NCBI GenBank assembly: GCA_965218095.1 | Contig: OZ244587.1 | Coordinates: forward strand, 6,144,001 to 6,208,000 | DNA length: 64,000 nt | Source of the DNA: Candidatus Poribacteria bacterium | GTDB lineage: Bacteria; Poribacteria; WGA-4E; PCPOR2b | Reading direction: 5' to 3' | Shown here: piece after piece, positions 1 to 64,000 of the stretch | How positions within the stretch are numbered: the stretch's first letter is position 1 | Layout: each line of letters starts with the position of its first letter | Position numbers and translations under genes: made by a program | Notes under the pieces: generated by a model | Database searches by the model: none | What the model saw: only the letters and a program-made list of their open reading frames with translations | What the model was told of the DNA's origin: nothing

Positions 1-2
1 TC

Positions 3-1289
3 TCACCGGATGAGCGACGGAGGCATATTAAACGATATTTCCAGGAACCGGATCACTTTGAAGAAACGGAAGTCTCATTTTTCGCAGACCCTGAGAAGGT
101 GTTTGAAGAAATCGCGGAGGTTCGCCGACCCCAACGCAAGATGCTCTACCGGTTCACGGTGCCTGTGCATGACCCCGAACAAAAGGTCATCGGTCGCATC
201 ATCGTCTTTCGGGACATCTCCAAAGAAATCGAAATTAGCCAGATGAAAGCCGAAGTCTCCCGATTGCGTGCTGAACTCGAAATCAAATGTTCCTTTGATA
301 AGATTATCGGAAAGAGTCAAAAGATGCAAGCGGTGTACGCCCTGATGCAACAGGTGATTGAAAGCAACATTACCGTCCTCATTCAGGGAACGAGCGGTAC
401 TGGCAAAGAGCTCGTCGCAAAAGCAATCCACTTTAACAGCCCGCAAAAAACAGGCCCATTTGTCGCCGTCAACTGCGCTGCCATTCCTGAGACGCTCATT
501 GAAAGCGAGCTTTTTGGACACGAGCGCGGCGCCTTTACCGGTGCGACGATGCAAAGAATCGGAAAATTCGAGAGTGCAAACGGCGGGACGATCTTCCTCG
601 ATGAAATCGCCGACATGCAGCCGCTGCTTCAAGCCAAGTTGCTGCGCGTGCTCCAGGAAAGAGAAATTCAGCGTGTCGGTGGAACGGCGAACATTCCCAT
701 CGACGTCCGGGTCATTGCGGCAACGAATAAGGACCTGGAGGCTGCCGTGAAAGTTGGTGAGTTCCGCGAAGATCTTTTTTATCGCATTGCCGCCTTTCCC
801 ATCCCGATTCCACCGCTCAAAGAACGCCGCGAAGACATACCCTTGTTGGCGGAACATTTTTTGAAACAACATACCGAAGACGCTGACAAATCGATTTCAG
901 GAATTTCCACCGGGGTGGTACAATTGTTGATGAGCTATGACTGGCCCGGCAATGTCCGGGAGTTAGAGAATACGGTTGAGCGTGCCATTTTGTTGGAGAC
1001 ATCAGATGTGTTACAAAGTGGTAATCCCGCTTTCAGTGGACTGCATTCGGCTCACAAGCAACTATTCCATCTCCCTGCCTTCCAAAGCACAGGCGCCCCA
1101 CCCATCGTCCCAACTGCAACCGAAATCCTTCCCCTTGAAGAAGTTGAAAAACAGGCGCTTATCCACGCGCTCGAAGTGACTGACAACAATATCACAAAGG
1201 CTGCTGAAGCTTTGGGTATTAATCGCGTCACCATTCATAGAAAATTGAAAAAATATCATCTGCTTGAAAGAAAAATATCATCTGCTTGA
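3..1289 (+). CDS. Sigma-54-dependent transcriptional activator (PAS-like C-terminal part + AAA+ + Fis HTH), 5'-partial
   Basis: Frame open from base 3; GTSGTGKE Walker [16 protein letters not shown] loop, FLDEI Walker [10 protein letters not shown]-terminal [23 protein letters not shown]. Confidence 0.95.
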
Positions 1290-1292
1290 AAG
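1249..1292. repeat. Perfect 22-bp tandem duplication at the 3' end of the activator
   Basis: aaaaatatcatctgcttgaaag x2. Confidence 0.95.
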
Positions 1293-1295
1293 AAA

Positions 1296-1358
1296 GTAGA
1301 GCCCCGATAGTCGGGATTTCACTTCGTTCAACCTGTCCGATTCTCGGACATGCTCTAC
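1296..1358. repeat. GTAG...CTAC palindrome (REP-like) carrying a nested 30-bp mini-element (1302-1331, minus orientation)
   Basis: Removing 1302-1331 restores GTAGAGC-c-TGTCCGA-ttc-TCGGACA-t-GCTCTAC. Confidence 0.75.
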
Positions 1359-1601
1359 TATTCCTCAGATTCGCTTATCGCCAAAGTCATTCCTGCCTAC
1401 TCCTGATTACCCCTTATTAACTTTTGGTGCTAGTTTTGAAATACCGAGCCAAGCATGACGGACATAAAGCCCTAAACTACGACCCATCCCATCGTAGCGT
1501 AGCCCCTCCACTGCGCGAGAGTCCCAGACTTGTGGGCGTTGAGTTTGGTACGAACCTAGCACCATTCATTAGTTATTATCTCTCCTGCCCTCAGTTCGTC
1601 C

Positions 1602-1739
1602 TGTTGCAAGATGTATCACGTTGCAAAATGTAACAATCCTTCCCTATTGTCCCCATATCCTGCGTAGAAACGTTTCATTACACGCTTCTCTTTCGGATAA
1701 CTCTTCCACCGCTTCCCCTAACTGTTGTATTCTGCTACA
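1602..1739. promoter_or_regulatory. Three 17-bp imperfect palindromes, candidate enhancer (UAS) sites for a sigma-54 activator
   Basis: tgttgcaagatgtatca (1602-1618), cgttgcaaaatgtaaca (1619-1635), tgttgtattctgctaca (1723-1739); consensus TGTTGCA-N3-TGyAACA, about 100-240 bp upstream of a -24/-12 box. Confidence 0.65.
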
Positions 1740-1837
1740 ATCCAATTCGTCAGTTCTTATCACCGCTATAAGGATGATCCTGTCTAAAGATCAATCATAG
1801 CAAGGGTTTATTCCGTTTATTGATCTAGATCCTGAAG

Positions 1838-1854
1838 TTGGCACAGTTCATGCG
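1838..1854 (+). promoter_or_regulatory. Sigma-54 (-24/-12) promoter
   Basis: TTGGCACAGTTCATGCG: TGGCAC with GG-N10-GC spacing, 100 bp upstream of the ATG at 1955, next to a sigma-54 activator gene. Confidence 0.8.
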
Positions 1855-1954
1855 CAATAGCAGCGTCGAATCGAAGCGATATGGTAAAAGCCATATTTCA
1901 CCCCAACATCCTACCCCATGATTCCATTATTGAAAAAGCTAGGAGAAGGTAACA

Positions 1955-3061
1955 ATGAATCAAGCAACTGAATCGCTAATAGCCTCGCAGCCGATTAACT
2001 ACATCCATACCGTCCATGAAGCGTTGAAACACTGCGAGGAAGAAGTTTCATACGCATATCTGATGGGCGTCTCCGGTGAAGCCTTTCGCTTCTTTTACAA
2101 CCGCTCTGACCCCGAAGCGGGAATGAACACCTTTTTCCACAACCCCCTGCGCGCAACCTGCCGGACACTCGGCCTCAAATTTGAAGTCTTGTACGATGAG
2201 ACGTACGAAGCCGCGTCGGAGCGGCTCCGGGAGAATATACGCGACGGAAAACCCACGTTACTGCCGTTTGAGGACTCTTGCCCATTCCTCATGGAGGATA
2301 ATCACCCCGAAACCTTCATCTGCCAAAACGGCTATCGGTATCAGATCAAAGTCGCCGATCTCCGCACGAAGTGGGAACCAAATGGAGGCTTCCTTGAGCT
2401 CGGTCCACATGGCTACTACCAATTCGTGATTGGTGAACGGGAGCGTGAACCCAAAGAACGCGATGCGGCACTAGGGACATTACGAGGCGCGAGGAAACTG
2501 ATGCAGACACGTCGCAAAATTCGTGATTGTGCGATTGGGCTCGCAGCTTATGACGAACTTATCGCACACTTGAGCGGCATGCTGAATCGAAAGAAGAAGC
2601 TGACCGAACGCGACGTCTATAAAATTGCGAAATGGAATGGGCGGCCGCTTACGCAATGTATCGAAGCCCGGGGGGCGGCGGTGGAATATCTACAGATGGT
2701 CCAAGAACACTTTGAAGATGAGGAACTGGAGCATCTGGACAAAGCCATCGTCGCCTACCAGGAGGTTGTCGCCTTGCTAAAAGGCGTTCAGATGGTTTTA
2801 CCCTCACCTGAAGTGTTGCAACCCAATCTCGATACGCCGACAAATACAAAACCGAAGTCCCAACTTGGCTTGGGATTCTCTCAGATTCGTTCGTGGATAA
2901 CCCCTAACCAGGGGGCGAAGAGCCAGCAAGAAGTGGTAAGAAAGTTCAAACCGAAATGCCGTGCAGCGATTAAGTTGCTCCAAAAGACCGCCGGTGTGGA
3001 GTGGAGCGCAATCAGTGAGATTCAAGAGGTTCTTCAACTCAGCGAGAAGATGAAAATGTAA
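1955..3061 (+). CDS. Hypothetical protein, possibly BtrH-N/papain-like fold
   Basis: 368-aa ORF with RBS (aggagaagg); motifs SYAYLMGVSGEAFRF and GLAAYD resemble an uncharacterised family; fold assignment tentative. Confidence 0.7.
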   Translation: MNQATESLIASQPINYIHTVHEALKHCEEEVSYAYLMGVSGEAFRFFYNRSDPEAGMNTFFHNPLRATCRTLGLKFEVLYDETYEAASERLRENIRDGKPTLLPFEDSCPFLMEDNHPETFICQNGYRYQIKVADLRTKWEPNGGFLELGPHGYYQFVIGEREREPKERDAALGTLRGARKLMQTRRKIRDCAIGLAAYDELIAHLSGMLNRKKKLTERDVYKIAKWNGRPLTQCIEARGAAVEYLQMVQEHFEDEELEHLDKAIVAYQEVVALLKGVQMVLPSPEVLQPNLDTPTNTKPKSQLGLGFSQIRSWITPNQGAKSQQEVVRKFKPKCRAAIKLLQKTAGVEWSAISEIQEVLQLSEKMKM

Positions 3062-3142
3062 TTCTCCTTCGCATTTGTAGCCACGACTTGAGTTGTTTAG
3101 CGAATGAATCCGAAATCCGAGAGCGATTAACGGGGGTAAATC

Positions 3143-5170
3143 ATGAAACAGTTTTTCAGACTCTTCAAATACGCAAAGCCTTATCTGCCCAAACTGATCC
3201 TCGGTTTTTTCTTGGTCGTGCTTGTCGGGCAGTCGCCGCTATTTATGCCCCTTGTTCAGAAGTTCGTCATTGATGATGTGATAACCCCTGCGAACAAACC
3301 GATCGCAAGTGTCGATTTGGCGTTTCAGGTTGATTTAGACCGTCACATGAAAATTCCTAACGCGCTGAGACAACAGCTTGACGCACAAGCGATTTCACTC
3401 TCCTCAAGCACCGTCGTCTCGATTGAAAAGAGGGGACAAAAATGGAGGCTCACCGACACAGAAACGGGTCAGAAATACCGCATCAGTCAGCACGAAGGTG
3501 AACTCAAAATTTATGTCGCAACGATTACGCACTCCCTGTTGGGGCGCGAATTTAAGTACACGCCGGTCGGCTGGCTGATAGTTATCCTGTTTACGATTAT
3601 CATCTACTACGCGATCTTCGGCCTACTCTCATACATCTGTACTTACGTGATGACATGGGTCAGCCAGCGCATCCTGTTCGATTTGAGAAATCAGGTATTT
3701 TCCCATCTCCAAACGCTGTCCATGCGTTTCTACGATGTTCAGGGGACAGGACAAATCCTCTCACGGGTGAGAGAGGATGTCGCCTCCCTCCGCACCCTCA
3801 CTACCGACACATCAATCAGTATCATCACTGACGCAGTGACGTTCCTTGCGATGCTCATCTTCATGTTGCACTGGAATTTGAAGTTGACCCTCTTCTCTCT
3901 GATGGTGTTTCCGCTGATCGTCGGGAACTATTTTTTCTTTATCAAACGGCTGCGTCCACTATGGCATCAATTGCGGCACAAATGGGCGGACATTTCAACG
4001 GGGATGTACGAAGCGGTTGCGGGGGCCAAGGTCGTCAAGGCTTTTCACCGGGAACGTTATCATGAGCGGCAACTGTTCCATAATATGCGCGAGACCTTCG
4101 ATTGGCGAATCAAAATTACTGCAAATCAAACAGCAATGAGCCGCATATCGCTTTTCTTCCGGGCGATCGGCAGAGCCGCTGTCCTCTGTTTCGGAGGTTA
4201 TCTGGTGGTTCAGGGCGAATTCACCCTCGGGGCAATGATTGCTTTCTACCTGTTTATGGAGCGCCTTCAGAAGCCAATCATGAACTTGATTAACATCAAC
4301 ACAACCATTCAAGAGGCGATGGTATCCGCGGAGCGCGTTTTCGGTTTGCTCGATTCAGAACCCACCGTCGAAGAGTCGCCTGATGCGATAGACCTCCCCA
4401 GAATTCGTGGACACGTCAAGTTTGAGGACGTCTCCTTCAGTTACGAGCCTGAAAATCTGGTACTGCACAACATCACCCTCGAAGCAAAGCCGGGAATGAT
4501 GGTGGCGTTGGTTGGACCGTCGGGGTGCGGTAAGAGTACCGTTGCGAACCTGATCTCCAGATTCTATGATCCGACGGATGGAACAATTTCCGTCGATGAG
4601 CATGATCTCCGCGACGTTTCGCTCAAGTCGCTGCGAAGCCAGATGGGGATTGTGCTTCAGGATAACTTCCTGTTCGCCGGGTCAATTGCAGAAAACATCC
4701 AATTCGGTAAGCTCGGCGCCACGGATGAGGAAGTGGTGGGTGCTGCTCTCGCCGCCAACGCGCATGAGTTCATCGTTGATCAACTGCCAGAAGGCTATGA
4801 GACAGAGGTCGGTGAGCGAGGCATGCGGCTCTCTGGCGGGCAGAAGCAGCGCATCGCCATTGCGCGCACCATTTTGCGAGACCCACGTATCCTGATTTTG
4901 GACGAAGCGACCTCCGCTTTGGATACAGAATCTGAAGCGCAGATTCAGCAGGCGCTGGATCGGCTGATGAAGAGACGAACCTCGTTTGTCATCGCTCATC
5001 GTCTCTCAACCATTTTGAGCGCCGACATGATTGTCGCCATGAAAGACGGTAAGATTGTTGAGGTTGGCACGCATGAGCAATTGTTGGATGCCGGTGGGAT
5101 GTATGCGGATATGTATGAGAAGCAGTTCAAAACGACAGAGACTCTTGAAGATTCTTCTTGGTCGGAATAG
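3143..5170 (+). CDS. ABC exporter, fused permease + ATPase (MsbA/MdlB-like)
   Basis: TM helices, GPSGCGKST, LSGGQKQR, ILDEATSALD, IAHRLS; ~80-aa soluble insertion after TM1. Confidence 0.95.
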   Translation: MKQFFRLFKYAKPYLPKLILGFFLVVLVGQSPLFMPLVQKFVIDDVITPANKPIASVDLAFQVDLDRHMKIPNALRQQLDAQAISLSSSTVVSIEKRGQKWRLTDTETGQKYRISQHEGELKIYVATITHSLLGREFKYTPVGWLIVILFTIIIYYAIFGLLSYICTYVMTWVSQRILFDLRNQVFSHLQTLSMRFYDVQGTGQILSRVREDVASLRTLTTDTSISIITDAVTFLAMLIFMLHWNLKLTLFSLMVFPLIVGNYFFFIKRLRPLWHQLRHKWADISTGMYEAVAGAKVVKAFHRERYHERQLFHNMRETFDWRIKITANQTAMSRISLFFRAIGRAAVLCFGGYLVVQGEFTLGAMIAFYLFMERLQKPIMNLININTTIQEAMVSAERVFGLLDSEPTVEESPDAIDLPRIRGHVKFEDVSFSYEPENLVLHNITLEAKPGMMVALVGPSGCGKSTVANLISRFYDPTDGTISVDEHDLRDVSLKSLRSQMGIVLQDNFLFAGSIAENIQFGKLGATDEEVVGAALAANAHEFIVDQLPEGYETEVGERGMRLSGGQKQRIAIARTILRDPRILILDEATSALDTESEAQIQQALDRLMKRRTSFVIAHRLSTILSADMIVAMKDGKIVEVGTHEQLLDAGGMYADMYEKQFKTTETLEDSSWSE

Positions 5171-5184
5171 ATGAAGGAAAGACA

Positions 5185-7251
5185 ATGATACGAGCAAATG
5201 TTCAACGACAACGATGGATAGGCTTGGGGTTCTCCATCATAATGGTGTGCATATCCACGCCGCTGTTCGCCAACAGTCGAAATGACGGTCGCATAATCAG
5301 AGCCAAATGGTTGGACGAACCGCCCGTTATTGACGGCGCGCTCTCGGAAGGCATTTGGCAGAACGCGGAGATCGCTGACAATTTTTTCCGTGCGGGAAGC
5401 TCTCGCGGTGTCCCCGCAAAATTGAATACTAAAGCGATGGTATTGTATGATGCAAACACACTCTATGTTGGGGTGCATTGTGATGAACCGAATATGAAAG
5501 CCCTACGTGAGACGCAAACCCGTCGTGATGCGCCTGTGTGGCAGGATGATACCGTTCAGGTGCTGCTCGATACCTATAACGATCAGCGCAGTTGCTATGT
5601 TTTCGCAGTTAATACATTGGGAACACAGATGGATCAGAAAATCAGCGACGAGAGCAACTTCGATCAGCGGTGGGACGCAAAATGGGAGGCAAAGGTCAAG
5701 AAAAATGGCAACCACTGGACAGCGGAAATGGCCATCCCCTTTAGCGAACTCCGTTTTGATCCGCGAGTGACCACGTGGGGCATCAACTTTCGGAGACCCC
5801 ACCCGATGGATGGCGAGCACTATTCGTGGTCAGACACAGGGGATAATCTTGGTCGCATCTCAGAATTTGGCAAGTTAGCGGATCTGGATTTCAGCAAAGT
5901 GAATACGGATCGCAAAATCGGTGTTCTCCCCTACGTCACGCAGCGCGCTGTGGAAAACCAACCACATGATACGAATACCGGTGTGGATCTCATTATCCCG
6001 GTTTCAACGAATATCACCACGAACCTGACTTTCAATCCTGACTTTTCACAACTGGAGAGTGATTCAACTCGAATTAGCATATCGAGCAATCGGGAGTTGT
6101 TTCTCCCTGAGCGGCGTCCATTTTTCCGCGAGGGAGCAGAGTTGTTTGAACTTCCGCTCGACTTGCTCTACACACGCCGGGTTCAAGAGATTGATTACGG
6201 CGTGAAATCAACGGGCAAAGTTGGGGGTTACAATTTTGCTGTGATCGATACTTACGGCACGATGATTGATCGTTACGACGACGATCAGAAGAAGCAAGCA
6301 AACCTCTTTGCGGGGCGAGTGAGCCGGAATATTGGTGAGCGATCGATGATTGGGGCGATGGGGGTTCAAAAGCATCAAGAAGATCGAGATGTGATACTAC
6401 TCTCACTTGATGGCAGATTTTCCCCTCATCGTGACTGGATGGCTAGATCGCAATTTGTGACGGACTCGATCAATGGCGAGGTGCACTGGGCATACCACAC
6501 GTCGATGAACTGGCAGAATGAAAGCGGTTGGGGGGCGGGCATCCGCCTCGAAGAGATCCAAGATGGCTTTCGTCCGAATGAAACCGGACTCGAAGATGAG
6601 GCGTTTCGCAAGATCGTTAGCCGCTTGCAGTACAGGCATCAGTTCGCCGAAGGAAATTCAATCCAGGGATTTTACGTCAAAGGCTACCACCTCTATCAAA
6701 CCAATAGGCAAAAGCTGTTACGCGACCGTCGTGTCGGTTTGTCTGGAGGGGTTAATATTGGAAAATTTGACCTGTACACCTTCAGTGGGATTGGGGTACG
6801 ACGTGAAAGCGGGAAGCTCTTTAATCGGAAGTATGTCGGTTCACGGATGGGCTATCGCCCCAAATGGGGAAATCTACGGCTCTACAACCGATTTGGGCCG
6901 CGTCAGGAGAAATTCAGTCGGTTCACCAGCTTGTCCGCTGATGTCAACCTCTTCAGCAAACTCACGCTTAATTTGAACATCAATAATTTCTTCTGGCATG
7001 AACATCGAAATACGCTCATCTTCCGTATCCGCAGCAATTACCAATTTACGCGGCAAATCGGTTGGCAGATATATGTGGAAAGAATAGATGAACGTCTTGA
7101 AAACGAGGTCACATACAATTTCAACTCAGTCTTTGATTACCGGTTTACGCCTGAAAGTCATCTCTTCTTTGTCTTCGCCGATAGCATCAATGGGGAGCGT
7201 GCGGTGTTGACCAAAATGTCGTATCTGTTTGAATCGGATCTTCTGTTTTAA
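5185..7251 (+). CDS. Secreted/outer-membrane protein, CBM9-like + DUF5916-like beta-barrel
   Basis: Signal peptide, PPVIDGALSE and RRDAPVWQDD CBM9-like motifs, NPDFSQLESD and ERRPFFREG motifs, beta-rich C-terminus. Confidence 0.8.
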   Translation: MIRANVQRQRWIGLGFSIIMVCISTPLFANSRNDGRIIRAKWLDEPPVIDGALSEGIWQNAEIADNFFRAGSSRGVPAKLNTKAMVLYDANTLYVGVHCDEPNMKALRETQTRRDAPVWQDDTVQVLLDTYNDQRSCYVFAVNTLGTQMDQKISDESNFDQRWDAKWEAKVKKNGNHWTAEMAIPFSELRFDPRVTTWGINFRRPHPMDGEHYSWSDTGDNLGRISEFGKLADLDFSKVNTDRKIGVLPYVTQRAVENQPHDTNTGVDLIIPVSTNITTNLTFNPDFSQLESDSTRISISSNRELFLPERRPFFREGAELFELPLDLLYTRRVQEIDYGVKSTGKVGGYNFAVIDTYGTMIDRYDDDQKKQANLFAGRVSRNIGERSMIGAMGVQKHQEDRDVILLSLDGRFSPHRDWMARSQFVTDSINGEVHWAYHTSMNWQNESGWGAGIRLEEIQDGFRPNETGLEDEAFRKIVSRLQYRHQFAEGNSIQGFYVKGYHLYQTNRQKLLRDRRVGLSGGVNIGKFDLYTFSGIGVRRESGKLFNRKYVGSRMGYRPKWGNLRLYNRFGPRQEKFSRFTSLSADVNLFSKLTLNLNINNFFWHEHRNTLIFRIRSNYQFTRQIGWQIYVERIDERLENEVTYNFNSVFDYRFTPESHLFFVFADSINGERAVLTKMSYLFESDLLF

Positions 7252-7380
7252 TACCGGGTATGTTTAGAGCTTATCCCAAAACTCTAATGAATGTACAGTA
7301 AACATCCAACGGAGCCCGTTGTTCTGTGAAAGATAATCTTGCAATTTGCACATTTTCAAAATCCGTCCGTATAGCTTGCC

Positions 7381-7702
7381 CTAATTCTTCAAAATAGGTT
7401 CGAGTTGTTTCGGCTATCGATCAAATTCCTGTTGTTGAGATGTCTACTCTAGCAGATCGGCTTCCCACATGGGATGGATCTGATTCAAGTGACGTAGGAA
7501 GGCTTGATCATCAATAACTTTGGTATGAAACGCATCATAGGGCATGCCATATTGGATTTGAACGCTTTAGGGGCTCGATACACTCTAAAATCTTATCAAT
7601 GAGGTATTTTTTCAACGCGAGATGCATGATTTCATCCAGATTGCCGAATGAAGTCACGGATTCTAGGATCCAATCCTCCAGTTGAAGTTCGACAGTTCGC
7701 AA
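7381..7702 (-). pseudogene. Decayed small ORF (antitoxin-like hypothetical)
   Basis: RBS aaaggagg; LRTVELQLEDW..., frameshift near 7570, then QYGMPYDAF...HPMWEADLLE*...DR* with two in-frame TAGs. Confidence 0.5.
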
Positions 7703-7782
7703 TGCAACGACCTCCTTTCACAAACTTGAAGTATAGTTGGTGAAATGTGAAACGAATCCTTCCTTATCTTCCTACCTATCCT

Positions 7783-9876
7783 TCAAATCCGATTCGCGAA
7801 AAACACTTCCGTGACCGCCAACAGAAACAGCCCAAGCATCACATACCACCATATCCCCTGATTCTTCTCTACCTTTTCGTGATACTGCGTAATCTGCTCC
7901 GGCGTGACGACGTTTGAAGCGACAGCTTCGGCGTCGCCGGTCAACATGCTTGTCAACTCCTCCGGATCGCGGGCAGTGAGATCGGATTCGATTGTGTCTG
8001 GATTGACGGCAAAATAGCGCGGTTGTGTTCCGGAGACGTGCGCCGAATAGACTCCCGGATAGTCGGTGGCATCGTAGAAAACGCTGCCACTTTCGTTGAT
8101 TTTTGTCCGGGTCTCCTCACCGATTGTATTGAAAATTGCGACTTCTGTTCCCGCTGGCAACTCATAGCCGCTTAACTCGACCAGTCCACTGATGCGGTAG
8201 TCAGTCCGCTCATCCGTCCGCTTGAGTGCAAGGTATTTAATCGCTTCGTGCAGGAATGGCAGATAGACACCGTGAATCGGTAGGTCTGTCCACTCGCGGT
8301 CGATTGTCGAGGTGAAGCACAGGACGCGCCCGCTTCCGTAAATCTTCTCAAACAGCGCAGGGCTTCCATCATCAAAACTCGCCAACACAGCCGAATTTGC
8401 CAACGGCACAGCCTGAAGATATCGATAGAATCTGCCTTTTCCGAAATCACCATGATTCGGATCTTTGAACGGACGAAAAATCGGGTGGTTGTAGTTGAGG
8501 GTTGCGATTACACGAAACTCTTCGTGGTCTAGCGCATCGCCGACAGGCTGCACAAAGTTGCACGGCATCAATGGTTCTTCTCCTGAAGCAAGTGCCCCCC
8601 GATACGCCTCCAGATCGAGGCGATCGCCGGCGGTGACAATCAAGCCGCCGCCCACGCCGACAAACGCCCGCAAGGTTTCGGCTTCGGCGCCGCTCAGGTG
8701 TTTCACGTTTGCTAGAATCAGGACATCATATTTTTTCAGGACTGTCGAACTTGGCAGGCGAAGGGATTCCGTAAAATCTATCGGGATAATCTGTTGGGCA
8801 GGTTCAAGCGCCATCTGCAAAAAGAAGGTTTCATTTTCATAATCACGCTTCCCCGGTTCGCCGTTGACGCAATGCACCTTAATCGATTTCAGGCTTTGCA
8901 GGAAGAAATACCGTGTGTCGTCAATCTCCAAATCATCGTCAGGCAGCGCGGCGTAGCCGGTATGAATCTTCTCTGTTCTGAACCACACCTGAAACAGGGC
9001 ATCCATCACGTCATTTGGCTCAATATCGATCTGAGTTGTGCCGACGAGGTTATTATCGACAAACAGTTGTACCGGTAGCTCTTCGACTGCTTGAGCCCCG
9101 AAGTTCTGTACGCGGACAATCACCTGTGCCGGCTTCTGCTCATTCAGCACCACTTGCGGCACGCTCATGCCGGTAATTGCGAGATTGCCTGGTTCTTTCG
9201 CGCTCACATCGACAAAGGCAATTTCAACGTCGGGGGGCAGTTTATCGGTGTCAACGAAGTTCTCCCACCCGATTCTCTGCAAATCGCTAACGAAGTAGAT
9301 CTGCTTCTGCCCGATATTCGCACCCTGAAGGATTTCATCCGCTGATTGGATTGCGTCGAGGTAATCGGTGGTGCGATTGGTCAGCTTTGCACTCATCACC
9401 CCGGATCTGATCAGCTCGTGTTCTGAACCGAGTGGTTTAACGACCTCTGCTTTGTGGGCGGTGAAAATCAGCGCAGAAGTGTCACCTTGATAGAGTTCAT
9501 TAGCGAGCTTCATCGCCTCCTTTTTCGCTCGATCAAAGGTATCGCGGTAGCCCATGCTGTAAGAGGTATCCAGGATTATTACGACATTTCGCCTGCCTCC
9601 CATTTCCCCCGTTGCGGCGGGCGTCGCTGCGAAAAATGGACGTGCAAACGCGATTCCGAGCAGCGCCAAGATCAGGATCCGCATCAACAGCAGGATCAGT
9701 TGTTTCAACCGATGCCGCTGAACATTGACCTGATGGGACATCCTGATGAATCGGATCGTGCTGAAAACGAGTCGTCTCGCCCGTTCCCGGTTGAGGAGGT
9801 GGATAATCAGGGGCAGCGACGCAGCCGCCGCGCCGGCAACGAGGAATAGGGAGGTTAGGAATTGGAGTCCAAACAT
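7783..9876 (-). CDS. BatA domain + vWA + GATase1-like membrane protein
   Basis: N-terminal LPLIIHLLNR...LLLMRILILALLGIAFARP, vWA DTSYSM, C-terminal ESDL motif and TM helix. Confidence 0.9.
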   Translation of the reverse strand: MFGLQFLTSLFLVAGAAAASLPLIIHLLNRERARRLVFSTIRFIRMSHQVNVQRHRLKQLILLLMRILILALLGIAFARPFFAATPAATGEMGGRRNVVIILDTSYSMGYRDTFDRAKKEAMKLANELYQGDTSALIFTAHKAEVVKPLGSEHELIRSGVMSAKLTNRTTDYLDAIQSADEILQGANIGQKQIYFVSDLQRIGWENFVDTDKLPPDVEIAFVDVSAKEPGNLAITGMSVPQVVLNEQKPAQVIVRVQNFGAQAVEELPVQLFVDNNLVGTTQIDIEPNDVMDALFQVWFRTEKIHTGYAALPDDDLEIDDTRYFFLQSLKSIKVHCVNGEPGKRDYENETFFLQMALEPAQQIIPIDFTESLRLPSSTVLKKYDVLILANVKHLSGAEAETLRAFVGVGGGLIVTAGDRLDLEAYRGALASGEEPLMPCNFVQPVGDALDHEEFRVIATLNYNHPIFRPFKDPNHGDFGKGRFYRYLQAVPLANSAVLASFDDGSPALFEKIYGSGRVLCFTSTIDREWTDLPIHGVYLPFLHEAIKYLALKRTDERTDYRISGLVELSGYELPAGTEVAIFNTIGEETRTKINESGSVFYDATDYPGVYSAHVSGTQPRYFAVNPDTIESDLTARDPEELTSMLTGDAEAVASNVVTPEQITQYHEKVEKNQGIWWYVMLGLFLLAVTEVFFANRI

Positions 9877-10032
9877 AAGGTTGATCCTTGTCTTTGGGAT
9901 ATGGCTTTCTTATGTAATGGTTAGGGAGATAGTAGATACTGACGGCTTCGGCGTGAGCTCAGACCTCGGCGAGCTCGGTCGGCCGTCGAAGGCTGTCGTA
10001 AACGAAGATGCAACCATTGTCGTCTATGAGCC

Positions 10033-10287
10033 CTATTGGGGACATGCCTTGAGAAGCACGCCCCTTGCTCTCTGGCGTGTTTCAACATCATTTGCATACA
10101 GATCTGGTTGAATCAGATGGACGCCCAATGCGTTCCCAAGGCGGGCGAGTTGATACGCGGCTGCCCGCTGGATAGTGGGATTCGGGTGTTCCAGCGCCCC
10201 CTCCACGTCCGCCATAGTTACCCCTTTTGCACCGGCAACAGCCCAATTTGACATTATCTGCGGGTCACTAATTTTAGCGAAAACCAT
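10033..10287 (-). pseudogene. HEAT-repeat protein fragment
   Basis: ALEHPNPTIQRAAAYQLARLG and DVETRQRARGVL HEAT-like repeats; short. Confidence 0.45.
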
Positions 10288-10431
10288 GGATCAATCAAAC
10301 CCTGCTGCGAATCTGGAATCTGATTGTGCTCCGATTGTCGCTCGTAATGTCACATAGTGACGGAGGAAATGGCAAGGTGATTACCCCATTTCTTGGATGC
10401 ACTTATTTTTGACATGAGCCAAATTCTTTCA

Positions 10432-12063
10432 TTATCGGACCTCTATTTCCAGTTGCTGGTTTTGGAGGGCTGTACGTTCTGTCCTGCGGAATGTGACATC
10501 AACGGGGGTCTGGGGATATTCGATCCCATCTCCTGCGAGCAGTTCCTCAATCGTCCGAATCTGAATCTTTGGATACGTCCTGTGAGTGACGTGAAGCCAT
10601 TGAAAGCGACCCGCCGTCGCTGCTTCCTTAACCATCAGCTGGGTTGGCAGGCTCAGCGTGATAAAGACGCCGATCACAGCGCCCTGACTATCGACAACCG
10701 ATTTCAGTTCCCGTATGTCCTTGACAGAGACCTTCCCACTTTTTACCTGAACGACAATCTTCTGGGTCAGCGTCTTTTTCGGGTTGTCTGGATCAACGTC
10801 CTGATAATAGATTACCCCATCCACGCCTTCGTCCGCTCCCTTCTTTTTGCCCTGATAAGGTCTTGCCCGAATCAGACTTAACGCCCACCACTGGAATTGA
10901 TACCGATCCTGATTGGCTAAAGCCCTCGCGCTCGCCTCATCTTTTGGCTCACCGATGACTTCGTATTTCACATCGTCACCGAAGGCATCAGCGAGACGGT
11001 ATTTCAATAAGGCGATGGCAAGGTGTGTGATGTCAATACCAATCCATCGGCGGTTAAGCCGCTGAGCAACAGCGATAGCCGTTCCGCAACCGCAGAAGGC
11101 GTCCAATACAACATCGCCTTCATCGCTACTGGCTTCAATAATTCGCTCAAGCAATGCTTCAGGTTTTTGGGTAGGGTAGCCAAGCCGTTCTTTCCCTGCG
11201 TGTTTCAGGGATGGTATATTCAGCCAAATATCACCAATGGGTCTACCCTGTGACTCATCTACGTATTGTTTTAATCTCGGATAGCCTGTACTAGAGTAGT
11301 AAATCTTATCCTGTCTATCCAGTTCAGCCATTTTTTCTTTGGTAAATAACCACGTCCTTGTATGACCATTCCACTTATACGTTAAGTTCGGGCGGTCTTT
11401 GTTATAATTAGTCAAGTTCTGTGAAGCGAATCTGCGTCCCGTTCCTTCCTCAATATGAGGAAAACGTTTCTCAATTTCGCCTTCAGCATAAGGCTCAAAT
11501 TGCGAATGAAACTGAGGTCTGTTGGATTTACTGTAAAAAAAGAGAGTATCATGAATTGCACCAAACTGAAAATCCGCGTTACCATGTGCATGAGTGCGTT
11601 TCCAGATAATCTCATTCCGAAAAGTCTGGACTCCAAAAACCTGATCAAGGATAATCTTCAGATAATGCGATGCCGTGGGATCGCAATGGAGATAAAAATT
11701 CCCTGTCAGCTTCAGGACGCGGTGGAGCTCCACCAATCGTAACCCCATCATCACGAGGTACGCCATCAGGTTCGTCTCTGTGAGGAAGCCGCGAAAACTC
11801 TTGATCGTCTCAACCAGAAGGTGTGGCGCGGTCTCGACCAACTCATGATATGCTTGCTCGGTGGTTTCGCCCCAACGCCATGTATCTTCAAAGGCTTGAA
11901 TCTGTGCCTGCGACGACGAGCCATCCGTTTCGCTGAAAATCACGTTGTATGCTTGATTCGAGTTGAACGGCGGATCGATGTAAATCAGATCGACGCTTTC
12001 ATCGGGGATGTGGGTTCGTAAAATGTCCAGATTGTCGCCATAGTAGAGTTGGTTCGTATTCAC
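10432..12063 (-). CDS. N4/N6 DNA methyltransferase fused to C-terminal Mrr-like restriction-endonuclease domain
   Basis: YIDPPF, YPTQKPEALL, DAFCGCGT (beta-class order); C-terminal ADEGVDG...VQVKSG. Confidence 0.9.
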   Translation of the reverse strand: MNTNQLYYGDNLDILRTHIPDESVDLIYIDPPFNSNQAYNVIFSETDGSSSQAQIQAFEDTWRWGETTEQAYHELVETAPHLLVETIKSFRGFLTETNLMAYLVMMGLRLVELHRVLKLTGNFYLHCDPTASHYLKIILDQVFGVQTFRNEIIWKRTHAHGNADFQFGAIHDTLFFYSKSNRPQFHSQFEPYAEGEIEKRFPHIEEGTGRRFASQNLTNYNKDRPNLTYKWNGHTRTWLFTKEKMAELDRQDKIYYSSTGYPRLKQYVDESQGRPIGDIWLNIPSLKHAGKERLGYPTQKPEALLERIIEASSDEGDVVLDAFCGCGTAIAVAQRLNRRWIGIDITHLAIALLKYRLADAFGDDVKYEVIGEPKDEASARALANQDRYQFQWWALSLIRARPYQGKKKGADEGVDGVIYYQDVDPDNPKKTLTQKIVVQVKSGKVSVKDIRELKSVVDSQGAVIGVFITLSLPTQLMVKEAATAGRFQWLHVTHRTYPKIQIRTIEELLAGDGIEYPQTPVDVTFRRTERTALQNQQLEIEVR

Positions 12064-12189
12064 TGATTACCTCTTATTCCAGAAAGAAGGAGTAATCTTC
12101 AGGCTCGTCATACACGATTTTTCAAGGAAATTTGAGAGTTTCATTCTTACTACATTTCACCAGAACGGTTGTTTACAAACGACCAATTG

Positions 12190-12405
12190 TTAGACAGCAG
12201 CCACATCAATAAACGCTACTGTTGACGATGGCAACGGAACAACAAAACCATCTTCTCGCAGACCTTCGATATGAAATTGAATCGCTTCTGCAATCAATCT
12301 GCGCACTTCATCCATCGTTTCGCCTATTGCGACACAGCCGGGTAGCTCTGGCACATAGGCACTGTAACTATTCGCATCTTTTTCAAAAATAACGAGGTAT
12401 TGCAT
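12190..12405 (-). CDS. hicB: HicB-family antitoxin
   Basis: MQYLVIFEK...YSAYVPELPGCVAIGETMDEV...EAIQFHIEGL. Confidence 0.9.
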   Translation of the reverse strand: MQYLVIFEKDANSYSAYVPELPGCVAIGETMDEVRRLIAEAIQFHIEGLREDGFVVPLPSSTVAFIDVAAV

Positions 12406-12450
12406 CCCAGCCATCTTTTTCAATCAACCTAATGAGGTCTCTAACCTCAT
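12406..12450 (-). pseudogene. HicA toxin N-terminal remnant
   Basis: Minus strand reads VRDLIRLIEKDGW immediately before the hicB start; rest of hicA absent. Confidence 0.7.
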
Positions 12451-12657
12451 TGGATAGTGTTTCTCTTCATAAGCATGTATGACCGCACCCAGCGTATCAA
12501 GGAGTTCATACAAAGGATGTCCTTCATTATCACCAACTTCATCGATTAGCGCGTTCAGCCGCTCAATTGCCAGATCGTATTCGTTTTCATTGCGAATTGA
12601 AAAAAGCGGACGCACAATACGCCAGTGTGCCTGAATGTCGTCTGTAATTACGCTCAT
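12424..12657 (-). pseudogene. HigA-type antitoxin, HTH half deleted
   Basis: IRNENEYDLAI...LYELLDTLGAVIHAYEEKHYP then runs into the hicA remnant. Confidence 0.75.
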
Positions 12658-12776
12658 TTCTTCCAGTCCCCTTTGTCATATTCTGCGTGAGTCAATACAT
12701 GACGAACATAGACTTTTCCATGATTGAAATGGTTCCAGAACTCGCGCAGTGCCTTTCTGCTGATTGTAGCAGGCAT
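12654..12776 (-). pseudogene. HigB toxin with in-frame internal deletion
   Basis: MPATISRKALREFW|NHFNHGKVYVRHVLTHAEYDKGDWKK*: N- and C-terminal HigB motifs fused; ATGA overlap with higA. Confidence 0.75.
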
Positions 12777-12813
12777 CGGCTAAATCTGGCTCTAGGCGCA
12801 TAGTGGTATTATA

Positions 12814-13746
12814 TCATATCAGCCCCTCCCGTTTGGCAAGATAGGAGGACAGTGCGTAATCAACGGGCGTTGCGGTGTCAATCGTGTTATAGTCAATGTT
12901 AGATCTGCTCAATTCCAACTTGTAGTGATTAATGAAATCGTGCAAATGGCTGAGGTAGCTTTGACGAATCGCCTGCGGCGTTGCGATAATCTCTTCGTCA
13001 GTTTCGGCATCAACGAAACGCGCCACGCGCTCAAATGCAAATTCTAACTCCTGACGGTCTAAAATATGAAAAACAATCACCTCGTGTCCGTCATAACAGA
13101 GGTGTTCAAGGGCTTTCACGACCGTGTCGGGGTCATCCTCGTAGAGGTCAGAAATCAGGATAACCAATCCGCGTTTGGTGAGGCGTTCGGCGATCTGGTG
13201 GATGGGTTCCCCCATGTGCGTGAGTTTATTGGTTTTGAGACGTTCAAGTGTCAGCAAAATCGAGTGGAGATGGGCGGGGGAACTTCGGGCGGGGAGGTAT
13301 TCGTGGAGTTTTTCGTCAAAGCAGGCAAATCCGACGGCATCCCGTTGCTTTGCCATGAAATACGCGATCGAAGCGATAAGGTAGCTGGCGTATTGCAACT
13401 TCGCCAGATCGCCGGAACCGTAGGTCATTGATTCGCTTGTGTCAAGAAGGAGATAACAGTTGAGGTTCGTTTCCTCCTCAAACTGTTTGATGTAGTAGCG
13501 GTCTGTCCGTCCATAGACCTTCCAATCGATGTGTTTGGTGTCGTCTCCGGGCATGTATTGGCGATACTGCGCAAACTCCACGCTGAAGCCGTGATGGGGG
13601 CTTTTGTGGAGTCCTGAGATAAATCCTTCGACGACAAATTTTGCAATGAGCTCCAGATTTCCGATTTTGGCTAATGTGGTGGGATCTAAATAACGACGTC
13701 CTTCTTGACCCTCGCTACGTGGTACTTTATTTCGTTCAACTTGCAT
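12814..13746 (-). CDS. DUF58 protein (MoxR-associated vWA-like)
   Basis: GLHKSPHHGFSVEFAQYRQYMPGDD, IDWKVYGRTD, LDTSESM. Confidence 0.92.
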   Translation of the reverse strand: MQVERNKVPRSEGQEGRRYLDPTTLAKIGNLELIAKFVVEGFISGLHKSPHHGFSVEFAQYRQYMPGDDTKHIDWKVYGRTDRYYIKQFEEETNLNCYLLLDTSESMTYGSGDLAKLQYASYLIASIAYFMAKQRDAVGFACFDEKLHEYLPARSSPAHLHSILLTLERLKTNKLTHMGEPIHQIAERLTKRGLVILISDLYEDDPDTVVKALEHLCYDGHEVIVFHILDRQELEFAFERVARFVDAETDEEIIATPQAIRQSYLSHLHDFINHYKLELSRSNIDYNTIDTATPVDYALSSYLAKREGLI

Positions 13747-13902
13747 TGAATTTATCCTGATAGATTCACAAACGATTACGGGATGGGTGAAACCTGAGTT
13801 CAAAAATTCAGGAGTTCAATGCCCCAATGACCAGTGAACCAATGGACTGATGAACTCGTGAACCCATTTGCCGGTTCCCTTCCTTCCATTTCTTTCCTTC
13901 CA

Positions 13903-15714
13903 TCACTTCTTCTTCAAGACCATCAACGTCAGATCATCAAACTGCTCGGCTTCCCCCTGAAATTCGATGACATGATTGTAAATGCCTGTGCAAATCTCGT
14001 TGGCGCTTGCAGCGCGCAGACGTTTCGCTATCGCCTCTAAACGATCTTCTCCATACAGTTCATCGTGGATATTCAAAGTTTCTGTGACGCCATCGGTGTA
14101 GAACACGACAACATCTCCACTGCCAAGTTCAGTGATTTCCTGTTCGTATTCCGATATTTGAAGAATCATATCGTCAGGAAACATGCCTAACATCACACCG
14201 CCCTTTTCCAAGTACTTACAGCGTCCATCGCTCCGGATCGCCAGCGGGTAGTTATGTCCCGCGTTGATTGATGTCAGTCGATCTGTTTCCGGCTGTAACT
14301 GGGCATAGAAGAAAGTTGCAAATTTACCAACTGTACTGCTCGCATAAAGCAGCGAGTTGAGTGTCACAGCCATACTTGGCAGATCTCTTTGTCTCGACAC
14401 CTCTGATAGCAAACCCGCCCGTAATGTCGCCATGAGCAGCGCGGCTTGCATGCCTTTGCCGGAGACGTCGGCAATCGCAAACCCCCATGAACCATCCGAC
14501 TTCTGAATGTAATCGTAGTAATCTCCTCCAACACCACCGCGGGGCTGGTAACGCCCCGCCACCTCATAGCCGGGGATTTCTGGCAGGGTGTCAGGAATCA
14601 GATTTTTTTGGATTTTTGCTGCTTCTTCCATTTCCGCTTGTAATCGACGCCCCTCAAGCGCCTCCTGGTAAAGCTGCACATTTTCGATCGCCACGCCAGC
14701 TTGATTGGCAAAGGCTTCGAGCAAAACGCCATCTTCACTGGTAAAGTCCAGGGTAACACCACCTCTTCCTTCCTTATCGGCGACAACTAACACCCCCAGC
14801 GTACTTTCACGTCCGCGCATGGGCACAGCCATGAGGTTTCTTCTGCCAAACAGTGTGGCTGTTTCTTCATCATTGCAGATTAATGTGTTGCCTTGCAGCC
14901 CCACTTCAGCAAGCATGGATAGCGCCGGAGGCACGTCTTGATCCGTTTTCAGGGGAACCGATAGGTTTTCCAGTTCAGGATCGAATTTTGGATCAAGGGT
15001 GAACAGGTTTTTCATCTCAAGCCGTTGTATGAATGGATTAATGAGCATCAGCCCACCCGTACCAGCATCTAAAAGGGTGACCGCATGGTTCACCACTTCT
15101 TCTTGTACAACCTCCGCATCCAGCAGCTTGCAAATCTGGGTGGCGGCGTCAGAAAGCATGAAAAGGCGAAACTTCTCAGCGCGAGTCTCATCCAGCAGGC
15201 GTGAATAAGCAATTGCAATTGAGATCTGGTTGGCTAGCACATTTAATAACTCTCGGTTCCAATCTTCTATCGCCCCCTTCGTCAAAAAACGTCCGAGGCT
15301 GATAACACCCAGGAATTCATCACGTATCTTTAAGGGCGCCCAGACATTCGCGCCGAGTGCTTCCAACTGGGGTTGGATTTGATTCAAAAACGGCTCCAGG
15401 GACGGCGGAGGGCTGGACAGATCAATAATCGAAAACCGAAGCAGTGTGGCAATCTCATCGGGAGCTACCGGAATGATCAGCGATTCATCATTGATATTAA
15501 TCGATGATTCGATTGCAAGGTAATTCCTGGTTGGGTGAAAGAGCAGAATCGCGCATTTGGTCACTTGCAATGTGCCGTGGATCATCCGCAGATACGTCCT
15601 GCTCGATACTTTAAAGTTGCCGTGTCCAGAGATAATTGTTTCACCAAGTATTTCAAGCTCAGACAGGCTAAAAATCAGCCGTTGTATTGTCTCTTCAGCA
15701 GAAACCGATTGCAT
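13903..15714 (-). CDS. GAF-GAF-PP2C (SpoIIE/RsbU-like) phosphatase
   Basis: Two GAF-like segments; VGGDYYD, DVSGKG, YTDGVTE, DDLT motifs. Confidence 0.92.
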   Translation of the reverse strand: MQSVSAEETIQRLIFSLSELEILGETIISGHGNFKVSSRTYLRMIHGTLQVTKCAILLFHPTRNYLAIESSININDESLIIPVAPDEIATLLRFSIIDLSSPPPSLEPFLNQIQPQLEALGANVWAPLKIRDEFLGVISLGRFLTKGAIEDWNRELLNVLANQISIAIAYSRLLDETRAEKFRLFMLSDAATQICKLLDAEVVQEEVVNHAVTLLDAGTGGLMLINPFIQRLEMKNLFTLDPKFDPELENLSVPLKTDQDVPPALSMLAEVGLQGNTLICNDEETATLFGRRNLMAVPMRGRESTLGVLVVADKEGRGGVTLDFTSEDGVLLEAFANQAGVAIENVQLYQEALEGRRLQAEMEEAAKIQKNLIPDTLPEIPGYEVAGRYQPRGGVGGDYYDYIQKSDGSWGFAIADVSGKGMQAALLMATLRAGLLSEVSRQRDLPSMAVTLNSLLYASSTVGKFATFFYAQLQPETDRLTSINAGHNYPLAIRSDGRCKYLEKGGVMLGMFPDDMILQISEYEQEITELGSGDVVVFYTDGVTETLNIHDELYGEDRLEAIAKRLRAASANEICTGIYNHVIEFQGEAEQFDDLTLMVLKKK

Positions 15715-15797
15715 CTCTTAACCTCTGATAGGCTTATGAGTTTATGATAACTCAATTCTTGAAACAATTTTTCAGTATTAAACTTTACATTCTGTTT

Positions 15798-15881
15798 GTA
15801 GTCGCGCAAACATTGCGCGTTTGGTACGGCGATGAATCGCTCCGATAGATCGGGATCTCGCTACACTGGAGGCCTTACTAC
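15798..15881. repeat. GTAG-type REP doublet with nested mini-element (15841-15873)
   Basis: GTAGTCGCGCAAACATTGCGCG...GGCGATGAATCGC[insert]CTTACTAC; same family as 30376-30458. Confidence 0.8.
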
Positions 15882-15929
15882 AAACCATTACTTTCTTTTT
15901 GAAAATTACTTGAAATCACGTTTCATGGG

Positions 15930-16274
15930 TTATAAATTAGCAATTGCTGAATCCTCATCGGGAAAGATGGCTGCATGTTGAGCCAGCCCCATCATTTTGA
16001 AAGTCCGCTCGATTACAGGCGTCAAGCAGCAAAAGTGCAATACACCCCCTCGTTCTTCAAGCAACTCAATAATCTCAATCAGGATAGAAACACCGATACT
16101 GTTAATGAGTCGTGTTTTCTCAAGGTTAATGACGAGCTTGTTGTATCCTTTACGCATAAGTTCTTTTGCGGCTTCTGCAAGTTTCTCACCCATGGGGCCA
16201 TTCAGGTATCCATCGGTTTGAATAACGGCATAACTGGCTTCGGTACGGACGTTGACATTAAAAGCATTTGCCAT
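15930..16274 (-). CDS. STAS anti-anti-sigma factor (RsbV-like)
   Basis: LVINLEKTRLINSIGVSILI with phospho-acceptor Ser, FKMMGL. Confidence 0.9.
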   Translation of the reverse strand: MANAFNVNVRTEASYAVIQTDGYLNGPMGEKLAEAAKELMRKGYNKLVINLEKTRLINSIGVSILIEIIELLEERGGVLHFCCLTPVIERTFKMMGLAQHAAIFPDEDSAIANL

Positions 16275-16298
16275 TTGTTTCCTCCTTCATCAAATTTT

Positions 16299-16754
16299 TC
16301 AGGCGGTGGTTGTGTCCTCCACTTTTGAGGTCAGTTTCCTTTTGATCATTGTGATGGTTGTCCCTTTATCGCTGCTTTCGATATTCACTTCATCCATCAT
16401 ATTCTGGATAATCTCCAGGCCCCATCCCCGTTTCCGCACGCCTTCAATCATCGCTTCATCCACATTCGAGGGCTTTACCTGGTCCAGGCGAAATCCAAGC
16501 CCCCGATCTGTAATTTTTAGCTCCAACTCATCATCTTTCATGATAAACTTGATGGTAATGCGCTTGTCTTTGCTTTTGCTGTGCTCAAGAGCATTGATGC
16601 AGGTTTCGATGATAGCAAATTGAATCTCATCAATATGATTTTCTTCAAAATTCATAATTTCAGCAAGGATAGAGGCGGTTTGGGCAGCCGCTAATTCCAT
16701 ATTGGGGGCCATCGGAATAATCAGCGTCACTTCACGCCGGACTTGATCTGGCAC
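16299..16754 (-). CDS. Anti-sigma factor Ser kinase (RsbW-like)
   Basis: ETCINALEH, DRGLGF, RGWGLEII, GTTITMIK. Confidence 0.9.
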   Translation of the reverse strand: MPDQVRREVTLIIPMAPNMELAAAQTASILAEIMNFEENHIDEIQFAIIETCINALEHSKSKDKRITIKFIMKDDELELKITDRGLGFRLDQVKPSNVDEAMIEGVRKRGWGLEIIQNMMDEVNIESSDKGTTITMIKRKLTSKVEDTTTA

Positions 16755-16897
16755 TTTAATCTACCTCCTCTCGGGATGTTCAGTCTACCTGCATTTTGAA
16801 TGAATCAACGGAAAAGGGGAATCGGTGAATCAGCGAATGGGCAGATCCCGCAATATGAATGCCTCACGTTTACGGAAACGGTTGCAGCACTTCAGAT

Positions 16898-17623
16898 CTA
16901 CTCTCGTCCCGGCAGCCAGAGGGTTCGTCGTGACCTCGGTTCAATACCCACATCACTATCCGAATCATCCGCTTCTTCGAGGGCCTCCGCTTCCTCATCA
17001 AGGGCCACAAAATCTTCTGGGAATTCATCTGGATTCATTTCAAAAAGGTAATCGCCTTGTTGACTGATTTTTTCCATCGCTTTTTCGGGTGTTGTTCCCA
17101 TTTGCCTGGCGATATCGTCAATTTCTCCAACAACAAACAGTTCTCCGTCTCTGCCAAATTCAATTGGTGGTGCATCTTCGGGCGGCGGACCAACGATTCT
17201 GCGCCAATCCTGAAACTCTTTTGGGAGCTTAAACCCATGTTTTTTGGCGTGCTCAACACCACCCAAGATTAAACGTTGTGCGTATGCGAGATCGCACGGT
17301 TTGTATCTCATATTGGCATGTCTGTTCAGCACTTCGCGCTCAAACCTTCTCGGAGGCGTGTCAATGTCACCGAAACAATCTTTCAGGCCAACGCCCCACA
17401 CATCAATAAGAAAAACGCAGAACACGAGGTTCCCGTTGATCACTTTTCTCGCGATGATGACGTTTGTCATACCGTGCTCTTTCAAATCAACGTCCAGAAC
17501 ATAAGTTCCATAAATTGGAAGTTCAGCGTTCAGGACATGAAATGGTGAGAAGGTTTGAGCGCTTGATCTTTTTTTCAAAGCTTTTTTCTTCTTTTGCGCC
17601 TTTGTTCGACTTTTTCGGCTCAT
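16898..17623 (-). CDS. Conserved hypothetical protein
   Basis: RBS aaaggagg before MSRKS; FLIDVWGVGLKDCF motif; acidic tail. Confidence 0.7.
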   Translation of the reverse strand: MSRKSRTKAQKKKKALKKRSSAQTFSPFHVLNAELPIYGTYVLDVDLKEHGMTNVIIARKVINGNLVFCVFLIDVWGVGLKDCFGDIDTPPRRFEREVLNRHANMRYKPCDLAYAQRLILGGVEHAKKHGFKLPKEFQDWRRIVGPPPEDAPPIEFGRDGELFVVGEIDDIARQMGTTPEKAMEKISQQGDYLFEMNPDEFPEDFVALDEEAEALEEADDSDSDVGIEPRSRRTLWLPGRE

Positions 17624-17699
17624 TGGATCGCCTCCTTTCTGAAATGCGCAAATGAGCGAATACTCTGTCAAATAAATGTCCATGGTTGGTATGCGGGGC

Positions 17700-18361
17700 A
17701 TGAAGCGCTTCAAACTTCTGTTGTTCTGGGTCGGAAAGTCTCAAATAGGTTTGGACCCAATCAATCACAAGCGATTTCCTTGCCTCGTCCACCTCACAGC
17801 GAGCGATGCGAAAGAAGTATTCATATTTCAAACGCGCTTTCGACCACTCGCCTCGTTTCATCTGAGCGGCGAAGGCAAAAGCAAACGGATTTCCGGTTGC
17901 TATATATGGCGCCGCATCAAGCCCGGGCGAGCCGATGACATCATATGACATCATAGTCGAATCGAACAACCAACTTGCCAAGCACGTCCTCGTAATACGC
18001 TTCCCGCCAGATTCCTTGACCCCCACTTTTCCAGATAGACCACAATTGAGACAATCAGCAGATGATGGCGTAGCCGCAACGCCGTGTAGTAATTGAACAT
18101 ACGTTCTGGAAAGTCGGTAGGATAGCCCGACTCCACTTCGATGTGGATTAAGAGTTTCCGCGCATCCCCTGAGACAGTTTCAACTTCCACCAACACATCG
18201 AGAATTTTCTGTTCCCCCAATGGGAGGCCAGTAAAGGTTTCTTTGTCCGAAAACCGGGCGGTGTCGGGGTGGATGTGTTGCGCAAGTTCCGGTTGAAAAA
18301 GATTGAGGAATTCGGCGAAGAACACCTTTAAGATCGTTTTGCTGAGTTGGTCGTGATCCAT
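17700..18361 (-). pseudogene. Rpn/PD-(D/E)XK putative transposase-like protein, frameshifted and truncated
   Basis: MDHDQLSKTIL...LIHIEVES...FPERMFNYY; continues in another frame near 18026 (NPFAFAFAAQM...QTYLRL). Confidence 0.75.
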
Positions 18362-19118
18362 TCATCCCCTCTTTTGGTGCGAAAAACGGGCTGTGGGCTA
18401 ACCCCAAATCCTTTTTTTTCTTGAAGATCTTCGTCCTGGAGGTGAAGCGATATTTGAGCAGTGTCCACACCGCAAGCATTCCCTCACGCCAGAATCGCAG
18501 TTTTTTTCCGCCCTTTTTCGTGCGTGGGAAGTAGGCGATTGGCACTTCGTGGATATGATAGCTAGCCCGCAGGACCTTTGCCGTTACTTCGGGACAAAAT
18601 TCAAATCCTTCGCAGGTGAGATCTAGGCTGGTGATTAGGACTGCATCAAATGCCTTGTAACATGTTGCTTCATCGGTGATATGTATTTGGTACAGCAGAT
18701 TCACGAGCCCCGTAAGCATGCGGTTCGCAATGTAGTGTTGCAAACTTGTCTGGTTTCTTCCGTTTAGAAATCTTGAACCGTAGACCACCTGGGCGTCCCC
18801 TTTTCGCAGCAGATCAAAAATCGGCAGCAGGTCTTTCGGACGGAGTTCCAAATCTGCATCTTGAATAACAACAAAATCACCAGTGATATGCTCAAGCCCG
18901 ATCCGAATCGCAAACCCCTTACCACGATTTTCTTTGCATTGGACAATTTTCAACCACGGTTCATCATGCATCTGTTCCAAGATCTCAGATGTCCCATCGG
19001 TTGAACCGTCGTTGACGATGATGATTTCTTTGTTGATTGGTAATTCCTTAACTTCTTTAACGACCTGGCGGATCGTTGCTGCCTCATTAAACGCAGGGAT
19101 TATAACGGATAGTAACAT
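18180..19118 (-). CDS. Glycosyltransferase family 2 (DPM1-like); reading frame runs into the downstream pseudogene
   Basis: LSVIIPAFNE, VNDGSTDGT, NRGKG, QDADLE, VYGSRF. Confidence 0.92.
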   Translation of the reverse strand: MLLSVIIPAFNEAATIRQVVKEVKELPINKEIIIVNDGSTDGTSEILEQMHDEPWLKIVQCKENRGKGFAIRIGLEHITGDFVVIQDADLELRPKDLLPIFDLLRKGDAQVVYGSRFLNGRNQTSLQHYIANRMLTGLVNLLYQIHITDEATCYKAFDAVLITSLDLTCEGFEFCPEVTAKVLRASYHIHEVPIAYFPRTKKGGKKLRFWREGMLAVWTLLKYRFTSRTKIFKKKKDLGLAHSPFFAPKEGMNGSRPTQQNDLKGVLRRIPQSFSTGTCATHPPRHRPVFGQRNLYWPPIGGTENSRCVGGS

Positions 19119-19270
19119 CGATATATCTTCTTCCGCAAAACTGGTTGGCGTGAGCCTTTTCATCCGCTCAGGTGGGCAAACCGTCTGCTGTGAGCGGAAT
19201 CAGCAGATGAGTGAAAAATCTCAGTAAATATATCATTGCCACTCCATAATGTCAACTTCAAATCTGCCAA

Positions 19271-20260
19271 CTATGGTTCAAGCATTGCTTTACCTGCCTG
19301 ACCGTTAGCGAATTTCTTGAAAGCCACTTGCGCTTCAACGAGTGGGAAGTGATCGGTAATCATCCGTCCGATTGGCAATCCACGCCGATACAAATCTAGC
19401 ATCGCAGGATATTCCGAGTAGTGATAGAACCAACTCCCCATTAGGGTAATGTCCCGCCGGATTAGATCTCCGCTTGGGCTGATCGGCACATCGCCCTGCT
19501 CGCCCACGCACATGACGGTCCCCGCCTTGCCAACCAGCTTGAGGGCGAGTTTTAGCGTTTCCGCACGTCCAGCTGCTTCGATGCACTTATCCGCGAGCAT
19601 ACCGCGGGTGATCTTCGTGAGCACTTCAAGGGGATCTACTCTCTGCGGGTTAATGGTATGTGCAGCACCAACCGACTCCGCGAGAGAGAGACGATAGTCA
19701 TTGATGTCAACGACAATCACTTCTGCGCCCAGAAAGGATTGCACGATGGTGTTTCCAAGCCCGACGGGACCCGCTCCCAAAATACAAACGAAATCTCCGC
19801 CTTTTGTGTCGAGTCGCCGGCTGACATGATATGGGACCCCTAAACCATCGCCGGTCAGGAGCACACCCACGTCAAAGGGGACATCTTCAGGCAGTTTGAG
19901 ACACACATGATCTGGTGCAGCGATGCGTTCAGCATGCGTCCCCGGACAAGAGGTGCGGTTGTCGCAAAAGGTATATTGCCCTACTGCACACCATCGACAA
20001 TCGCCGCACCCCCAAGCAGCGTGGACGCCAACGCGATCGCCAACCCTGAATCGCGTTGACTTTCCGGCATCGATCACCACGCCCGTGACTTCGTGCCCAC
20101 CGTTGAATGGGTGCTGGCTGGGACCTCGGTAGACGTGCATTTCGCTGCCGCAGATGCCTGACGCCTTGATCTGGATCAACACTTTGTTCCCATCGAGCAT
20201 CGGTTCCGGGTATTCTTTGATGATAACTTTTTCGTTGCCTAAAAACTGAACACCGAGCAT
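19271..20260 (-). CDS. Zn-dependent medium-chain alcohol/polyol dehydrogenase
   Basis: GICGSE, GHE, CGDCRWC...C, GAGPVG. Confidence 0.92.
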   Translation of the reverse strand: MLGVQFLGNEKVIIKEYPEPMLDGNKVLIQIKASGICGSEMHVYRGPSQHPFNGGHEVTGVVIDAGKSTRFRVGDRVGVHAAWGCGDCRWCAVGQYTFCDNRTSCPGTHAERIAAPDHVCLKLPEDVPFDVGVLLTGDGLGVPYHVSRRLDTKGGDFVCILGAGPVGLGNTIVQSFLGAEVIVVDINDYRLSLAESVGAAHTINPQRVDPLEVLTKITRGMLADKCIEAAGRAETLKLALKLVGKAGTVMCVGEQGDVPISPSGDLIRRDITLMGSWFYHYSEYPAMLDLYRRGLPIGRMITDHFPLVEAQVAFKKFANGQAGKAMLEP

Positions 20261-20370
20261 GTTGTTTCTCCTTCATAAACTGTAACCGTCCAGGTGGTAA
20301 AACGAAAAGGAATAAACGTTTCGTAAAAGTAAAGCGATCCATTCGGATGTAGATCTTTCTTAACGGAAGG

Positions 20371-21075
20371 TCAGAATCTTGAGGCGCGGTTTCCCCACCC
20401 CAGAAACCGTTCGAGCTCCTGAATTTCTGCGAGTTGAACATCAACAATCGACGTATCCGGACACTCCTTTTCTTCCTCGCCCACCAACCAAGCGGTCCAC
20501 ATCCCCATACTCTTTGCGCCAACCATATCTTGCGAATATGTATCCCCAACATAGATCGTTTCTTCAGGGGAGACACTTAATCCTGATAACGCTGTGTGGA
20601 AAATTCCCGCCTCTGGTTTCGATACACCAACAACAGTTGAATCAATCACAACATCAAATAGTGGTGTGAGGTGATATTCGTCACACCAGCCTTGTGTGTT
20701 TCCAAAGTTGTTGCTGATGACGCCAAGTTGATATCGCTCTCGAAGCGTTGCGAGCCACCGACGGTTTCGATCAAGGAACTCCTTCGCACCTTCGCAGAAG
20801 AAATCTACATACCGGTCTTTCACGTCCGAACCCAGACCGAGCGCATCGTAAGTGCCCGTGGCAATGGCATCCATCGTTTCGCGCAGTGTAAGTTTGGGTG
20901 CTCTTCCGCTAGCGATAAGCCGGTCCACAGAGACACGATCAACCTGATCAAACGTCTTTCGATCAATCTCTGGATATTCCTGCTGGATGAACCGGTAGGT
21001 TCGGTCTCGCCAATGGATACCGTTTCCATCGAGCGTTCCGCCAAAATCGAACAGCAAGGCACGAATCTCCTTCAT
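20371..21075 (-). CDS. HAD-superfamily hydrolase
   Basis: FDFGGTLD, ISN, KPEAGIF, YVGDTYSQD. Confidence 0.9.
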   Translation of the reverse strand: MKEIRALLFDFGGTLDGNGIHWRDRTYRFIQQEYPEIDRKTFDQVDRVSVDRLIASGRAPKLTLRETMDAIATGTYDALGLGSDVKDRYVDFFCEGAKEFLDRNRRWLATLRERYQLGVISNNFGNTQGWCDEYHLTPLFDVVIDSTVVGVSKPEAGIFHTALSGLSVSPEETIYVGDTYSQDMVGAKSMGMWTAWLVGEEEKECPDTSIVDVQLAEIQELERFLGWGNRASRF

Positions 21076-21120
21076 GATTTCAATTCCGTAGTGCGTATTA
21101 CATAAAACGTGGGCTTCCTT

Positions 21121-21619
21121 TCACGTTTTATGCAGCAACCAAAGCGCGGCATTCCGAAGTAACTTCTGATAGGTTGGGTGTTGCAGAATCTCCAGCGTGT
21201 GTCCGTTGGCAAGGCACGCAACACGTCCATTGCCATACTCATACGCCCACCCGGCGACCGATTGTCTCCCATCTTGATCTTGACTGACCAGCAGCATCTC
21301 CACCCGGTCATGATCAAACCAGAGAAAGTGCTGCTCATCCATCGACAATTTCGTAGGATTCAATCCCTGCTGCGATGAGGTGGTTCGTGTTAACCACTTC
21401 CACTTTGAACTTAGCGATTGACGGATGCCCGACGTAATAACCACCCATTGTTCGTCGATAGCCGCCTTTCCAGGGATAAGCCCAACCCGAATTATGAAGC
21501 GGCATAAATCCCCCACCTTTTAAAACAAAACGCTCAATGGCATTTTCTTGCTCTGGCTGCATCCACGCCACCGATCTAGCCAACCGTTAGGATATTCGAT
21601 GCCGTCCTGCAAGATCATA
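21121..21619 (-). pseudogene. Degraded duplicate of the ThuA-like gene at 23300-23962
   Basis: Near-identical peptides (PLHNSGWAYPWKGG; DEQHFLWFD...LANGHTLE) split over frames, 5' end missing. Confidence 0.85.
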
Positions 21620-21636
21620 CTGATTCACTGATTTTC

Positions 21637-23265
21637 CTATTTGCTACGCAGCGGCTCCGAATGCAACCAACCGATCATGCCAATAAGTTCTTCCTGCCGA
21701 TCTTGCATCGCTATTTCGATGATTGCGGGACGATCAGCAGCGAGTGCGTCTTGTAGGACACCCTTGAAATTTGCCAGATCATCGACCCGCGTTGCATAAG
21801 CGCCGAAGGACCTGGCAAACTGGACAAAATCTGGGTTGACTAGATCTGTATCAATGGTGCGTCCGTTGCAGCCCTTTTGCTGTGATCCTTTGATTGCGCT
21901 CAACGCAGTGTCATTCACAACGATTGCCACGACGTTGACCCCGTACATCATTGCCGTTGCCAATTCAGCAGCCCCCATCATGAATCCGCCATCTCCGCTG
22001 AAGCACACGACCGGCTTATCTGGATGCGCGACCTTTGCACCGATTGCAGCAGGAAAGGCGTATCCCAGCGCAACACCAATATTTGGATAGAGGAAGGTTC
22101 GCGGATCGAAGACCGGGAATTCGGCGAACGAAGCGTAGCCGATTGCATGGACATCGACTGAGAAGATTCCATCGTCCGGGAGGACAGCGCGTATCTCCGG
22201 TAACAGGGGCAAGGGTGGTTGGGCGGCAAACTTTTCTTGAATCCGTTCCAGCGGATGGTTCCATGAATCTTTGCCCCCCTTGACCGCTTCGATTAACGCC
22301 CGCAAGGTCAATTTGAGGTCGCCGACGACGCCAACATCGCACGGGTATTCCCGCCCAATTTCCGCCGCGTTCTCATCGATCTGGATTAATGGTCGCGGGA
22401 ATTCGAGGCTCCAATTCCGCGTATCAATCGATGTGAAACGAGGGCCAATGGCGAGTGTGCAATCCGCAATTTGCATCGCCTGGCGTCCTTGGAAGCCATA
22501 AATAATCTGCAGCGCCAGTGGGTGGTCTTCGGGCAGGGCGCCCTTCGCACATCGCGCCACAACAACAGGAGCGTTGAGTTTTTCAGTAAGTTGCTGCAAT
22601 TCCTCACGCGCATCGGAGTGAATGACCGCTGATCCAACAAATAGGATCGGCATCTCTGCCTGATTGAGCGCTTCCATCGCGGATTGGAGGTCAGCGGGGT
22701 CGGGCAACCCAGAGGGTTGTCGGTCAACATGCGGTGGAATGGGGACTTCTCCCTCTCCGGTAACCACGTCCATCGGAAATTCCAGCACGACGGGACCGGG
22801 CCGACCTGTCCGCATCACACGGAACGCATTTTCGACGACTTCAGGAATTTCCTCGATTGTGTGCGCAATCGCGCAATACTTCGTGACAGATTCAAAGAAA
22901 CTCATCTGATCCAAGCCGTGAAACATCTTGCTCGGATGTCTCATGTAAAATTGGGAGTCACTCTGACCGGTAATCAGCAGCACCGGCACGCAATCTGTGA
23001 ATGCCTCCAGGATTCCGGTCGATGCGTTGCTCGCACCGGGGCCAGGGACCGTCAGGGCAACCCCCACTTCTCCTGTGGAACGGGCGTAACCGTCTGCCAT
23101 CTGTGTGGAAGCGTATTCGTGCCGGACAAGGTAGTGATCGATGACACCTGCCCCGCAGCGGAGCAGCGAGTCATAGATCTGTATGTTTTGGGTGCCCGGC
23201 ATGCCAAAAACGCAGCGTATCCCTTGCGCCTTCAAACACTCAATAAGAATATCTCCACCTTTCAT
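21637..23265 (-). CDS. Thiamine-diphosphate-dependent enzyme (ALS/lyase/decarboxylase superfamily)
   Basis: FGMPGTQ, VRHE, GPGASN, GDGGFMM...VVND TPP motif. Confidence 0.92.
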   Translation of the reverse strand: MKGGDILIECLKAQGIRCVFGMPGTQNIQIYDSLLRCGAGVIDHYLVRHEYASTQMADGYARSTGEVGVALTVPGPGASNASTGILEAFTDCVPVLLITGQSDSQFYMRHPSKMFHGLDQMSFFESVTKYCAIAHTIEEIPEVVENAFRVMRTGRPGPVVLEFPMDVVTGEGEVPIPPHVDRQPSGLPDPADLQSAMEALNQAEMPILFVGSAVIHSDAREELQQLTEKLNAPVVVARCAKGALPEDHPLALQIIYGFQGRQAMQIADCTLAIGPRFTSIDTRNWSLEFPRPLIQIDENAAEIGREYPCDVGVVGDLKLTLRALIEAVKGGKDSWNHPLERIQEKFAAQPPLPLLPEIRAVLPDDGIFSVDVHAIGYASFAEFPVFDPRTFLYPNIGVALGYAFPAAIGAKVAHPDKPVVCFSGDGGFMMGAAELATAMMYGVNVVAIVVNDTALSAIKGSQQKGCNGRTIDTDLVNPDFVQFARSFGAYATRVDDLANFKGVLQDALAADRPAIIEIAMQDRQEELIGMIGWLHSEPLRSK

Positions 23266-23299
23266 GAGCACACTCTCCTAAGTTTTATGTCACTAATTT

Positions 23300-23962
23300 T
23301 TACGTTCTGCGCAGCAACCATCGTGTGGCATTGTGAAGCAGCTTTTGATAAGTCGAGTGTTGCAAGACCTCCAACGTGTGTCCGTTGGCAAGGTACACCA
23401 CACGCCCCTTTCCATATTCATAAGCCCAGCCTGCGACTGACTGTCTCCCATCTTGTCCTTGACTGATCAGCAGCACTTCCACCCGGTCGTAATCGAACCA
23501 GAGAAAGTGTTGCTCATCGACGATCTCGTAGGACTCCACCCCTGCCGTGATAGGATGGCTCTTGTTGACCACTTCTACCTTGAACTGGGCAATCGCCGGA
23601 TGCCCGACATAATAACCGCCCATCGTTCGTCGATAGCTGCCCTTCCAGGGGTAACCCCAGCCTGAATTGTGAAGCGGCATAAATCCCCCGCCGGCCAGGA
23701 CAAATTGCTCGATGGCACCCTCTTGCTCCGGCTGCATCCACGCCACCGGCCCAGCTTCCTGACCGTTGGGAAATTCCATGCCGTCGCGCAGAATGACGAA
23801 GAGATCCTTATCAGCAAGCATTTCGCGACCGAGTGCGGCAAAGTCAGTTGTGTATTCAACCTCTATCCCTTCTTTTCTCAGGACGGATCCGACACCCTCA
23901 AAGGCATCGTTTGCGTCATGATAATTATCGCCTGCGAGAATTAACGCTTTTGTAGTTCCCAT
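23300..23962 (-). CDS. ThuA-like (class I GATase fold) protein
   Basis: GDNYHD, GGGFMPLHN, HPIT, DEQH, YGKGRVVYLANGH. Confidence 0.85.
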   Translation of the reverse strand: MGTTKALILAGDNYHDANDAFEGVGSVLRKEGIEVEYTTDFAALGREMLADKDLFVILRDGMEFPNGQEAGPVAWMQPEQEGAIEQFVLAGGGFMPLHNSGWGYPWKGSYRRTMGGYYVGHPAIAQFKVEVVNKSHPITAGVESYEIVDEQHFLWFDYDRVEVLLISQGQDGRQSVAGWAYEYGKGRVVYLANGHTLEVLQHSTYQKLLHNATRWLLRRT

Positions 23963-24013
23963 GTACCTGGTTCCTTTCGCCGTTTGGCAGCTCAGTTGTC
24001 AACCCCGACGCAA

Positions 24014-24784
24014 TTAGCCTTTCAATTCAAGCGCTGTAATGTCCTCCACCATCCCCCGGATGCGCAGACGGTCACTGTTTACAAACGCCGGATTGGGTTT
24101 CAGGGTGTAGGGCGACCAACGCTGCAGAGAGGCGATGTGCGCATCGGTCGTCGGCTTCGCGGCGAATTTCAGGGCGATATAGCGGCGGCCCACAAAACCA
24201 CCGAACATGCCGTGCCAGAGACAATGATTGAAGAACACAACATCCCCCGGCTGGGCTTCGAGAGGGAAGCACGGCAACTCTGCGCCGGTGACGCCGAAGG
24301 TCTTCGGGCACGAATCCGCTTTCTGGGCGATGAGCGGCTGAAGATCTGTATGAAGCGGCAACCGATGTGAGCCCGGTATAACGCGCAAGCAGCCTCGTTC
24401 TTTCGTCACCGGATCGAGATAGATCATGACCTTGATCCGTATGTAATCAACCTCCGCTACGCCTTGCCGGTCGGCGTGCCAGCGGTGCTCGCCGTGAGTG
24501 GTGAGGTTGCCCTCAGAACCGGACCAGATAAAGTCCATCGGCATCAACTGTTCAACCACTTTGTAGATGCGGTCATTTTCGACAAGCTCCGTAAAGAAAG
24601 GGTTGTGCTCGACAATGGTGGTCACGCCTTGTTCTTCGCCCGCGAAAGGTTTGCCGCCCCGTTCTTCGGTCATCACTTTGTCGAACTCACGGATAATCGC
24701 TTCCATCTCGTCCGGCGGAAAATAACCCCGCAGAAAGAGAAAACCAAAGGTGTCGAAATATGACTCCTGTTCTGGTGTCAGCAT
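24014..24784 (-). CDS. Phytanoyl-CoA dioxygenase (PhyH) family Fe(II)/2OG enzyme
   Basis: WHAD, GCLRVIPGSH, PGDVVFFNHCLWHG. Confidence 0.92.
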   Translation of the reverse strand: MLTPEQESYFDTFGFLFLRGYFPPDEMEAIIREFDKVMTEERGGKPFAGEEQGVTTIVEHNPFFTELVENDRIYKVVEQLMPMDFIWSGSEGNLTTHGEHRWHADRQGVAEVDYIRIKVMIYLDPVTKERGCLRVIPGSHRLPLHTDLQPLIAQKADSCPKTFGVTGAELPCFPLEAQPGDVVFFNHCLWHGMFGGFVGRRYIALKFAAKPTTDAHIASLQRWSPYTLKPNPAFVNSDRLRIRGMVEDITALELKG

Positions 24785-24883
24785 TGTGTGTCTCCTTTTA
24801 GTTTTTCAACTTTGTCATTCTGGATTTTTTGGAACCTACTTATGAGACGTGATGCGTAATGCGTAACTTGTTGATTCTTCGAT

Positions 24884-25858
24884 TCACAGATTCTGACGCG
24901 CTAAAACTGATGCCCCGATGACGCCAGCGTTGTCACCGAGCTTCGCCATGACAATCTGAACGCCTTCCATCGTCGTAGGCAAAGCATATTCGGCTGTGGC
25001 CTGGCAAATCAGCTCTAGGAAACTCTCCCCCATCGCTTCGATGACCCCTCCACCAAGCACAATCATCTCAGGGTTCAGGAAGTGGACAATCGAGGCAACA
25101 CCGATTCCTAAATATTTGCCAGCCTGTTGCATAACCTTAATCGTCAGTTTGTCGCCTCGCTCGACAGCTTCTGCTAAGGCGCGACTCCGAATCAAATCTA
25201 GCTTTCCACCATTCAGTTTGGGAAGGATGCTCTTCTTCCCTTTTTTCAGAATGGCTTTCTGAAGGCGCCTAGTAATCGCGGTACGGCTTGCGACAGCTTC
25301 CAGACAACCGAAGGCGCCACAGCCACACCGGGGACCATTTGCTTTCACAATGATATGACCGACTTCACCCGCGGTTTTGCTGGCGCCGTGAAAAAGCTTG
25401 CCATCTAAGATAATTCCACCACCAATCCCCGTGCCGACGAAAATCCCGACGATGTTTTTAACCCCTTGCCCGGCCCCTAAGGCGGACTCGCCGAGCGTTC
25501 CCACATTGACATCATTATCAACAAAGGTAGGGATACCAAGATCGGCTTCAAGTTTCGCTTTGAGGGGCACGTTTGACCAACCAAGATTGGGCGCGAAGAT
25601 AATGATGCCTGTCTCCGGATCGAGCGGGCCAGGCGATCCGACGCCCATTGCACGAATTTGGGAGGTTTCAAGTTCTGCGCGATCAATTGCTTCACGGATA
25701 CATCGCGCAATCCGATTGATCACTTTATCCGGAGCTTTCTTTGCCTTTGTCGCTGTTTTGGATTGGGAGACGACTTTTCCCTCGCCATTAATGACAGCAG
25801 CAAGAATCTTCGTACCTCCCATATCTACCCCGACAACATAATCGTCATTCATTACCAT
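24884..25858 (-). CDS. ROK family sugar kinase (glucokinase-like)
   Basis: DMGGTK, DNDVN, GTGIGGG, GEVGH, CGCGAFGCLE. Confidence 0.93.
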   Translation of the reverse strand: MVMNDDYVVGVDMGGTKILAAVINGEGKVVSQSKTATKAKKAPDKVINRIARCIREAIDRAELETSQIRAMGVGSPGPLDPETGIIIFAPNLGWSNVPLKAKLEADLGIPTFVDNDVNVGTLGESALGAGQGVKNIVGIFVGTGIGGGIILDGKLFHGASKTAGEVGHIIVKANGPRCGCGAFGCLEAVASRTAITRRLQKAILKKGKKSILPKLNGGKLDLIRSRALAEAVERGDKLTIKVMQQAGKYLGIGVASIVHFLNPEMIVLGGGVIEAMGESFLELICQATAEYALPTTMEGVQIVMAKLGDNAGVIGASVLARQNL

Positions 25859-25908
25859 TCTTTAGACTCCTTCAGGTTCTGGTTTTGGCCGCCTTCTCTC
25901 CCAATTTC

Positions 25909-26577
25909 CTAATTTCCCGTCTCGCTCGTAAACACATTCAGAAGCGCCACGCCGCGTTCATATTTCGATTGGGAAGTCGGGATCAAATCGTATTGTTGAG
26001 ATAATGCGTCAGCGATCTGTTGTAGGAACATAGCTTCACCATCTTTGAGTTCTAACTCAATGCTATACTCCTGAACAGATTGCGTTTTATCCACATCTGC
26101 ATACCGCACCGGGTCAAGACAAACTTCGACACATCCCGCATCAGAATTTATGCGCCACGTTTCACGGATATTTTCGACATGTAGGACGGGAAATATGTCC
26201 TCTCCCTTCAGATGACTCACAGCCGCTTCGATAGCCTCAACATGAATCTTCTCAAGATTTCCACTTAAGAGCGCTTGCGCCTGTTGGTCCGTAATCGGCA
26301 TTTCAAGCTCTGTACGTATATAAACCCCTTTGGTTTGGGTTTTGAATGTAACGAGTTGTGTCCCTTCCCCGATGGCTCGGGATGCGAGCCCCCTCTTCCT
26401 GAGCCGCAAAGAGGCACCATGCCGTAAGAGGGTTCCGGTCGTCGTGTCGAGATAGGTATCCTGTTGTGGGATATTCGTCTGATCCGAAAGTGTATAACCT
26501 GCCACTTGTTTCTGCGATCGAATCTGATCGAATACCTGTGGCGATGTTGCCTGAAATTTTGCTTCAACTTCGATCAT
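25909..26577 (-). CDS. CYTH domain protein
   Basis: EVEAKF, DTYLDT, LRLR, ELELK, SKYERG. Confidence 0.88.
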   Translation of the reverse strand: MIEVEAKFQATSPQVFDQIRSQKQVAGYTLSDQTNIPQQDTYLDTTTGTLLRHGASLRLRKRGLASRAIGEGTQLVTFKTQTKGVYIRTELEMPITDQQAQALLSGNLEKIHVEAIEAAVSHLKGEDIFPVLHVENIRETWRINSDAGCVEVCLDPVRYADVDKTQSVQEYSIELELKDGEAMFLQQIADALSQQYDLIPTSQSKYERGVALLNVFTSETGN

Positions 26578-26808
26578 TATCTGGGATGTTTCCTTATCTG
26601 GGGTTTACCAACTCGCGTCTGATACTGTGTCTGAAAGGTGGAAAAGGCAGAAACCGGATTTTTGTTGTGCCGCAGCCCAAGGCGTGCCGAAAGGCAGTTT
26701 TCGAGTGCGCAGCCCCCCTGTGGGCGGTATGAAAAACTCGGTTTCTCCGCTCTAATGAGACTTCTCAAACAGGCTCTGATATATCCGCCCCGTAACCTTA
26801 CCTCCTTT

Positions 26809-27285
26809 TCAGTGCTCTGAAAGCCTAGACATGAGTGCTTTCCTGAATTTCTTCTTGGACAATACTTTCTTTGCAACCTTTTTTCGCAATTTCTTCCCGA
26901 AGATTTTCGCAAGTTCTGAGTTAGTCTCTTGAGCGATCTGTTGTGTCACGTCTGGATTTTGGAGAATTACTTCCGCAAACTGGCGAGCGAGTTGACGTGT
27001 ATCGCCGGACTCTGGCGAATCGTCAGAAACTTCGACAGCCTGTGATCCTGGCTTGGGGGGGGCTATCTGTTCAGGTTTGATCGCCATCTTCGCAGACTCA
27101 ATAATTCGGTTTGCTCTCCCCACCACGAGCCCGATTTTTTCGTTGATCTCTTCGGACGTTGCTGATGCGACCTGTGCGCGGGATGTATATCCAGCTTTCT
27201 GTAGTTTGTCTCCAATAACGGGGCCAACCCTGTGAATGGCTTGAAGATTATCCATAAGTATCGTACTCCCTTGATTTTGTTCCAA
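26809..27285 (-). CDS. Helix-hairpin-helix domain protein with basic tail
   Basis: LQAIHRVGPVIGDKLQKAGY; Lys-rich C-terminus. Confidence 0.65.
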   Translation of the reverse strand: MEQNQGSTILMDNLQAIHRVGPVIGDKLQKAGYTSRAQVASATSEEINEKIGLVVGRANRIIESAKMAIKPEQIAPPKPGSQAVEVSDDSPESGDTRQLARQFAEVILQNPDVTQQIAQETNSELAKIFGKKLRKKVAKKVLSKKKFRKALMSRLSEH

Positions 27286-27312
27286 ATTCTAAATTTGGGG
27301 TATATTGACGAA

Positions 27313-28437
27313 TCATCTGATCAACGTGTTCACTGTGAAAAATGTCCGCTGTGGGTAGATGTCCTGAAGGATTGAAATCGCTGAATCCGTATAGATGGCA
27401 TCGACACAACAGCCACGGATCCGAACCATGCCTTCAATGTCCGCACGCATATACGGATCGGTACTCACCGCCTTGTTCCAAACACTCCCAAGTATCCCAC
27501 GTGGTTTAATCGCCTTCGGATCATGCCCGAAAGCACACCGCTCAATCTCAAACTGATTGAATAGTAGCTCCACCTGTGATGCTTCCTCCCACCAGCGGCG
27601 CGTACCAACCGGACTTGTTAGCGAGCGATAGGGTTCTAACAGCGGGCGATCAGATCGTCCCGCCCGCCGGAGGGTATCAAACTGATCATTCAGGTCGTCG
27701 ATGCCACCATCAAACCCGATTGGCGGCCCGGCGTGGAACAAGCCCCATTCCTCTTCCCGATAAGCAACCGGCAGTCGCTCAATCCATTCTAGCGTTCCGT
27801 CTTCCTCAATGGTGCGAAGAAACACACGCCATGCTCGCCAGAGGTCTGGGGTGAAGTTGGGCTGGTTAAACCCCCATCGCTGTGTTGCGCGCCGAATCAG
27901 TGAATCTGAATCGTGATCTGATTTCGCTACCGCCTGATAAATCCCTGCGATCGCCTGCGTCGAGATTGGGGCAATTTGCAGACAGTGCAACAGATTATCC
28001 AATTCCCCGCTTACCACCGCCCATGAAGCAACCGTCTGCCAGTGTTCGGGATTTGCCAACCATTCCTGGCGATGACGGTTGTCGTGAATGGCGTGCAGCA
28101 GGAGGATCTCGTGGTTTCCGAGAAGCGCAATAACCTAGTCAGGAATCTGTCGTTCCAGCGCTCGGATCAGATCGATGACCCGCTTGGAATCGGGGGCGCT
28201 TGCGACGTAATCTCCCAGGAGAAACAGACGCGCCTCTCCACCGATCCACTGATTGCTTTCATCGATTAGCTGTGCATGCAGAAGCAGGTTACGAAAAGCT
28301 TGGTAGTTGCCGTGGATGTCTGAAATGATATACCATAGACGCCTTTCAGATTGTGGATTATACATCGTGGATTTTATCATCATGCGTGAAACGTGAGTGT
28401 AATCCGTAAAACGTAATTCACTTATTTGTCGATTCAC
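27313..28437 (-). pseudogene. Metallophosphoesterase with one in-frame TAG (28135-28137)
   Basis: SDIHG, LGDYV, QIPD*VIALLGNHE, FHAG, FGHD in one frame. Confidence 0.8.
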
Positions 28438-28746
28438 TTCAAATTATTTTGACTTTGTTAGATTAAAAGAGCTCATCGGCAGATCGACTGCTGGCTCGCC
28501 CCTCAATCTTACTTTTACCCACAAGTTTTTATTTTCGCGCCATTGCGCGCCACAAGCGGATTCCAGCGCACAGGAGGAGTGGGGGTGTTGGGAGATTGGG
28601 GTGGAATTATATCCCAACACCCCTTCACCCCAACATCCGATTTTCCGAATCGGAACGGGGGTTTGCTTGGTGACCAATCCCCGGATGAAAAGATCTGGGT
28701 AAAGATAAGGAATTGAGGGCCGGGGGGCGAATGTAACAAAATCAAA

Positions 28747-29241
28747 TTATTGTGTCAGTTCTTTGGGATACCATAAATTTATCAACTCCCCTTCCACTTT
28801 ATCATTCAATTCCTCCCACCGTCCGATGGGGAGCAAAATATGGGCAATTGCTGCCGTCAGCATAGTTTCTACGTGACCGGTCAATCTTCCGATCAACTCT
28901 TCCATTCCAGGGTTATGCCCTACCACCATAACCCGCCGGCAATCGTCTGACAGGTTACACAAAACAGAGATGTACGCTTCTGGCCCAGCGTGATAGAACG
29001 CCGGCGTTGATTCGACCTCACCTGCATAACCACCGGCTTTTGCTACCGCCTGGGCTGTTTTTCGCGCACGCTTGGCGGTTGAACTGATGATCTTGTCAGG
29101 CGTCAATCCCTGCTTTCGCAGCAATTTTCCTATGCGCGGCGCATCCCGTTTGCCACGCTTATTGAGCGGCCGATCATGGTCGGCCAGCAATGGTTCTTTC
29201 CAACTTGACTTTGCATGCCGTAAAATCAGCAATGTTTTCAT
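28747..29241 (-). CDS. sixA: SixA-like histidine phosphatase
   Basis: LRHAKSSW, DHDRPL, SSTAKRA, VGHNP. Confidence 0.88.
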   Translation of the reverse strand: MKTLLILRHAKSSWKEPLLADHDRPLNKRGKRDAPRIGKLLRKQGLTPDKIISSTAKRARKTAQAVAKAGGYAGEVESTPAFYHAGPEAYISVLCNLSDDCRRVMVVGHNPGMEELIGRLTGHVETMLTAAIAHILLPIGRWEELNDKVEGELINLWYPKELTQ

Positions 29242-29295
29242 TCGAGCCTCTTGGGCGCGTGATTCGTGAAACGTGAATTTTTCAAATTGTAGGAG

Positions 29296-30264
29296 TTATG
29301 CAGATTTGCCGACCTCCACAAAACGATCATACATTACGCCGTACCGTACTCCACGGGTACTTACGTGGATATGCTCAACGCCGAGGTGCTTTAAGATACT
29401 GTGGAGGATGGCTGCCCCCGCGATGATGATGTCGGCACGTTTTGCTTCCAGCCCCGGAAGCTGTAGGCGATCGGCCAGGGACCTGGCGCGAAATCGCTGA
29501 ATCTGGCCTGCAATCTCCTGTAGACTGAGGGTTTCCCTATGTATCCGCTGGGGGTCATGCTCGGTCAACCCAAGTTTAACGGAAGCCAGGTTCACCAGTG
29601 TGCCACCAATCCCAACAGGAACAGAGGGTTTTCGCATCGGATTTGTCGGAAAAAGAACCTGCGCTGACAGGGTTTCTTCAACGAAAGCATTCAATGCACC
29701 AAACTCATCATCGGTTGGCGAATCACTTTTGAGGAAGTGATCCGTGAGATAAACCGCCCCCAGGTTAACGCTCAAATGTGTCTCTAATTCCTTCCCACCA
29801 AATACAAACTCTGTACTTCCGCCACCAATGTCAATCAAAACGAGATCATCGGTGTCGAAAGCATGGAAATCTTTATCGGTGCGTATTGCCAGATAGGAGA
29901 AACGCGCTTCCGTCTTTCCTGAAATCACTTCGATATCCAGATCAAGACCATTTTTGACAAGACTGGTAAAATCATCCGCGTTGGTCCCTTCCCGAAGCAC
30001 GCTTGTCCCAACAGCGATAACCTCCTCAACGCCAAAAGTTCGCGCCTGTGAGAGGTAACCCTGGATCGCCGCACAGGTTCGATCCATCGCGGTTCTTTGG
30101 AGTTGATAGGTTGAGTGCATCCCTTGACCGAGCCGCGTGACCTCCGCAACATCAAACACAACGTCATGTTTCCGTCTTTTCGCATCGATTTTGCAGATCA
30201 GCATCAGGACAGAATTCGTGCCGATGTCAATCACGGCATAGCGGTTGTTATGTTTCTTTTGCAT
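29296..30264 (-). CDS. ppx: Ppx/GppA exopolyphosphatase (short form)
   Basis: IDIGTNSV, DIGGGSTE, RADIIIAG, GVRYG. Confidence 0.9.
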   Translation of the reverse strand: MQKKHNNRYAVIDIGTNSVLMLICKIDAKRRKHDVVFDVAEVTRLGQGMHSTYQLQRTAMDRTCAAIQGYLSQARTFGVEEVIAVGTSVLREGTNADDFTSLVKNGLDLDIEVISGKTEARFSYLAIRTDKDFHAFDTDDLVLIDIGGGSTEFVFGGKELETHLSVNLGAVYLTDHFLKSDSPTDDEFGALNAFVEETLSAQVLFPTNPMRKPSVPVGIGGTLVNLASVKLGLTEHDPQRIHRETLSLQEIAGQIQRFRARSLADRLQLPGLEAKRADIIIAGAAILHSILKHLGVEHIHVSTRGVRYGVMYDRFVEVGKSA

Positions 30265-30375
30265 TGATCTGAACTCCGAAGGTACGTGAAACGTGATGCG
30301 TAAAACGAATCCTTCCCTTCCTTCCGCTCAATGGACAAACCTAAGTAGTTCATTGCTTAAATTCGACGAGGGTTT

Positions 30376-30458
30376 GTAGTCGCGCAATTTGAGCGTAGCG
30401 AAATCGCGATCCATCGAGGTCATTGCGCGTTTTAACGGGCGATGAATCGCCCGACTAC
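30376..30458. repeat. GTAG-type REP doublet with nested 31-bp mini-element (30389-30419)
   Basis: Removing ttgagcgtagcgaaatcgcgatccatcgagg restores CGCGCAAT-TC-ATTGCGCG; second hairpin GGGCGATGAATCGCCC-GACTAC. Confidence 0.85.
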
Positions 30459-30503
30459 GAACCAACCCCATACGGACTTGTGACATGGACCACGAAGTCA
30501 GCA

Positions 30504-32663
30504 TTATGTCCCTTCCAATACGATGCTAGCAATCGATTCCGAGTAAGAATTGATACGGCGCAGGTTATCTATCAGATCCAAGTGGATCTGGCTGCTATCG
30601 ATTGAGGCTTGGAATTCACGGCGCAGGCGATCGTAGTGTGTGCGCCGATAGACCTGTTCCAGTTGAACAAGCCCCGGTTTGGTGATGGAAACTGTTCGGG
30701 CGAGCGCCACGTCATCGTTTTCAAACGCCTTGATCGCATTATCATAACTCTCTAGAACCCGTTGATGATACGCAACGATTTCTTCTCTCCCCTCCTCTGA
30801 AAACACGATATCTCCTTCCGCTTTCTTGATAAGAAGCGTGACCAGATTTTTCTCAATAACATCACCGATATGTTCCAATTCAGTGGTGACATACAGCAGT
30901 TGAACAGCATGTTCGGACTGTTGCAAGCTCAAGTTGGCACGGGTGATTTGTGTGAGGTATTCCGCTGTTTGGCGTTGGAGATAATCGACCTGGTTGTCCT
31001 GTTGCAAGATGTCATTAGCAGCCTTCGTGTCGTTGGCAATAAAGGCGGGCATGATGTCAGCCAACATTCCTCGAACCACCCTGGCCATTCTCAGAATCTC
31101 CCGCCGTGCTCGTTCAATCGCAAAAACAGGCGTAGAAAGCAGTTCTGTATTTAGATGTTGGGTTGACCATACGGGTTGAGTTGCCGCTTCCACGGCAGTC
31201 TCCCCCTTATCCGGCATTATCCATTCCACAAAACGCGCCATCAACGGCACCAATGGAAAGAAGATAATCGTCAACGCCGCGTTGAATGCAGTGTGCGTGT
31301 TCGCAATCTGTCTCGGGACGACCGCTGCATTGGCTGCCATCCCAGTAAGTCCGGCGGGCGCCTCCGGCGAAATCAGCCGAACCAGTGAAGCAAGCGGACC
31401 AATGAGCCATACAAAAATTAAAACACCTCCCACTTTGAAAAATGTATGCGCCGCGGCAACCTGCCTTGCTTCGCAGGGAGCCCCAAGTGAGGCAAGGATT
31501 GGGGTAATACAGGTGCCAATGTTTGCGCCGAAGAGTAACGGAATACTCGCCTCCAGACTCAACAAGCCTTGCTGCGCCAGAGCAATCAGGATGCCTGTAA
31601 ATGCGCTGCTTGATTGGATTAACGCAGTGAACGCTGCACCAACCAGAATGCCTAAGAGCGGGTTTTTGAGCGTGAGTAAAAAGTCGATGAACGGCTGGTA
31701 GGATCGGAAGGGATACATGGCTTCTGACATGATATAAATCCCAAAGAACACCAGGCCAAATCCCAACAACGCCTCCCCTGCTGCGCGGTAAACATCTGTT
31801 TTTGATACAAAGAGAATGATAAAACCGACAGCGACAATCAGCAGCGCGTAATGCGTGAGCTTGAATGCAATTAATTGAGCCGTGACTGTTGTCCCGATGT
31901 CCGCACCAAGAATCACGCCGAGCGATTGGGAGAGCGACATCAGTCGGGCGTTCACAAAGCCAACAAGCATGACAGTGGTTGCACTGCTGGATTGAATCAC
32001 TATCGTGACAAATACACCAACAAGCACACCGATAATTCGCACATTTGTCAACGCCCCCAAAATGCCACGCATCTGGTCACCTGCGGCTTTTTTCATGCCA
32101 TTGCTCATTATCTCCATGCCGTAGAGGAAAATCGCCAATCCACCGAGCAATCCGAAGGTTAAAAAGATTAACCAACTCGACGGTTTCGCATCCACCTCAA
32201 AAGTCACAGGTGAGTCCACTGTGTCAGTGGTTATCGCCGTCACAACATAATCCCCGGCTTTAGAACCCAAATGCAACTTCGTTCTCGCAACCCCGTTTGC
32301 ACCTGTGAGCGCAATGACTGGATCTACCTTTGCGCGTTTTGCCTTAGCGGGTTGGCTGACCAGCGCAAAATGGACTTTGACCCCTTCAAGGCGGTTGCCT
32401 GTGGCTCCTTTGACGACAACAGACAGATCTTGTTCTATCCAATTATCGACGATGCCACTCTGCTTGTGTACGGAAATATCCCGACCGGAAACATCTTTTA
32501 ATCGCTCAACCGTTACCCCTCCGTCAATCAGGGAGGAATCCTGAGCCGATGAAAAGATGGCGATCATCCCATAAAAGGCGAAGCAGGTGAAGATAAGGGA
32601 TACAATCTGTTGGTTGTGTGGGAGATTGATTGCAGATCTGAAATTTATCCGATTATTCGTCAT
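30504..32663 (-). CDS. Na+/Pi cotransporter (two QSSSA repeats + PhoU domains) with N-terminal Ig-like domain
   Basis: IQSSSATT, GADIGTT, IQSSSAFT, GANIGT, ELEHIGD; N-terminal GVKVHF...TGANGVARTKLHLG. Confidence 0.9.
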   Translation of the reverse strand: MTNNRINFRSAINLPHNQQIVSLIFTCFAFYGMIAIFSSAQDSSLIDGGVTVERLKDVSGRDISVHKQSGIVDNWIEQDLSVVVKGATGNRLEGVKVHFALVSQPAKAKRAKVDPVIALTGANGVARTKLHLGSKAGDYVVTAITTDTVDSPVTFEVDAKPSSWLIFLTFGLLGGLAIFLYGMEIMSNGMKKAAGDQMRGILGALTNVRIIGVLVGVFVTIVIQSSSATTVMLVGFVNARLMSLSQSLGVILGADIGTTVTAQLIAFKLTHYALLIVAVGFIILFVSKTDVYRAAGEALLGFGLVFFGIYIMSEAMYPFRSYQPFIDFLLTLKNPLLGILVGAAFTALIQSSSAFTGILIALAQQGLLSLEASIPLLFGANIGTCITPILASLGAPCEARQVAAAHTFFKVGGVLIFVWLIGPLASLVRLISPEAPAGLTGMAANAAVVPRQIANTHTAFNAALTIIFFPLVPLMARFVEWIMPDKGETAVEAATQPVWSTQHLNTELLSTPVFAIERARREILRMARVVRGMLADIMPAFIANDTKAANDILQQDNQVDYLQRQTAEYLTQITRANLSLQQSEHAVQLLYVTTELEHIGDVIEKNLVTLLIKKAEGDIVFSEEGREEIVAYHQRVLESYDNAIKAFENDDVALARTVSITKPGLVQLEQVYRRTHYDRLRREFQASIDSSQIHLDLIDNLRRINSYSESIASIVLEGT

Positions 32664-32784
32664 CTTCTTTCGACTTTGGTTCGCGGACAACACGCATCGG
32701 GCATGTATACTACGATAGGTCATAACTTACATCACTACCATACGGAAGCGTTATTTGTGGCCGTCCGCAGTATAATACCCGGAC

Positions 32785-33775
32785 CTACCCTCCGAAACTG
32801 CTGAAGGCCGTTTTGATGATGAAGAAGAAGACAATCGCCATTGCGGATCCTACAGGCAATGTCACAACCCACGAAGTGATAATATCACGGATAACACGCG
32901 GATTCAAGCTAGCTATTCCTCTCGCAAATCCAACGCCCATCACCGCACCAACAAACGTATGGGTTGTCGAGATGGGCCATCCGAATTTTGAGGCGAAGAC
33001 AATGGTTGTTGCAGCTGCTAACTCTGCTGCAAAGCCACGGGATGGCGTTAGCTCAGTGATTCTTCTTCCAATTGTCTCGATAACACGCCAACCCCAGGTC
33101 GCTAAACCGATTACGATTCCCGCACCACCGACCGCTAAGATCCAAGGAGGGACGGCGGTTTTCGCTGTAAGCGCTTCAGCGCCTCCGCTCGCAAGTGAGA
33201 CTACCGCAGCAACTGGCCCAACCGAGTTCGCTACGTCATTGGCGCCGTGGGCAAAAGCAACGAAGCAGGCGCTCAAGATCTGGAGATAACCGAATACCTG
33301 CTCAACAAAGCGAAAATCTTGGCGCGTGTGTATTTGGGCTTTGCTTGGTCCAGCCTCTTTCCCTAAGACGTCCAGATTTTTCTGAATACTCTCAATGTTC
33401 CCTTCAACTTCCTTCGTCGCCATCGAACGAATCCGTCGGAGGTATCTCACCATCGCCCTTAGATCCATGGACATCGCAGCGAGAGAAAAGTCAGTCCCTT
33501 CCTGGCTCACTGATGGGACCTGCACGCGCCTTATGAGGTATCCCCTGATCACGGAAGCAACCAGGCCGACGCCGGCGGCATACATCAATGCGTGTGAGAA
33601 ACTCAGATCGAGTTTCAGGTTCTTGAGCCCCTTAAATAGTGTCACAAGGGTCAAAATCCCAAAAACGAAGAAAATAAACCCCGGCGCCCAACGTTTCGTG
33701 GCTTGGACGGGATTTGGCACGTTAATCATCACACGGCGAATAATCGTAAAGATGACAAAGGCGGTTATTCCACTT
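32785..33775 (-). pseudogene. PiT inorganic phosphate transporter, 5'-truncated
   Basis: Only the second HGANDVAN motif and PISTTH; homology ends near 33775 with no N-terminal half. Confidence 0.8.
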
Positions 33776-33890
33776 TCAGGTTTGGTATCGCCTTACGCTT
33801 TATGAGTTTTATGACTGTTGAGATGAGGATTTCATCTCGGTCTCGTGTGTTGATCATTTGCGCGACTTTCCCGTTGTACTTTTTAACATT

Positions 33891-34733
33891 TTAATTGCTG
33901 AGGTCTGCAATCTCCTCTGGAGAAAGTCCTGTCACCTCGGCGATGAGCGCCACATCAACGCCACGCGCCAACATGGAACGCGCGATCTCTATCTCCCTCG
34001 TCTTGCGCCCTTGCTCAAGTCCCTGCCCAAGGACTTCCTGGTATCCATCCTCAAAGGATTCTCGAAAGTAGCGTTCCACAACGGCTTCATCCTTGATTCG
34101 CACCAGTTCCTGTGGTGTGACATTATCTCTCTTAATTTCTTCAATCACTTGCTGAAAGACAGGTGGAGTATATTGGGTCTCATCCACCCGCTCATCCAGC
34201 GAGTCATCAATCAGCTCCAGCTATGCCATGACGTTTTCGGGCGTCCGCTCATTCCGGATCCGGGGATTTAAGAAGACCAACCGGTGCGGATAAACGCCCA
34301 ACGGTTGGTTGAACTCATTGAATGCTTCCAGTTGACTGCTGGCGACGCTGAAACGAACACCGGGCTCATTACGAGGACGCGAGGCGCCCATTACGACAAC
34401 CACTGTATAAACCGCTTTGGGAAAACGGTAATCCCGATGACTTTTGACTTGTTGAGTGATACCCATGAGGTGATAGTACATAAAACGATCAAAGAAGTCC
34501 ACCTCTTGCACATGCTGAATCTCGACAATGATCCGATTTTCGAGGTCTTCAGCAAATAGGTCGTACTCAATATCGACATAGCCAAACTGCTCTGGATACC
34601 GGTACCCTTGAATGACCCCATCTACATGGATAGAAATTCCCAAGACGTCGTGGACAAATTGACGAAACACTTCAGGTTGGCTAAAGGCTTTCTTGAAAAT
34701 CACATCGAATCTTAATGAGGCAACATCGACCAT
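33891..34733 (-). pseudogene. Rpn/PD-(D/E)XK nuclease-transposase-like protein with in-frame TAG (34221-34223)
   Basis: DVIFKKAF, YDLFAED, IIVEIQ; ...NVMA*LELID... in frame to EIARSML...VTGLS tail. Confidence 0.85.
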
Positions 34734-34787
34734 GTTTAATGCCTCCTTTTAGTGTTTTGGTTTTGTAGCGTCTATCCTGATTGAGAT

Positions 34788-35867
34788 TTACAACGTTTTC
34801 GCGCGTTGACGGAGAAGCCCATCCACTAATACCAGCGCAACCATCGCTTCGACAATCGCAGGCGCACGGGGCAAAACGCACGGATCGTGTCGTCCATGCG
34901 CCGATAGAGTGACTTCATTGCCGTAAATATCCACTGTTTCCTGCTCCTTTCGAATCGTCGCCGTTGGCTTGAAAGCGACTTGAAACAGGATATTTTCGCC
35001 GGTTGAGATGCCTCCCTGGGTCCCGCCGGAGTTGTTCGTCCGCGTGCGGATACGCCCGCCATCGTTGTAAAATGGGTCGTTGTGCTGCGATCCGGTACCC
35101 GTCACGCCGCCAAAGCCTGACCCGATCTGAAACCCCATCGTCGCGGGGAGGGACATCATCGCCTTCGCCAAATCTGCCTTGAGTTTGTCAAACACCGGTT
35201 CGCCGAGCCCAACCGGTACGTTCCGGGAGACCGATTCGATGATCCCGCCGAGTGAATCGCCATTTCGCCGTGTCTGTTCGATCAGTTCTTCCATCTGTTC
35301 ACTGGCTCTGGCATCCGGACATCGCACGAGGCTGGACTCAATCTCGTCGAGCGTCACGGTATCGGAATCGACCTCAGCGATGATCGTGTGGATCTGCTTG
35401 ACGTAGGCAAGGATCTCTGTGCCACACTGCTCGCGCAAGATCTGCTTCGCAATTGCGCCCGCCGCCACCCGCCCAATCGTTTCGCGGGCACTCGCCCGAC
35501 CACCCCCTTGCCAATTACGGATACCGTACTTCTGCTGGTAGGTGAAGTCGGCGTGTGACGGGCGATAAACGTTCTTGAGGTGTTCGTAGGCGGAGGGTTT
35601 TGCGTCCTTGTTCCGTACTAACATTGAGATTGGCGTCCCAAGTGTCTTTCCCTCGAAAACGCCGGACAAAATCTCCACCTGATCATCTTCTTTACGTTGC
35701 GTTGTGAGACGGCTCTGCCCCGGGTGCCGCCGATTCAGTTCAGCCTGAATCGAGCCGATATCAATGTTGAGTCGTGGTGGGCATCCATCAATCACGACGC
35801 CGATTGCCACACCGTGTGATTCGCCCCATGTTGTAATCCGAAAGAGATGACCAAAGGTATTTCCCAT
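34788..35867 (-). CDS. aroC: Chorismate synthase
   Basis: [36 protein letters not shown]. Confidence 0.98.
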
Positions 35868-35989
35868 TGTGCTGCTCCCAAGCTCGGTGATTCATTTCGT
35901 AAGTCCAAACCCTATATGAAATGACCACTCAGTTTCGCATCGCGTATCGTCCAAAATCCCTCTTGACAAATCCGTGAAGATCTATTACC

Positions 35990-36029
35990 CTACTCCCATT
36001 TGAGGCTTACTACTCCCATTTGAGGCTTA
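35990..36029. repeat. Perfect 20-bp tandem duplication
   Basis: ctactcccatttgaggctta x2. Confidence 0.95.
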
Positions 36030-36155
36030 AAGGAATCGATGTGGATACCTAGCAAATATAGCACATCCTTCCCTGAATATCAACTGAAAAGTTTGCGTCA
36101 AAGCGGCAAAGGCATTGCGCACGAAATCGGAGGCAATAATTGAATTGGTCTGGAG

Positions 36156-36839
36156 GTGTCAAGCATGATTAAAGAATTCTTCAAGCGGTTGGACATTCGC
36201 CTGATCGCAATTTTCATCCTCATCGTCTTTTTGTGGAATACGCCCGTCGTTTATCCGCTCAAAATCTTCGTGGTCTTTATGCACGAACTGAGCCACGGCC
36301 TTGCGGCAATCGTAACAGGGGGCCGGATCAAAAAGATTGTCGTCGTTTCCCAACAAGGTGGGCACACGATCACGATTGGGGGTTCGCGTTTCTGGACACT
36401 CACCGCCGGTTACCTTGGAAGTCTCGTGTGGGGTGGACTCATTCTGGTTCTCGCGGCACGGACGCACCTCGACAAATTTCTCAGCACAGTTATTGGGGCA
36501 GGCATGATCCTTATTTCGATTTTCTATCTGCGAAACCCCTTTGGTTTTATGTTCGGGATTGCGTTTGGTGGGGGACTCGTGGTTGCAGGCAGGTTTCTTC
36601 CTGAGTCAGTCAACGATTGGATTCTGCGAGTGATCGGCTTGACCAGTTGTCTCTATGCGATCCTCGACATCAAGAGCGACGTTTTAGACCGTGCCTATCT
36701 TCGCTCCGACGCCCGTATGCTCGCTGAGTTGATGCACACTCCAACCGTTGTGTGGGGCGTTTTGTGGATGGCCATCGCGATCATTGGGACAATCTGCTTT
36801 CTCTACATTGCGGGAAAAGACAAGGAAGATCCGGATTAA
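36156..36839 (+). CDS. Peptidase M50B-like membrane metalloprotease
   Basis: HELSH, AGYLG, SDA motif, several TM helices. Confidence 0.88.
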   Translation: MSSMIKEFFKRLDIRLIAIFILIVFLWNTPVVYPLKIFVVFMHELSHGLAAIVTGGRIKKIVVVSQQGGHTITIGGSRFWTLTAGYLGSLVWGGLILVLAARTHLDKFLSTVIGAGMILISIFYLRNPFGFMFGIAFGGGLVVAGRFLPESVNDWILRVIGLTSCLYAILDIKSDVLDRAYLRSDARMLAELMHTPTVVWGVLWMAIAIIGTICFLYIAGKDKEDPD

Positions 36840-36958
36840 CTGATGTAAAAGCGTGATGCGTAAAACCCCGATGGATTGGGGCAGAGCCTAGTCTTACGTG
36901 GCGGATTCCCAATCTCTGATCGGGACTCTCAGAACGGAGCTGTGAAACGTAACGGAGA

Positions 36959-37153
36959 TTGAATCTTGAAACAGTTACGTGGCAAACCGCTAAAGATTTC
37001 CTCAAGCAGGTTGAGCGTCCCGAAATAGAGCTCATCTTTATCCTGCGAGATGTGGAGGATGCGGTCAAAGTCAGGTCTGCGTTTCGGATTGCAGATGCAT
37101 GTAGTGTCCGTCAATGGATTTTGACGGGAATTAGCACGCGTCCATCCCATTGA
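36959..37153 (+). pseudogene. SpoU/TrmH methyltransferase N-terminal fragment
   Basis: FILRDVEDAVKVRSAFRIADAC resembles SpoU motif 1; only 64 aa. Confidence 0.55.
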
Positions 37154-37156
37154 TTA

Positions 37157-38239
37157 TCAAAAGTCCACGAACTTCTCGCTTGTGGCATGCTCCCCATTCG
37201 CGCTAAACACCACAATATCCCGATGGATTTTATCAGAAATCCACATACTCAAGTCAACATCGGCGAAGCGTTGGCGAAACCCATGGTTCCGAATGAGACT
37301 CAGAACGGTCTCGCGTGGAAGTGTGTACAAATTATAAGCTATTACAATTGTGCTGCTGGCTTTGAGCAGGTGTTTCCAGCTTGGCAGAGCGGCATCGAGT
37401 AGCCCATCATAGTCGATTGGCGTCAGCTTTTCAGTCCGACTTCCGGCGCGAACACCGTAAGGGAAATCCGTGATTAAGCTATCAAACTGTTGATCCGGGA
37501 GGTATTGGTGCGCCTTTCGCGTATCACCGTTAATGATCTGATACTGGTTTTGCGTTGAGCCCTGTGTCACGAAAAGGCGGTGATTTCCTTCGAGGGATTC
37601 CTCAAAAGACACCTCAAGGCGCTGCAAGAGTTTCCGAAGATTTTCCGCGCTCCGCTCCGAAGCTGTCGGAGAAATCTCCAGCGTCGCTCCATCAATTCCC
37701 CTTAGCACGCACTCGAAAAGGGCTTGTCCATACCCTCCCATTGGATCCAACACCCGACCGATGGGATGCCCGTTATAACTCAAGTTGATCATCGCACGGA
37801 TTAGGTACGGCGACTGCCTCGCTGGAGATTGGTAATCAAATGCCTGCGGAGCGATTGTGGAAACCCAGTCTTTATCAAGCGTGAGAACCGGCTGATGCGA
37901 TGCTGATGCGATAAAGGCTTGGAATGCGTCGTAATCCTTCCGTAGCGTACCTGCTGTCGTCTTGCGTCGATCGGCGGACCAATCCTCCCCATCCCTCCGC
38001 TCCAGTTTGTTGACCTGTGTCAGAAGGGTTATCCACTGACACATCCCGGTTTCTTCAGGCGTCAATTCGCCTGCATGCCAAACAATACTGCCCGGCGGGT
38101 AGATTTCTGGTGTCGCTGCCTCTACCACACGCGGTAACAGGTTCACAATTTCGGTTTCGGACAATCGTCCGATGATGCCCCGCTGACCGCTGACCTGCTT
38201 GTATTGGAAGTAGTAAACTGAGATAGAATCTACGGGCAT
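37157..38239 (-). CDS. TRM11-like SAM-dependent methyltransferase
   Basis: VLDPMGGYG, TDFPYG. Confidence 0.75.
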   Translation of the reverse strand: MPVDSISVYYFQYKQVSGQRGIIGRLSETEIVNLLPRVVEAATPEIYPPGSIVWHAGELTPEETGMCQWITLLTQVNKLERRDGEDWSADRRKTTAGTLRKDYDAFQAFIASASHQPVLTLDKDWVSTIAPQAFDYQSPARQSPYLIRAMINLSYNGHPIGRVLDPMGGYGQALFECVLRGIDGATLEISPTASERSAENLRKLLQRLEVSFEESLEGNHRLFVTQGSTQNQYQIINGDTRKAHQYLPDQQFDSLITDFPYGVRAGSRTEKLTPIDYDGLLDAALPSWKHLLKASSTIVIAYNLYTLPRETVLSLIRNHGFRQRFADVDLSMWISDKIHRDIVVFSANGEHATSEKFVDF

Positions 38240-38464
38240 TCCTATTCCTCACTTATCTTTCTCACTTTAGAACCGCGGATCCGGTAGCATCCCGCGGATT
38301 TTTGTAACTGTCCAAGTGATGCTCCACTTTCCCCGCCAAGGGAAATTGGCATGACTCATCACCCGACGCGGCAAAAAAGGGTTGACATAAACCAAAGACG
38401 CATATTAGAGTATAGGGCAATCGCGACTTTGATTTGGACCTTTATCGTTAGGGAGAATTTATAG

Positions 38465-38827
38465 ATGCGTCAATCCGTCGTTTGGATCTCTGTTATACTC
38501 GTGATCGGTTTGATAGTAATTATAACCGCTGTACTCGTGAAGATGCCACAAGCGACTGTGAAAACTTTTCCGGCGGATAATGGCCCCAACTTCATCAGCG
38601 TTTCTAGCTACTCGACCGAAATGCAGGAATACTATAAGATCTTTGAACGAAAATGTAGTCGCTGCCACACCCTTGCCCGCCCAATTAACTCAGAATTCGT
38701 CGGGGAGGCGTGGCGAAAATATGTCTACAAAATGATGAGAAAACCGGGGTCGGGATTGACGCCGAAAACTGCAGTACCGATTATCGAGTTTCTGATTTAC
38801 GATTCTCAAGTGCGGAAAAAAGAGTAA
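38465..38827 (+). CDS. Membrane-anchored monoheme c-type cytochrome
   Basis: N-terminal TM helix, CSRCH, KMMRKPG distal Met; TTGACA-18-TAGAGT upstream at 38382. Confidence 0.8.
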   Translation: MRQSVVWISVILVIGLIVIITAVLVKMPQATVKTFPADNGPNFISVSSYSTEMQEYYKIFERKCSRCHTLARPINSEFVGEAWRKYVYKMMRKPGSGLTPKTAVPIIEFLIYDSQVRKKE

Positions 38828-38862
38828 TCAACGAATCGTTGCAATTATTTGAGGGGACTCCG

Positions 38863-39708
38863 ATGCAGGAAAGTATAATCACAAAACCGGACAAAATGGA
38901 ATGGGTGACCATCTCCGCCGGCGAATTCATCATGGGGTCAAGCAAAGAGCAGATCCGCCGCGTCAAAGGGATCGACCCTGAGTTTTCCGATGAATGGCTG
39001 GAGCGCGAGCAGCCGCAGCGAAAGATCTATCTTTCCGAGTATACGATTGCGAAATATACCATCACCAATCGGCAGTTCAAGGCGTTTGTCGATGAGTCCG
39101 GTTATCAGACAGAGCGCGAATTGGATGGACTTGGCAAATCGATCTGGTACAAATTGCGAGAGGCCCCGCTCGAGGAAAGACTCGACCACCCCGTTGTGTG
39201 CGTAACTCGCAAGGACGCCCTTGCCTACTGCGAATGGTTCAGTGAAAAAACGGGCATTCAGATCGGCTTGCCGACCGAAGCACAGTGGGAGAAAGCGGCG
39301 CGAGGCAGCGACGGACGTCTCTGGCCGTGGGGCGATGAATTTGATGAAATGAAGTGCAACATTGCGGGAAAGGGAACGACGGCTGTCGGGAACTACCCCC
39401 AAGGTGCGTCCCCTTATGGCGTCATGGATTGTGCTGGCAACATTTGGGAATGGTGCGATGACTGGTTTGCGACGGACTACTATGATTATGCTCCCGTCCG
39501 AGATCCACGGGGACCAGATAGCGGTGAATATTACGTCGTCCGCGGCGGTTCGTGGTATCGCGGTAGACGGAGCGCATGCAGCGTCCGTGCTGCCGCTCGT
39601 TTTCGTCATTACATTGCTTGCTATACCTTTGGCTTTCGCGTGGTAGCGTATAATTGGAAAAACCAACAAGACAAGGTGAAACATGGTCTCCTGAACAACT
39701 GGCTGTGA
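38863..39708 (+). CDS. FGE-sulfatase (SUMF1/CLec fold) domain protein
   Basis: GEFIMGS, HPVV, LPTEAQWEKAARG, GNIWEW, RGGSW, GFR. Confidence 0.92.
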   Translation: MQESIITKPDKMEWVTISAGEFIMGSSKEQIRRVKGIDPEFSDEWLEREQPQRKIYLSEYTIAKYTITNRQFKAFVDESGYQTERELDGLGKSIWYKLREAPLEERLDHPVVCVTRKDALAYCEWFSEKTGIQIGLPTEAQWEKAARGSDGRLWPWGDEFDEMKCNIAGKGTTAVGNYPQGASPYGVMDCAGNIWEWCDDWFATDYYDYAPVRDPRGPDSGEYYVVRGGSWYRGRRSACSVRAAARFRHYIACYTFGFRVVAYNWKNQQDKVKHGLLNNWL

Positions 39709-39961
39709 TGTTGCATGTTCCCGTGTGGAAAATCCATCAAGCAATCGAAAATGGGCAACTGATGGCTGAAGAAGTTGGAAATACTTACGCGATCTCCCAA
39801 GAAGCAATCGCGTAACCTTTAAGGCGGGGCAATCCTTTCTTAAGATAATCCGACAAAGCGTAAGAAAGCATTGACATACTGCCAAAAATATAGCGAACAG
39901 GCAGTCCATTTCCCTGTCGGTAAAACACTCGAAACGTTAACCATAATTTTAGGAGGCACCA

Positions 39962-41038
39962 ATGGATGGACAAACCGACAAAATCAGGGTTCAATCTGAA
40001 ACGTTGCGACAATTTGCCAGCATGCTTTACCAGCGAGTTAGTGTCCCCAAAGCGGATGCCGACGCTGTCGCTCGGATGCAGGTTGAAACGGACGAGCGAG
40101 GTGTTTATTCACATGGCACCCGTGCACTGCCCGGGTACGTTCGCGGCATCCGCAACGGAGATATCAATCCCACGCCGAACATCTAGGCGCTAACTGAGGC
40201 GCCAAGCACAGCCCTGCTCAATGTCGATAACAGCCTTGGGCATGTTTCGAGCATTCGCGCCATGCAGTTGGCTATCGAGAAGGCACACGCCACCGGTATC
40301 GCAGCCGTAACTGTCCGCAACAGCAACCACTACGGTGCATCGGCGTGCTTCACCATGATGGCATTGTCAGAGGGGATGATCGGATTCAATACGACCAAGA
40401 CGGGTAGCGCAAGCATGGCAACGTATGGCGGCACTGAAGGTGTACTAGGTAATCACCCGCTGGCCTATGCGATTCCCACCAAAGAGGAGCCACCGATCGT
40501 GCTGGATATGGCGTGTGGGTGGGCAGCGTGGGGACATGTTGGCACGTATGCAATGGAAGGGAAACAACTCCCCCCCGGTTGGGTGCTGACAGCGGATGGT
40601 AAACCAACGCAAGACCTGCGTCAGGCGAAAGTCATGCTGCCCATTGGTGGACCGAAGGGACATGGATTGGCAATCGTGTCAAGCATACTTGACGGCGCGT
40701 TGACCGGAGGCCCTGCTGCTTGCAATCGGACACCGGACACACCGCCAGAGCTGGCGAGGCGTGGGCATTTCTTTTACACAATCAAGGTGAGCAATTTCTG
40801 CCCGCTAGACGAATTTACGGCAATTCTAGACGAATTTACGGCAATCGTTGATTAGGAAATCCGCACCATTTGCAACTCGAAACGCGCTGAAGGTGTTGAT
40901 CGCATCTACCTCCCTGGCGAGATTGAGTGGTTGAACCAGCAGGAGGCGCTGCGTCACGGCATCCCACTGCATCGGCAACACCTGGACTCGCTTGCGGTGC
41001 TTGCGGGCGAATTGGGGGTCGAGGTCTTTTGGGAGTAA
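39962..41038 (+). pseudogene. Ldh_2 (ComC/AllD-like) oxidoreductase with two in-frame TAGs and a 21-bp duplication
   Basis: RGVYSHG, SNHYG, GNHPLA, GGPKG, IYLPGE in one frame; TAG at 40184 and 40853. Confidence 0.88.
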
Positions 41039-41079
41039 GGTTACTTAAGAACTGACGGAGCAAGTTTGGAGGAAACACA

Positions 41080-42054
41080 ATGAGTCTCACCGACGTAGAA
41101 TTACGACAGTTCCATGACAAAGGCTATGTGGTCAAGCCCGCAGTTTTTTCGGCTGTGGATTTGCAACCGATCAAAGATGGTCTCAGCGACATCGTTGATA
41201 CAGAAGCGAAACGACTACAGTCAGAGGGGAAGCTGGAAGACATTTATTCCGACGTACCTTTCGGAACCCGCCTGGCGCGCATCAGGGAGTCCAATATCGA
41301 GGCCGCGGTAGAAATCGTCAGGGCTATTATAGGGAGGGGCGGCGGTGGTTTTAGTGGTCCCGCACTTTTTCAAATGCTCACCCATCCGCCTCTTTTATCC
41401 TGCATTGAAAGCCTGATCGGTCCAACGATCGTCGGTGCTTCGGCTTACCGAATTCGTCCGAAGCTACCAAACTGGGAACGTGGAAAAGTGCCGTGGCATC
41501 AGGATTCTGGTTATTTTCTTCCCCATTGTGACAAGCATCTACTTGTCACCTGCTGGATTCCCCTTGTTGATGCGACGCGGGAGAATGGCTGTCTTTATGT
41601 GATGCCAAAGACACATAGGCAACGGGTTTTTCGCCATTATACCGGCGGACATAGTGGCTATCTTGAAATCCCCACGGATGAATTTCCAGATACCGGGTCA
41701 ATTCCGATCGAGATGGAGGCGGGTGGTGTGCTGTTTATGACAAACCTAACGCCGCATTCGTCATTTGAAAATAGGACGAATCAAGTTCGTTGGAGCGTAG
41801 ACTTGCGCTACCAAAACGCCGAAGCGCCCAACAACGTAGACGAGGCGCCGGAGTCCTATACCCCTGAACGGGATGCCGTAACAATGGCGTGTTACCCTCC
41901 GGAAGCTGATTTTGTCCTTCGTGACCCGGAACACCCAAAACGCGAAGTGCACAGCGCCGAAGAATTCCGCAGAATTCGAGATCGTTACGATCGAACAAGG
42001 GCACATCACCCCGGTCGTGGCTGGATACGGCTTTCAGAGAGAAATAAAGCGTGA
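41080..42054 (+). CDS. PhyH family dioxygenase
   Basis: PWHQD, WIPLVDATRENGCL, TPHSS, RWSVDLRY. Confidence 0.92.
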   Translation: MSLTDVELRQFHDKGYVVKPAVFSAVDLQPIKDGLSDIVDTEAKRLQSEGKLEDIYSDVPFGTRLARIRESNIEAAVEIVRAIIGRGGGGFSGPALFQMLTHPPLLSCIESLIGPTIVGASAYRIRPKLPNWERGKVPWHQDSGYFLPHCDKHLLVTCWIPLVDATRENGCLYVMPKTHRQRVFRHYTGGHSGYLEIPTDEFPDTGSIPIEMEAGGVLFMTNLTPHSSFENRTNQVRWSVDLRYQNAEAPNNVDEAPESYTPERDAVTMACYPPEADFVLRDPEHPKREVHSAEEFRRIRDRYDRTRAHHPGRGWIRLSERNKA

Positions 42055-42123
42055 AACATGATGAGTGATACGTGAGAAGTGAACACATATATCACTCGTC
42101 ACTCATCACTTATCATACAGGAG

Positions 42124-43272
42124 TTATGCCTGATACCCGCCCGTGTTGAATAATACAATCCTTTCCGCCGGATCGATCTCCCCGGCATCAACAAACTTGC
42201 GGAGTCCCGCGACAGTTGCTGCCCCTTCAGGACACGGCAGGATGCCTTCAGACGTCGCCAAAGTTCCCATTGCCTGTCGGATTTCATCATCGGTGACGGC
42301 GACCGCAGCCCCACGGCTCTGATAAATGACATCGAGGATTAGGAAATCGCCGACAGCTTGTGGCACACGCAAGCCTGCCGCCACTGTTTTCGCATTCTCC
42401 CACGGATTGGCTTCTGTCTTGCCTTCTTCCCACGCCTTGACGATTGGGGCGCAGCCGGTCGCTTGTACGGAGATCATGCGTGGACGTTTCCCACCAATAC
42501 ACCCGATGGCTTCCAACTCTTGAAATCCCTTCCACATCCCGATAATCCCTGTGCCGCCGCCCGTTGGGTAGATGATAACGTCCGGAAGTTCCCACCCGAA
42601 TTGTTCCGCGAGCTCGAACCCCATTGTCTTTTTTCCCTCAACGCGGTAAGGTTCTTTGAGTGTGGAGATGTCGAACCAGCCTGCTTCCGCCTTGCGCTCG
42701 GCAACAATTTTTCCTGCATCCGTAATCAATCCATCAATGAGAGTGACGTTGGCGCCTGCCAGTTGGCAGGTATTCCGATTGAACGGTGGGGCATCCTTGG
42801 GCATGAAAATGTGCGCCTCCATTCCTGCCCTTGCCGCGTAGATCGATAGCGCCGTCGCTGCGTTGCCAGCGGAAGGGATTGCGAGTTTTGTCAATCCGAA
42901 TTCTTTCGCCTTGGAAACCGCTATTGCCAGTCCACGCGCCTTAAAGCTCCCTGTCGGCAGACGGGACTCATCCTTCACCCACAAGGCTTCCAGTCCGAAT
43001 AGATCGCCGATCCATTTGGTTTGAAGGAGTGGCGTCATCAACTCGTTGAGGGAAACAGTATGGATCGGATCGATCACCGGAAGGAGTTCTGCGTACCGCC
43101 ACATTGATGCCTCACGCTGCGAGAGAGAAGATCTATCCCATGTTCGGGCAATTTTGTCCAGATCATAACGCGCAAACAGGGGCTTACCACACGTCACGCA
43201 CAGATTCTGTGGGACATCGTGTTCGTAGGTTTGGGCGCAGCGGCTGCATTCGAGGTGGGTCAAATAATTCAT
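42124..43272 (-). CDS. thrC: Threonine synthase; last residues apparently frameshifted
   Basis: PTGSFKARG, SAGNA, YPTGGGTG; ends FNTGGYQA while AGIRH continues in another frame. Confidence 0.88.
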   Translation of the reverse strand: MNYLTHLECSRCAQTYEHDVPQNLCVTCGKPLFARYDLDKIARTWDRSSLSQREASMWRYAELLPVIDPIHTVSLNELMTPLLQTKWIGDLFGLEALWVKDESRLPTGSFKARGLAIAVSKAKEFGLTKLAIPSAGNAATALSIYAARAGMEAHIFMPKDAPPFNRNTCQLAGANVTLIDGLITDAGKIVAERKAEAGWFDISTLKEPYRVEGKKTMGFELAEQFGWELPDVIIYPTGGGTGIIGMWKGFQELEAIGCIGGKRPRMISVQATGCAPIVKAWEEGKTEANPWENAKTVAAGLRVPQAVGDFLILDVIYQSRGAAVAVTDDEIRQAMGTLATSEGILPCPEGAATVAGLRKFVDAGEIDPAERIVLFNTGGYQA

Positions 43273-44183
43273 AGTTTACCCAAAAGTTTCAGGATCAACC
43301 CTTTCATGCTGTGAAGTCGGTTTTCTGCCTGTTCAAACACGATTGACCGTGGGTCCTCAATAATATCTCCAGTGATCTCGTAGCCGCGGTGGGCAGGGAG
43401 ATCGTGCATGACCAGCACATCTCGTCCTGCTAAGAGTTCCTTATTCAACTGATAAGGCATAAACACTTTGATGCGTCGCTCCTTTTCAGCCTTGAAAGCC
43501 GCATCCATGAAGAATTCCATATCGATCCATGTGTCTGTATAAACAACATCACTTTGTGCAATAGCTTCTTGGACCTGATCCGATACCTTATACGAGCCCG
43601 CTTTACGTGCCGCTTCATAGAGTTCTTCATCGACTGCTGCGGGATTAATCTCTGGTGCAACGACAGTCACTTCCATACCTGTCTTCAGTCCTGCCGCAAT
43701 CAGCGAATTGCAAACGTTATTATGCACGCTCACATAGGTGAGTTTGACCCCTTCCATACGTCCGAACTTCTCCTGTATGGTCATCAGATCGCCCAACACC
43801 TGCGTCGGGTGATAGCGATCACAACACCCATTGATGACAGGAACGGTCGCCCCCTCGGCTGCACACACCACGTCCGCATGTTTTAGAAAACGTGCAAGGA
43901 TGGCGTCCACATAAGAAGACAGCACTCGGATTTCATCCCGTAAATCTGCCAGAGCAAAATTGGTAGCTTGCCAGTCGAGATAGATTGCATGTCCTCCCAA
44001 TTGCGTCATACCGACTTCACCGGAACAACGCGTTCGAGTAGAGGTTTTCTGAAAAAGCAAGGCGAGGCTGCGTCCATTCAGCGCATTTGCATATCGCTCT
44101 GGATTGTTTTTGATCGCGATGCTACGCTCGACAACCTCAATGACATCTTCTGTGGGCCAGTTTTTCAGTGAAATGAAATCCAT
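43269..44183 (-). CDS. argF: Ornithine carbamoyltransferase family
   Basis: STRTR, HPTQ, YTDTW, HDLPA, QAENR. Confidence 0.9.
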   Translation of the reverse strand: MDFISLKNWPTEDVIEVVERSIAIKNNPERYANALNGRSLALLFQKTSTRTRCSGEVGMTQLGGHAIYLDWQATNFALADLRDEIRVLSSYVDAILARFLKHADVVCAAEGATVPVINGCCDRYHPTQVLGDLMTIQEKFGRMEGVKLTYVSVHNNVCNSLIAAGLKTGMEVTVVAPEINPAAVDEELYEAARKAGSYKVSDQVQEAIAQSDVVYTDTWIDMEFFMDAAFKAEKERRIKVFMPYQLNKELLAGRDVLVMHDLPAHRGYEITGDIIEDPRSIVFEQAENRLHSMKGLILKLLGKL

Positions 44184-44218
44184 GATAGCTCCCTGAGAAA
44201 AATCGTTTGAAGGTCATG

Positions 44219-44247
44219 ATTATACTGTATGACCTTCACCATGTCAA
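44219..44247 (-). promoter_or_regulatory. Consensus sigma-70 promoter of argF-thrC, overlapped by an inverted repeat (44208-44238)
   Basis: TTGACA-17-TATAAT on minus strand; TGAAGGTCAT-N11-ATGACCTTCA. Confidence 0.85.
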
Positions 44248-44373
44248 GCGGAATGACAGCACAAAACGCTTGACGCCAACACAGACTTCTGCGAAAATAG
44301 ATGCGTCCATGATTGTCGTCTTTCCATCGCTCAAGGTATCTGATGCACAGCCTATTATCTTACGGACTTATCA

Positions 44374-44664
44374 ATGAATCCAATAAAACTCCAGCTTTAC
44401 ACCAAATCCGAATGTTCTCTTTGCGACAAAGCCAAGGAAGTCCTTGAACAAGTCGGGGAACAGTTTCCGATACAGATTGAGGAGATTGACATCACGGCGA
44501 ACCTGGGGCTGTTTACGAAATATAAAGATCTCATCCCTGCGCTTGAGATGGAAGGGAAACGATTGTTTGTCCATCGGATCAATGTGAGCGTCCTTAAGCG
44601 AAAACTGGTGTGGCGGCGGTGGCGTCAGCGTTTTATAGATAAGGGATGGGTGTCAAATAAATGA
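44374..44664 (+). CDS. Glutaredoxin-like (DUF836) protein
   Basis: YTKSECSLCD, EIDI, IPAL. Confidence 0.85.
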   Translation: MNPIKLQLYTKSECSLCDKAKEVLEQVGEQFPIQIEEIDITANLGLFTKYKDLIPALEMEGKRLFVHRINVSVLKRKLVWRRWRQRFIDKGWVSNK

Positions 44665-45494
44665 TCCAAAAACAGTTCATCTGCCTTACCCTTTTTTTGC
44701 CCCTCTCGGTTTCCTCTGGTGCTTGCCGAATGCCAATAGTGCATTTGAGCGAGCCCCACTCGTTCCACAAATCTCGGCAAGGGGTGGAACAAGCGTCGGC
44801 TGGCCGGAAGAGAACGCCGCTTTCCTCTGGAATCCTGCGGTGAAAGTATCGTCCCGTGCAGCCCTCTTAACAGCCTACTCACAGCCATTCGGTATTGATG
44901 ATCTCGCTGAGGGAATACTGAACTATAGTCACACTGTTACGGACGACAGCTCGCTTGGGTTGAGTTGGTGCCGTTTTCGTACAACCGGTTATCACGAAGA
45001 TCGCCGATCCGCTGCTGTTAGCTATGGGAATCGGATTGGGCGTGCAGGCGTGCGGTTAGATCTTTTCGGACTTGGAATCGATAGATTCGGCAGCCGAACC
45101 GCGTTGGGCGTGAGCGTCGGCGGTTTATGGAAGGTCAACCCAAACTTGCGGGTGGGAATCACATTTGACTCGCTGAATCGCCCGAAAATCCCAAACCCGC
45201 TAGCACGAAATGTTGCCTTTGGGGTTGGGGTGAAGGTGACGCCGGATTTACTGCTTTTCGTAGACTTGCGGGGAGAGACTAATGTCGATGTCCAGATACT
45301 TGCCGGCGGCGAATTATCCATCGATCGGTATTTTGTGCTGCGGGCAGGGGTGCACAATCAGCCGTGGGAAGCAGCCGTGGGAAGTTACGGCAGGATGGGG
45401 GCTTCGCATCCAATCCATCGAGATTGATTACGCTTGGGTGAATCACTCCAGCTTGGACGGAACGCACCAGATTTCTATCGGTTGGATCTTTTGA
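44661..45494 (+). pseudogene. Outer-membrane beta-barrel (PorV/PorQ-like), two frameshifts
   Basis: SARG...FLWNPA motif, amphipathic strands, C-terminal DYAW...HQISIGWIF; frameshifts at T7 (44692-44698) and 13-bp duplication (45359-45384). Confidence 0.7.
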
Positions 45495-45524
45495 GGAGTC
45501 CTCAATCGATTCGCCAAATTCGAT

Positions 45525-45553
45525 TTGACACGCCTATGAATTTGTGATAGACT
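45525..45553 (+). promoter_or_regulatory. Sigma-70 promoter of peroxiredoxin gene
   Basis: TTGACA-17-TAGACT with extended TG. Confidence 0.7.
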
Positions 45554-45630
45554 TTGCGTCACAAACATAATTATATCAACCAAAAGCGTGTATCGAAGCA
45601 CAACATCAAATGTTCTAAGGAGGTTACTTG

Positions 45631-46098
45631 ATGGCAGATGTAGGAAATTCTGCTCCTGATTTTACACTTACAGGATCTATCAGCTCAGAGGATACAGAGG
45701 TCTCTTTGAGCGACTTTGAGGGAAAGAATCTGGTGGTGGTATTTTATCCGCTTGATTTCTCGCCGGTATGTTCGGTACAGATTCCCGATTTTAACGAAAA
45801 GGTCAATGAAATTCGGGCGAAAAATGCTGACATCATCGCGATTAACCGCGACTCTGGGTTTGCACATAAAGCCTGGAGCGAACATCTCGGCGGTGTTAAG
45901 TTCCCGCTCTTGTCTGATATGAACCTTGAGGTATCGAAGAAGTTTGGAATGGCGCTTGAAGAGGTGGGGATCACCAACCGCGGCGTTATCATTATCGATA
46001 AGACAGGCAAGATTGCTTTCAAGCATGCTGAAGCTGCACCACCGGATAACACGCTTGCGGTAAATCAGGTACTGAGTGAACTCGATAAATTGAATTAG
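45631..46098 (+). CDS. Peroxiredoxin (AhpC/TSA family)
   Basis: APDFTL, FYPLDFSPVC, FPLLSD, RGVIIID. Confidence 0.92.
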   Translation: MADVGNSAPDFTLTGSISSEDTEVSLSDFEGKNLVVVFYPLDFSPVCSVQIPDFNEKVNEIRAKNADIIAINRDSGFAHKAWSEHLGGVKFPLLSDMNLEVSKKFGMALEEVGITNRGVIIIDKTGKIAFKHAEAAPPDNTLAVNQVLSELDKLN

Positions 46099-46418
46099 AC
46101 CAAAATTCCAAAAAGATGTAATGGTCAAATACATCTTGCAGGAAAGTGAACTGATAAACTCAATTCACTGTGGATTATGGGAATAATGGAAATGTCACGT
46201 TCTCCATAATTCGTATAATTTCCAGTGAATCTCGCCGTATTCAACATGTTGTTGACCAATACACTTTTTTCACTTTAACATGCTGTTGCCCAATACAGAA
46301 ATTCCAAAAAGACTTTAGAAACAACACAAGATGAGCTTCAGAGATGCGTTCTTTGAGGCTCGTTTTTCATTTGAACGTCTGTATTTCCCACACCTTAATG
46401 ATGAAAGGAGAGCCACGC

Positions 46419-46908
46419 GTGACGAAACCGACTATCCATCCACAAACAGCCATCGATCATGTTCATCTCAATGTCTCCGACTTGGATCGGGCAGAGCGTT
46501 TTTATACACAGATCCTCGGCTTTGAGGTGACGGCGCGTTTCGGCGATGAGGTGGTGGTCGGCAAGCGGGTATCATCATCACATTGCGATCAATACGTGGG
46601 AAGGCAAGGACGCGAAACTTCGTCCGCCGGGGACAACGGGACTGTACCACTTCGCCATCTTGCTGCCGAACCGTCTGGAATTGGCAAAAGTGGTCAAGCG
46701 CGTGATTAATCACGGGGTCAAGATTGACGGGGCATCAGATCATACGGTCAGCGAGGCAGTCTACTTAAGCGATCCGGATGGCAATGGAGTTGAGCTTTGC
46801 GTTGATCGCGATCCGAGTCAGTGGATTGATCAAGAAGGTAACATTCTGCTGACCGTCGAACCGCTTGATCTGGATTCGCTGCTGAGTGAACTAGACACAG
46901 CACAGTGA
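46419..46908 (+). pseudogene. VOC family CatE-like protein with short deletion frameshift near 46555
   Basis: IDHVHLNVSDL; SASGYHHHIAINTW, GLYHFAIL, DHTVSEAVYLSDPDGNGVEL. Confidence 0.85.
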
Positions 46909-46963
46909 ACGGGACAATCCGTGAGTTAAGGGATTATTAACAGAGTCCCTCAACCTAGTACGA

Positions 46964-47314
46964 CTATCCATCGCCTTGTTTTTCTTTTGCCTTCGTGATT
47001 CTCCTCAGAAAAACCTGCATCTCCTTCGCGGTCTGCAGATCACCCCGTCCGTTAGCAATTTCGATCCCTTGCCGATAGGTCTGCGTCGCTTCATCGGTGA
47101 ATCCTGCCTGCGCAAGCGCTTTCCCAAGTTCACGATAGGCTGCCGAATAGTCCCCTTGCAGACGAATCGCTTCGCGCAAGGGAGGAATTGCTCTCTCCGG
47201 ATCGCCGCCCTTCAGGTATTCCAGACCGAGGCTATACTGTAACAGCGCATCATCCGGCTGCATCTTAAGTAGTTCTTCAAGCTGCTGAATGCGGTCGTTA
47301 TCCATGACGTGCAC
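46964..47314 (-). CDS. Small TPR protein
   Basis: PDDALLQYSLG, YSAAYRELGKAL, GDLQTAKEM. Confidence 0.85.
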   Translation of the reverse strand: MHVMDNDRIQQLEELLKMQPDDALLQYSLGLEYLKGGDPERAIPPLREAIRLQGDYSAAYRELGKALAQAGFTDEATQTYRQGIEIANGRGDLQTAKEMQVFLRRITKAKEKQGDG

Positions 47315-47351
47315 TCCTTTTATGAGAGATCGGTTTGCGTCGTAAACCTTT

Positions 47352-48483
47352 TTAGTTTCGCTTGAGCACTCCCCAAAGGATAAGGCGTTTACCCTCGGGA
47401 GTCATCGTGCCTCGTGTCTGAATAATTGCAGATTGAGACATTGAACCATTGAAAGCAACATCCTCAATATAGTAGTAATAGATAGTCCCTGCTTCGACGT
47501 CAGTATCTGTAAGTTCATAGGTGTGTGACGTTCCTGATGTGCCGGCGCCACCAATCATGACGGGATTGACTCGAACATATTCCCCATCACGCTGGTCGCT
47601 GCGGTAGATCCGGAATCCAAGGTTATTGGTTTCTGACTCGGTTTTCCAGTGCAGGAGTATGCCTGCTTCGGTAGTTGTTGCTGTAAACAGGGACAATTCA
47701 ACGGGGAGGGAGGCATCGCTATTGGGAGCAAAATAGAATTGATTGAATTCGGCTCCACTCCGGGCGGTGCTACCTGGTGTGTGAATCGCCATAAAACTAA
47801 AATACCCATTATCAAAATTCGTGTAGGTACTATCTATCACACTTCCGTGATTAACAGCCGTATTTGTTTGACTCGGAATATCCGTTGCAGCTACAACGGT
47901 TCCGTTTGCCGTCGGTAAAGTAGATGTGAAAAGCGTCCACTCAGATGCGCTTGTTCGGGTCACTCGGACAAGAAAACCGATATCCGCTAACCCGTTAGGC
48001 ACTGCCCCTGAGGGTGTTAGGATGTCAGTCGCAACACCGTTATCCACTTTTTGTAAACGGATTTCATCGTCACCACTACTATCCCCAAATATAATTCGAT
48101 AGCCATCAACCGTATTCGATTCTAAGTTTGTTTCATTTGCAAACAACCAAACAATGCTATGATTCGTGGTCGTAGCGGCTGATGACGATCTCCTACCCAC
48201 CCAAACTCCCCACGATTGTTCGGTCCCACGAATCGGTTCTTTGAAGGCTTAAAAACTGTGAAGTGGATCCATCATTAGGTGCATTCAATCGTAACGTGTT
48301 CGAACCGGTAGTGTTTGGCCCAGAAGTGCTGTTCTCAACGATTGTCCACGAGCCTGTGTCTCCTCCCCATGTCGGATTGTTCGTAAAGTCGCCGTCACTG
48401 AAAGAATCGACAATTTGTCCCGATGCCGTTGTGTTCATCACCACGATGCTGGAAATTAGAAGCCAAAAACCAATCTTTTTCAT
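47352..48483 (-). pseudogene. Secreted protein with LPVELSLF/Ig-like C-terminal module and GKxxxxWGxLK tail; one frameshift near 48225
   Basis: Signal peptide MKKIGF..., DSFSDGDFTNNPTW, LPVELSLF, WKTESETNNLGF, PEGKRLILWGVLKRN. Confidence 0.75.
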
Positions 48484-48535
48484 TTCTCCCTCCTTATAGT
48501 TTCGGTAAAAGTCCGGTTGGGTAAAACTGAAGTTG

Positions 48536-48564
48536 ATTATAAAGCAATCTGAATTCCATGTCAA
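48536..48564 (-). promoter_or_regulatory. Consensus sigma-70 promoter of the secreted-protein gene (divergent from the kinase)
   Basis: TTGACA-17-TATAAT on minus strand; opposite-strand TTGACT-18-TACAAT at 48595-48624. Confidence 0.8.
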
Positions 48565-48682
48565 GCCTGTTTTTGAAACAAGCCAAACGAGTTCTTGACT
48601 TTACCATATGTTGTCTGATACAATACTATTAAATATTTCGCGCGCGCAGATGTTTCTTGGTGCACTTGATTGGGGCAAACAG

Positions 48683-50158
48683 ATGTTTTTCAAGCGTCAA
48701 AGGACCGTTCCCACCGGCTACGCTGCCTCTAATTTCTTGCTCACCTACTTCATTATTGGGCTGCTGATCCTTTCGCTTGCCTTTGTGTATTACACCCGAC
48801 AAATCCTCCAACTGAATCAAGACTTGAAGGAACAGGTAGTACCGTTGGCAGACCTTGCGGCTGAACTTCCGGGCGTCAACGAGAGGCGACTCCAAAGCCA
48901 GTTGAGTCAGATCATCAGGGAGTTGTTGACTGCAAGCCGTCTCTCATTCATCATCACAGATGCCAATGATGGGCAGGTGATTATCGCGAGACGCATCAAT
49001 AAAGCGATTGAGCACAAGATTGAAGCTGACCTCCCGCTCTCTCCTGCTGAAGAATCGAAGCTTAACGCGATTTTGGCGCGGATGAAGGAGCGCAGAGAAC
49101 GTAAGCCGATACAGTTTTATCGGGACACCTCCGGGTATTGCTATTATGGCGAGGTGGATTCAAGTGCGATTGAGCAGATGCCCTTTGTCATCACGGATTC
49201 AGAAGACAAGCCTCGGAAGTGGCAGATCTGGGGAGAGTTAGTCTCAGCACAGAACGCCACGCCAAAACAGCGAGCGCAAGCGGAGATGCTTGTCCGCAAT
49301 TCCAAAGTCTTGGGGCTTTACACCCCACTGCAAACCGGGCTGTATCAGGGATATCTCTATTACGAGACGACCCCTGATTATCGCTTTATCGTGATGCCTA
49401 TCGTACTGGTATCCGTCTTTGCAACGTTCTTGATTGTCGGCTTTTTGAGTTATCGACGGATTAAAACCTTTGAGCAGGCATCGATCTGGGGCGGACTTGC
49501 AAAGGAGACCGCGCATCAACTCGGCACACCGATCTCGTCACTGATGGGGTGGGTGGAGTTATCAGCAGAGCTCAACAAGCAAAAGGGAGACGAAACAACT
49601 GCCGAAGTTTACGCAAATATGCAGAGCGATCTCGCTCGACTCCAGAGCATTACAGAACGCTTCGGCAAAATTGGATCGTATCCACAGAAAACTCGGATCA
49701 ATATTAACTCAGTTATTGGTGATGTCGTTGCCTACTTTCAAAAGCGCTTGCCAAATCGAAGCAAACAGGTTGAAATCCGAGTGGTTTCCCATGAGCTGCC
49801 CGAGATTTTGGCAAATGCAGACCTATTACAATGGGTCTTTGAAAACCTGATTCGCAATTCGCTGGACGCAATGGATAAAGACACCGGCTGCATCGAAATT
49901 GATGCGCGGTTTGATCAGAAGAAGTATCAAATCGCAATTCTGTACAAAGATGATGGGAAAGGGATTGCGCGAAAAGACCGGAATAAAATCTTTCAGCCCG
50001 GCATGACAACGAAAAGACACGGCTGGGGACTCGGTTTGACGCTTGTTAAACGAATTATTGAAGCGTATCATCATGGACGGATTCGGTTAGTTGAGACCGG
50101 CCCGCAGGGGACAACCTTCGAAATTGTGTTGCCCGTGGAAACAGTTATGGCAGGGTGA
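48683..50158 (+). CDS. Membrane sensor histidine kinase (possibly PorY-like)
   Basis: Two TM helices, WGGLAKETAHQLGTPISSL H-box, ENLIRNSLDA, DDGKG, GWGLGL. Confidence 0.92.
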   Translation: MFFKRQRTVPTGYAASNFLLTYFIIGLLILSLAFVYYTRQILQLNQDLKEQVVPLADLAAELPGVNERRLQSQLSQIIRELLTASRLSFIITDANDGQVIIARRINKAIEHKIEADLPLSPAEESKLNAILARMKERRERKPIQFYRDTSGYCYYGEVDSSAIEQMPFVITDSEDKPRKWQIWGELVSAQNATPKQRAQAEMLVRNSKVLGLYTPLQTGLYQGYLYYETTPDYRFIVMPIVLVSVFATFLIVGFLSYRRIKTFEQASIWGGLAKETAHQLGTPISSLMGWVELSAELNKQKGDETTAEVYANMQSDLARLQSITERFGKIGSYPQKTRININSVIGDVVAYFQKRLPNRSKQVEIRVVSHELPEILANADLLQWVFENLIRNSLDAMDKDTGCIEIDARFDQKKYQIAILYKDDGKGIARKDRNKIFQPGMTTKRHGWGLGLTLVKRIIEAYHHGRIRLVETGPQGTTFEIVLPVETVMAG

Positions 50159-50237
50159 GCAGAAGGCCCCTTGATGAAAAGTTCATTTTATAATTCATTG
50201 CGTGTGGGATTAGAAGGGATAAAGAAAGGAGGGCGGC

Positions 50238-51806
50238 GTGCAAAACATAACGCATAAAATCTTATGGATTGACGACGAAATCGACGCACTGAAGCCCCAC
50301 ATCTTTCTCCTTCGTGAAAATTCTTACGAAGTTACGCCTGTTTCCAATGGGGACGACGCAATTTCGCTACTCAAGGACTCCTATTACGACGCAATCCTGC
50401 TAGATCAGGTTATGCCGGGCCAGGATGGTATGACCACGCTCGATTACATCCGTGAAATTGACCCTATCGTACCCGTTATCATGGTCACGCAAAGCAGTGA
50501 CGATCAACTAATCACTGAAGCATTGGCGAAACGGATTAGCGACTTTCTGGTTAAGCCGATTGGCGTTGCTCAGATTGCTTCAACATTGAGGCGTGTGCTA
50601 GATCAAACCAAAATTATTGAAGGACAGGTGCCACGTAACTATACCCGCGATTTTAATCAGATCCGAACTGACAAAGAGACAGGGCCAGACTGGCGGAAGT
50701 GGATAGAAATTTACGTCAAATTACTCGAATGGGATTTCGAGTTTGATCAATTGGCACAGACTGGACTCGAAGAGACGCATTTAGAGCAGAAAAAAGAGTG
50801 TAATGCCTTATTTTCCGATTATGTTCACGAAAACTACACACGCTGGTTACAAGGCGAGGATTCTCCAATCCTGTCTGTTGATGTGGTAGATCGATTTCTC
50901 ATTCCCCATCTACGTGAAAAACGACAGGTGTATTTTATTGTCGTCGATTGTCTGCGTCTCGATCATTGGATAGCAATTGAACCACTGCTTCAACCCTATT
51001 TTTATATCGATCGGGATTACTATTTTTCGATTTTGCCGAGTGCGACGCTTTACTCGCGTAATGCGCTTTTTAGCGGGCTCTTTCCACAGGAGATTGCAGA
51101 AAGATTTCCACAATATTGGCAGGAGGACTCTGAGGATGAGACCAGCACCAACCGGTATGAAAGACACCTCCTTCGGTTGAAACTCCAACGTGCGGGGATC
51201 AAACTCAAGCCGGGATTGAGGTATTTTAAGATTTTCGATGTCAAAGGCGGAAACGAGTTTATACGCCAGGTTTCTTCCTTTGATCGAATCAGTTTATCGG
51301 CTTTGGTCGTTAATTTCATTGATATATTGACGCATCAACGTTCGCAGTCAGATATTCTTCAACAGATTGCGCCGGACGAATCCGCCTTTCAGTCTCTGAC
51401 CAAATCGTGGTTTGCCCACTCTGCGCTTTTCGAAATCTTGAAAATCATCGCCAATCAAAACGCAACCGTCGTCCTAACATCAGATCACGGTTCCATCCTT
51501 TGTAACCGACCGTCGAGAGCTTTTGGGAACCGCGAAACTTCCACAAGCCTTCGTTTCAAGGTTGGCATGAATTTAGGATGCGATATGAATCAAGCTGTTT
51601 ATATTGATAAGCCGAAGCAGTATAGATTATCTGCAGAAAGCCCAAGCAAAAACTACATTATAGCAAAGGAAAATTATTACTTTGTTTATCCGAATCAATT
51701 TAATGAATATACACGACAATTTCGAGGTGGCTTCCAACATGGGGGCATCTCGACGGGGGAATTAATTATACCAGTTGTCACAATGACTCCGCGCGAACAA
51801 AGCTAA
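50238..51806 (+). CDS. porX: PorX-like response regulator (REC + PglZ/alkaline-phosphatase-like domain)
   Basis: ILWIDDEIDALKPH, LDQVMPG, VDCLRLDHW, SILPSAT, TSDHGS, FQHGGIS. Confidence 0.88.
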   Translation: MQNITHKILWIDDEIDALKPHIFLLRENSYEVTPVSNGDDAISLLKDSYYDAILLDQVMPGQDGMTTLDYIREIDPIVPVIMVTQSSDDQLITEALAKRISDFLVKPIGVAQIASTLRRVLDQTKIIEGQVPRNYTRDFNQIRTDKETGPDWRKWIEIYVKLLEWDFEFDQLAQTGLEETHLEQKKECNALFSDYVHENYTRWLQGEDSPILSVDVVDRFLIPHLREKRQVYFIVVDCLRLDHWIAIEPLLQPYFYIDRDYYFSILPSATLYSRNALFSGLFPQEIAERFPQYWQEDSEDETSTNRYERHLLRLKLQRAGIKLKPGLRYFKIFDVKGGNEFIRQVSSFDRISLSALVVNFIDILTHQRSQSDILQQIAPDESAFQSLTKSWFAHSALFEILKIIANQNATVVLTSDHGSILCNRPSRAFGNRETSTSLRFKVGMNLGCDMNQAVYIDKPKQYRLSAESPSKNYIIAKENYYFVYPNQFNEYTRQFRGGFQHGGISTGELIIPVVTMTPREQS

Positions 51807-52148
51807 GGTCTCAAGTGAGTTTAGTCCAGTTATGAAGTGAATTTATCGAGACAGTTGTACAATCTTTCAATACAGCAGAAGCGTTTTTGACACTGAGGAT
51901 ACGCAGGAAAGAAGCAAAGAGGAGAGGATGGTTCATTTTCTGCAAGGTTTAGGTTTACACTTTCAAAGCCTCAAAAAAGACAGAGCAGATGGACAGGGGA
52001 GCAGGTGCTTGCATCCCTCAATTGAAAGGTTGTTCTTTGATACCCTCTGAACCCGATTGTTTTGTTCGTTGCCTCCACAGATGAATCAATTGTGAGTCTT
52101 GTGATGTCGAATTTTAATTACCCTGGAACTATAAGACCGGAGGCGACA

Positions 52149-53705
52149 ATGCAAAAAGAGATTATCATCTCTGATGATGAATATGAAACGAGATGTGCTA
52201 TACTTGAAGATGGTGTTCTGACCGAAATTGATATTGAACGTAAAAATGACGAACATATTCTAAATAACACTTATAAAGGGCGTGTTGAAAATGTTCTACC
52301 CGGGATGCAGATTGCCTTCGTCGATATTGGATTGGAACAACACGCCTTCCTGCATATTTCGGACATTATCCGCGATTTTGAAGAGGATAATGAGGGTAAC
52401 CTTGAGAAAGATTCAGCGAAACTCGATTTGAAACCGAATTCAACAGACCCGCCAAAGCCCGGAAGGGGGTATCCATATTCCATAAGCGATCTCATCCACC
52501 CAAACCAGGAGATCCTTGTGCAGGTTGGTAAAGAGCCGATTGGTACGAAGGGGCCACGCGCCACCACCTGTATCACGCTTCCCGGACGTTATGTCGTCTA
52601 TCTGCCAACCGCATCGAACATCGGCGTCTCTCGCCGGATCGAGTCGGCGGAAGAAAGGCAGCGTCTCAGGAAGATTGCTGAAGCAATACGCGCTGATATT
52701 GAAGGCGGGTTTATTATTCGGACTTCCGCCGAAGGAAAGAGCGAGGCAGAATTTGTAACCGAGATTCAGTACCTCGTTAACCAATGGAAAGGGATTGTCG
52801 AACAAGCTGAGAAAGTGCCTGCCCCCAGCCTTGTACACAAGGAGCACGGCTTCATCGTTCGGGTCATTCGAGATTCATTCACAAATGATGTCACACAGTT
52901 TATCATCGATTCCAAAGAACAGTATCAGGAAGCGATTGAGTATCTCTCATCTGCCTTCCCGGAATTGCCGTCACAGGTCAAACTCTATGACAAATCAACC
53001 CCCATCTTTGAAGTCCACGGGATTGAGAAAGAACTCAAGAAGGCGTTGAGTGAAAAAATCTGGCTCAAGTGTGGCGGATATATTGTTATTCAACAAACGG
53101 AGGCGATGGTCTCGATTGATGTCAACACGGGAAAATTTGTTGGCAAGGGAGACCCGGATAATACAATTTTGAGCGCAAACCTGGAGGCGGTTGAGGAAGT
53201 GGTCCGGCAGATTCGCTTGAGGGACCTCGGGGGAATTCTCGTTATCGATTTCATCGATATGGATCACTCTGATCACCGGCGGATGGTCTTTAAGCTGTTG
53301 CAGCAGGCATTGAGCAAAGATCGAGCGCGAACGAATCTTTTGCACATCTCCGAGCTCGGGCTTGTGGAGATGACAAGGCAGCGAACTCGTCCAAGCCTTG
53401 CAACGGTGCTCACTGAATCCTGCCCCTATTGCAATGGATACGGCTCAGTCCTCTCTATGGACACAATTACGATCGGTTTGCTGCGATCTATCAAGAAAGC
53501 CTATCGAAAATCACGGAAAAGAAGGCTGAAGGTGATTGTAAATGACCACATCATGTCTCATCTGCTTGATGATAAAACAGATCGTTTGGGACAACTTGAA
53601 AAATCGATGAATCTGAAGATTCAGCTGCAAGGGGATGCAGATGTGCACCTTGAAGACTATCGGATCTTTGCAGAAGGTTCTAGTCGTGAGATTTACTTGA
53701 AATAA
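52149..53705 (+). CDS. rng: Ribonuclease E/G family
   Basis: S1 domain AFVDIG, KEPIGTKGP, IDVNTG, VIDFIDM, CPYC. Confidence 0.93.
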   Translation: MQKEIIISDDEYETRCAILEDGVLTEIDIERKNDEHILNNTYKGRVENVLPGMQIAFVDIGLEQHAFLHISDIIRDFEEDNEGNLEKDSAKLDLKPNSTDPPKPGRGYPYSISDLIHPNQEILVQVGKEPIGTKGPRATTCITLPGRYVVYLPTASNIGVSRRIESAEERQRLRKIAEAIRADIEGGFIIRTSAEGKSEAEFVTEIQYLVNQWKGIVEQAEKVPAPSLVHKEHGFIVRVIRDSFTNDVTQFIIDSKEQYQEAIEYLSSAFPELPSQVKLYDKSTPIFEVHGIEKELKKALSEKIWLKCGGYIVIQQTEAMVSIDVNTGKFVGKGDPDNTILSANLEAVEEVVRQIRLRDLGGILVIDFIDMDHSDHRRMVFKLLQQALSKDRARTNLLHISELGLVEMTRQRTRPSLATVLTESCPYCNGYGSVLSMDTITIGLLRSIKKAYRKSRKRRLKVIVNDHIMSHLLDDKTDRLGQLEKSMNLKIQLQGDADVHLEDYRIFAEGSSREIYLK

Positions 53706-53707
53706 CA

Positions 53708-53736
53708 TTGACAGTTGAGATGATTTTTGTTATACT
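53708..53736 (+). promoter_or_regulatory. Sigma-70 promoter of rplU-rpmA
   Basis: TTGACA-17-TATACT. Confidence 0.85.
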
Positions 53737-53738
53737 TT

Positions 53739-53781
53739 TCGCTTGCCTCTCCGCTTCTTCTGAACAGCGGAACGCGAGCGA
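53739..53781 (+). promoter_or_regulatory. 5' leader hairpin of rplU (candidate L21 leader-like structure)
   Basis: TCGCTTGC/GCGAGCGA and TCCGCT/AGCGGA stems at the transcript start. Confidence 0.5.
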
Positions 53782-53809
53782 TAAACAGTCTTTTTAAGGA
53801 GATAGAAAG

Positions 53810-54178
53810 ATGTATGCTGTATTTGCCTCGGGTGGAAAACAGCATCGTGTTCAGGTGGATACGCTGATTGACGTTGAAAAGCTGGATGCGCCGGTTGGTG
53901 AAAAAGTGACCCTATCAGAAATCTTGGCGATAGGCGACGGCGACGGCAATGTTCAAGTTGGCGCGCCGTACCTCGAAAATGTCGCCGTTATTGGTGAAGT
54001 TGTCCAACAAGGTAAAGGGAAAAAGATCATCGTTTTCAAGTCGAAACGGCGCAAAGGCTACAAGCGAAAACTTGGACACCGCCAGCGATTTACCCGATTA
54101 CGCATTACTGAAATACAAGATGGGAATGACGTATCTGAGGAAAACACATCTGAGGAGGTAGAAGAAAATGGCGCATAA
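53810..54178 (+). CDS. rplU: 50S ribosomal protein L21
   Basis: [28 protein letters not shown]. Confidence 0.98.
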
Positions 54179-54434
54179 AAAGGGCGGTGGCAGCACGAGC
54201 AATGGACGGGATAGCATTGGCAAGCGGCTTGGCGTCAAGCGATTTTCTGGGAGTGCTGTGACCGCTGGAAGCATCCTTGTCCGGCAGCGTGGTACACACA
54301 TCCACGCCGGCAAAAACGTTGGGGTTGGCAGGGACTACACGCTTTTTTCCAAAATTGATGGCTATGCCTGGTTTGAGCGGAAGGATAAATTCCGCAGGAA
54401 AGTTAGCGTTTACCCGGAACGTCCCGATTTCTAG
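54168..54434 (+). CDS. rpmA: 50S ribosomal protein L27
   Basis: [24 protein letters not shown]. Confidence 0.99.
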
Positions 54435-54463
54435 CCTCCGATTCCATTCGATTCTGATAGATC

Positions 54464-54493
54464 AAAGCCTCGTCATTAGGCGAGGCTTTTTTT
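54464..54493 (+). terminator. Rho-independent terminator after rpmA
   Basis: AAAGCCTCG-loop-CGAGGCTTT followed by T tract. Confidence 0.85.
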
Positions 54494-54520
54494 ATATTTT
54501 TAGATGACTCGGAGAATGTT

Positions 54521-55561
54521 ATGGAACATAAGAGAAAATCGTTACTGTCCTTCATGGCGTTAGGGCTTCTTATACTCTGCGGAATACCGGTGACAAGTGC
54601 ACAAACACCCCAGCAGATTGCCAAAAAAGCCTTTAACTCTACGGTGCTCTTGGTCATGGAAGATGCCAACGGTCAACCAATTGGATTAGGAAGCGGATTC
54701 TTCGTCCGCAACGGTCAGGTTGCGACTAATCTTCACGTTGTCGAAGGTGCCGCAAGGGGATACGCAAAACTGGTCGGTCAGAAAACAAAGTACGACATCG
54801 AAGGTCTCACCGCGATTGACGCGAAACGGGATCTCGTAATCCTAAAGGTCTCGGCTTTGGGCGTACCAGCACTTTCCCTTGGGGACAGCGATGCCCTTCA
54901 GGCTGGCGAGCCTGTTTACGCCGTGGGCAACCCACAAGGATTGGAGGGCACGTTTTCGCAGGGCATCATCAGTAGCATCCGAGAGGTTGGAACAGACAAG
55001 CTGCTCCAGCTCACTGCCCCGATTTCCCCGGGGAGTAGTGGCGGGCCCGTGCTAAACGGTAAGGGCGAAGTGATAGGGGTTTCAGTGGCGACCTTCCGCA
55101 GAGGGCAGAATCTCAATTTCGCTATTCCTTCAAATTATCTCACGGAGTTGGTTGCACAGGTGGGCCCCGCGAAACCATTCTCACGAGCGAAACCAGCCAG
55201 ATCGAGACGCTCCATCCTCGCTGACCTCGGTGGTCGAAGTGTGGAAGGGGTAACCGGTGGCAAGCTTATCTGGAAATACCCTTTCGGGGCAGGTGGTGAG
55301 TACACGTTTTCCCTGCGGAATCGACTACGCGAAAACGTGCGGAACGTCTATTGTTTCGTGATTTTCTACGACATGCAAGGCGACCCGATCGATATGGATG
55401 TTGCACAGTTTCGGGGACTGATACCTGCAGGGTTGGCAAAGCGGGTGACGAGTGAAGTTGACAATAGCATACAGGAACTGACAACGAACACACGCAACGG
55501 TTCAAATGAACCACATACGAAGGTGGAGTTTAGAATTCTTGACTTTGAGATAGTGGAATGA
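54521..55561 (+). CDS. Secreted trypsin-like serine protease with beta-rich C-terminal domain
   Basis: Signal peptide; TNLHVV, DLVIL, GSSGG triad. Confidence 0.9.
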   Translation: MEHKRKSLLSFMALGLLILCGIPVTSAQTPQQIAKKAFNSTVLLVMEDANGQPIGLGSGFFVRNGQVATNLHVVEGAARGYAKLVGQKTKYDIEGLTAIDAKRDLVILKVSALGVPALSLGDSDALQAGEPVYAVGNPQGLEGTFSQGIISSIREVGTDKLLQLTAPISPGSSGGPVLNGKGEVIGVSVATFRRGQNLNFAIPSNYLTELVAQVGPAKPFSRAKPARSRRSILADLGGRSVEGVTGGKLIWKYPFGAGGEYTFSLRNRLRENVRNVYCFVIFYDMQGDPIDMDVAQFRGLIPAGLAKRVTSEVDNSIQELTTNTRNGSNEPHTKVEFRILDFEIVE

Positions 55562-55922
55562 TGCTGTTGGAAAGTGAAACAATGATGAATCAGTTGTTGA
55601 CTCTGGACTGTCATCAAATGGGTGGAGTACCGGAAGTACCGAGTACCACTGTGACTTACAAAACCACCCCCAGTGAGGTATTCCGATGAGTTTCAAATAA
55701 CTTTGCTTCCCCTTTAAAGGTCGAATCTCCCGTTCAACGTTTTGGCTTTATGCCTTTTTCGCAGCGTGTCTCCATTTGCTCGTGGGGGGCTTAGTAACTG
55801 CCAACGAAGCCTTAATGCCTGTTGGCGTATTAGCAAAGGCACAAACGGTCCAAACCGTTTCGGCCCCGATCCCAAGGCACTTGACGCCAAGGGTGGCCCC
55901 GCGAAAGAGTAAGGACAACATT

Positions 55923-57704
55923 ATGAACATTAAGAAAAAATCGTTACTGTTGGGGCAAGTCTTGCGCACCCTCTTCATGGCGTTAGGGATTCTCCTGCTC
56001 TGCGGAATACCGGTGGTAAATGCACAGACTCCCCAGCAGATTGCCAAAAAAGCGTTAGACGCTACAGTGCTCTTGGTTATAGAAGATGCCAACGGCAAGC
56101 CACTTGGATTGGGGAGCGGATTCTTCGTGCAATCTAACCAGATCGCGACCAACTTTCACGTGATTGAAGGTGCAGCACGAGGCGCCGCAAAGCGCGTGGG
56201 TCAGAAAACGGAGTACACCATCGAAGGCTTCACCGCGATGGATGAAAGCCACGATCTGGCGATTTTGCAGGTGTCGGCTTCTGGTGTCCAGCCGCTTCCC
56301 CTCGGCGACAGCGACACGGTTGAGATTGGCGAGACGGTTTATGTCGCGGGCAATCCGAAAGGATACTTGGAGGGCACATTCTCGGATGGCATTATCAGTG
56401 GGGTTCGAGGGGGTTCGACCGAAAAACGGCTCCAGATGACGGCGCCGATTTCTCCGGGGAGCAGTGGCGGCCCCGTGCTAAACGGGGAGGGTGAAGTGAT
56501 AGGCGTTTCTGTGATGACGATTGAAGGCGGGCAGAATCTCAATTTCGCCATCCCTTCAAACGATCTCAAGGGGCTGCTCGCTCGATTGGGGCCCGCGAAA
56601 CCGTTGTCGAAAGGGAAACAATCGATATCTGTTGATACCTACTTCATTCGAGGCTATGTAAACAGCGAGCTAGGTGACTATAAGGGTGCCATCGCAGCCT
56701 ATACTCAGGCAATCCGACTCAAACCAGATTATGCCATAGCCTACGTCAATCGGGGAAATGCGAAGGCTCGCTTAGGACAACACACCGCCGCCATCGCCGA
56801 TTATGACACCGCTATCCGTCTCAAACCCGATGATGCCGATGCCTACTACAATCGGGGAAATGCGAAGGCTCGCTTAGGACAACACACCGCCGCCATCGCC
56901 GACTATGACACCGCTATCCGTCTCAAACCTGATGATGCCGATGCCTACTACAATCGGGGAAATGCGAAGGCTGACTTAGGACAACACTTCGCCGCCATCT
57001 CAGATTATGACACCGCTATCCGTCTCAAACCTGATGATGCCGATGCCTACTACAATCGGGGAAATGCGAAGGCTCGCTTAGGACAACACACCGCCGCCAT
57101 CGCCGATTATGACACCGCTATCCGTCTCAAACCCGATGATGCCGATGCCTACTACAATCGGGGAAATGCGAAGGCTCGCTTAGGACAACACACCGCCGCC
57201 ATCGCCGATTATGACACCGCTATCCGTCTCAAACCCGATGATGCCACTGCCTACTATAATCGGGGAAATGCGAAGGCTGACTTAGGACAAGACTTTGCCG
57301 CTATCGCTGATTATGACACCGCTATCCGTCTCAAACCCGATTATGTCAAAGCCTACGTCAATCGGGGCGTGACGAAGGCTGACTTAGGACAACACTTCGC
57401 CGCCATCGCCGATTATGACACCGCTATCCGTCTCAAACCCGATGATGCCAAAGCCTACAACAATCGGGGAAATGCGAAGGCTCGCTTAGGACAAGACTTT
57501 GCCGCCATCTCAGATTATGACATCGTTATCCGCCTTGAACCTGATGATGCCAATGCCTACTACAATCGGGGCGTGGCGAAGTACGGGCTGGGTCGCACCT
57601 GGGAGGCGAAGCGGGATTTCCAAACGGCATTGAAACTCGCGGAACAGGTAGGCGATGAGAGTCTCAAAGCCAAAATTGAGCGGGCAATTCGGGAACTCTA
57701 CTAG
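55923..57704 (+). CDS. Secreted trypsin-like serine protease with 10 TPR motifs
   Basis: Paralog of 54521 N-terminus; TNFHVI, DLAIL, GSSGG; 34-aa repeats. Confidence 0.93.
   Translation: MNIKKKSLLLGQVLRTLFMALGILLLCGIPVVNAQTPQQIAKKALDATVLLVIEDANGKPLGLGSGFFVQSNQIATNFHVIEGAARGAAKRVGQKTEYTIEGFTAMDESHDLAILQVSASGVQPLPLGDSDTVEIGETVYVAGNPKGYLEGTFSDGIISGVRGGSTEKRLQMTAPISPGSSGGPVLNGEGEVIGVSVMTIEGGQNLNFAIPSNDLKGLLARLGPAKPLSKGKQSISVDTYFIRGYVNSELGDYKGAIAAYTQAIRLKPDYAIAYVNRGNAKARLGQHTAAIADYDTAIRLKPDDADAYYNRGNAKARLGQHTAAIADYDTAIRLKPDDADAYYNRGNAKADLGQHFAAISDYDTAIRLKPDDADAYYNRGNAKARLGQHTAAIADYDTAIRLKPDDADAYYNRGNAKARLGQHTAAIADYDTAIRLKPDDATAYYNRGNAKADLGQDFAAIADYDTAIRLKPDYVKAYVNRGVTKADLGQHFAAIADYDTAIRLKPDDAKAYNNRGNAKARLGQDFAAISDYDIVIRLEPDDANAYYNRGVAKYGLGRTWEAKRDFQTALKLAEQVGDESLKAKIERAIRELY
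56733..57571 (+). repeat. Eight near-identical 102-bp tandem repeats (coding TPR array)
   Basis: Unit gcc...tacaatcggggaaatgcgaaggct...gctatccgtctcaaacccgatgat with 102-bp period. Confidence 0.97.
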
Positions 57705-57717
57705 CGGAGCGGTGATA

Positions 57718-57818
57718 CCACACAAAAGTGGAGGCTCAGAATTCTTGACTTCGAGATAGTAGAATGATGCTGCCTAATAAGCCATTGGAAAGTGAAACAA
57801 TGATGAAGCAGTTTTTGA
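57718..57818 (+). repeat. Diverged copy of the 3' end and downstream DNA of the first protease gene (55511-55600)
   Basis: agaattcttgacttygagatagtrgaatgatgctg...ttggaaagtgaaacaatgatgaa in both places. Confidence 0.9.
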
Positions 57819-57831
57819 TGAAGGGAGTGCG

Positions 57832-58701
57832 TTGATTGTGGTTCTCTATAAATACGTTTCCGCGGAACGAATTGATATTCTTCAAAATCGCCTAATTCGG
57901 TTCACACAGCCCAACGCGCTGAACGATCCCTTTGAAGCTAAGCCGCATTTCCACGCCTTCGCGACGAAAAAGGGGTTTGCAAGTGCCTTTGCAGATATGA
58001 TCAGACAGGCTCCTACCGTTGTATGGCTGGACTTCCGGAGAGTGACACAAACCAACTTGGATCAGCACGCATTCGCTGACAAACTTGAGGAAGATCCCGA
58101 TTATGCTAACCAGCTATATAAGAACGTTGGTTTGCCGAACCTCCTTCTTAAAGAACGGAAAAGAGTGGAACGATGGTTCAATAGTGTGGGCATCCTATCG
58201 CTTTCCGAGACACCCGATAATCTGCTCATGTGGTCGCATTATGCCAAAGAACACACCGGCTTTGTCCTTATGCTTGACGGTTCCCATAAGTTCTTCGAGG
58301 GAAACGAACCTTTCCCAGGGTTTGCAAAACCTGAACCTGTTCAATACAAACTAGAACGTCCGAGCACAACAATTGAAGAAGTAACCGTGCCAGAGATCTT
58401 TCTCACTAAGGGTTCTGACTGGCAATACGAGAAAGAGTGGCGTTATCTGAAGTTTCTCAATGATGCGGACAACAGGCACGAGAGGCCCAATACACCCCCT
58501 GTGGAACTCTTCCGATTGCCCCCCAAGTGCATAATGGGCGTAATCCTTGGGTGTCGCAGTTCTAAAGAATTGAAAGACACAATCCTTGCCTTACGACGTG
58601 ATGATCCGGAGCTTGGACACTTGCGAATCCTACAAGCAATCCTACAAGCAGGTGCGTCTAAAACGCACTACCGCCTAGGGATAAAGGAGATAGAGAACTA
58701 A
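57832..58701 (+). CDS. DUF2971-like protein
   Basis: LYKY, LNDPFE, LMWSHYA, KGSDWQYEKEWR, VILG; ILQA duplicated by a 12-bp repeat. Confidence 0.85.
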   Translation: MIVVLYKYVSAERIDILQNRLIRFTQPNALNDPFEAKPHFHAFATKKGFASAFADMIRQAPTVVWLDFRRVTQTNLDQHAFADKLEEDPDYANQLYKNVGLPNLLLKERKRVERWFNSVGILSLSETPDNLLMWSHYAKEHTGFVLMLDGSHKFFEGNEPFPGFAKPEPVQYKLERPSTTIEEVTVPEIFLTKGSDWQYEKEWRYLKFLNDADNRHERPNTPPVELFRLPPKCIMGVILGCRSSKELKDTILALRRDDPELGHLRILQAILQAGASKTHYRLGIKEIEN

Positions 58702-58755
58702 CCGCCCTTTGCAGTTGAAGGCGTTTCACGCAGCCGCTGAACCAAACCGTTAGGC
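58696..58755 (+). mobile_element. Integron attC recombination site (solo)
   Basis: aaCTAAC (overlapping the stop) ...TTTGCAG...GCG-tttca-CGC...CTGAA...GTTAGGC, 60 bp. Confidence 0.75.
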
Positions 58756-58800
58756 AGAAGGTAAGAAGCCCCGGACTTCAGTCGATTCGTATTTGAAGGA

Positions 58801-60135
58801 GTGTCAGAAATGAACATAGACACAGCCAAAATCTACGCGAAAGGCGGCAGGGGAGGGAACGGCTGCATCAGTTTTCGTCGGGAGAAATTTGTGCCGCGTG
58901 GCGGTCCCAACGGCGGGGATGGCGGGCGCGGCGGAAGCGTCATCCTCGAAGCAGTAGAAGGGATAAGTACCCTCATTGATTTGCGGCATAATCTGCATCA
59001 AGTTGCAGAAAACGGTCAGCACGGCATGGGAAAACTGATGCACGGAGCAGACGCCGCGGATCGAATCGTCAAAGTGCCCGCCGGTACGATTGTCCGGTTG
59101 GATGAAGCGGGAGAAGTTATCACAGATCTGAGGAAGACCAGCCAGCGCGTCGTTATCGCTCGCGGTGGGATTGGCGGTAAGGGAAATGCGCGTTTCAAGA
59201 GTAACACGTTTCAAACACCGCGTGTCGCCGAAAAGGGTGAACCGGGCGAGGAGCGCACTATCGCGTTGGAGGTCAAACTCATTGCGGATGTCGGCTTAGT
59301 CGGTTATCCAAACGCTGGAAAATCGACGCTGCTGGCGCGAACCTCCGCCGCAAAACCGAAGATTGCTAACTATCCATTCACAACGCTCTCGCCCAACTTA
59401 GGTGTTGTCCGAATTGACCCGGAACATAACTTTGTGCTTGCAGATATTCCCGGTCTAATCGAGGGCGCACACCACGGAGCGGGGCTGGGGCACGACTTTC
59501 TGCGGCATATCGAGCGCACGAAGATGCTCATTCATGTGGTCGATACCGCCGCCGTCGATGGGCGTGATCCAATCGCGGATTATGAGCAACTTAACGAAGA
59601 GCTTGGGTTATACAACCCGCGACTCATGCGTTTGCCCCAGTTAATCGTCCTCAATAAAATTGATCTCCCCGATGCCCAGGCCAATTTGCCGAGGATTAGA
59701 GATTACTTCGGTAAGTTGAACGAAGATAAATCCCGAGCATTGGGACGCCGCTTGTTCCCGATCTCCGCAGTCACCGGCGAGGGAGTGGATCGGCTCATCA
59801 GAGCTGTGTATCGACTCCTTCAACGAATTAACGAGCGTATTCGTGAGCGGCGAGAAACTGAGCCTTTCCAACCGACGTTCCACATTCCCAAACCAACTGA
59901 GCGATTTGAACTTATCAGACGGAAGGATCGCTTTGTCGTACGTGGCGAAGAACCACGTCGCGCCGTCCTCATGACCGATATGGAAAGCGATCAGGCGCTT
60001 GTTTTGCTTCATCGAAAACTCCAAAAAATGGGCGTTATGAATGCGTTGATCAAAGCCGGCGTCAAAGAAGGAGATACGGTTCAGGTTGATGCGTTCGAGT
60101 TTACATTCACCCCCAATGAAATCAACACAAATTAA
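58801..60135 (+). CDS. obgE: GTPase ObgE with OCT domain
   Basis: GGRGGNG...FRREKF, GYPNAGKS, DIPG, NKID, ISA, GDTV. Confidence 0.98.
   Translation: MSEMNIDTAKIYAKGGRGGNGCISFRREKFVPRGGPNGGDGGRGGSVILEAVEGISTLIDLRHNLHQVAENGQHGMGKLMHGADAADRIVKVPAGTIVRLDEAGEVITDLRKTSQRVVIARGGIGGKGNARFKSNTFQTPRVAEKGEPGEERTIALEVKLIADVGLVGYPNAGKSTLLARTSAAKPKIANYPFTTLSPNLGVVRIDPEHNFVLADIPGLIEGAHHGAGLGHDFLRHIERTKMLIHVVDTAAVDGRDPIADYEQLNEELGLYNPRLMRLPQLIVLNKIDLPDAQANLPRIRDYFGKLNEDKSRALGRRLFPISAVTGEGVDRLIRAVYRLLQRINERIRERRETEPFQPTFHIPKPTERFELIRRKDRFVVRGEEPRRAVLMTDMESDQALVLLHRKLQKMGVMNALIKAGVKEGDTVQVDAFEFTFTPNEINTN
59716..59745 (+). mobile_element. 30-bp hairpin mini-element inserted in frame in obgE
   Basis: ttgaacgaagataaatcccgagcattggga closely matches the reverse complement of 1302-1331 (ttgaacgaagtgaaatcccgactatcgggg). 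Confidence 0.7.
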
Positions 60136-61264
60136 TCGCCGTCAACTGTTAGCGCGTGCAAAGCGGATCGCCGTGAAGGTTGGCAGCACCACTATCTCGC
60201 AGAACTTTGATCTCAATCCAGAACGTTTGGATGCATTGGTGCAGGACCTGGCATCAGTGCGGAAAAGCGGCAGAGAGGTCATCTTGGTGACTTCCGGCGC
60301 AATCGCGGCGGGCACAGGGAGGTTGGGGCTTACACAACGCCCACAAATACTTCCTGAATTGCAGGCGGCGGCGGCAGTCGGACAGAGTCGTTTGATGCAT
60401 GCTTATGAACATCGGTTTTCGCAGTATGATCTGATCACGGGAACGATGCTGCTGACGCGAGATGACTTCAATGCCCGCGAGCGTTACACATACATGAGCG
60501 ATACGTTGCGCGCACTCTTGCGGCTCGGCGTTGTCCCAATCATCAACGAAAATGATACGGTCGCCGTAGAAGAGATTAAGGTTGGGGACAACGACACGCT
60601 GGCTGCTTACGTGACCAATCTAGCAGAGGCGGACCTGCTGATTATCTTATCGGATCAGGATGGGTTTTATACAGCAGATCCGCGCCGGGATGCGGACGCC
60701 AAGTTAATCAGCCTCGTCTATGATGTCACGGACGAGTTAAAACGCACGGCGGGAAGTGCTGGGAGTGCAAGTGGCACCGGTGGAATGAGCACGAAGTTAC
60801 GCGCCGCAGAAATTGTGACCGGATCTGGCGAGATGATGGTGCTTGCAAATGGAGGCGAACCCCAGGTTGTCAACCGCATCCTGGCCGGGGAAAAAATCGG
60901 GACATTGTTCCTCCCCCAAGAACGAATGTCGGGGCGGAAACGGTGGATCGCCTACTCCCGCGCCCCAAGAGGTCGCGTGTTTATGGATAACGGCGCGCGT
61001 CGTGCGGTGGCCTATCATGGTAGGAGTCTCCTGCCGTCAGGGATTCGTAAGGTGGAAGGGAACTTTAAGTACGGGGACACCGTCTCCTGTCTGGACGAGA
61101 ACGAGCAGGAGTTTGCCAGAGGGCTTGTCAATTATGATACCCGAGAGCTGATGCAGATTATGGGCAAACAGACCGGCGAAATTGAAGAAATCCTCGGATA
61201 CCACTATTACGACGAAGTGATTCATCGGGATAATCTGGTCGTGATGCGTAAACGTGATGCGTGA
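60116..61264 (+). CDS. proB: Glutamate 5-kinase with PUA domain
   Basis: VKVGS, TSGAIAAG, INEND, GDND, GTGGMSTK. Confidence 0.97.
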   Translation: MKSTQINRRQLLARAKRIAVKVGSTTISQNFDLNPERLDALVQDLASVRKSGREVILVTSGAIAAGTGRLGLTQRPQILPELQAAAAVGQSRLMHAYEHRFSQYDLITGTMLLTRDDFNARERYTYMSDTLRALLRLGVVPIINENDTVAVEEIKVGDNDTLAAYVTNLAEADLLIILSDQDGFYTADPRRDADAKLISLVYDVTDELKRTAGSAGSASGTGGMSTKLRAAEIVTGSGEMMVLANGGEPQVVNRILAGEKIGTLFLPQERMSGRKRWIAYSRAPRGRVFMDNGARRAVAYHGRSLLPSGIRKVEGNFKYGDTVSCLDENEQEFARGLVNYDTRELMQIMGKQTGEIEEILGYHYYDEVIHRDNLVVMRKRDA

Positions 61265-61355
61265 AACGTGATACGTGAAAATGAAAAGTATGATTATCAA
61301 TAATGAGTTAAAAAGCTTTGCAGATTATTGTTGGAACGTGACGAAAGGAGTTTTC

Positions 61356-62303
61356 ATGAAATACTCAAATAACAAGTTACACTTTACCATCTTGATATTC
61401 TCTGTATGCCTCTGGATTGGCTGCCAAGCAGGAATACTCAATACCGGAGAGGTCGGCACAAGCGAGAATCCCCTCGAAAAATCGGGCGAGTTGGCGAAAA
61501 GCGAAGTCTGGGCAGGAAAGATCTTGATCACCGGCGATGTCATTGTGCCGGAAGGGATAACGTTGACCATTCGATCCGACTCCGTTGTCGGCTTTGACCC
61601 GATGACCGGCGTCCATCAGTTGATTGTACGTGGGTCGCTGTACGCGGAAAGCGAGCCAGACCGCTTGATTATATTTGGTTCGCTCGGATCTGACACGGAA
61701 CGTCCCAAAACCGGCGATTGGATCGGCATCCGGTTGGAAGAAACGAGTCTCAATTCGCGTCTTAGTTACTGTCGGATTCAGCACGCCGACACGGGGCTCT
61801 CCTGCCAATCTGATGGGGTGCAGATTGAAAACTGCTTGTTGATCGATAACAAGCTGGCAATCCTTTGCGACAATGTGGCCCCAGTGATAAGCGATAATGA
61901 GATCAATAAAAATGGCACAGCAATCAAATGCCTCAAAAATGCGTCCCCAGAAATCACCCGGAATTCAATCCAGGCGAATGAATTCGGGCTTGTCTGTGAT
62001 GATGACTCTCGACCGATGATTCATCACAACGAAATCTCCACCAATTATCAACATGCGATTGTGTGCTACGCGTCTGCTTCGCCAGAGATTGTTTCCAACA
62101 ACATTACCCTCAACGGTGGTTGGGCGGTGTATGATGGCGGTCGACTGCGCGAAAATTATCTACGTGGCAACAAGGAGATTGGACCGGATGTCGTAGATCG
62201 TGGGACGGGACGGGATAGTGGGCAATTCTACGGTGTAGACGAAGTTTTGGATCCGCGTACTGCCCCTGTACCTGACGCTGGCGTGCAACGGGAGAGATAC
62301 TAA
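61356..62303 (+). CDS. Lipoprotein with right-handed parallel beta-helix
   Basis: Lipobox-like WIGC; repeated SPEI..N.I..N..AI.C units. Confidence 0.8.
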   Translation: MKYSNNKLHFTILIFSVCLWIGCQAGILNTGEVGTSENPLEKSGELAKSEVWAGKILITGDVIVPEGITLTIRSDSVVGFDPMTGVHQLIVRGSLYAESEPDRLIIFGSLGSDTERPKTGDWIGIRLEETSLNSRLSYCRIQHADTGLSCQSDGVQIENCLLIDNKLAILCDNVAPVISDNEINKNGTAIKCLKNASPEITRNSIQANEFGLVCDDDSRPMIHHNEISTNYQHAIVCYASASPEIVSNNITLNGGWAVYDGGRLRENYLRGNKEIGPDVVDRGTGRDSGQFYGVDEVLDPRTAPVPDAGVQRERY

Positions 62304-62305
62304 GA

Positions 62306-62338
62306 CGTGATGCGTGATGCGTGATGCGTGATGCGTGA
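62306..62338. repeat. Heptamer tandem repeat (CGTGATG)4.7; degenerate relatives at many gene junctions
   Basis: cgtgatgcgtgatgcgtgatgcgtgatgcgtga. Confidence 0.95.
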
Positions 62339-62356
62339 AAAGGTTCAAATGAAAAT

Positions 62357-63070
62357 ATGGCTAAACCTACACAAATATCTACCGAGCACCACAACTGGGA
62401 CGCCTGGATCGGCACAGACGAAGCGGGCAAAGGGGACTATTTTGGACCGTTGGTGGCGGCAGGTGTATACGTCAATGCTAAAACCAGCGACGCGTTACGC
62501 GCATTAGACGTGCGGGATGGGAAGAAGATCTCTGATTCACAGATCCGAAAGCTGGCGCAAGAGATCCGGATGCGCTGCGGTCATTATGTCTCACTGATTG
62601 AGGTCACTCCGCTGCGATATAATGCGCTGTATACTTCATTCACGGAAAAAGGGCAAAACCTGAACCATCTCCTGGCGTGGCTTCACGCTAGAGCGATTCA
62701 AAACCTGCTCAACCATGTGGATTGCCGCTCCATCCTTGTGGACCGCTTCGCAAATCAGGAGGTGTTAGCTGCACAGTTGCGAACGATTTGGTCGAAAATC
62801 GAGTTGATACAAGTCCCGAGGGCCGAAAGCGATATTGCTGTCGCTGCTGCATCGATTATCGCCCGCGATGCTTTTCTCAGACGGCTAGATCGGCTTTCTG
62901 GGAAGTATCAGATCCGATTGCCCAAAGGCGCGTCGCAAGTGATTGAAGCAGGAAAGCAGTTTGTTGAACTGCATGGTGCAGAATCTTTACGCCATGTCGC
63001 CAAGCTGCACTTTAGGACGACGACGGATATTTTAGGGGTTCAAGAAAGCAACAAGTTCGAAGAGCAATAG
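62357..63070 (+). CDS. rnhC: Ribonuclease HIII (short form)
   Basis: IGTDEAGKGDYFGPLV, LNHLLAWLH, VAAASIIAR, LPKGAS, AKLHF. Confidence 0.9.
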   Translation: MAKPTQISTEHHNWDAWIGTDEAGKGDYFGPLVAAGVYVNAKTSDALRALDVRDGKKISDSQIRKLAQEIRMRCGHYVSLIEVTPLRYNALYTSFTEKGQNLNHLLAWLHARAIQNLLNHVDCRSILVDRFANQEVLAAQLRTIWSKIELIQVPRAESDIAVAAASIIARDAFLRRLDRLSGKYQIRLPKGASQVIEAGKQFVELHGAESLRHVAKLHFRTTTDILGVQESNKFEEQ

Positions 63071-63086
63071 AACCGTGGAGAATCTT

Positions 63087-64000
63087 ATGTTGATTCGCTT
63101 AAAAGTTTCTGGCTTCAAAAACCTTGTCGATGTTGATGTCCCCTTGGGGCCATTTACCTGTGTTGCAGGTGCGAACGGCACGGGCAAATCGAATTTGTTT
63201 GATGCAATTCAGTTTCTCAGTGCCTTAGCTAGCCATACATTGATTGATGCAGCAAGGTCGGTGCGTAGTGAGGAAGGAAGAACAAGCAATGTGCGTAACT
63301 TGTTTCATCGTATTGGCGATACGCATACCAAGGAGATGTCCTTTGAAGCCGAGATGATAATTCCCGAAGAGGGGATAGATGATTTGGGACAGCAGGCAAA
63401 AGCAACGACGACGTTTCTCCGTTACAGTGTTGTCCTCGCGTATCGCGTGGATGACAGCCTACCTTCATTAGGGACACTCGAACTTATTGAAGAGAAACTT
63501 GAGCGTTTAAAATTGGGCGATTGGAGAAAACATCTAAAATTTGCTGACAAAAGAAAAGCCTGGCGCGATTCTGTACTAAAAGGCAGAAGAGTAGTCCCCT
63601 TCATTTCAACTGGAAATCAAGAGGGGAACCGAGTGATAAGGTTACACCAAGACGGAGGAAGTAGTGGTAGACCTCAGACGATTCTGGCGAAAAACCTCCC
63701 GCGTACCGTGCTTTCTACTGTCAACGCCACAGAGAGTCCGACAGCACTTTTAGCGCGTCGTGAAATGCAGTCTTGGCGGTTACTCCAATTGGAGTCTTCT
63801 TCATTGCGCGAACCTGATGAGTTCACAAGGCCACCCGGCTTAGAGAGCGATGGCTCTCACTTGCCGGCAACTTTATATCAACTGGCACGGTCTCAAAAAA
63901 ATACAAACCAAGCCTCTAAGGAGGAAGATGAGACTTGGATATATGACCAGGTCGCTGCCCGTCTATCAGAACTGATTGACGATGTTTACGCTGTCAGGAT
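63087..64000 (+). CDS. Predicted ABC/AAA_21-type ATPase, 3'-partial
   Basis: MLIRLKVSGFKNL...GANGTGKSNLFDAI; frame open to window end. Confidence 0.88.
   Translation, partial: MLIRLKVSGFKNLVDVDVPLGPFTCVAGANGTGKSNLFDAIQFLSALASHTLIDAARSVRSEEGRTSNVRNLFHRIGDTHTKEMSFEAEMIIPEEGIDDLGQQAKATTTFLRYSVVLAYRVDDSLPSLGTLELIEEKLERLKLGDWRKHLKFADKRKAWRDSVLKGRRVVPFISTGNQEGNRVIRLHQDGGSSGRPQTILAKNLPRTVLSTVNATESPTALLARREMQSWRLLQLESSSLREPDEFTRPPGLESDGSHLPATLYQLARSQKNTNQASKEEDETWIYDQVAARLSELIDDVYAVR

What the first reader, a model, noticed from the sequence alone, without database searches (positions are those of the whole stretch)
59716..59745. The 30-bp mini-element sits in frame inside the essential GTPase obgE
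Seen: ttgaacgaagataaatcccgagcattggga has the same length, start and hairpin as the intergenic copy at 1302-1331 and encodes LNEDKSRALG between the NKID and ISA motifs; deleting it gives DYFGKRRLFPISA with no target duplication. Inference: a tiny mobile hairpin element tolerated in core genes because its length is a multiple of three. With the nested copies this is my best candidate for an undescribed system in the window; its mobilising enzyme is not here.
Basis: partly seen in the sequence, partly recalled or inferred. Interest (0 to 1): 0.78.

Follow-up and report, generated by a model that had tools for sequence, protein, structure and literature searches.

The report
In-frame mini hairpin repeat in Obg
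A 30-base copy of a small hairpin repeat that is scattered through this sponge-symbiont (Poribacteria) genome sits in frame inside the essential GTPase gene obg and in about a dozen other real genes, adding ten amino acids each time; this kind of 'selfish DNA inside genes' is already known from Rickettsia and other bacteria, so it is a neat new example rather than a new system.

Summary
Window 59716-59745 is a 30-nt member of a dispersed repeat family: a 15-nt tail (TTGAGCGAAGCGAAA) followed by a TCCCGN-loop-NCGGGG hairpin. nhmmer finds 45 full copies in this 6.35-Mb genome.

The copy lies in frame in obg. Of 29 orthologs from related genomes, 26 lack exactly these 10 residues. Clean 30- or 36-nt presence/absence was also seen in GlnE, the CCA-adding enzyme, a BadF-type ATPase and PTPS. 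There is no target duplication. The 5' flank is conserved as CA[AG]G and is already present in two empty sites.

Thirteen copies lie deep inside Pfam-verified genes. None of them is the 31-nt length isoform, which makes up 10 of 21 parsed intergenic copies.

The family is confined to one family of Candidatus Poribacteria, with about 0 to 106 copies per genome.

It is not an undescribed system. Intragenic REPs and Rickettsia palindromic elements are the same phenomenon.

No cognate transposase was found. The four Y1/HUH genes in this genome are flanked by other hairpins or inverted repeats, so HUH-type mobilisation in trans is inferred, not shown.

Verdict: real, well supported, a new member of a known kind, of moderate interest.

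The parts
59716..59745 (+). 30-nt repeat copy in frame in obg; encodes LNEDKSRALG (Obg residues 306-315)
   Evidence: nhmmer E=1e-6 genome-wide. Exact 10-residue gap in 26 of 29 orthologs.
59731..59745 (+). Hairpin part of the copy: TCCCGA-gca-TTGGGA, a 3-nt loop, which gives the 30-nt isoform
   Evidence: Weak as a single fold. Covariation across the family.
59712..59715 (+). 5' flank TAAG, a partial match to the family's conserved flank CA[AG]G
   Evidence: Flank matrix over 27 copies: C 23, A 24, A/G 25, G 22. Orthologs read AAA here.
58801..60135 (+). obg gene (444 aa) with intact G motifs. It is the only strong Obg match in the genome.
   Evidence: best own match 6.8e-298; the others 7e-11 or weaker. 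(1lnz E=8e-117).
1302..1331 (-). Intergenic 30-nt copy, 13 nt past the stop of an ORF that ends at window 1289
   Evidence: nhmmer E=3e-8. Placement.
30389..30419 (+). Intergenic 31-nt isoform copy, nested between the arms of a larger palindromic repeat
   Evidence: nhmmer E=8e-8. Length. Sequence.

Best explanation
The 30 bases are one copy of a REP-like, single-hairpin mini-element that belongs to one family of Candidatus Poribacteria. It inserted into obg without target duplication. It survives there because this isoform is exactly 30 nt, has no stop codon in the frame used, and lands in a variable surface linker of the G domain between the G4 and G5 motifs. It is therefore most likely transcribed and translated as ten extra hydrophilic residues.

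Shown:
- A dispersed family with lineage-specific copy number.
- Exact presence/absence in orthologs of five genes.
- No target duplication.
- A conserved 5' flank CA[AG]G that pre-exists in two empty sites.
- Only 3n-length isoforms inside genes.
- A strong bias to the sense strand and to one reading frame.

Inferred:
- Copies are moved in trans by a Y1/HUH (IS200/IS605- or RAYT-type) transposase acting on the single-stranded top strand, inserting 3' of CA[AG]G and able to excise precisely. I give this about 0.5.
- Copies in genes are neutral passengers filtered by selection, not functional modules. I give this about 0.7.
For: The family is real: 21 matches against 0 in the control, 45 profile copies, and the Obg copy at E=1e-6.

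Exact gaps in orthologs:
- Obg: 26 of 29.
- GlnE: 14 of 18 lack exactly 10 aa / 30 nt.
- CCA-adding enzyme: 4 of 4.
- BadF-type ATPase: 1 of 1.
- PTPS: 3 of 4 lack exactly 12 aa / 36 nt.

Host ORFs are real genes by Pfam.

Length filter: deep-CDS copies are 30 nt in 11 of 13 and 31 nt in 0 of 13. Intergenic copies are 31 nt in 10 of 21 (p=0.005). My reading of the 20 sampled G001 copies shows the same split.

Flank: CA[AG]G is conserved and is present in the empty GlnE and CCA sites.

Sense strand: 19 of 21 deep-CDS copies (p=0.0003 to 0.004).

Distribution: 106 copies in G001, 35 in G000, 8-25 in genus g4 and 0-5 in g5. In other families the counts are 0-3 with up to 2 mismatches. With up to 1 mismatch only 2 of 102 genomes outside the family had a match, one each.

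Top-strand-only T.G closing pair in 24 of 32 copies.

The insert falls in a length-variable linker when aligned to solved Obg structures. In a low-confidence model it is helix end plus coil.

An independent DNA contig carries it. One RNA-library contig runs from upstream coding sequence through 29 of its 30 bases.
Against: No cognate enzyme was found.
- In G000, three of the four Y1_Tnp genes (Y1b, Y1c, Y1d) are each flanked on both sides by a different hairpin repeat. The fourth (Y1a) is flanked by unrelated inverted repeats.
- Of the two Y1 loci in burst genome G001, the RAYT-like one (C36) is flanked by another REP. The IS200-like one (C8) has a hairpin of the same superfamily about 250 nt upstream of the gene, but not as an element end.
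- IS605-like elements in relatives have unrelated left-end hairpins.
- Y1_Tnp presence (19 of 19 genomes) does not track copy number.

The Obg empty site reads AAA|CG, which is only a partial match to CA[AG]G.

Translation of the insert is not shown. The RNA contig does not bridge the 3' junction, and DNA can be present in an RNA library.

The Obg hairpin alone folds no better than shuffles.

The frame bias among sense copies is only marginal (16 of 19, p=0.02). The sense bias could reflect function rather than filtering.

Gene calls were crude (longest ORFs), so 10 'ORF-edge' copies could not be classed.
Confidence: 0.8

Rival explanations
1. The element is real and mobile, but it is spread by something other than a Y1/HUH transposase: an unrecognised recombinase, templated repair or gene conversion between copies, or hairpin-primed template switching.
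For: No Y1 gene is flanked by this hairpin in G000 or at the two G001 Y1 loci. Y1 presence does not track copy number. Di Nocera et al. report no obvious correlation between tyrosine transposase genes and REP families, and no dedicated transposase for CGTC REPs (PMC3733652, passages). The CCA empty site already holds GTT, the first bases of the element, which would suit microhomology.
Against: A conserved 4-5-nt flank on one side only, no duplication, a single-strand-specific T.G pair and exact boundaries are what HUH single-strand transposition gives (recalled knowledge of IS608 and ISDra2). Trans action from a Y1 gene without flanking copies was not excluded.
Confidence: 0.25
2. The copies inside genes are kept because they do something: a useful peptide tag or linker (VERSEIPxxG, LxExKSxxxG), or an mRNA hairpin that tunes translation or stability.
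For: 19 of 21 deep-CDS copies are sense, and 16 of 19 sense copies use one frame. The RR1 insertion is retained in four genera. In G000 RR1 and Lpd the hairpin is still perfect although relatives have degraded sequence there. The one variant seen inside the Obg copy in another sample is synonymous.
Against: The hosts are unrelated proteins, and by Pfam coordinates many of the sites lie between domains. Close orthologs do without the insert. Old copies decay: G005 Obg, and g4 RR1 has lost 15 nt. Antisense frames give more hydrophobic peptides (FRFAQL, DFASLNL), so filtering alone can give the bias.
Confidence: 0.1
3. The 30 nt are not part of the mature message or protein: they are removed from the RNA or skipped by the ribosome, as translational bypass elements are.
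For: Nothing positive. Translation was not shown, and the 3' junction was not bridged by RNA.
Against: All 13 deep-CDS copies keep the frame open and none is the 31-nt form, a constraint that removal or bypass would lift. An RNA-library contig carries 29 of the 30 bases joined to upstream coding sequence. No Rfam family matches.
Confidence: 0.03
4. Chance resemblance: the ten residues are ordinary lineage-specific Obg sequence that happens to look like the repeat.
For: G005 has ten residues at the same site whose DNA is not a significant profile match (E=7.4 in 75 kb).
Against: Profile E=1e-6 over 12.7 Mb of both strands. The length is exactly 30 nt, the site is empty in all 10 genomes of sister genus g4, and the same pattern recurs in four more genes.
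Confidence: 0.02

Closest known systems
Intragenic REPs (GTAG-/CGTC-tagged palindromic repeats; Di Nocera et al. 2013, PMC3733652, passages read)
   Same: Short (20-40 bp) palindromic units, dispersed and mostly intergenic, with some lying wholly inside ORFs of known proteins. Insertions are thought neutral because they lie in linkers or loops. G.T pairs in the stems are noted. No simple link between transposase genes and repeat families.
   Different: Here the unit has a 15-nt non-palindromic tail, and the G[A/T/C]AG tetranucleotide sits 5 nt from the stem rather than at the end of the unit. The host is Candidatus Poribacteria. I could not see that paper's Additional file 3 (list of intragenic REPs), so a similar size filter may already be recorded there.
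Rickettsia palindromic elements (RPEs; as described in PMC10969869, passages, and PMC3733652)
   Same: Palindromic selfish repeats inserted in frame into unrelated housekeeping genes, each family encoding a conserved peptide. About half the copies are in ORFs.
   Different: RPEs are about 150 bp according to the review, against 30 nt here. The phylum and lifestyle differ. No sequence relation was tested.
REPIN-RAYT systems (Bertels and Rainey; abstracts seen)
   Same: REP hairpins, and vertically inherited single-copy Y1 genes flanked by REPs. Three such loci exist in G000.
   Different: In that model the mobile unit is an inverted REP doublet and singlets are remnants. Here the unit gained in genes is a single 30-nt hairpin unit. 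No RAYT flanked by this hairpin was found.
IS200/IS605 single-strand transposons and their non-autonomous derivatives (recalled knowledge; no paper read)
   Same: Insertion 3' of a short specific sequence, no target duplication, subterminal hairpin, strand specificity, precise excision possible.
   Different: Those elements have distinct left and right end hairpins. This one has one hairpin and 30-31 nt in all. No enzyme link was shown.

Membership tests
REP / GTAG-tagged palindromic repeats | Short (20-40 bp) unit with an imperfect palindrome | tested here: met
   30-31 nt with a 6-bp stem; pairs kept in 25 to 32 of 32 copies per position.
REP / GTAG-tagged palindromic repeats | GTAG (or CGTC) tetranucleotide at one end of the unit | tested here: inconclusive
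   Positions 6-9 read G[A17/T6/C3]AG in 27 G000 copies. T or C predominates in genus g4. The tag is internal, 5 nt from the stem, not terminal.
REP / GTAG-tagged palindromic repeats | Many dispersed copies, mainly extragenic | tested here: met
   45 copies in G000. 22 are intergenic, although crude ORFs cover about 83% of the genome. 106 copies in G001.
REPIN-RAYT system | A Y1 (RAYT) gene flanked by copies of the same REP | tested here: not met
   Three of the four Y1 genes of G000 are flanked by other hairpins and the fourth by unrelated inverted repeats. The G001 RAYT-like locus is flanked by another REP. ORFs bracketed by this hairpin are MsrA-like, oxidoreductase-like and acetyltransferase-like by my reading of their sequences, not transposases.
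REPIN-RAYT system | The mobile unit is an inverted doublet of REPs | tested here: not met
   Gains in Obg, GlnE, CCA enzyme and BadF are single 30-nt units. Some intergenic copies do sit next to an inverted hairpin.
Rickettsia palindromic elements | In-frame insertion into functional ORFs, encoding a family-specific peptide | tested here: met
   13 deep-CDS copies in G000, 10 of them reading VERSEIPxxG-like.
Rickettsia palindromic elements | Length about 100-150 bp and sequence relation to RPE families | tested here: not met
   Length is 30-36 nt. Sequence relation to RPEs was not tested.
MITE | Terminal inverted repeats and target site duplication | tested here: not met
   No duplication at the Obg, GlnE or CCA sites. 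The 5' tail has no inverted partner at the 3' end.
IS200/IS605-type (HUH) non-autonomous element | Insertion 3' of a fixed tetra- or pentanucleotide without duplication | tested here: inconclusive
   The CA[AG]G flank is conserved and present in 2 of 3 clean empty sites (GlnE, CCA). The Obg, BadF and PTPS orthologs read AAA where the filled sites read AAG.
IS200/IS605-type (HUH) non-autonomous element | Cleavage and joining by a Y1 transposase | not testable with these tools
   Needs biochemistry. Y1_Tnp genes exist in 19 of 19 genomes of the family.
CRISPR repeat (solo) | Same sequence as the repeat of an array in the genome | tested here: not met
   The one clear array (G000 about 3.424-3.432 Mb) has an unrelated 37-nt repeat.
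Translational bypass elements | Inserts of any length or frame, with stops, inside genes | tested here: not met
   Only open, 3n-length copies are found deep in genes.

The most novel reading that the evidence does not exclude
A single 30-nt hairpin unit, not a REP doublet, is itself the transposing unit of a site-specific cut-and-rejoin system with no cognate flanked RAYT. It repeatedly enters, and perhaps precisely leaves, the same codon positions of essential genes in different Poribacteria lineages. The strong sense-strand and reading-frame bias would then reflect either transcription- or replication-strand-coupled insertion, or selection for the encoded VERSEIPxxG / LxExKSxxxG peptide as a functional linker or tag.
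Probability: 0.2. Interest if true: 0.7.

Novelty: new member of a known kind. Interest (0 to 1): 0.45.

Why it matters
This is a clear natural experiment on how selfish DNA colonises genes. The same family has a 31-nt form that is excluded from coding sequence and a 30-nt form that is found in obg, glnE, the CCA-adding enzyme and other core genes.

It extends in-frame palindromic insertion from Rickettsia and a few other bacteria to an uncultured sponge-symbiont phylum.

For annotation and comparative work on Poribacteria, it explains recurrent 10-residue indels in conserved proteins.

If the single unit is truly the mobile form, and if same-site gain or precise loss is confirmed, it would bear on how REP-like elements move. 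That question is still open.

Tried and rejected
Searches for the mobilising enzyme led nowhere.
- Y1_Tnp in the own genome gave four genes. Three are flanked by other hairpins and one by unrelated inverted repeats.
- Hairpin pairs that bracket ORFs enclose ordinary genes.
- Three G001 places with two nearby copies hold no transposase.
- Of the two G001 Y1 loci, one carries another REP. The other has a hairpin of the same superfamily about 250 nt upstream, not as an element end.
- IS605-like elements in G014, G013, G018, G002 and G016 have unrelated left ends. The one family copy near a Y1 gene in G014 lies about 190 nt outside that IS.
- Y1_Tnp across 19 genomes gave no correlation with copy number.

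CRISPR origin was rejected. Rfam gave 0 matches in the window at gathering score and 0 at E<=1 around the intergenic copy.

Replication-strand bias. The orientation run is suggestive: 9 of 11 copies are '-' between 0.1 and 2.24 Mb, and 10 of 10 are '+' between 2.43 and 3.72 Mb, with the skew minimum at 2.52 Mb. But GC skew and gene-strand bias are weak, and other hairpin families show only a faint trend. I did not rely on it.

Unclear or empty ortholog comparisons.
- Lpd: the site is a variable loop, and g4 has a possibly degraded copy. 17 of 30 bases match by my count. I left it unclear.
- RecQ: no ortholog at E<=1e-100 in 5 genomes.
- The G005 Obg insert and the g5 GlnE 45-nt insert are not significant profile matches (E=7.4 and 2.9). 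The 'same-site recurrence' claim therefore rests firmly only on the RR2 gene (G000 and G001).

The Obg model has mean pLDDT 58, too low for a fold search, which I did not run.

RNA contigs did not cover the 3' junction, so nothing can be said there.

Supplementary files of papers are closed. Additional file 3 of PMC3733652 may list comparable single-REP inserts.

Rows dropped before counts:
- 104 of the 149 nhmmer hits, because E>=0.1 or the match lacked the 5' tail. They are mostly other hairpin families.
- 3 of 45 copies that my length parser could not read.
- 10 'ORF-edge' copies were kept apart from both classes.
- G021's Obg got no locus and was not aligned.
Full report
**Observation**

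It lies in frame in a 444-codon ORF at 58801-60135.

That ORF is Obg. It matches B. subtilis Obg (1lnz) at E=8e-117 and T. thermophilus Obg (1udx) over nearly the whole length. It is the only strong Obg match in the genome.

The ten inserted residues, LNEDKSRALG, fall between the NKID (G4) helix and the PISA (G5) strand. In the alignments to solved structures this is where the homologs differ in length. An AlphaFold model built from 24 orthologs is poor overall (mean pLDDT 58.4). It places residues 306-308 at the end of a helix and 309-317 in coil before strand 318-320.

**Is it more than chance?**

The exact 30-mer with up to three mismatches finds only itself in the window. The 21-nt core finds both the Obg copy and the reverse strand of 1311-1331, against none in 100 shuffles.

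The window is bases 6144001-6208000 of a single 6.35-Mb contig. In this genome the core with up to two mismatches occurs 21 times, against 0 for the reversed control.

A profile built from 26 seeds finds 149 hits at E<=10. Of these, 45 have E<0.1 and include the 5' tail. The Obg copy scores E=1e-6 and the 1302-1331 copy E=3e-8.

Most of the remaining hits share only the hairpin CCCGAT..ATCGGG. They belong to sister families with other 5' tails.

The element is a 15-nt tail, TTGAGCGAAGCGAAA, followed by a hairpin TCCCGN-loop-NCGGGG. Conservation stops abruptly after position 30. On the 5' side it extends over G-C-A-[AG]-G.

The Obg hairpin by itself folds no better than shuffles. Across 32 copies of the 30-nt form, however, stem pair 20/24 is C-G (20), A-T (5), T-G (2) or T-A (1). 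That is 28 of 32 paired, and 0 of 5000 column shuffles reach it. The closing pair is T.G in 24 of 32 copies, which pairs only on the top strand. Related copies can inflate such counts.

**Is it an insertion?**

I took Obg from 30 related genomes and aligned 29 of them; G021 received no locus. The result:
- 26 have an exact ten-residue gap.
- Two, from family f4, have two residues at the site.
- One, G005, has ten other residues (LRESKAHRAG).

The empty sites read GGGAAA|CGTCGT and the filled site reads GGTAAG[30 nt]CGCCGC, with no duplication.

The G005 insert matches the family consensus at about 20 of 25 defined positions by my count, but it is not a significant profile match (E=7.4 in 75 kb).

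Gene trees of Obg and GlnE both place G000 as sister to genus g4, with G005 outside that pair. All ten g4 genomes have the empty site. If the G005 insert is the same element, either it was lost precisely in g4 or the site was hit twice. Two single-gene trees cannot decide between these.

**The wider pattern**

Of the 45 copies, 22 are intergenic and 23 lie in crude ORFs. Those ORFs cover about 83% of the genome.

Thirteen copies lie deep inside genes that Pfam confirms, with domains on both sides or spanning the site. The genes are GlnE, RecQ, an N6 DNA methylase, a dihydrolipoamide-dehydrogenase-like protein, the CCA-adding enzyme, two sigma-54 response regulators, a histidine kinase, a BadF-type ATPase, PTPS, a pseudopilin, Obg, and the C-terminal end of one protein with no Pfam match.

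Ortholog comparisons:
- GlnE lacks exactly 10 aa / 30 nt in 14 of 18 orthologs. The four g5 genomes carry an unrelated-scoring 45-nt insert at the same point.
- The CCA enzyme lacks exactly 10 aa in 4 of 4.
- The BadF-type ATPase lacks exactly 10 aa in 1 of 1.
- PTPS lacks exactly 12 aa / 36 nt in 3 of 4.
- One response regulator (RR1) carries the insert in all five genomes compared. It is partly deleted in g4, so that insertion is old.
- The other response regulator (RR2) has an antisense copy in G000 and a fresh one (E=3.5e-9) at the same site in G001. It has none in g4 or g7.
- Lpd is unclear.
- RecQ found no close ortholog.

The empty GlnE and CCA sites already read CA[AG]G at the insertion point.

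**The multiple-of-three idea**

The family has two main lengths. The 31-nt form has a four-base loop, as in GATCTATC. The 30-nt form has a three-base loop.

| Class | 30 nt | 31 nt | Other lengths |
|---|---|---|---|
| Deep-CDS (13 copies) | 11 | 0 | 2 (PTPS, 36 nt by ortholog comparison; pseudopilin, not checked against orthologs) |
| Intergenic, parsed (21 copies) | 6 | 10 | 5 |
| ORF-edge, probably upstream of true starts (8 copies) | 3 | 4 | 1 |

Three of the 45 copies were not parsed. For the 31-nt form, 0 of 13 against 10 of 21 gives Fisher p=0.005.

In a sample of the first 20 perfect-core copies listed for G001, eight lie deep in long ORFs. By my reading, seven of the eight are the 30-nt form and none is the 31-nt form, while four of the twelve others are 31 nt.

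Reading frame is also biased:
- In G000, 10 of 13 deep-CDS copies read gTT GAG CGA AGC GAA ATC CCG (VERSEIPxxG). Two (Obg, BadF) read TTG A.. (LxExKSxxxG). One is antisense.
- In the G001 sample the counts are six, one and one.
- Against the frame distribution of CA[AG]G in genes, 19 of 21 sense copies gives p between 0.0003 and 0.004. Sixteen of 19 sense copies in one frame gives p=0.02.
- The third sense frame has TGA. The antisense frames give more hydrophobic peptides.

**Distribution and organism**

Relatives of the Obg locus are named Candidatus Poribacteria.

With up to two mismatches the core occurs 106 times in G001, 35 in G000, 8-25 in genus g4, 13 in G005, 11 in G006, 0-5 in g5 and 0-3 in three other families. 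Controls give 0-1.

With up to one mismatch across 121 genomes of the phylum:
- 16 of 18 genomes of the window's own family have a match.
- 2 of 102 genomes outside it have a match, one each.
- In g4 the tag position reads T or C (GCGTAGCG, GCGCAGCG).

**Independent sequence data**

A DNA contig from another study spans the whole gene with the insert, 0 gaps and 11 differences. One difference, G>A at 59742, is a synonymous TTG>TTA by my reading of the frame.

An RNA-library contig covers 59514-59744. It joins upstream coding sequence to 29 of the 30 bases but does not bridge the 3' junction. This is a weak hint of retention in RNA, not proof.

**Mechanism**

The following fit single-strand HUH (Y1) transposition of the IS200/IS605 or RAYT kind. 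That comparison rests on recalled knowledge.
- Exact boundaries and no duplication.
- A one-sided conserved flank.
- A top-strand-only pair.
- Bursts in one lineage.

The enzyme was not found:
- Three of the four Y1_Tnp genes of G000 are each bracketed by a different hairpin (GGCGGGGC.., AGAAACCGAGTTT.., GGTGGGGC..). The fourth is flanked by unrelated inverted repeats.
- The G001 Y1 loci and the IS605-like elements of relatives likewise carry other ends.
- Y1_Tnp is present in 19 of 19 genomes, whatever the copy number.

**Comparison with what is known**

Di Nocera et al. (PMC3733652; passages read) describe REPs lying wholly inside ORFs of known proteins in several species. They argue that such inserts are neutral because they lie in linkers or loops.

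A review (PMC10969869; passages read) describes Rickettsia palindromic elements of about 150 bp inserted in frame in many genes.

REPIN-RAYT abstracts hold that doublets are the mobile unit and singlets are remnants. The single-unit gains seen here differ from that model.

Two searches combining Poribacteria with repeat or transposase terms listed no paper on this element among the 27 titles shown. This is not proof that none exists.

**Verdict**

The claim of an undescribed system is not. It is a new member of a known kind, with an unusually clean length filter and an open question about how it moves.

Noticed in passing
window 30370-30470: The 31-nt copy at 30389-30419 sits between inverted arms (GGTTTGTAGTCGCGCAAT ... 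ATTGCGCG ... CGACTACGAACC) of a larger palindromic repeat. Relatives of that larger repeat carry the sister tail TCTAGCGTAGCGAG elsewhere in the genome.
   Followed up: partly
window 1252-1297: A 22-nt direct duplication (AAATATCATCTGCTTGAAAGAA twice) spans the end of the ORF that stops at 1289, just before the intergenic copy.
   Followed up: no
G000:C1:626397-626952, 3422175-3422849, 6008643-6009385: Three weak-scoring Y1_Tnp genes are each bracketed by their own hairpin repeat, as in REPtrons. The first keeps its place a few kb from the Lpd gene in several g4 genomes, by coordinates.
   Followed up: partly
G000:C1:3424219-3432449: A CRISPR-like array with a 37-nt repeat (GTTTCAACCTTTGCCCCGACGAAAAGGGGACTGAAA) lies about 2 kb from one of these Y1 genes. 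66-nt tandem repeats lie about 1.2 kb from another (from 628051) and at 1673997.
   Followed up: no
L177 (G013:C1:6601300-6604100), about 1005-1100 in gene orientation: The left-end hairpin of an IS605-like element is itself interrupted by a TCCCGATTTATCGGGG-type hairpin insertion that two sister copies (L174, L175) lack.
   Followed up: no
G000:C1:1755540-1756940 (-): In a phosphoglucomutase-family gene the element's own TTG is the first possible start codon, 8 nt after an AGGAG. The element may therefore supply the start and the first ten codons.
   Followed up: no
G000 whole contig: Element orientation is '-' for 9 of 11 copies between 0.1 and 2.24 Mb and '+' for 10 of 10 between 2.43 and 3.72 Mb. 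The switch lies near the cumulative GC-skew minimum at 2.52 Mb. Skew and gene-strand bias are weak.
   Followed up: partly
L075-L078 (GlnE of genus g5): A 45-nt in-frame insert (VELESEDWDETPRIK) sits at exactly the GlnE codon where G000 has its 30-nt copy. It begins CAAGTTGAAC like the element but is not a significant profile match.
   Followed up: partly
G000 genome-wide: Of 161 TCCCG..CGGG[GA] hairpins of all sister families, 74 lie inside crude ORFs. Intragenic location may therefore be general for this hairpin superfamily, not only for the family studied here.
   Followed up: no
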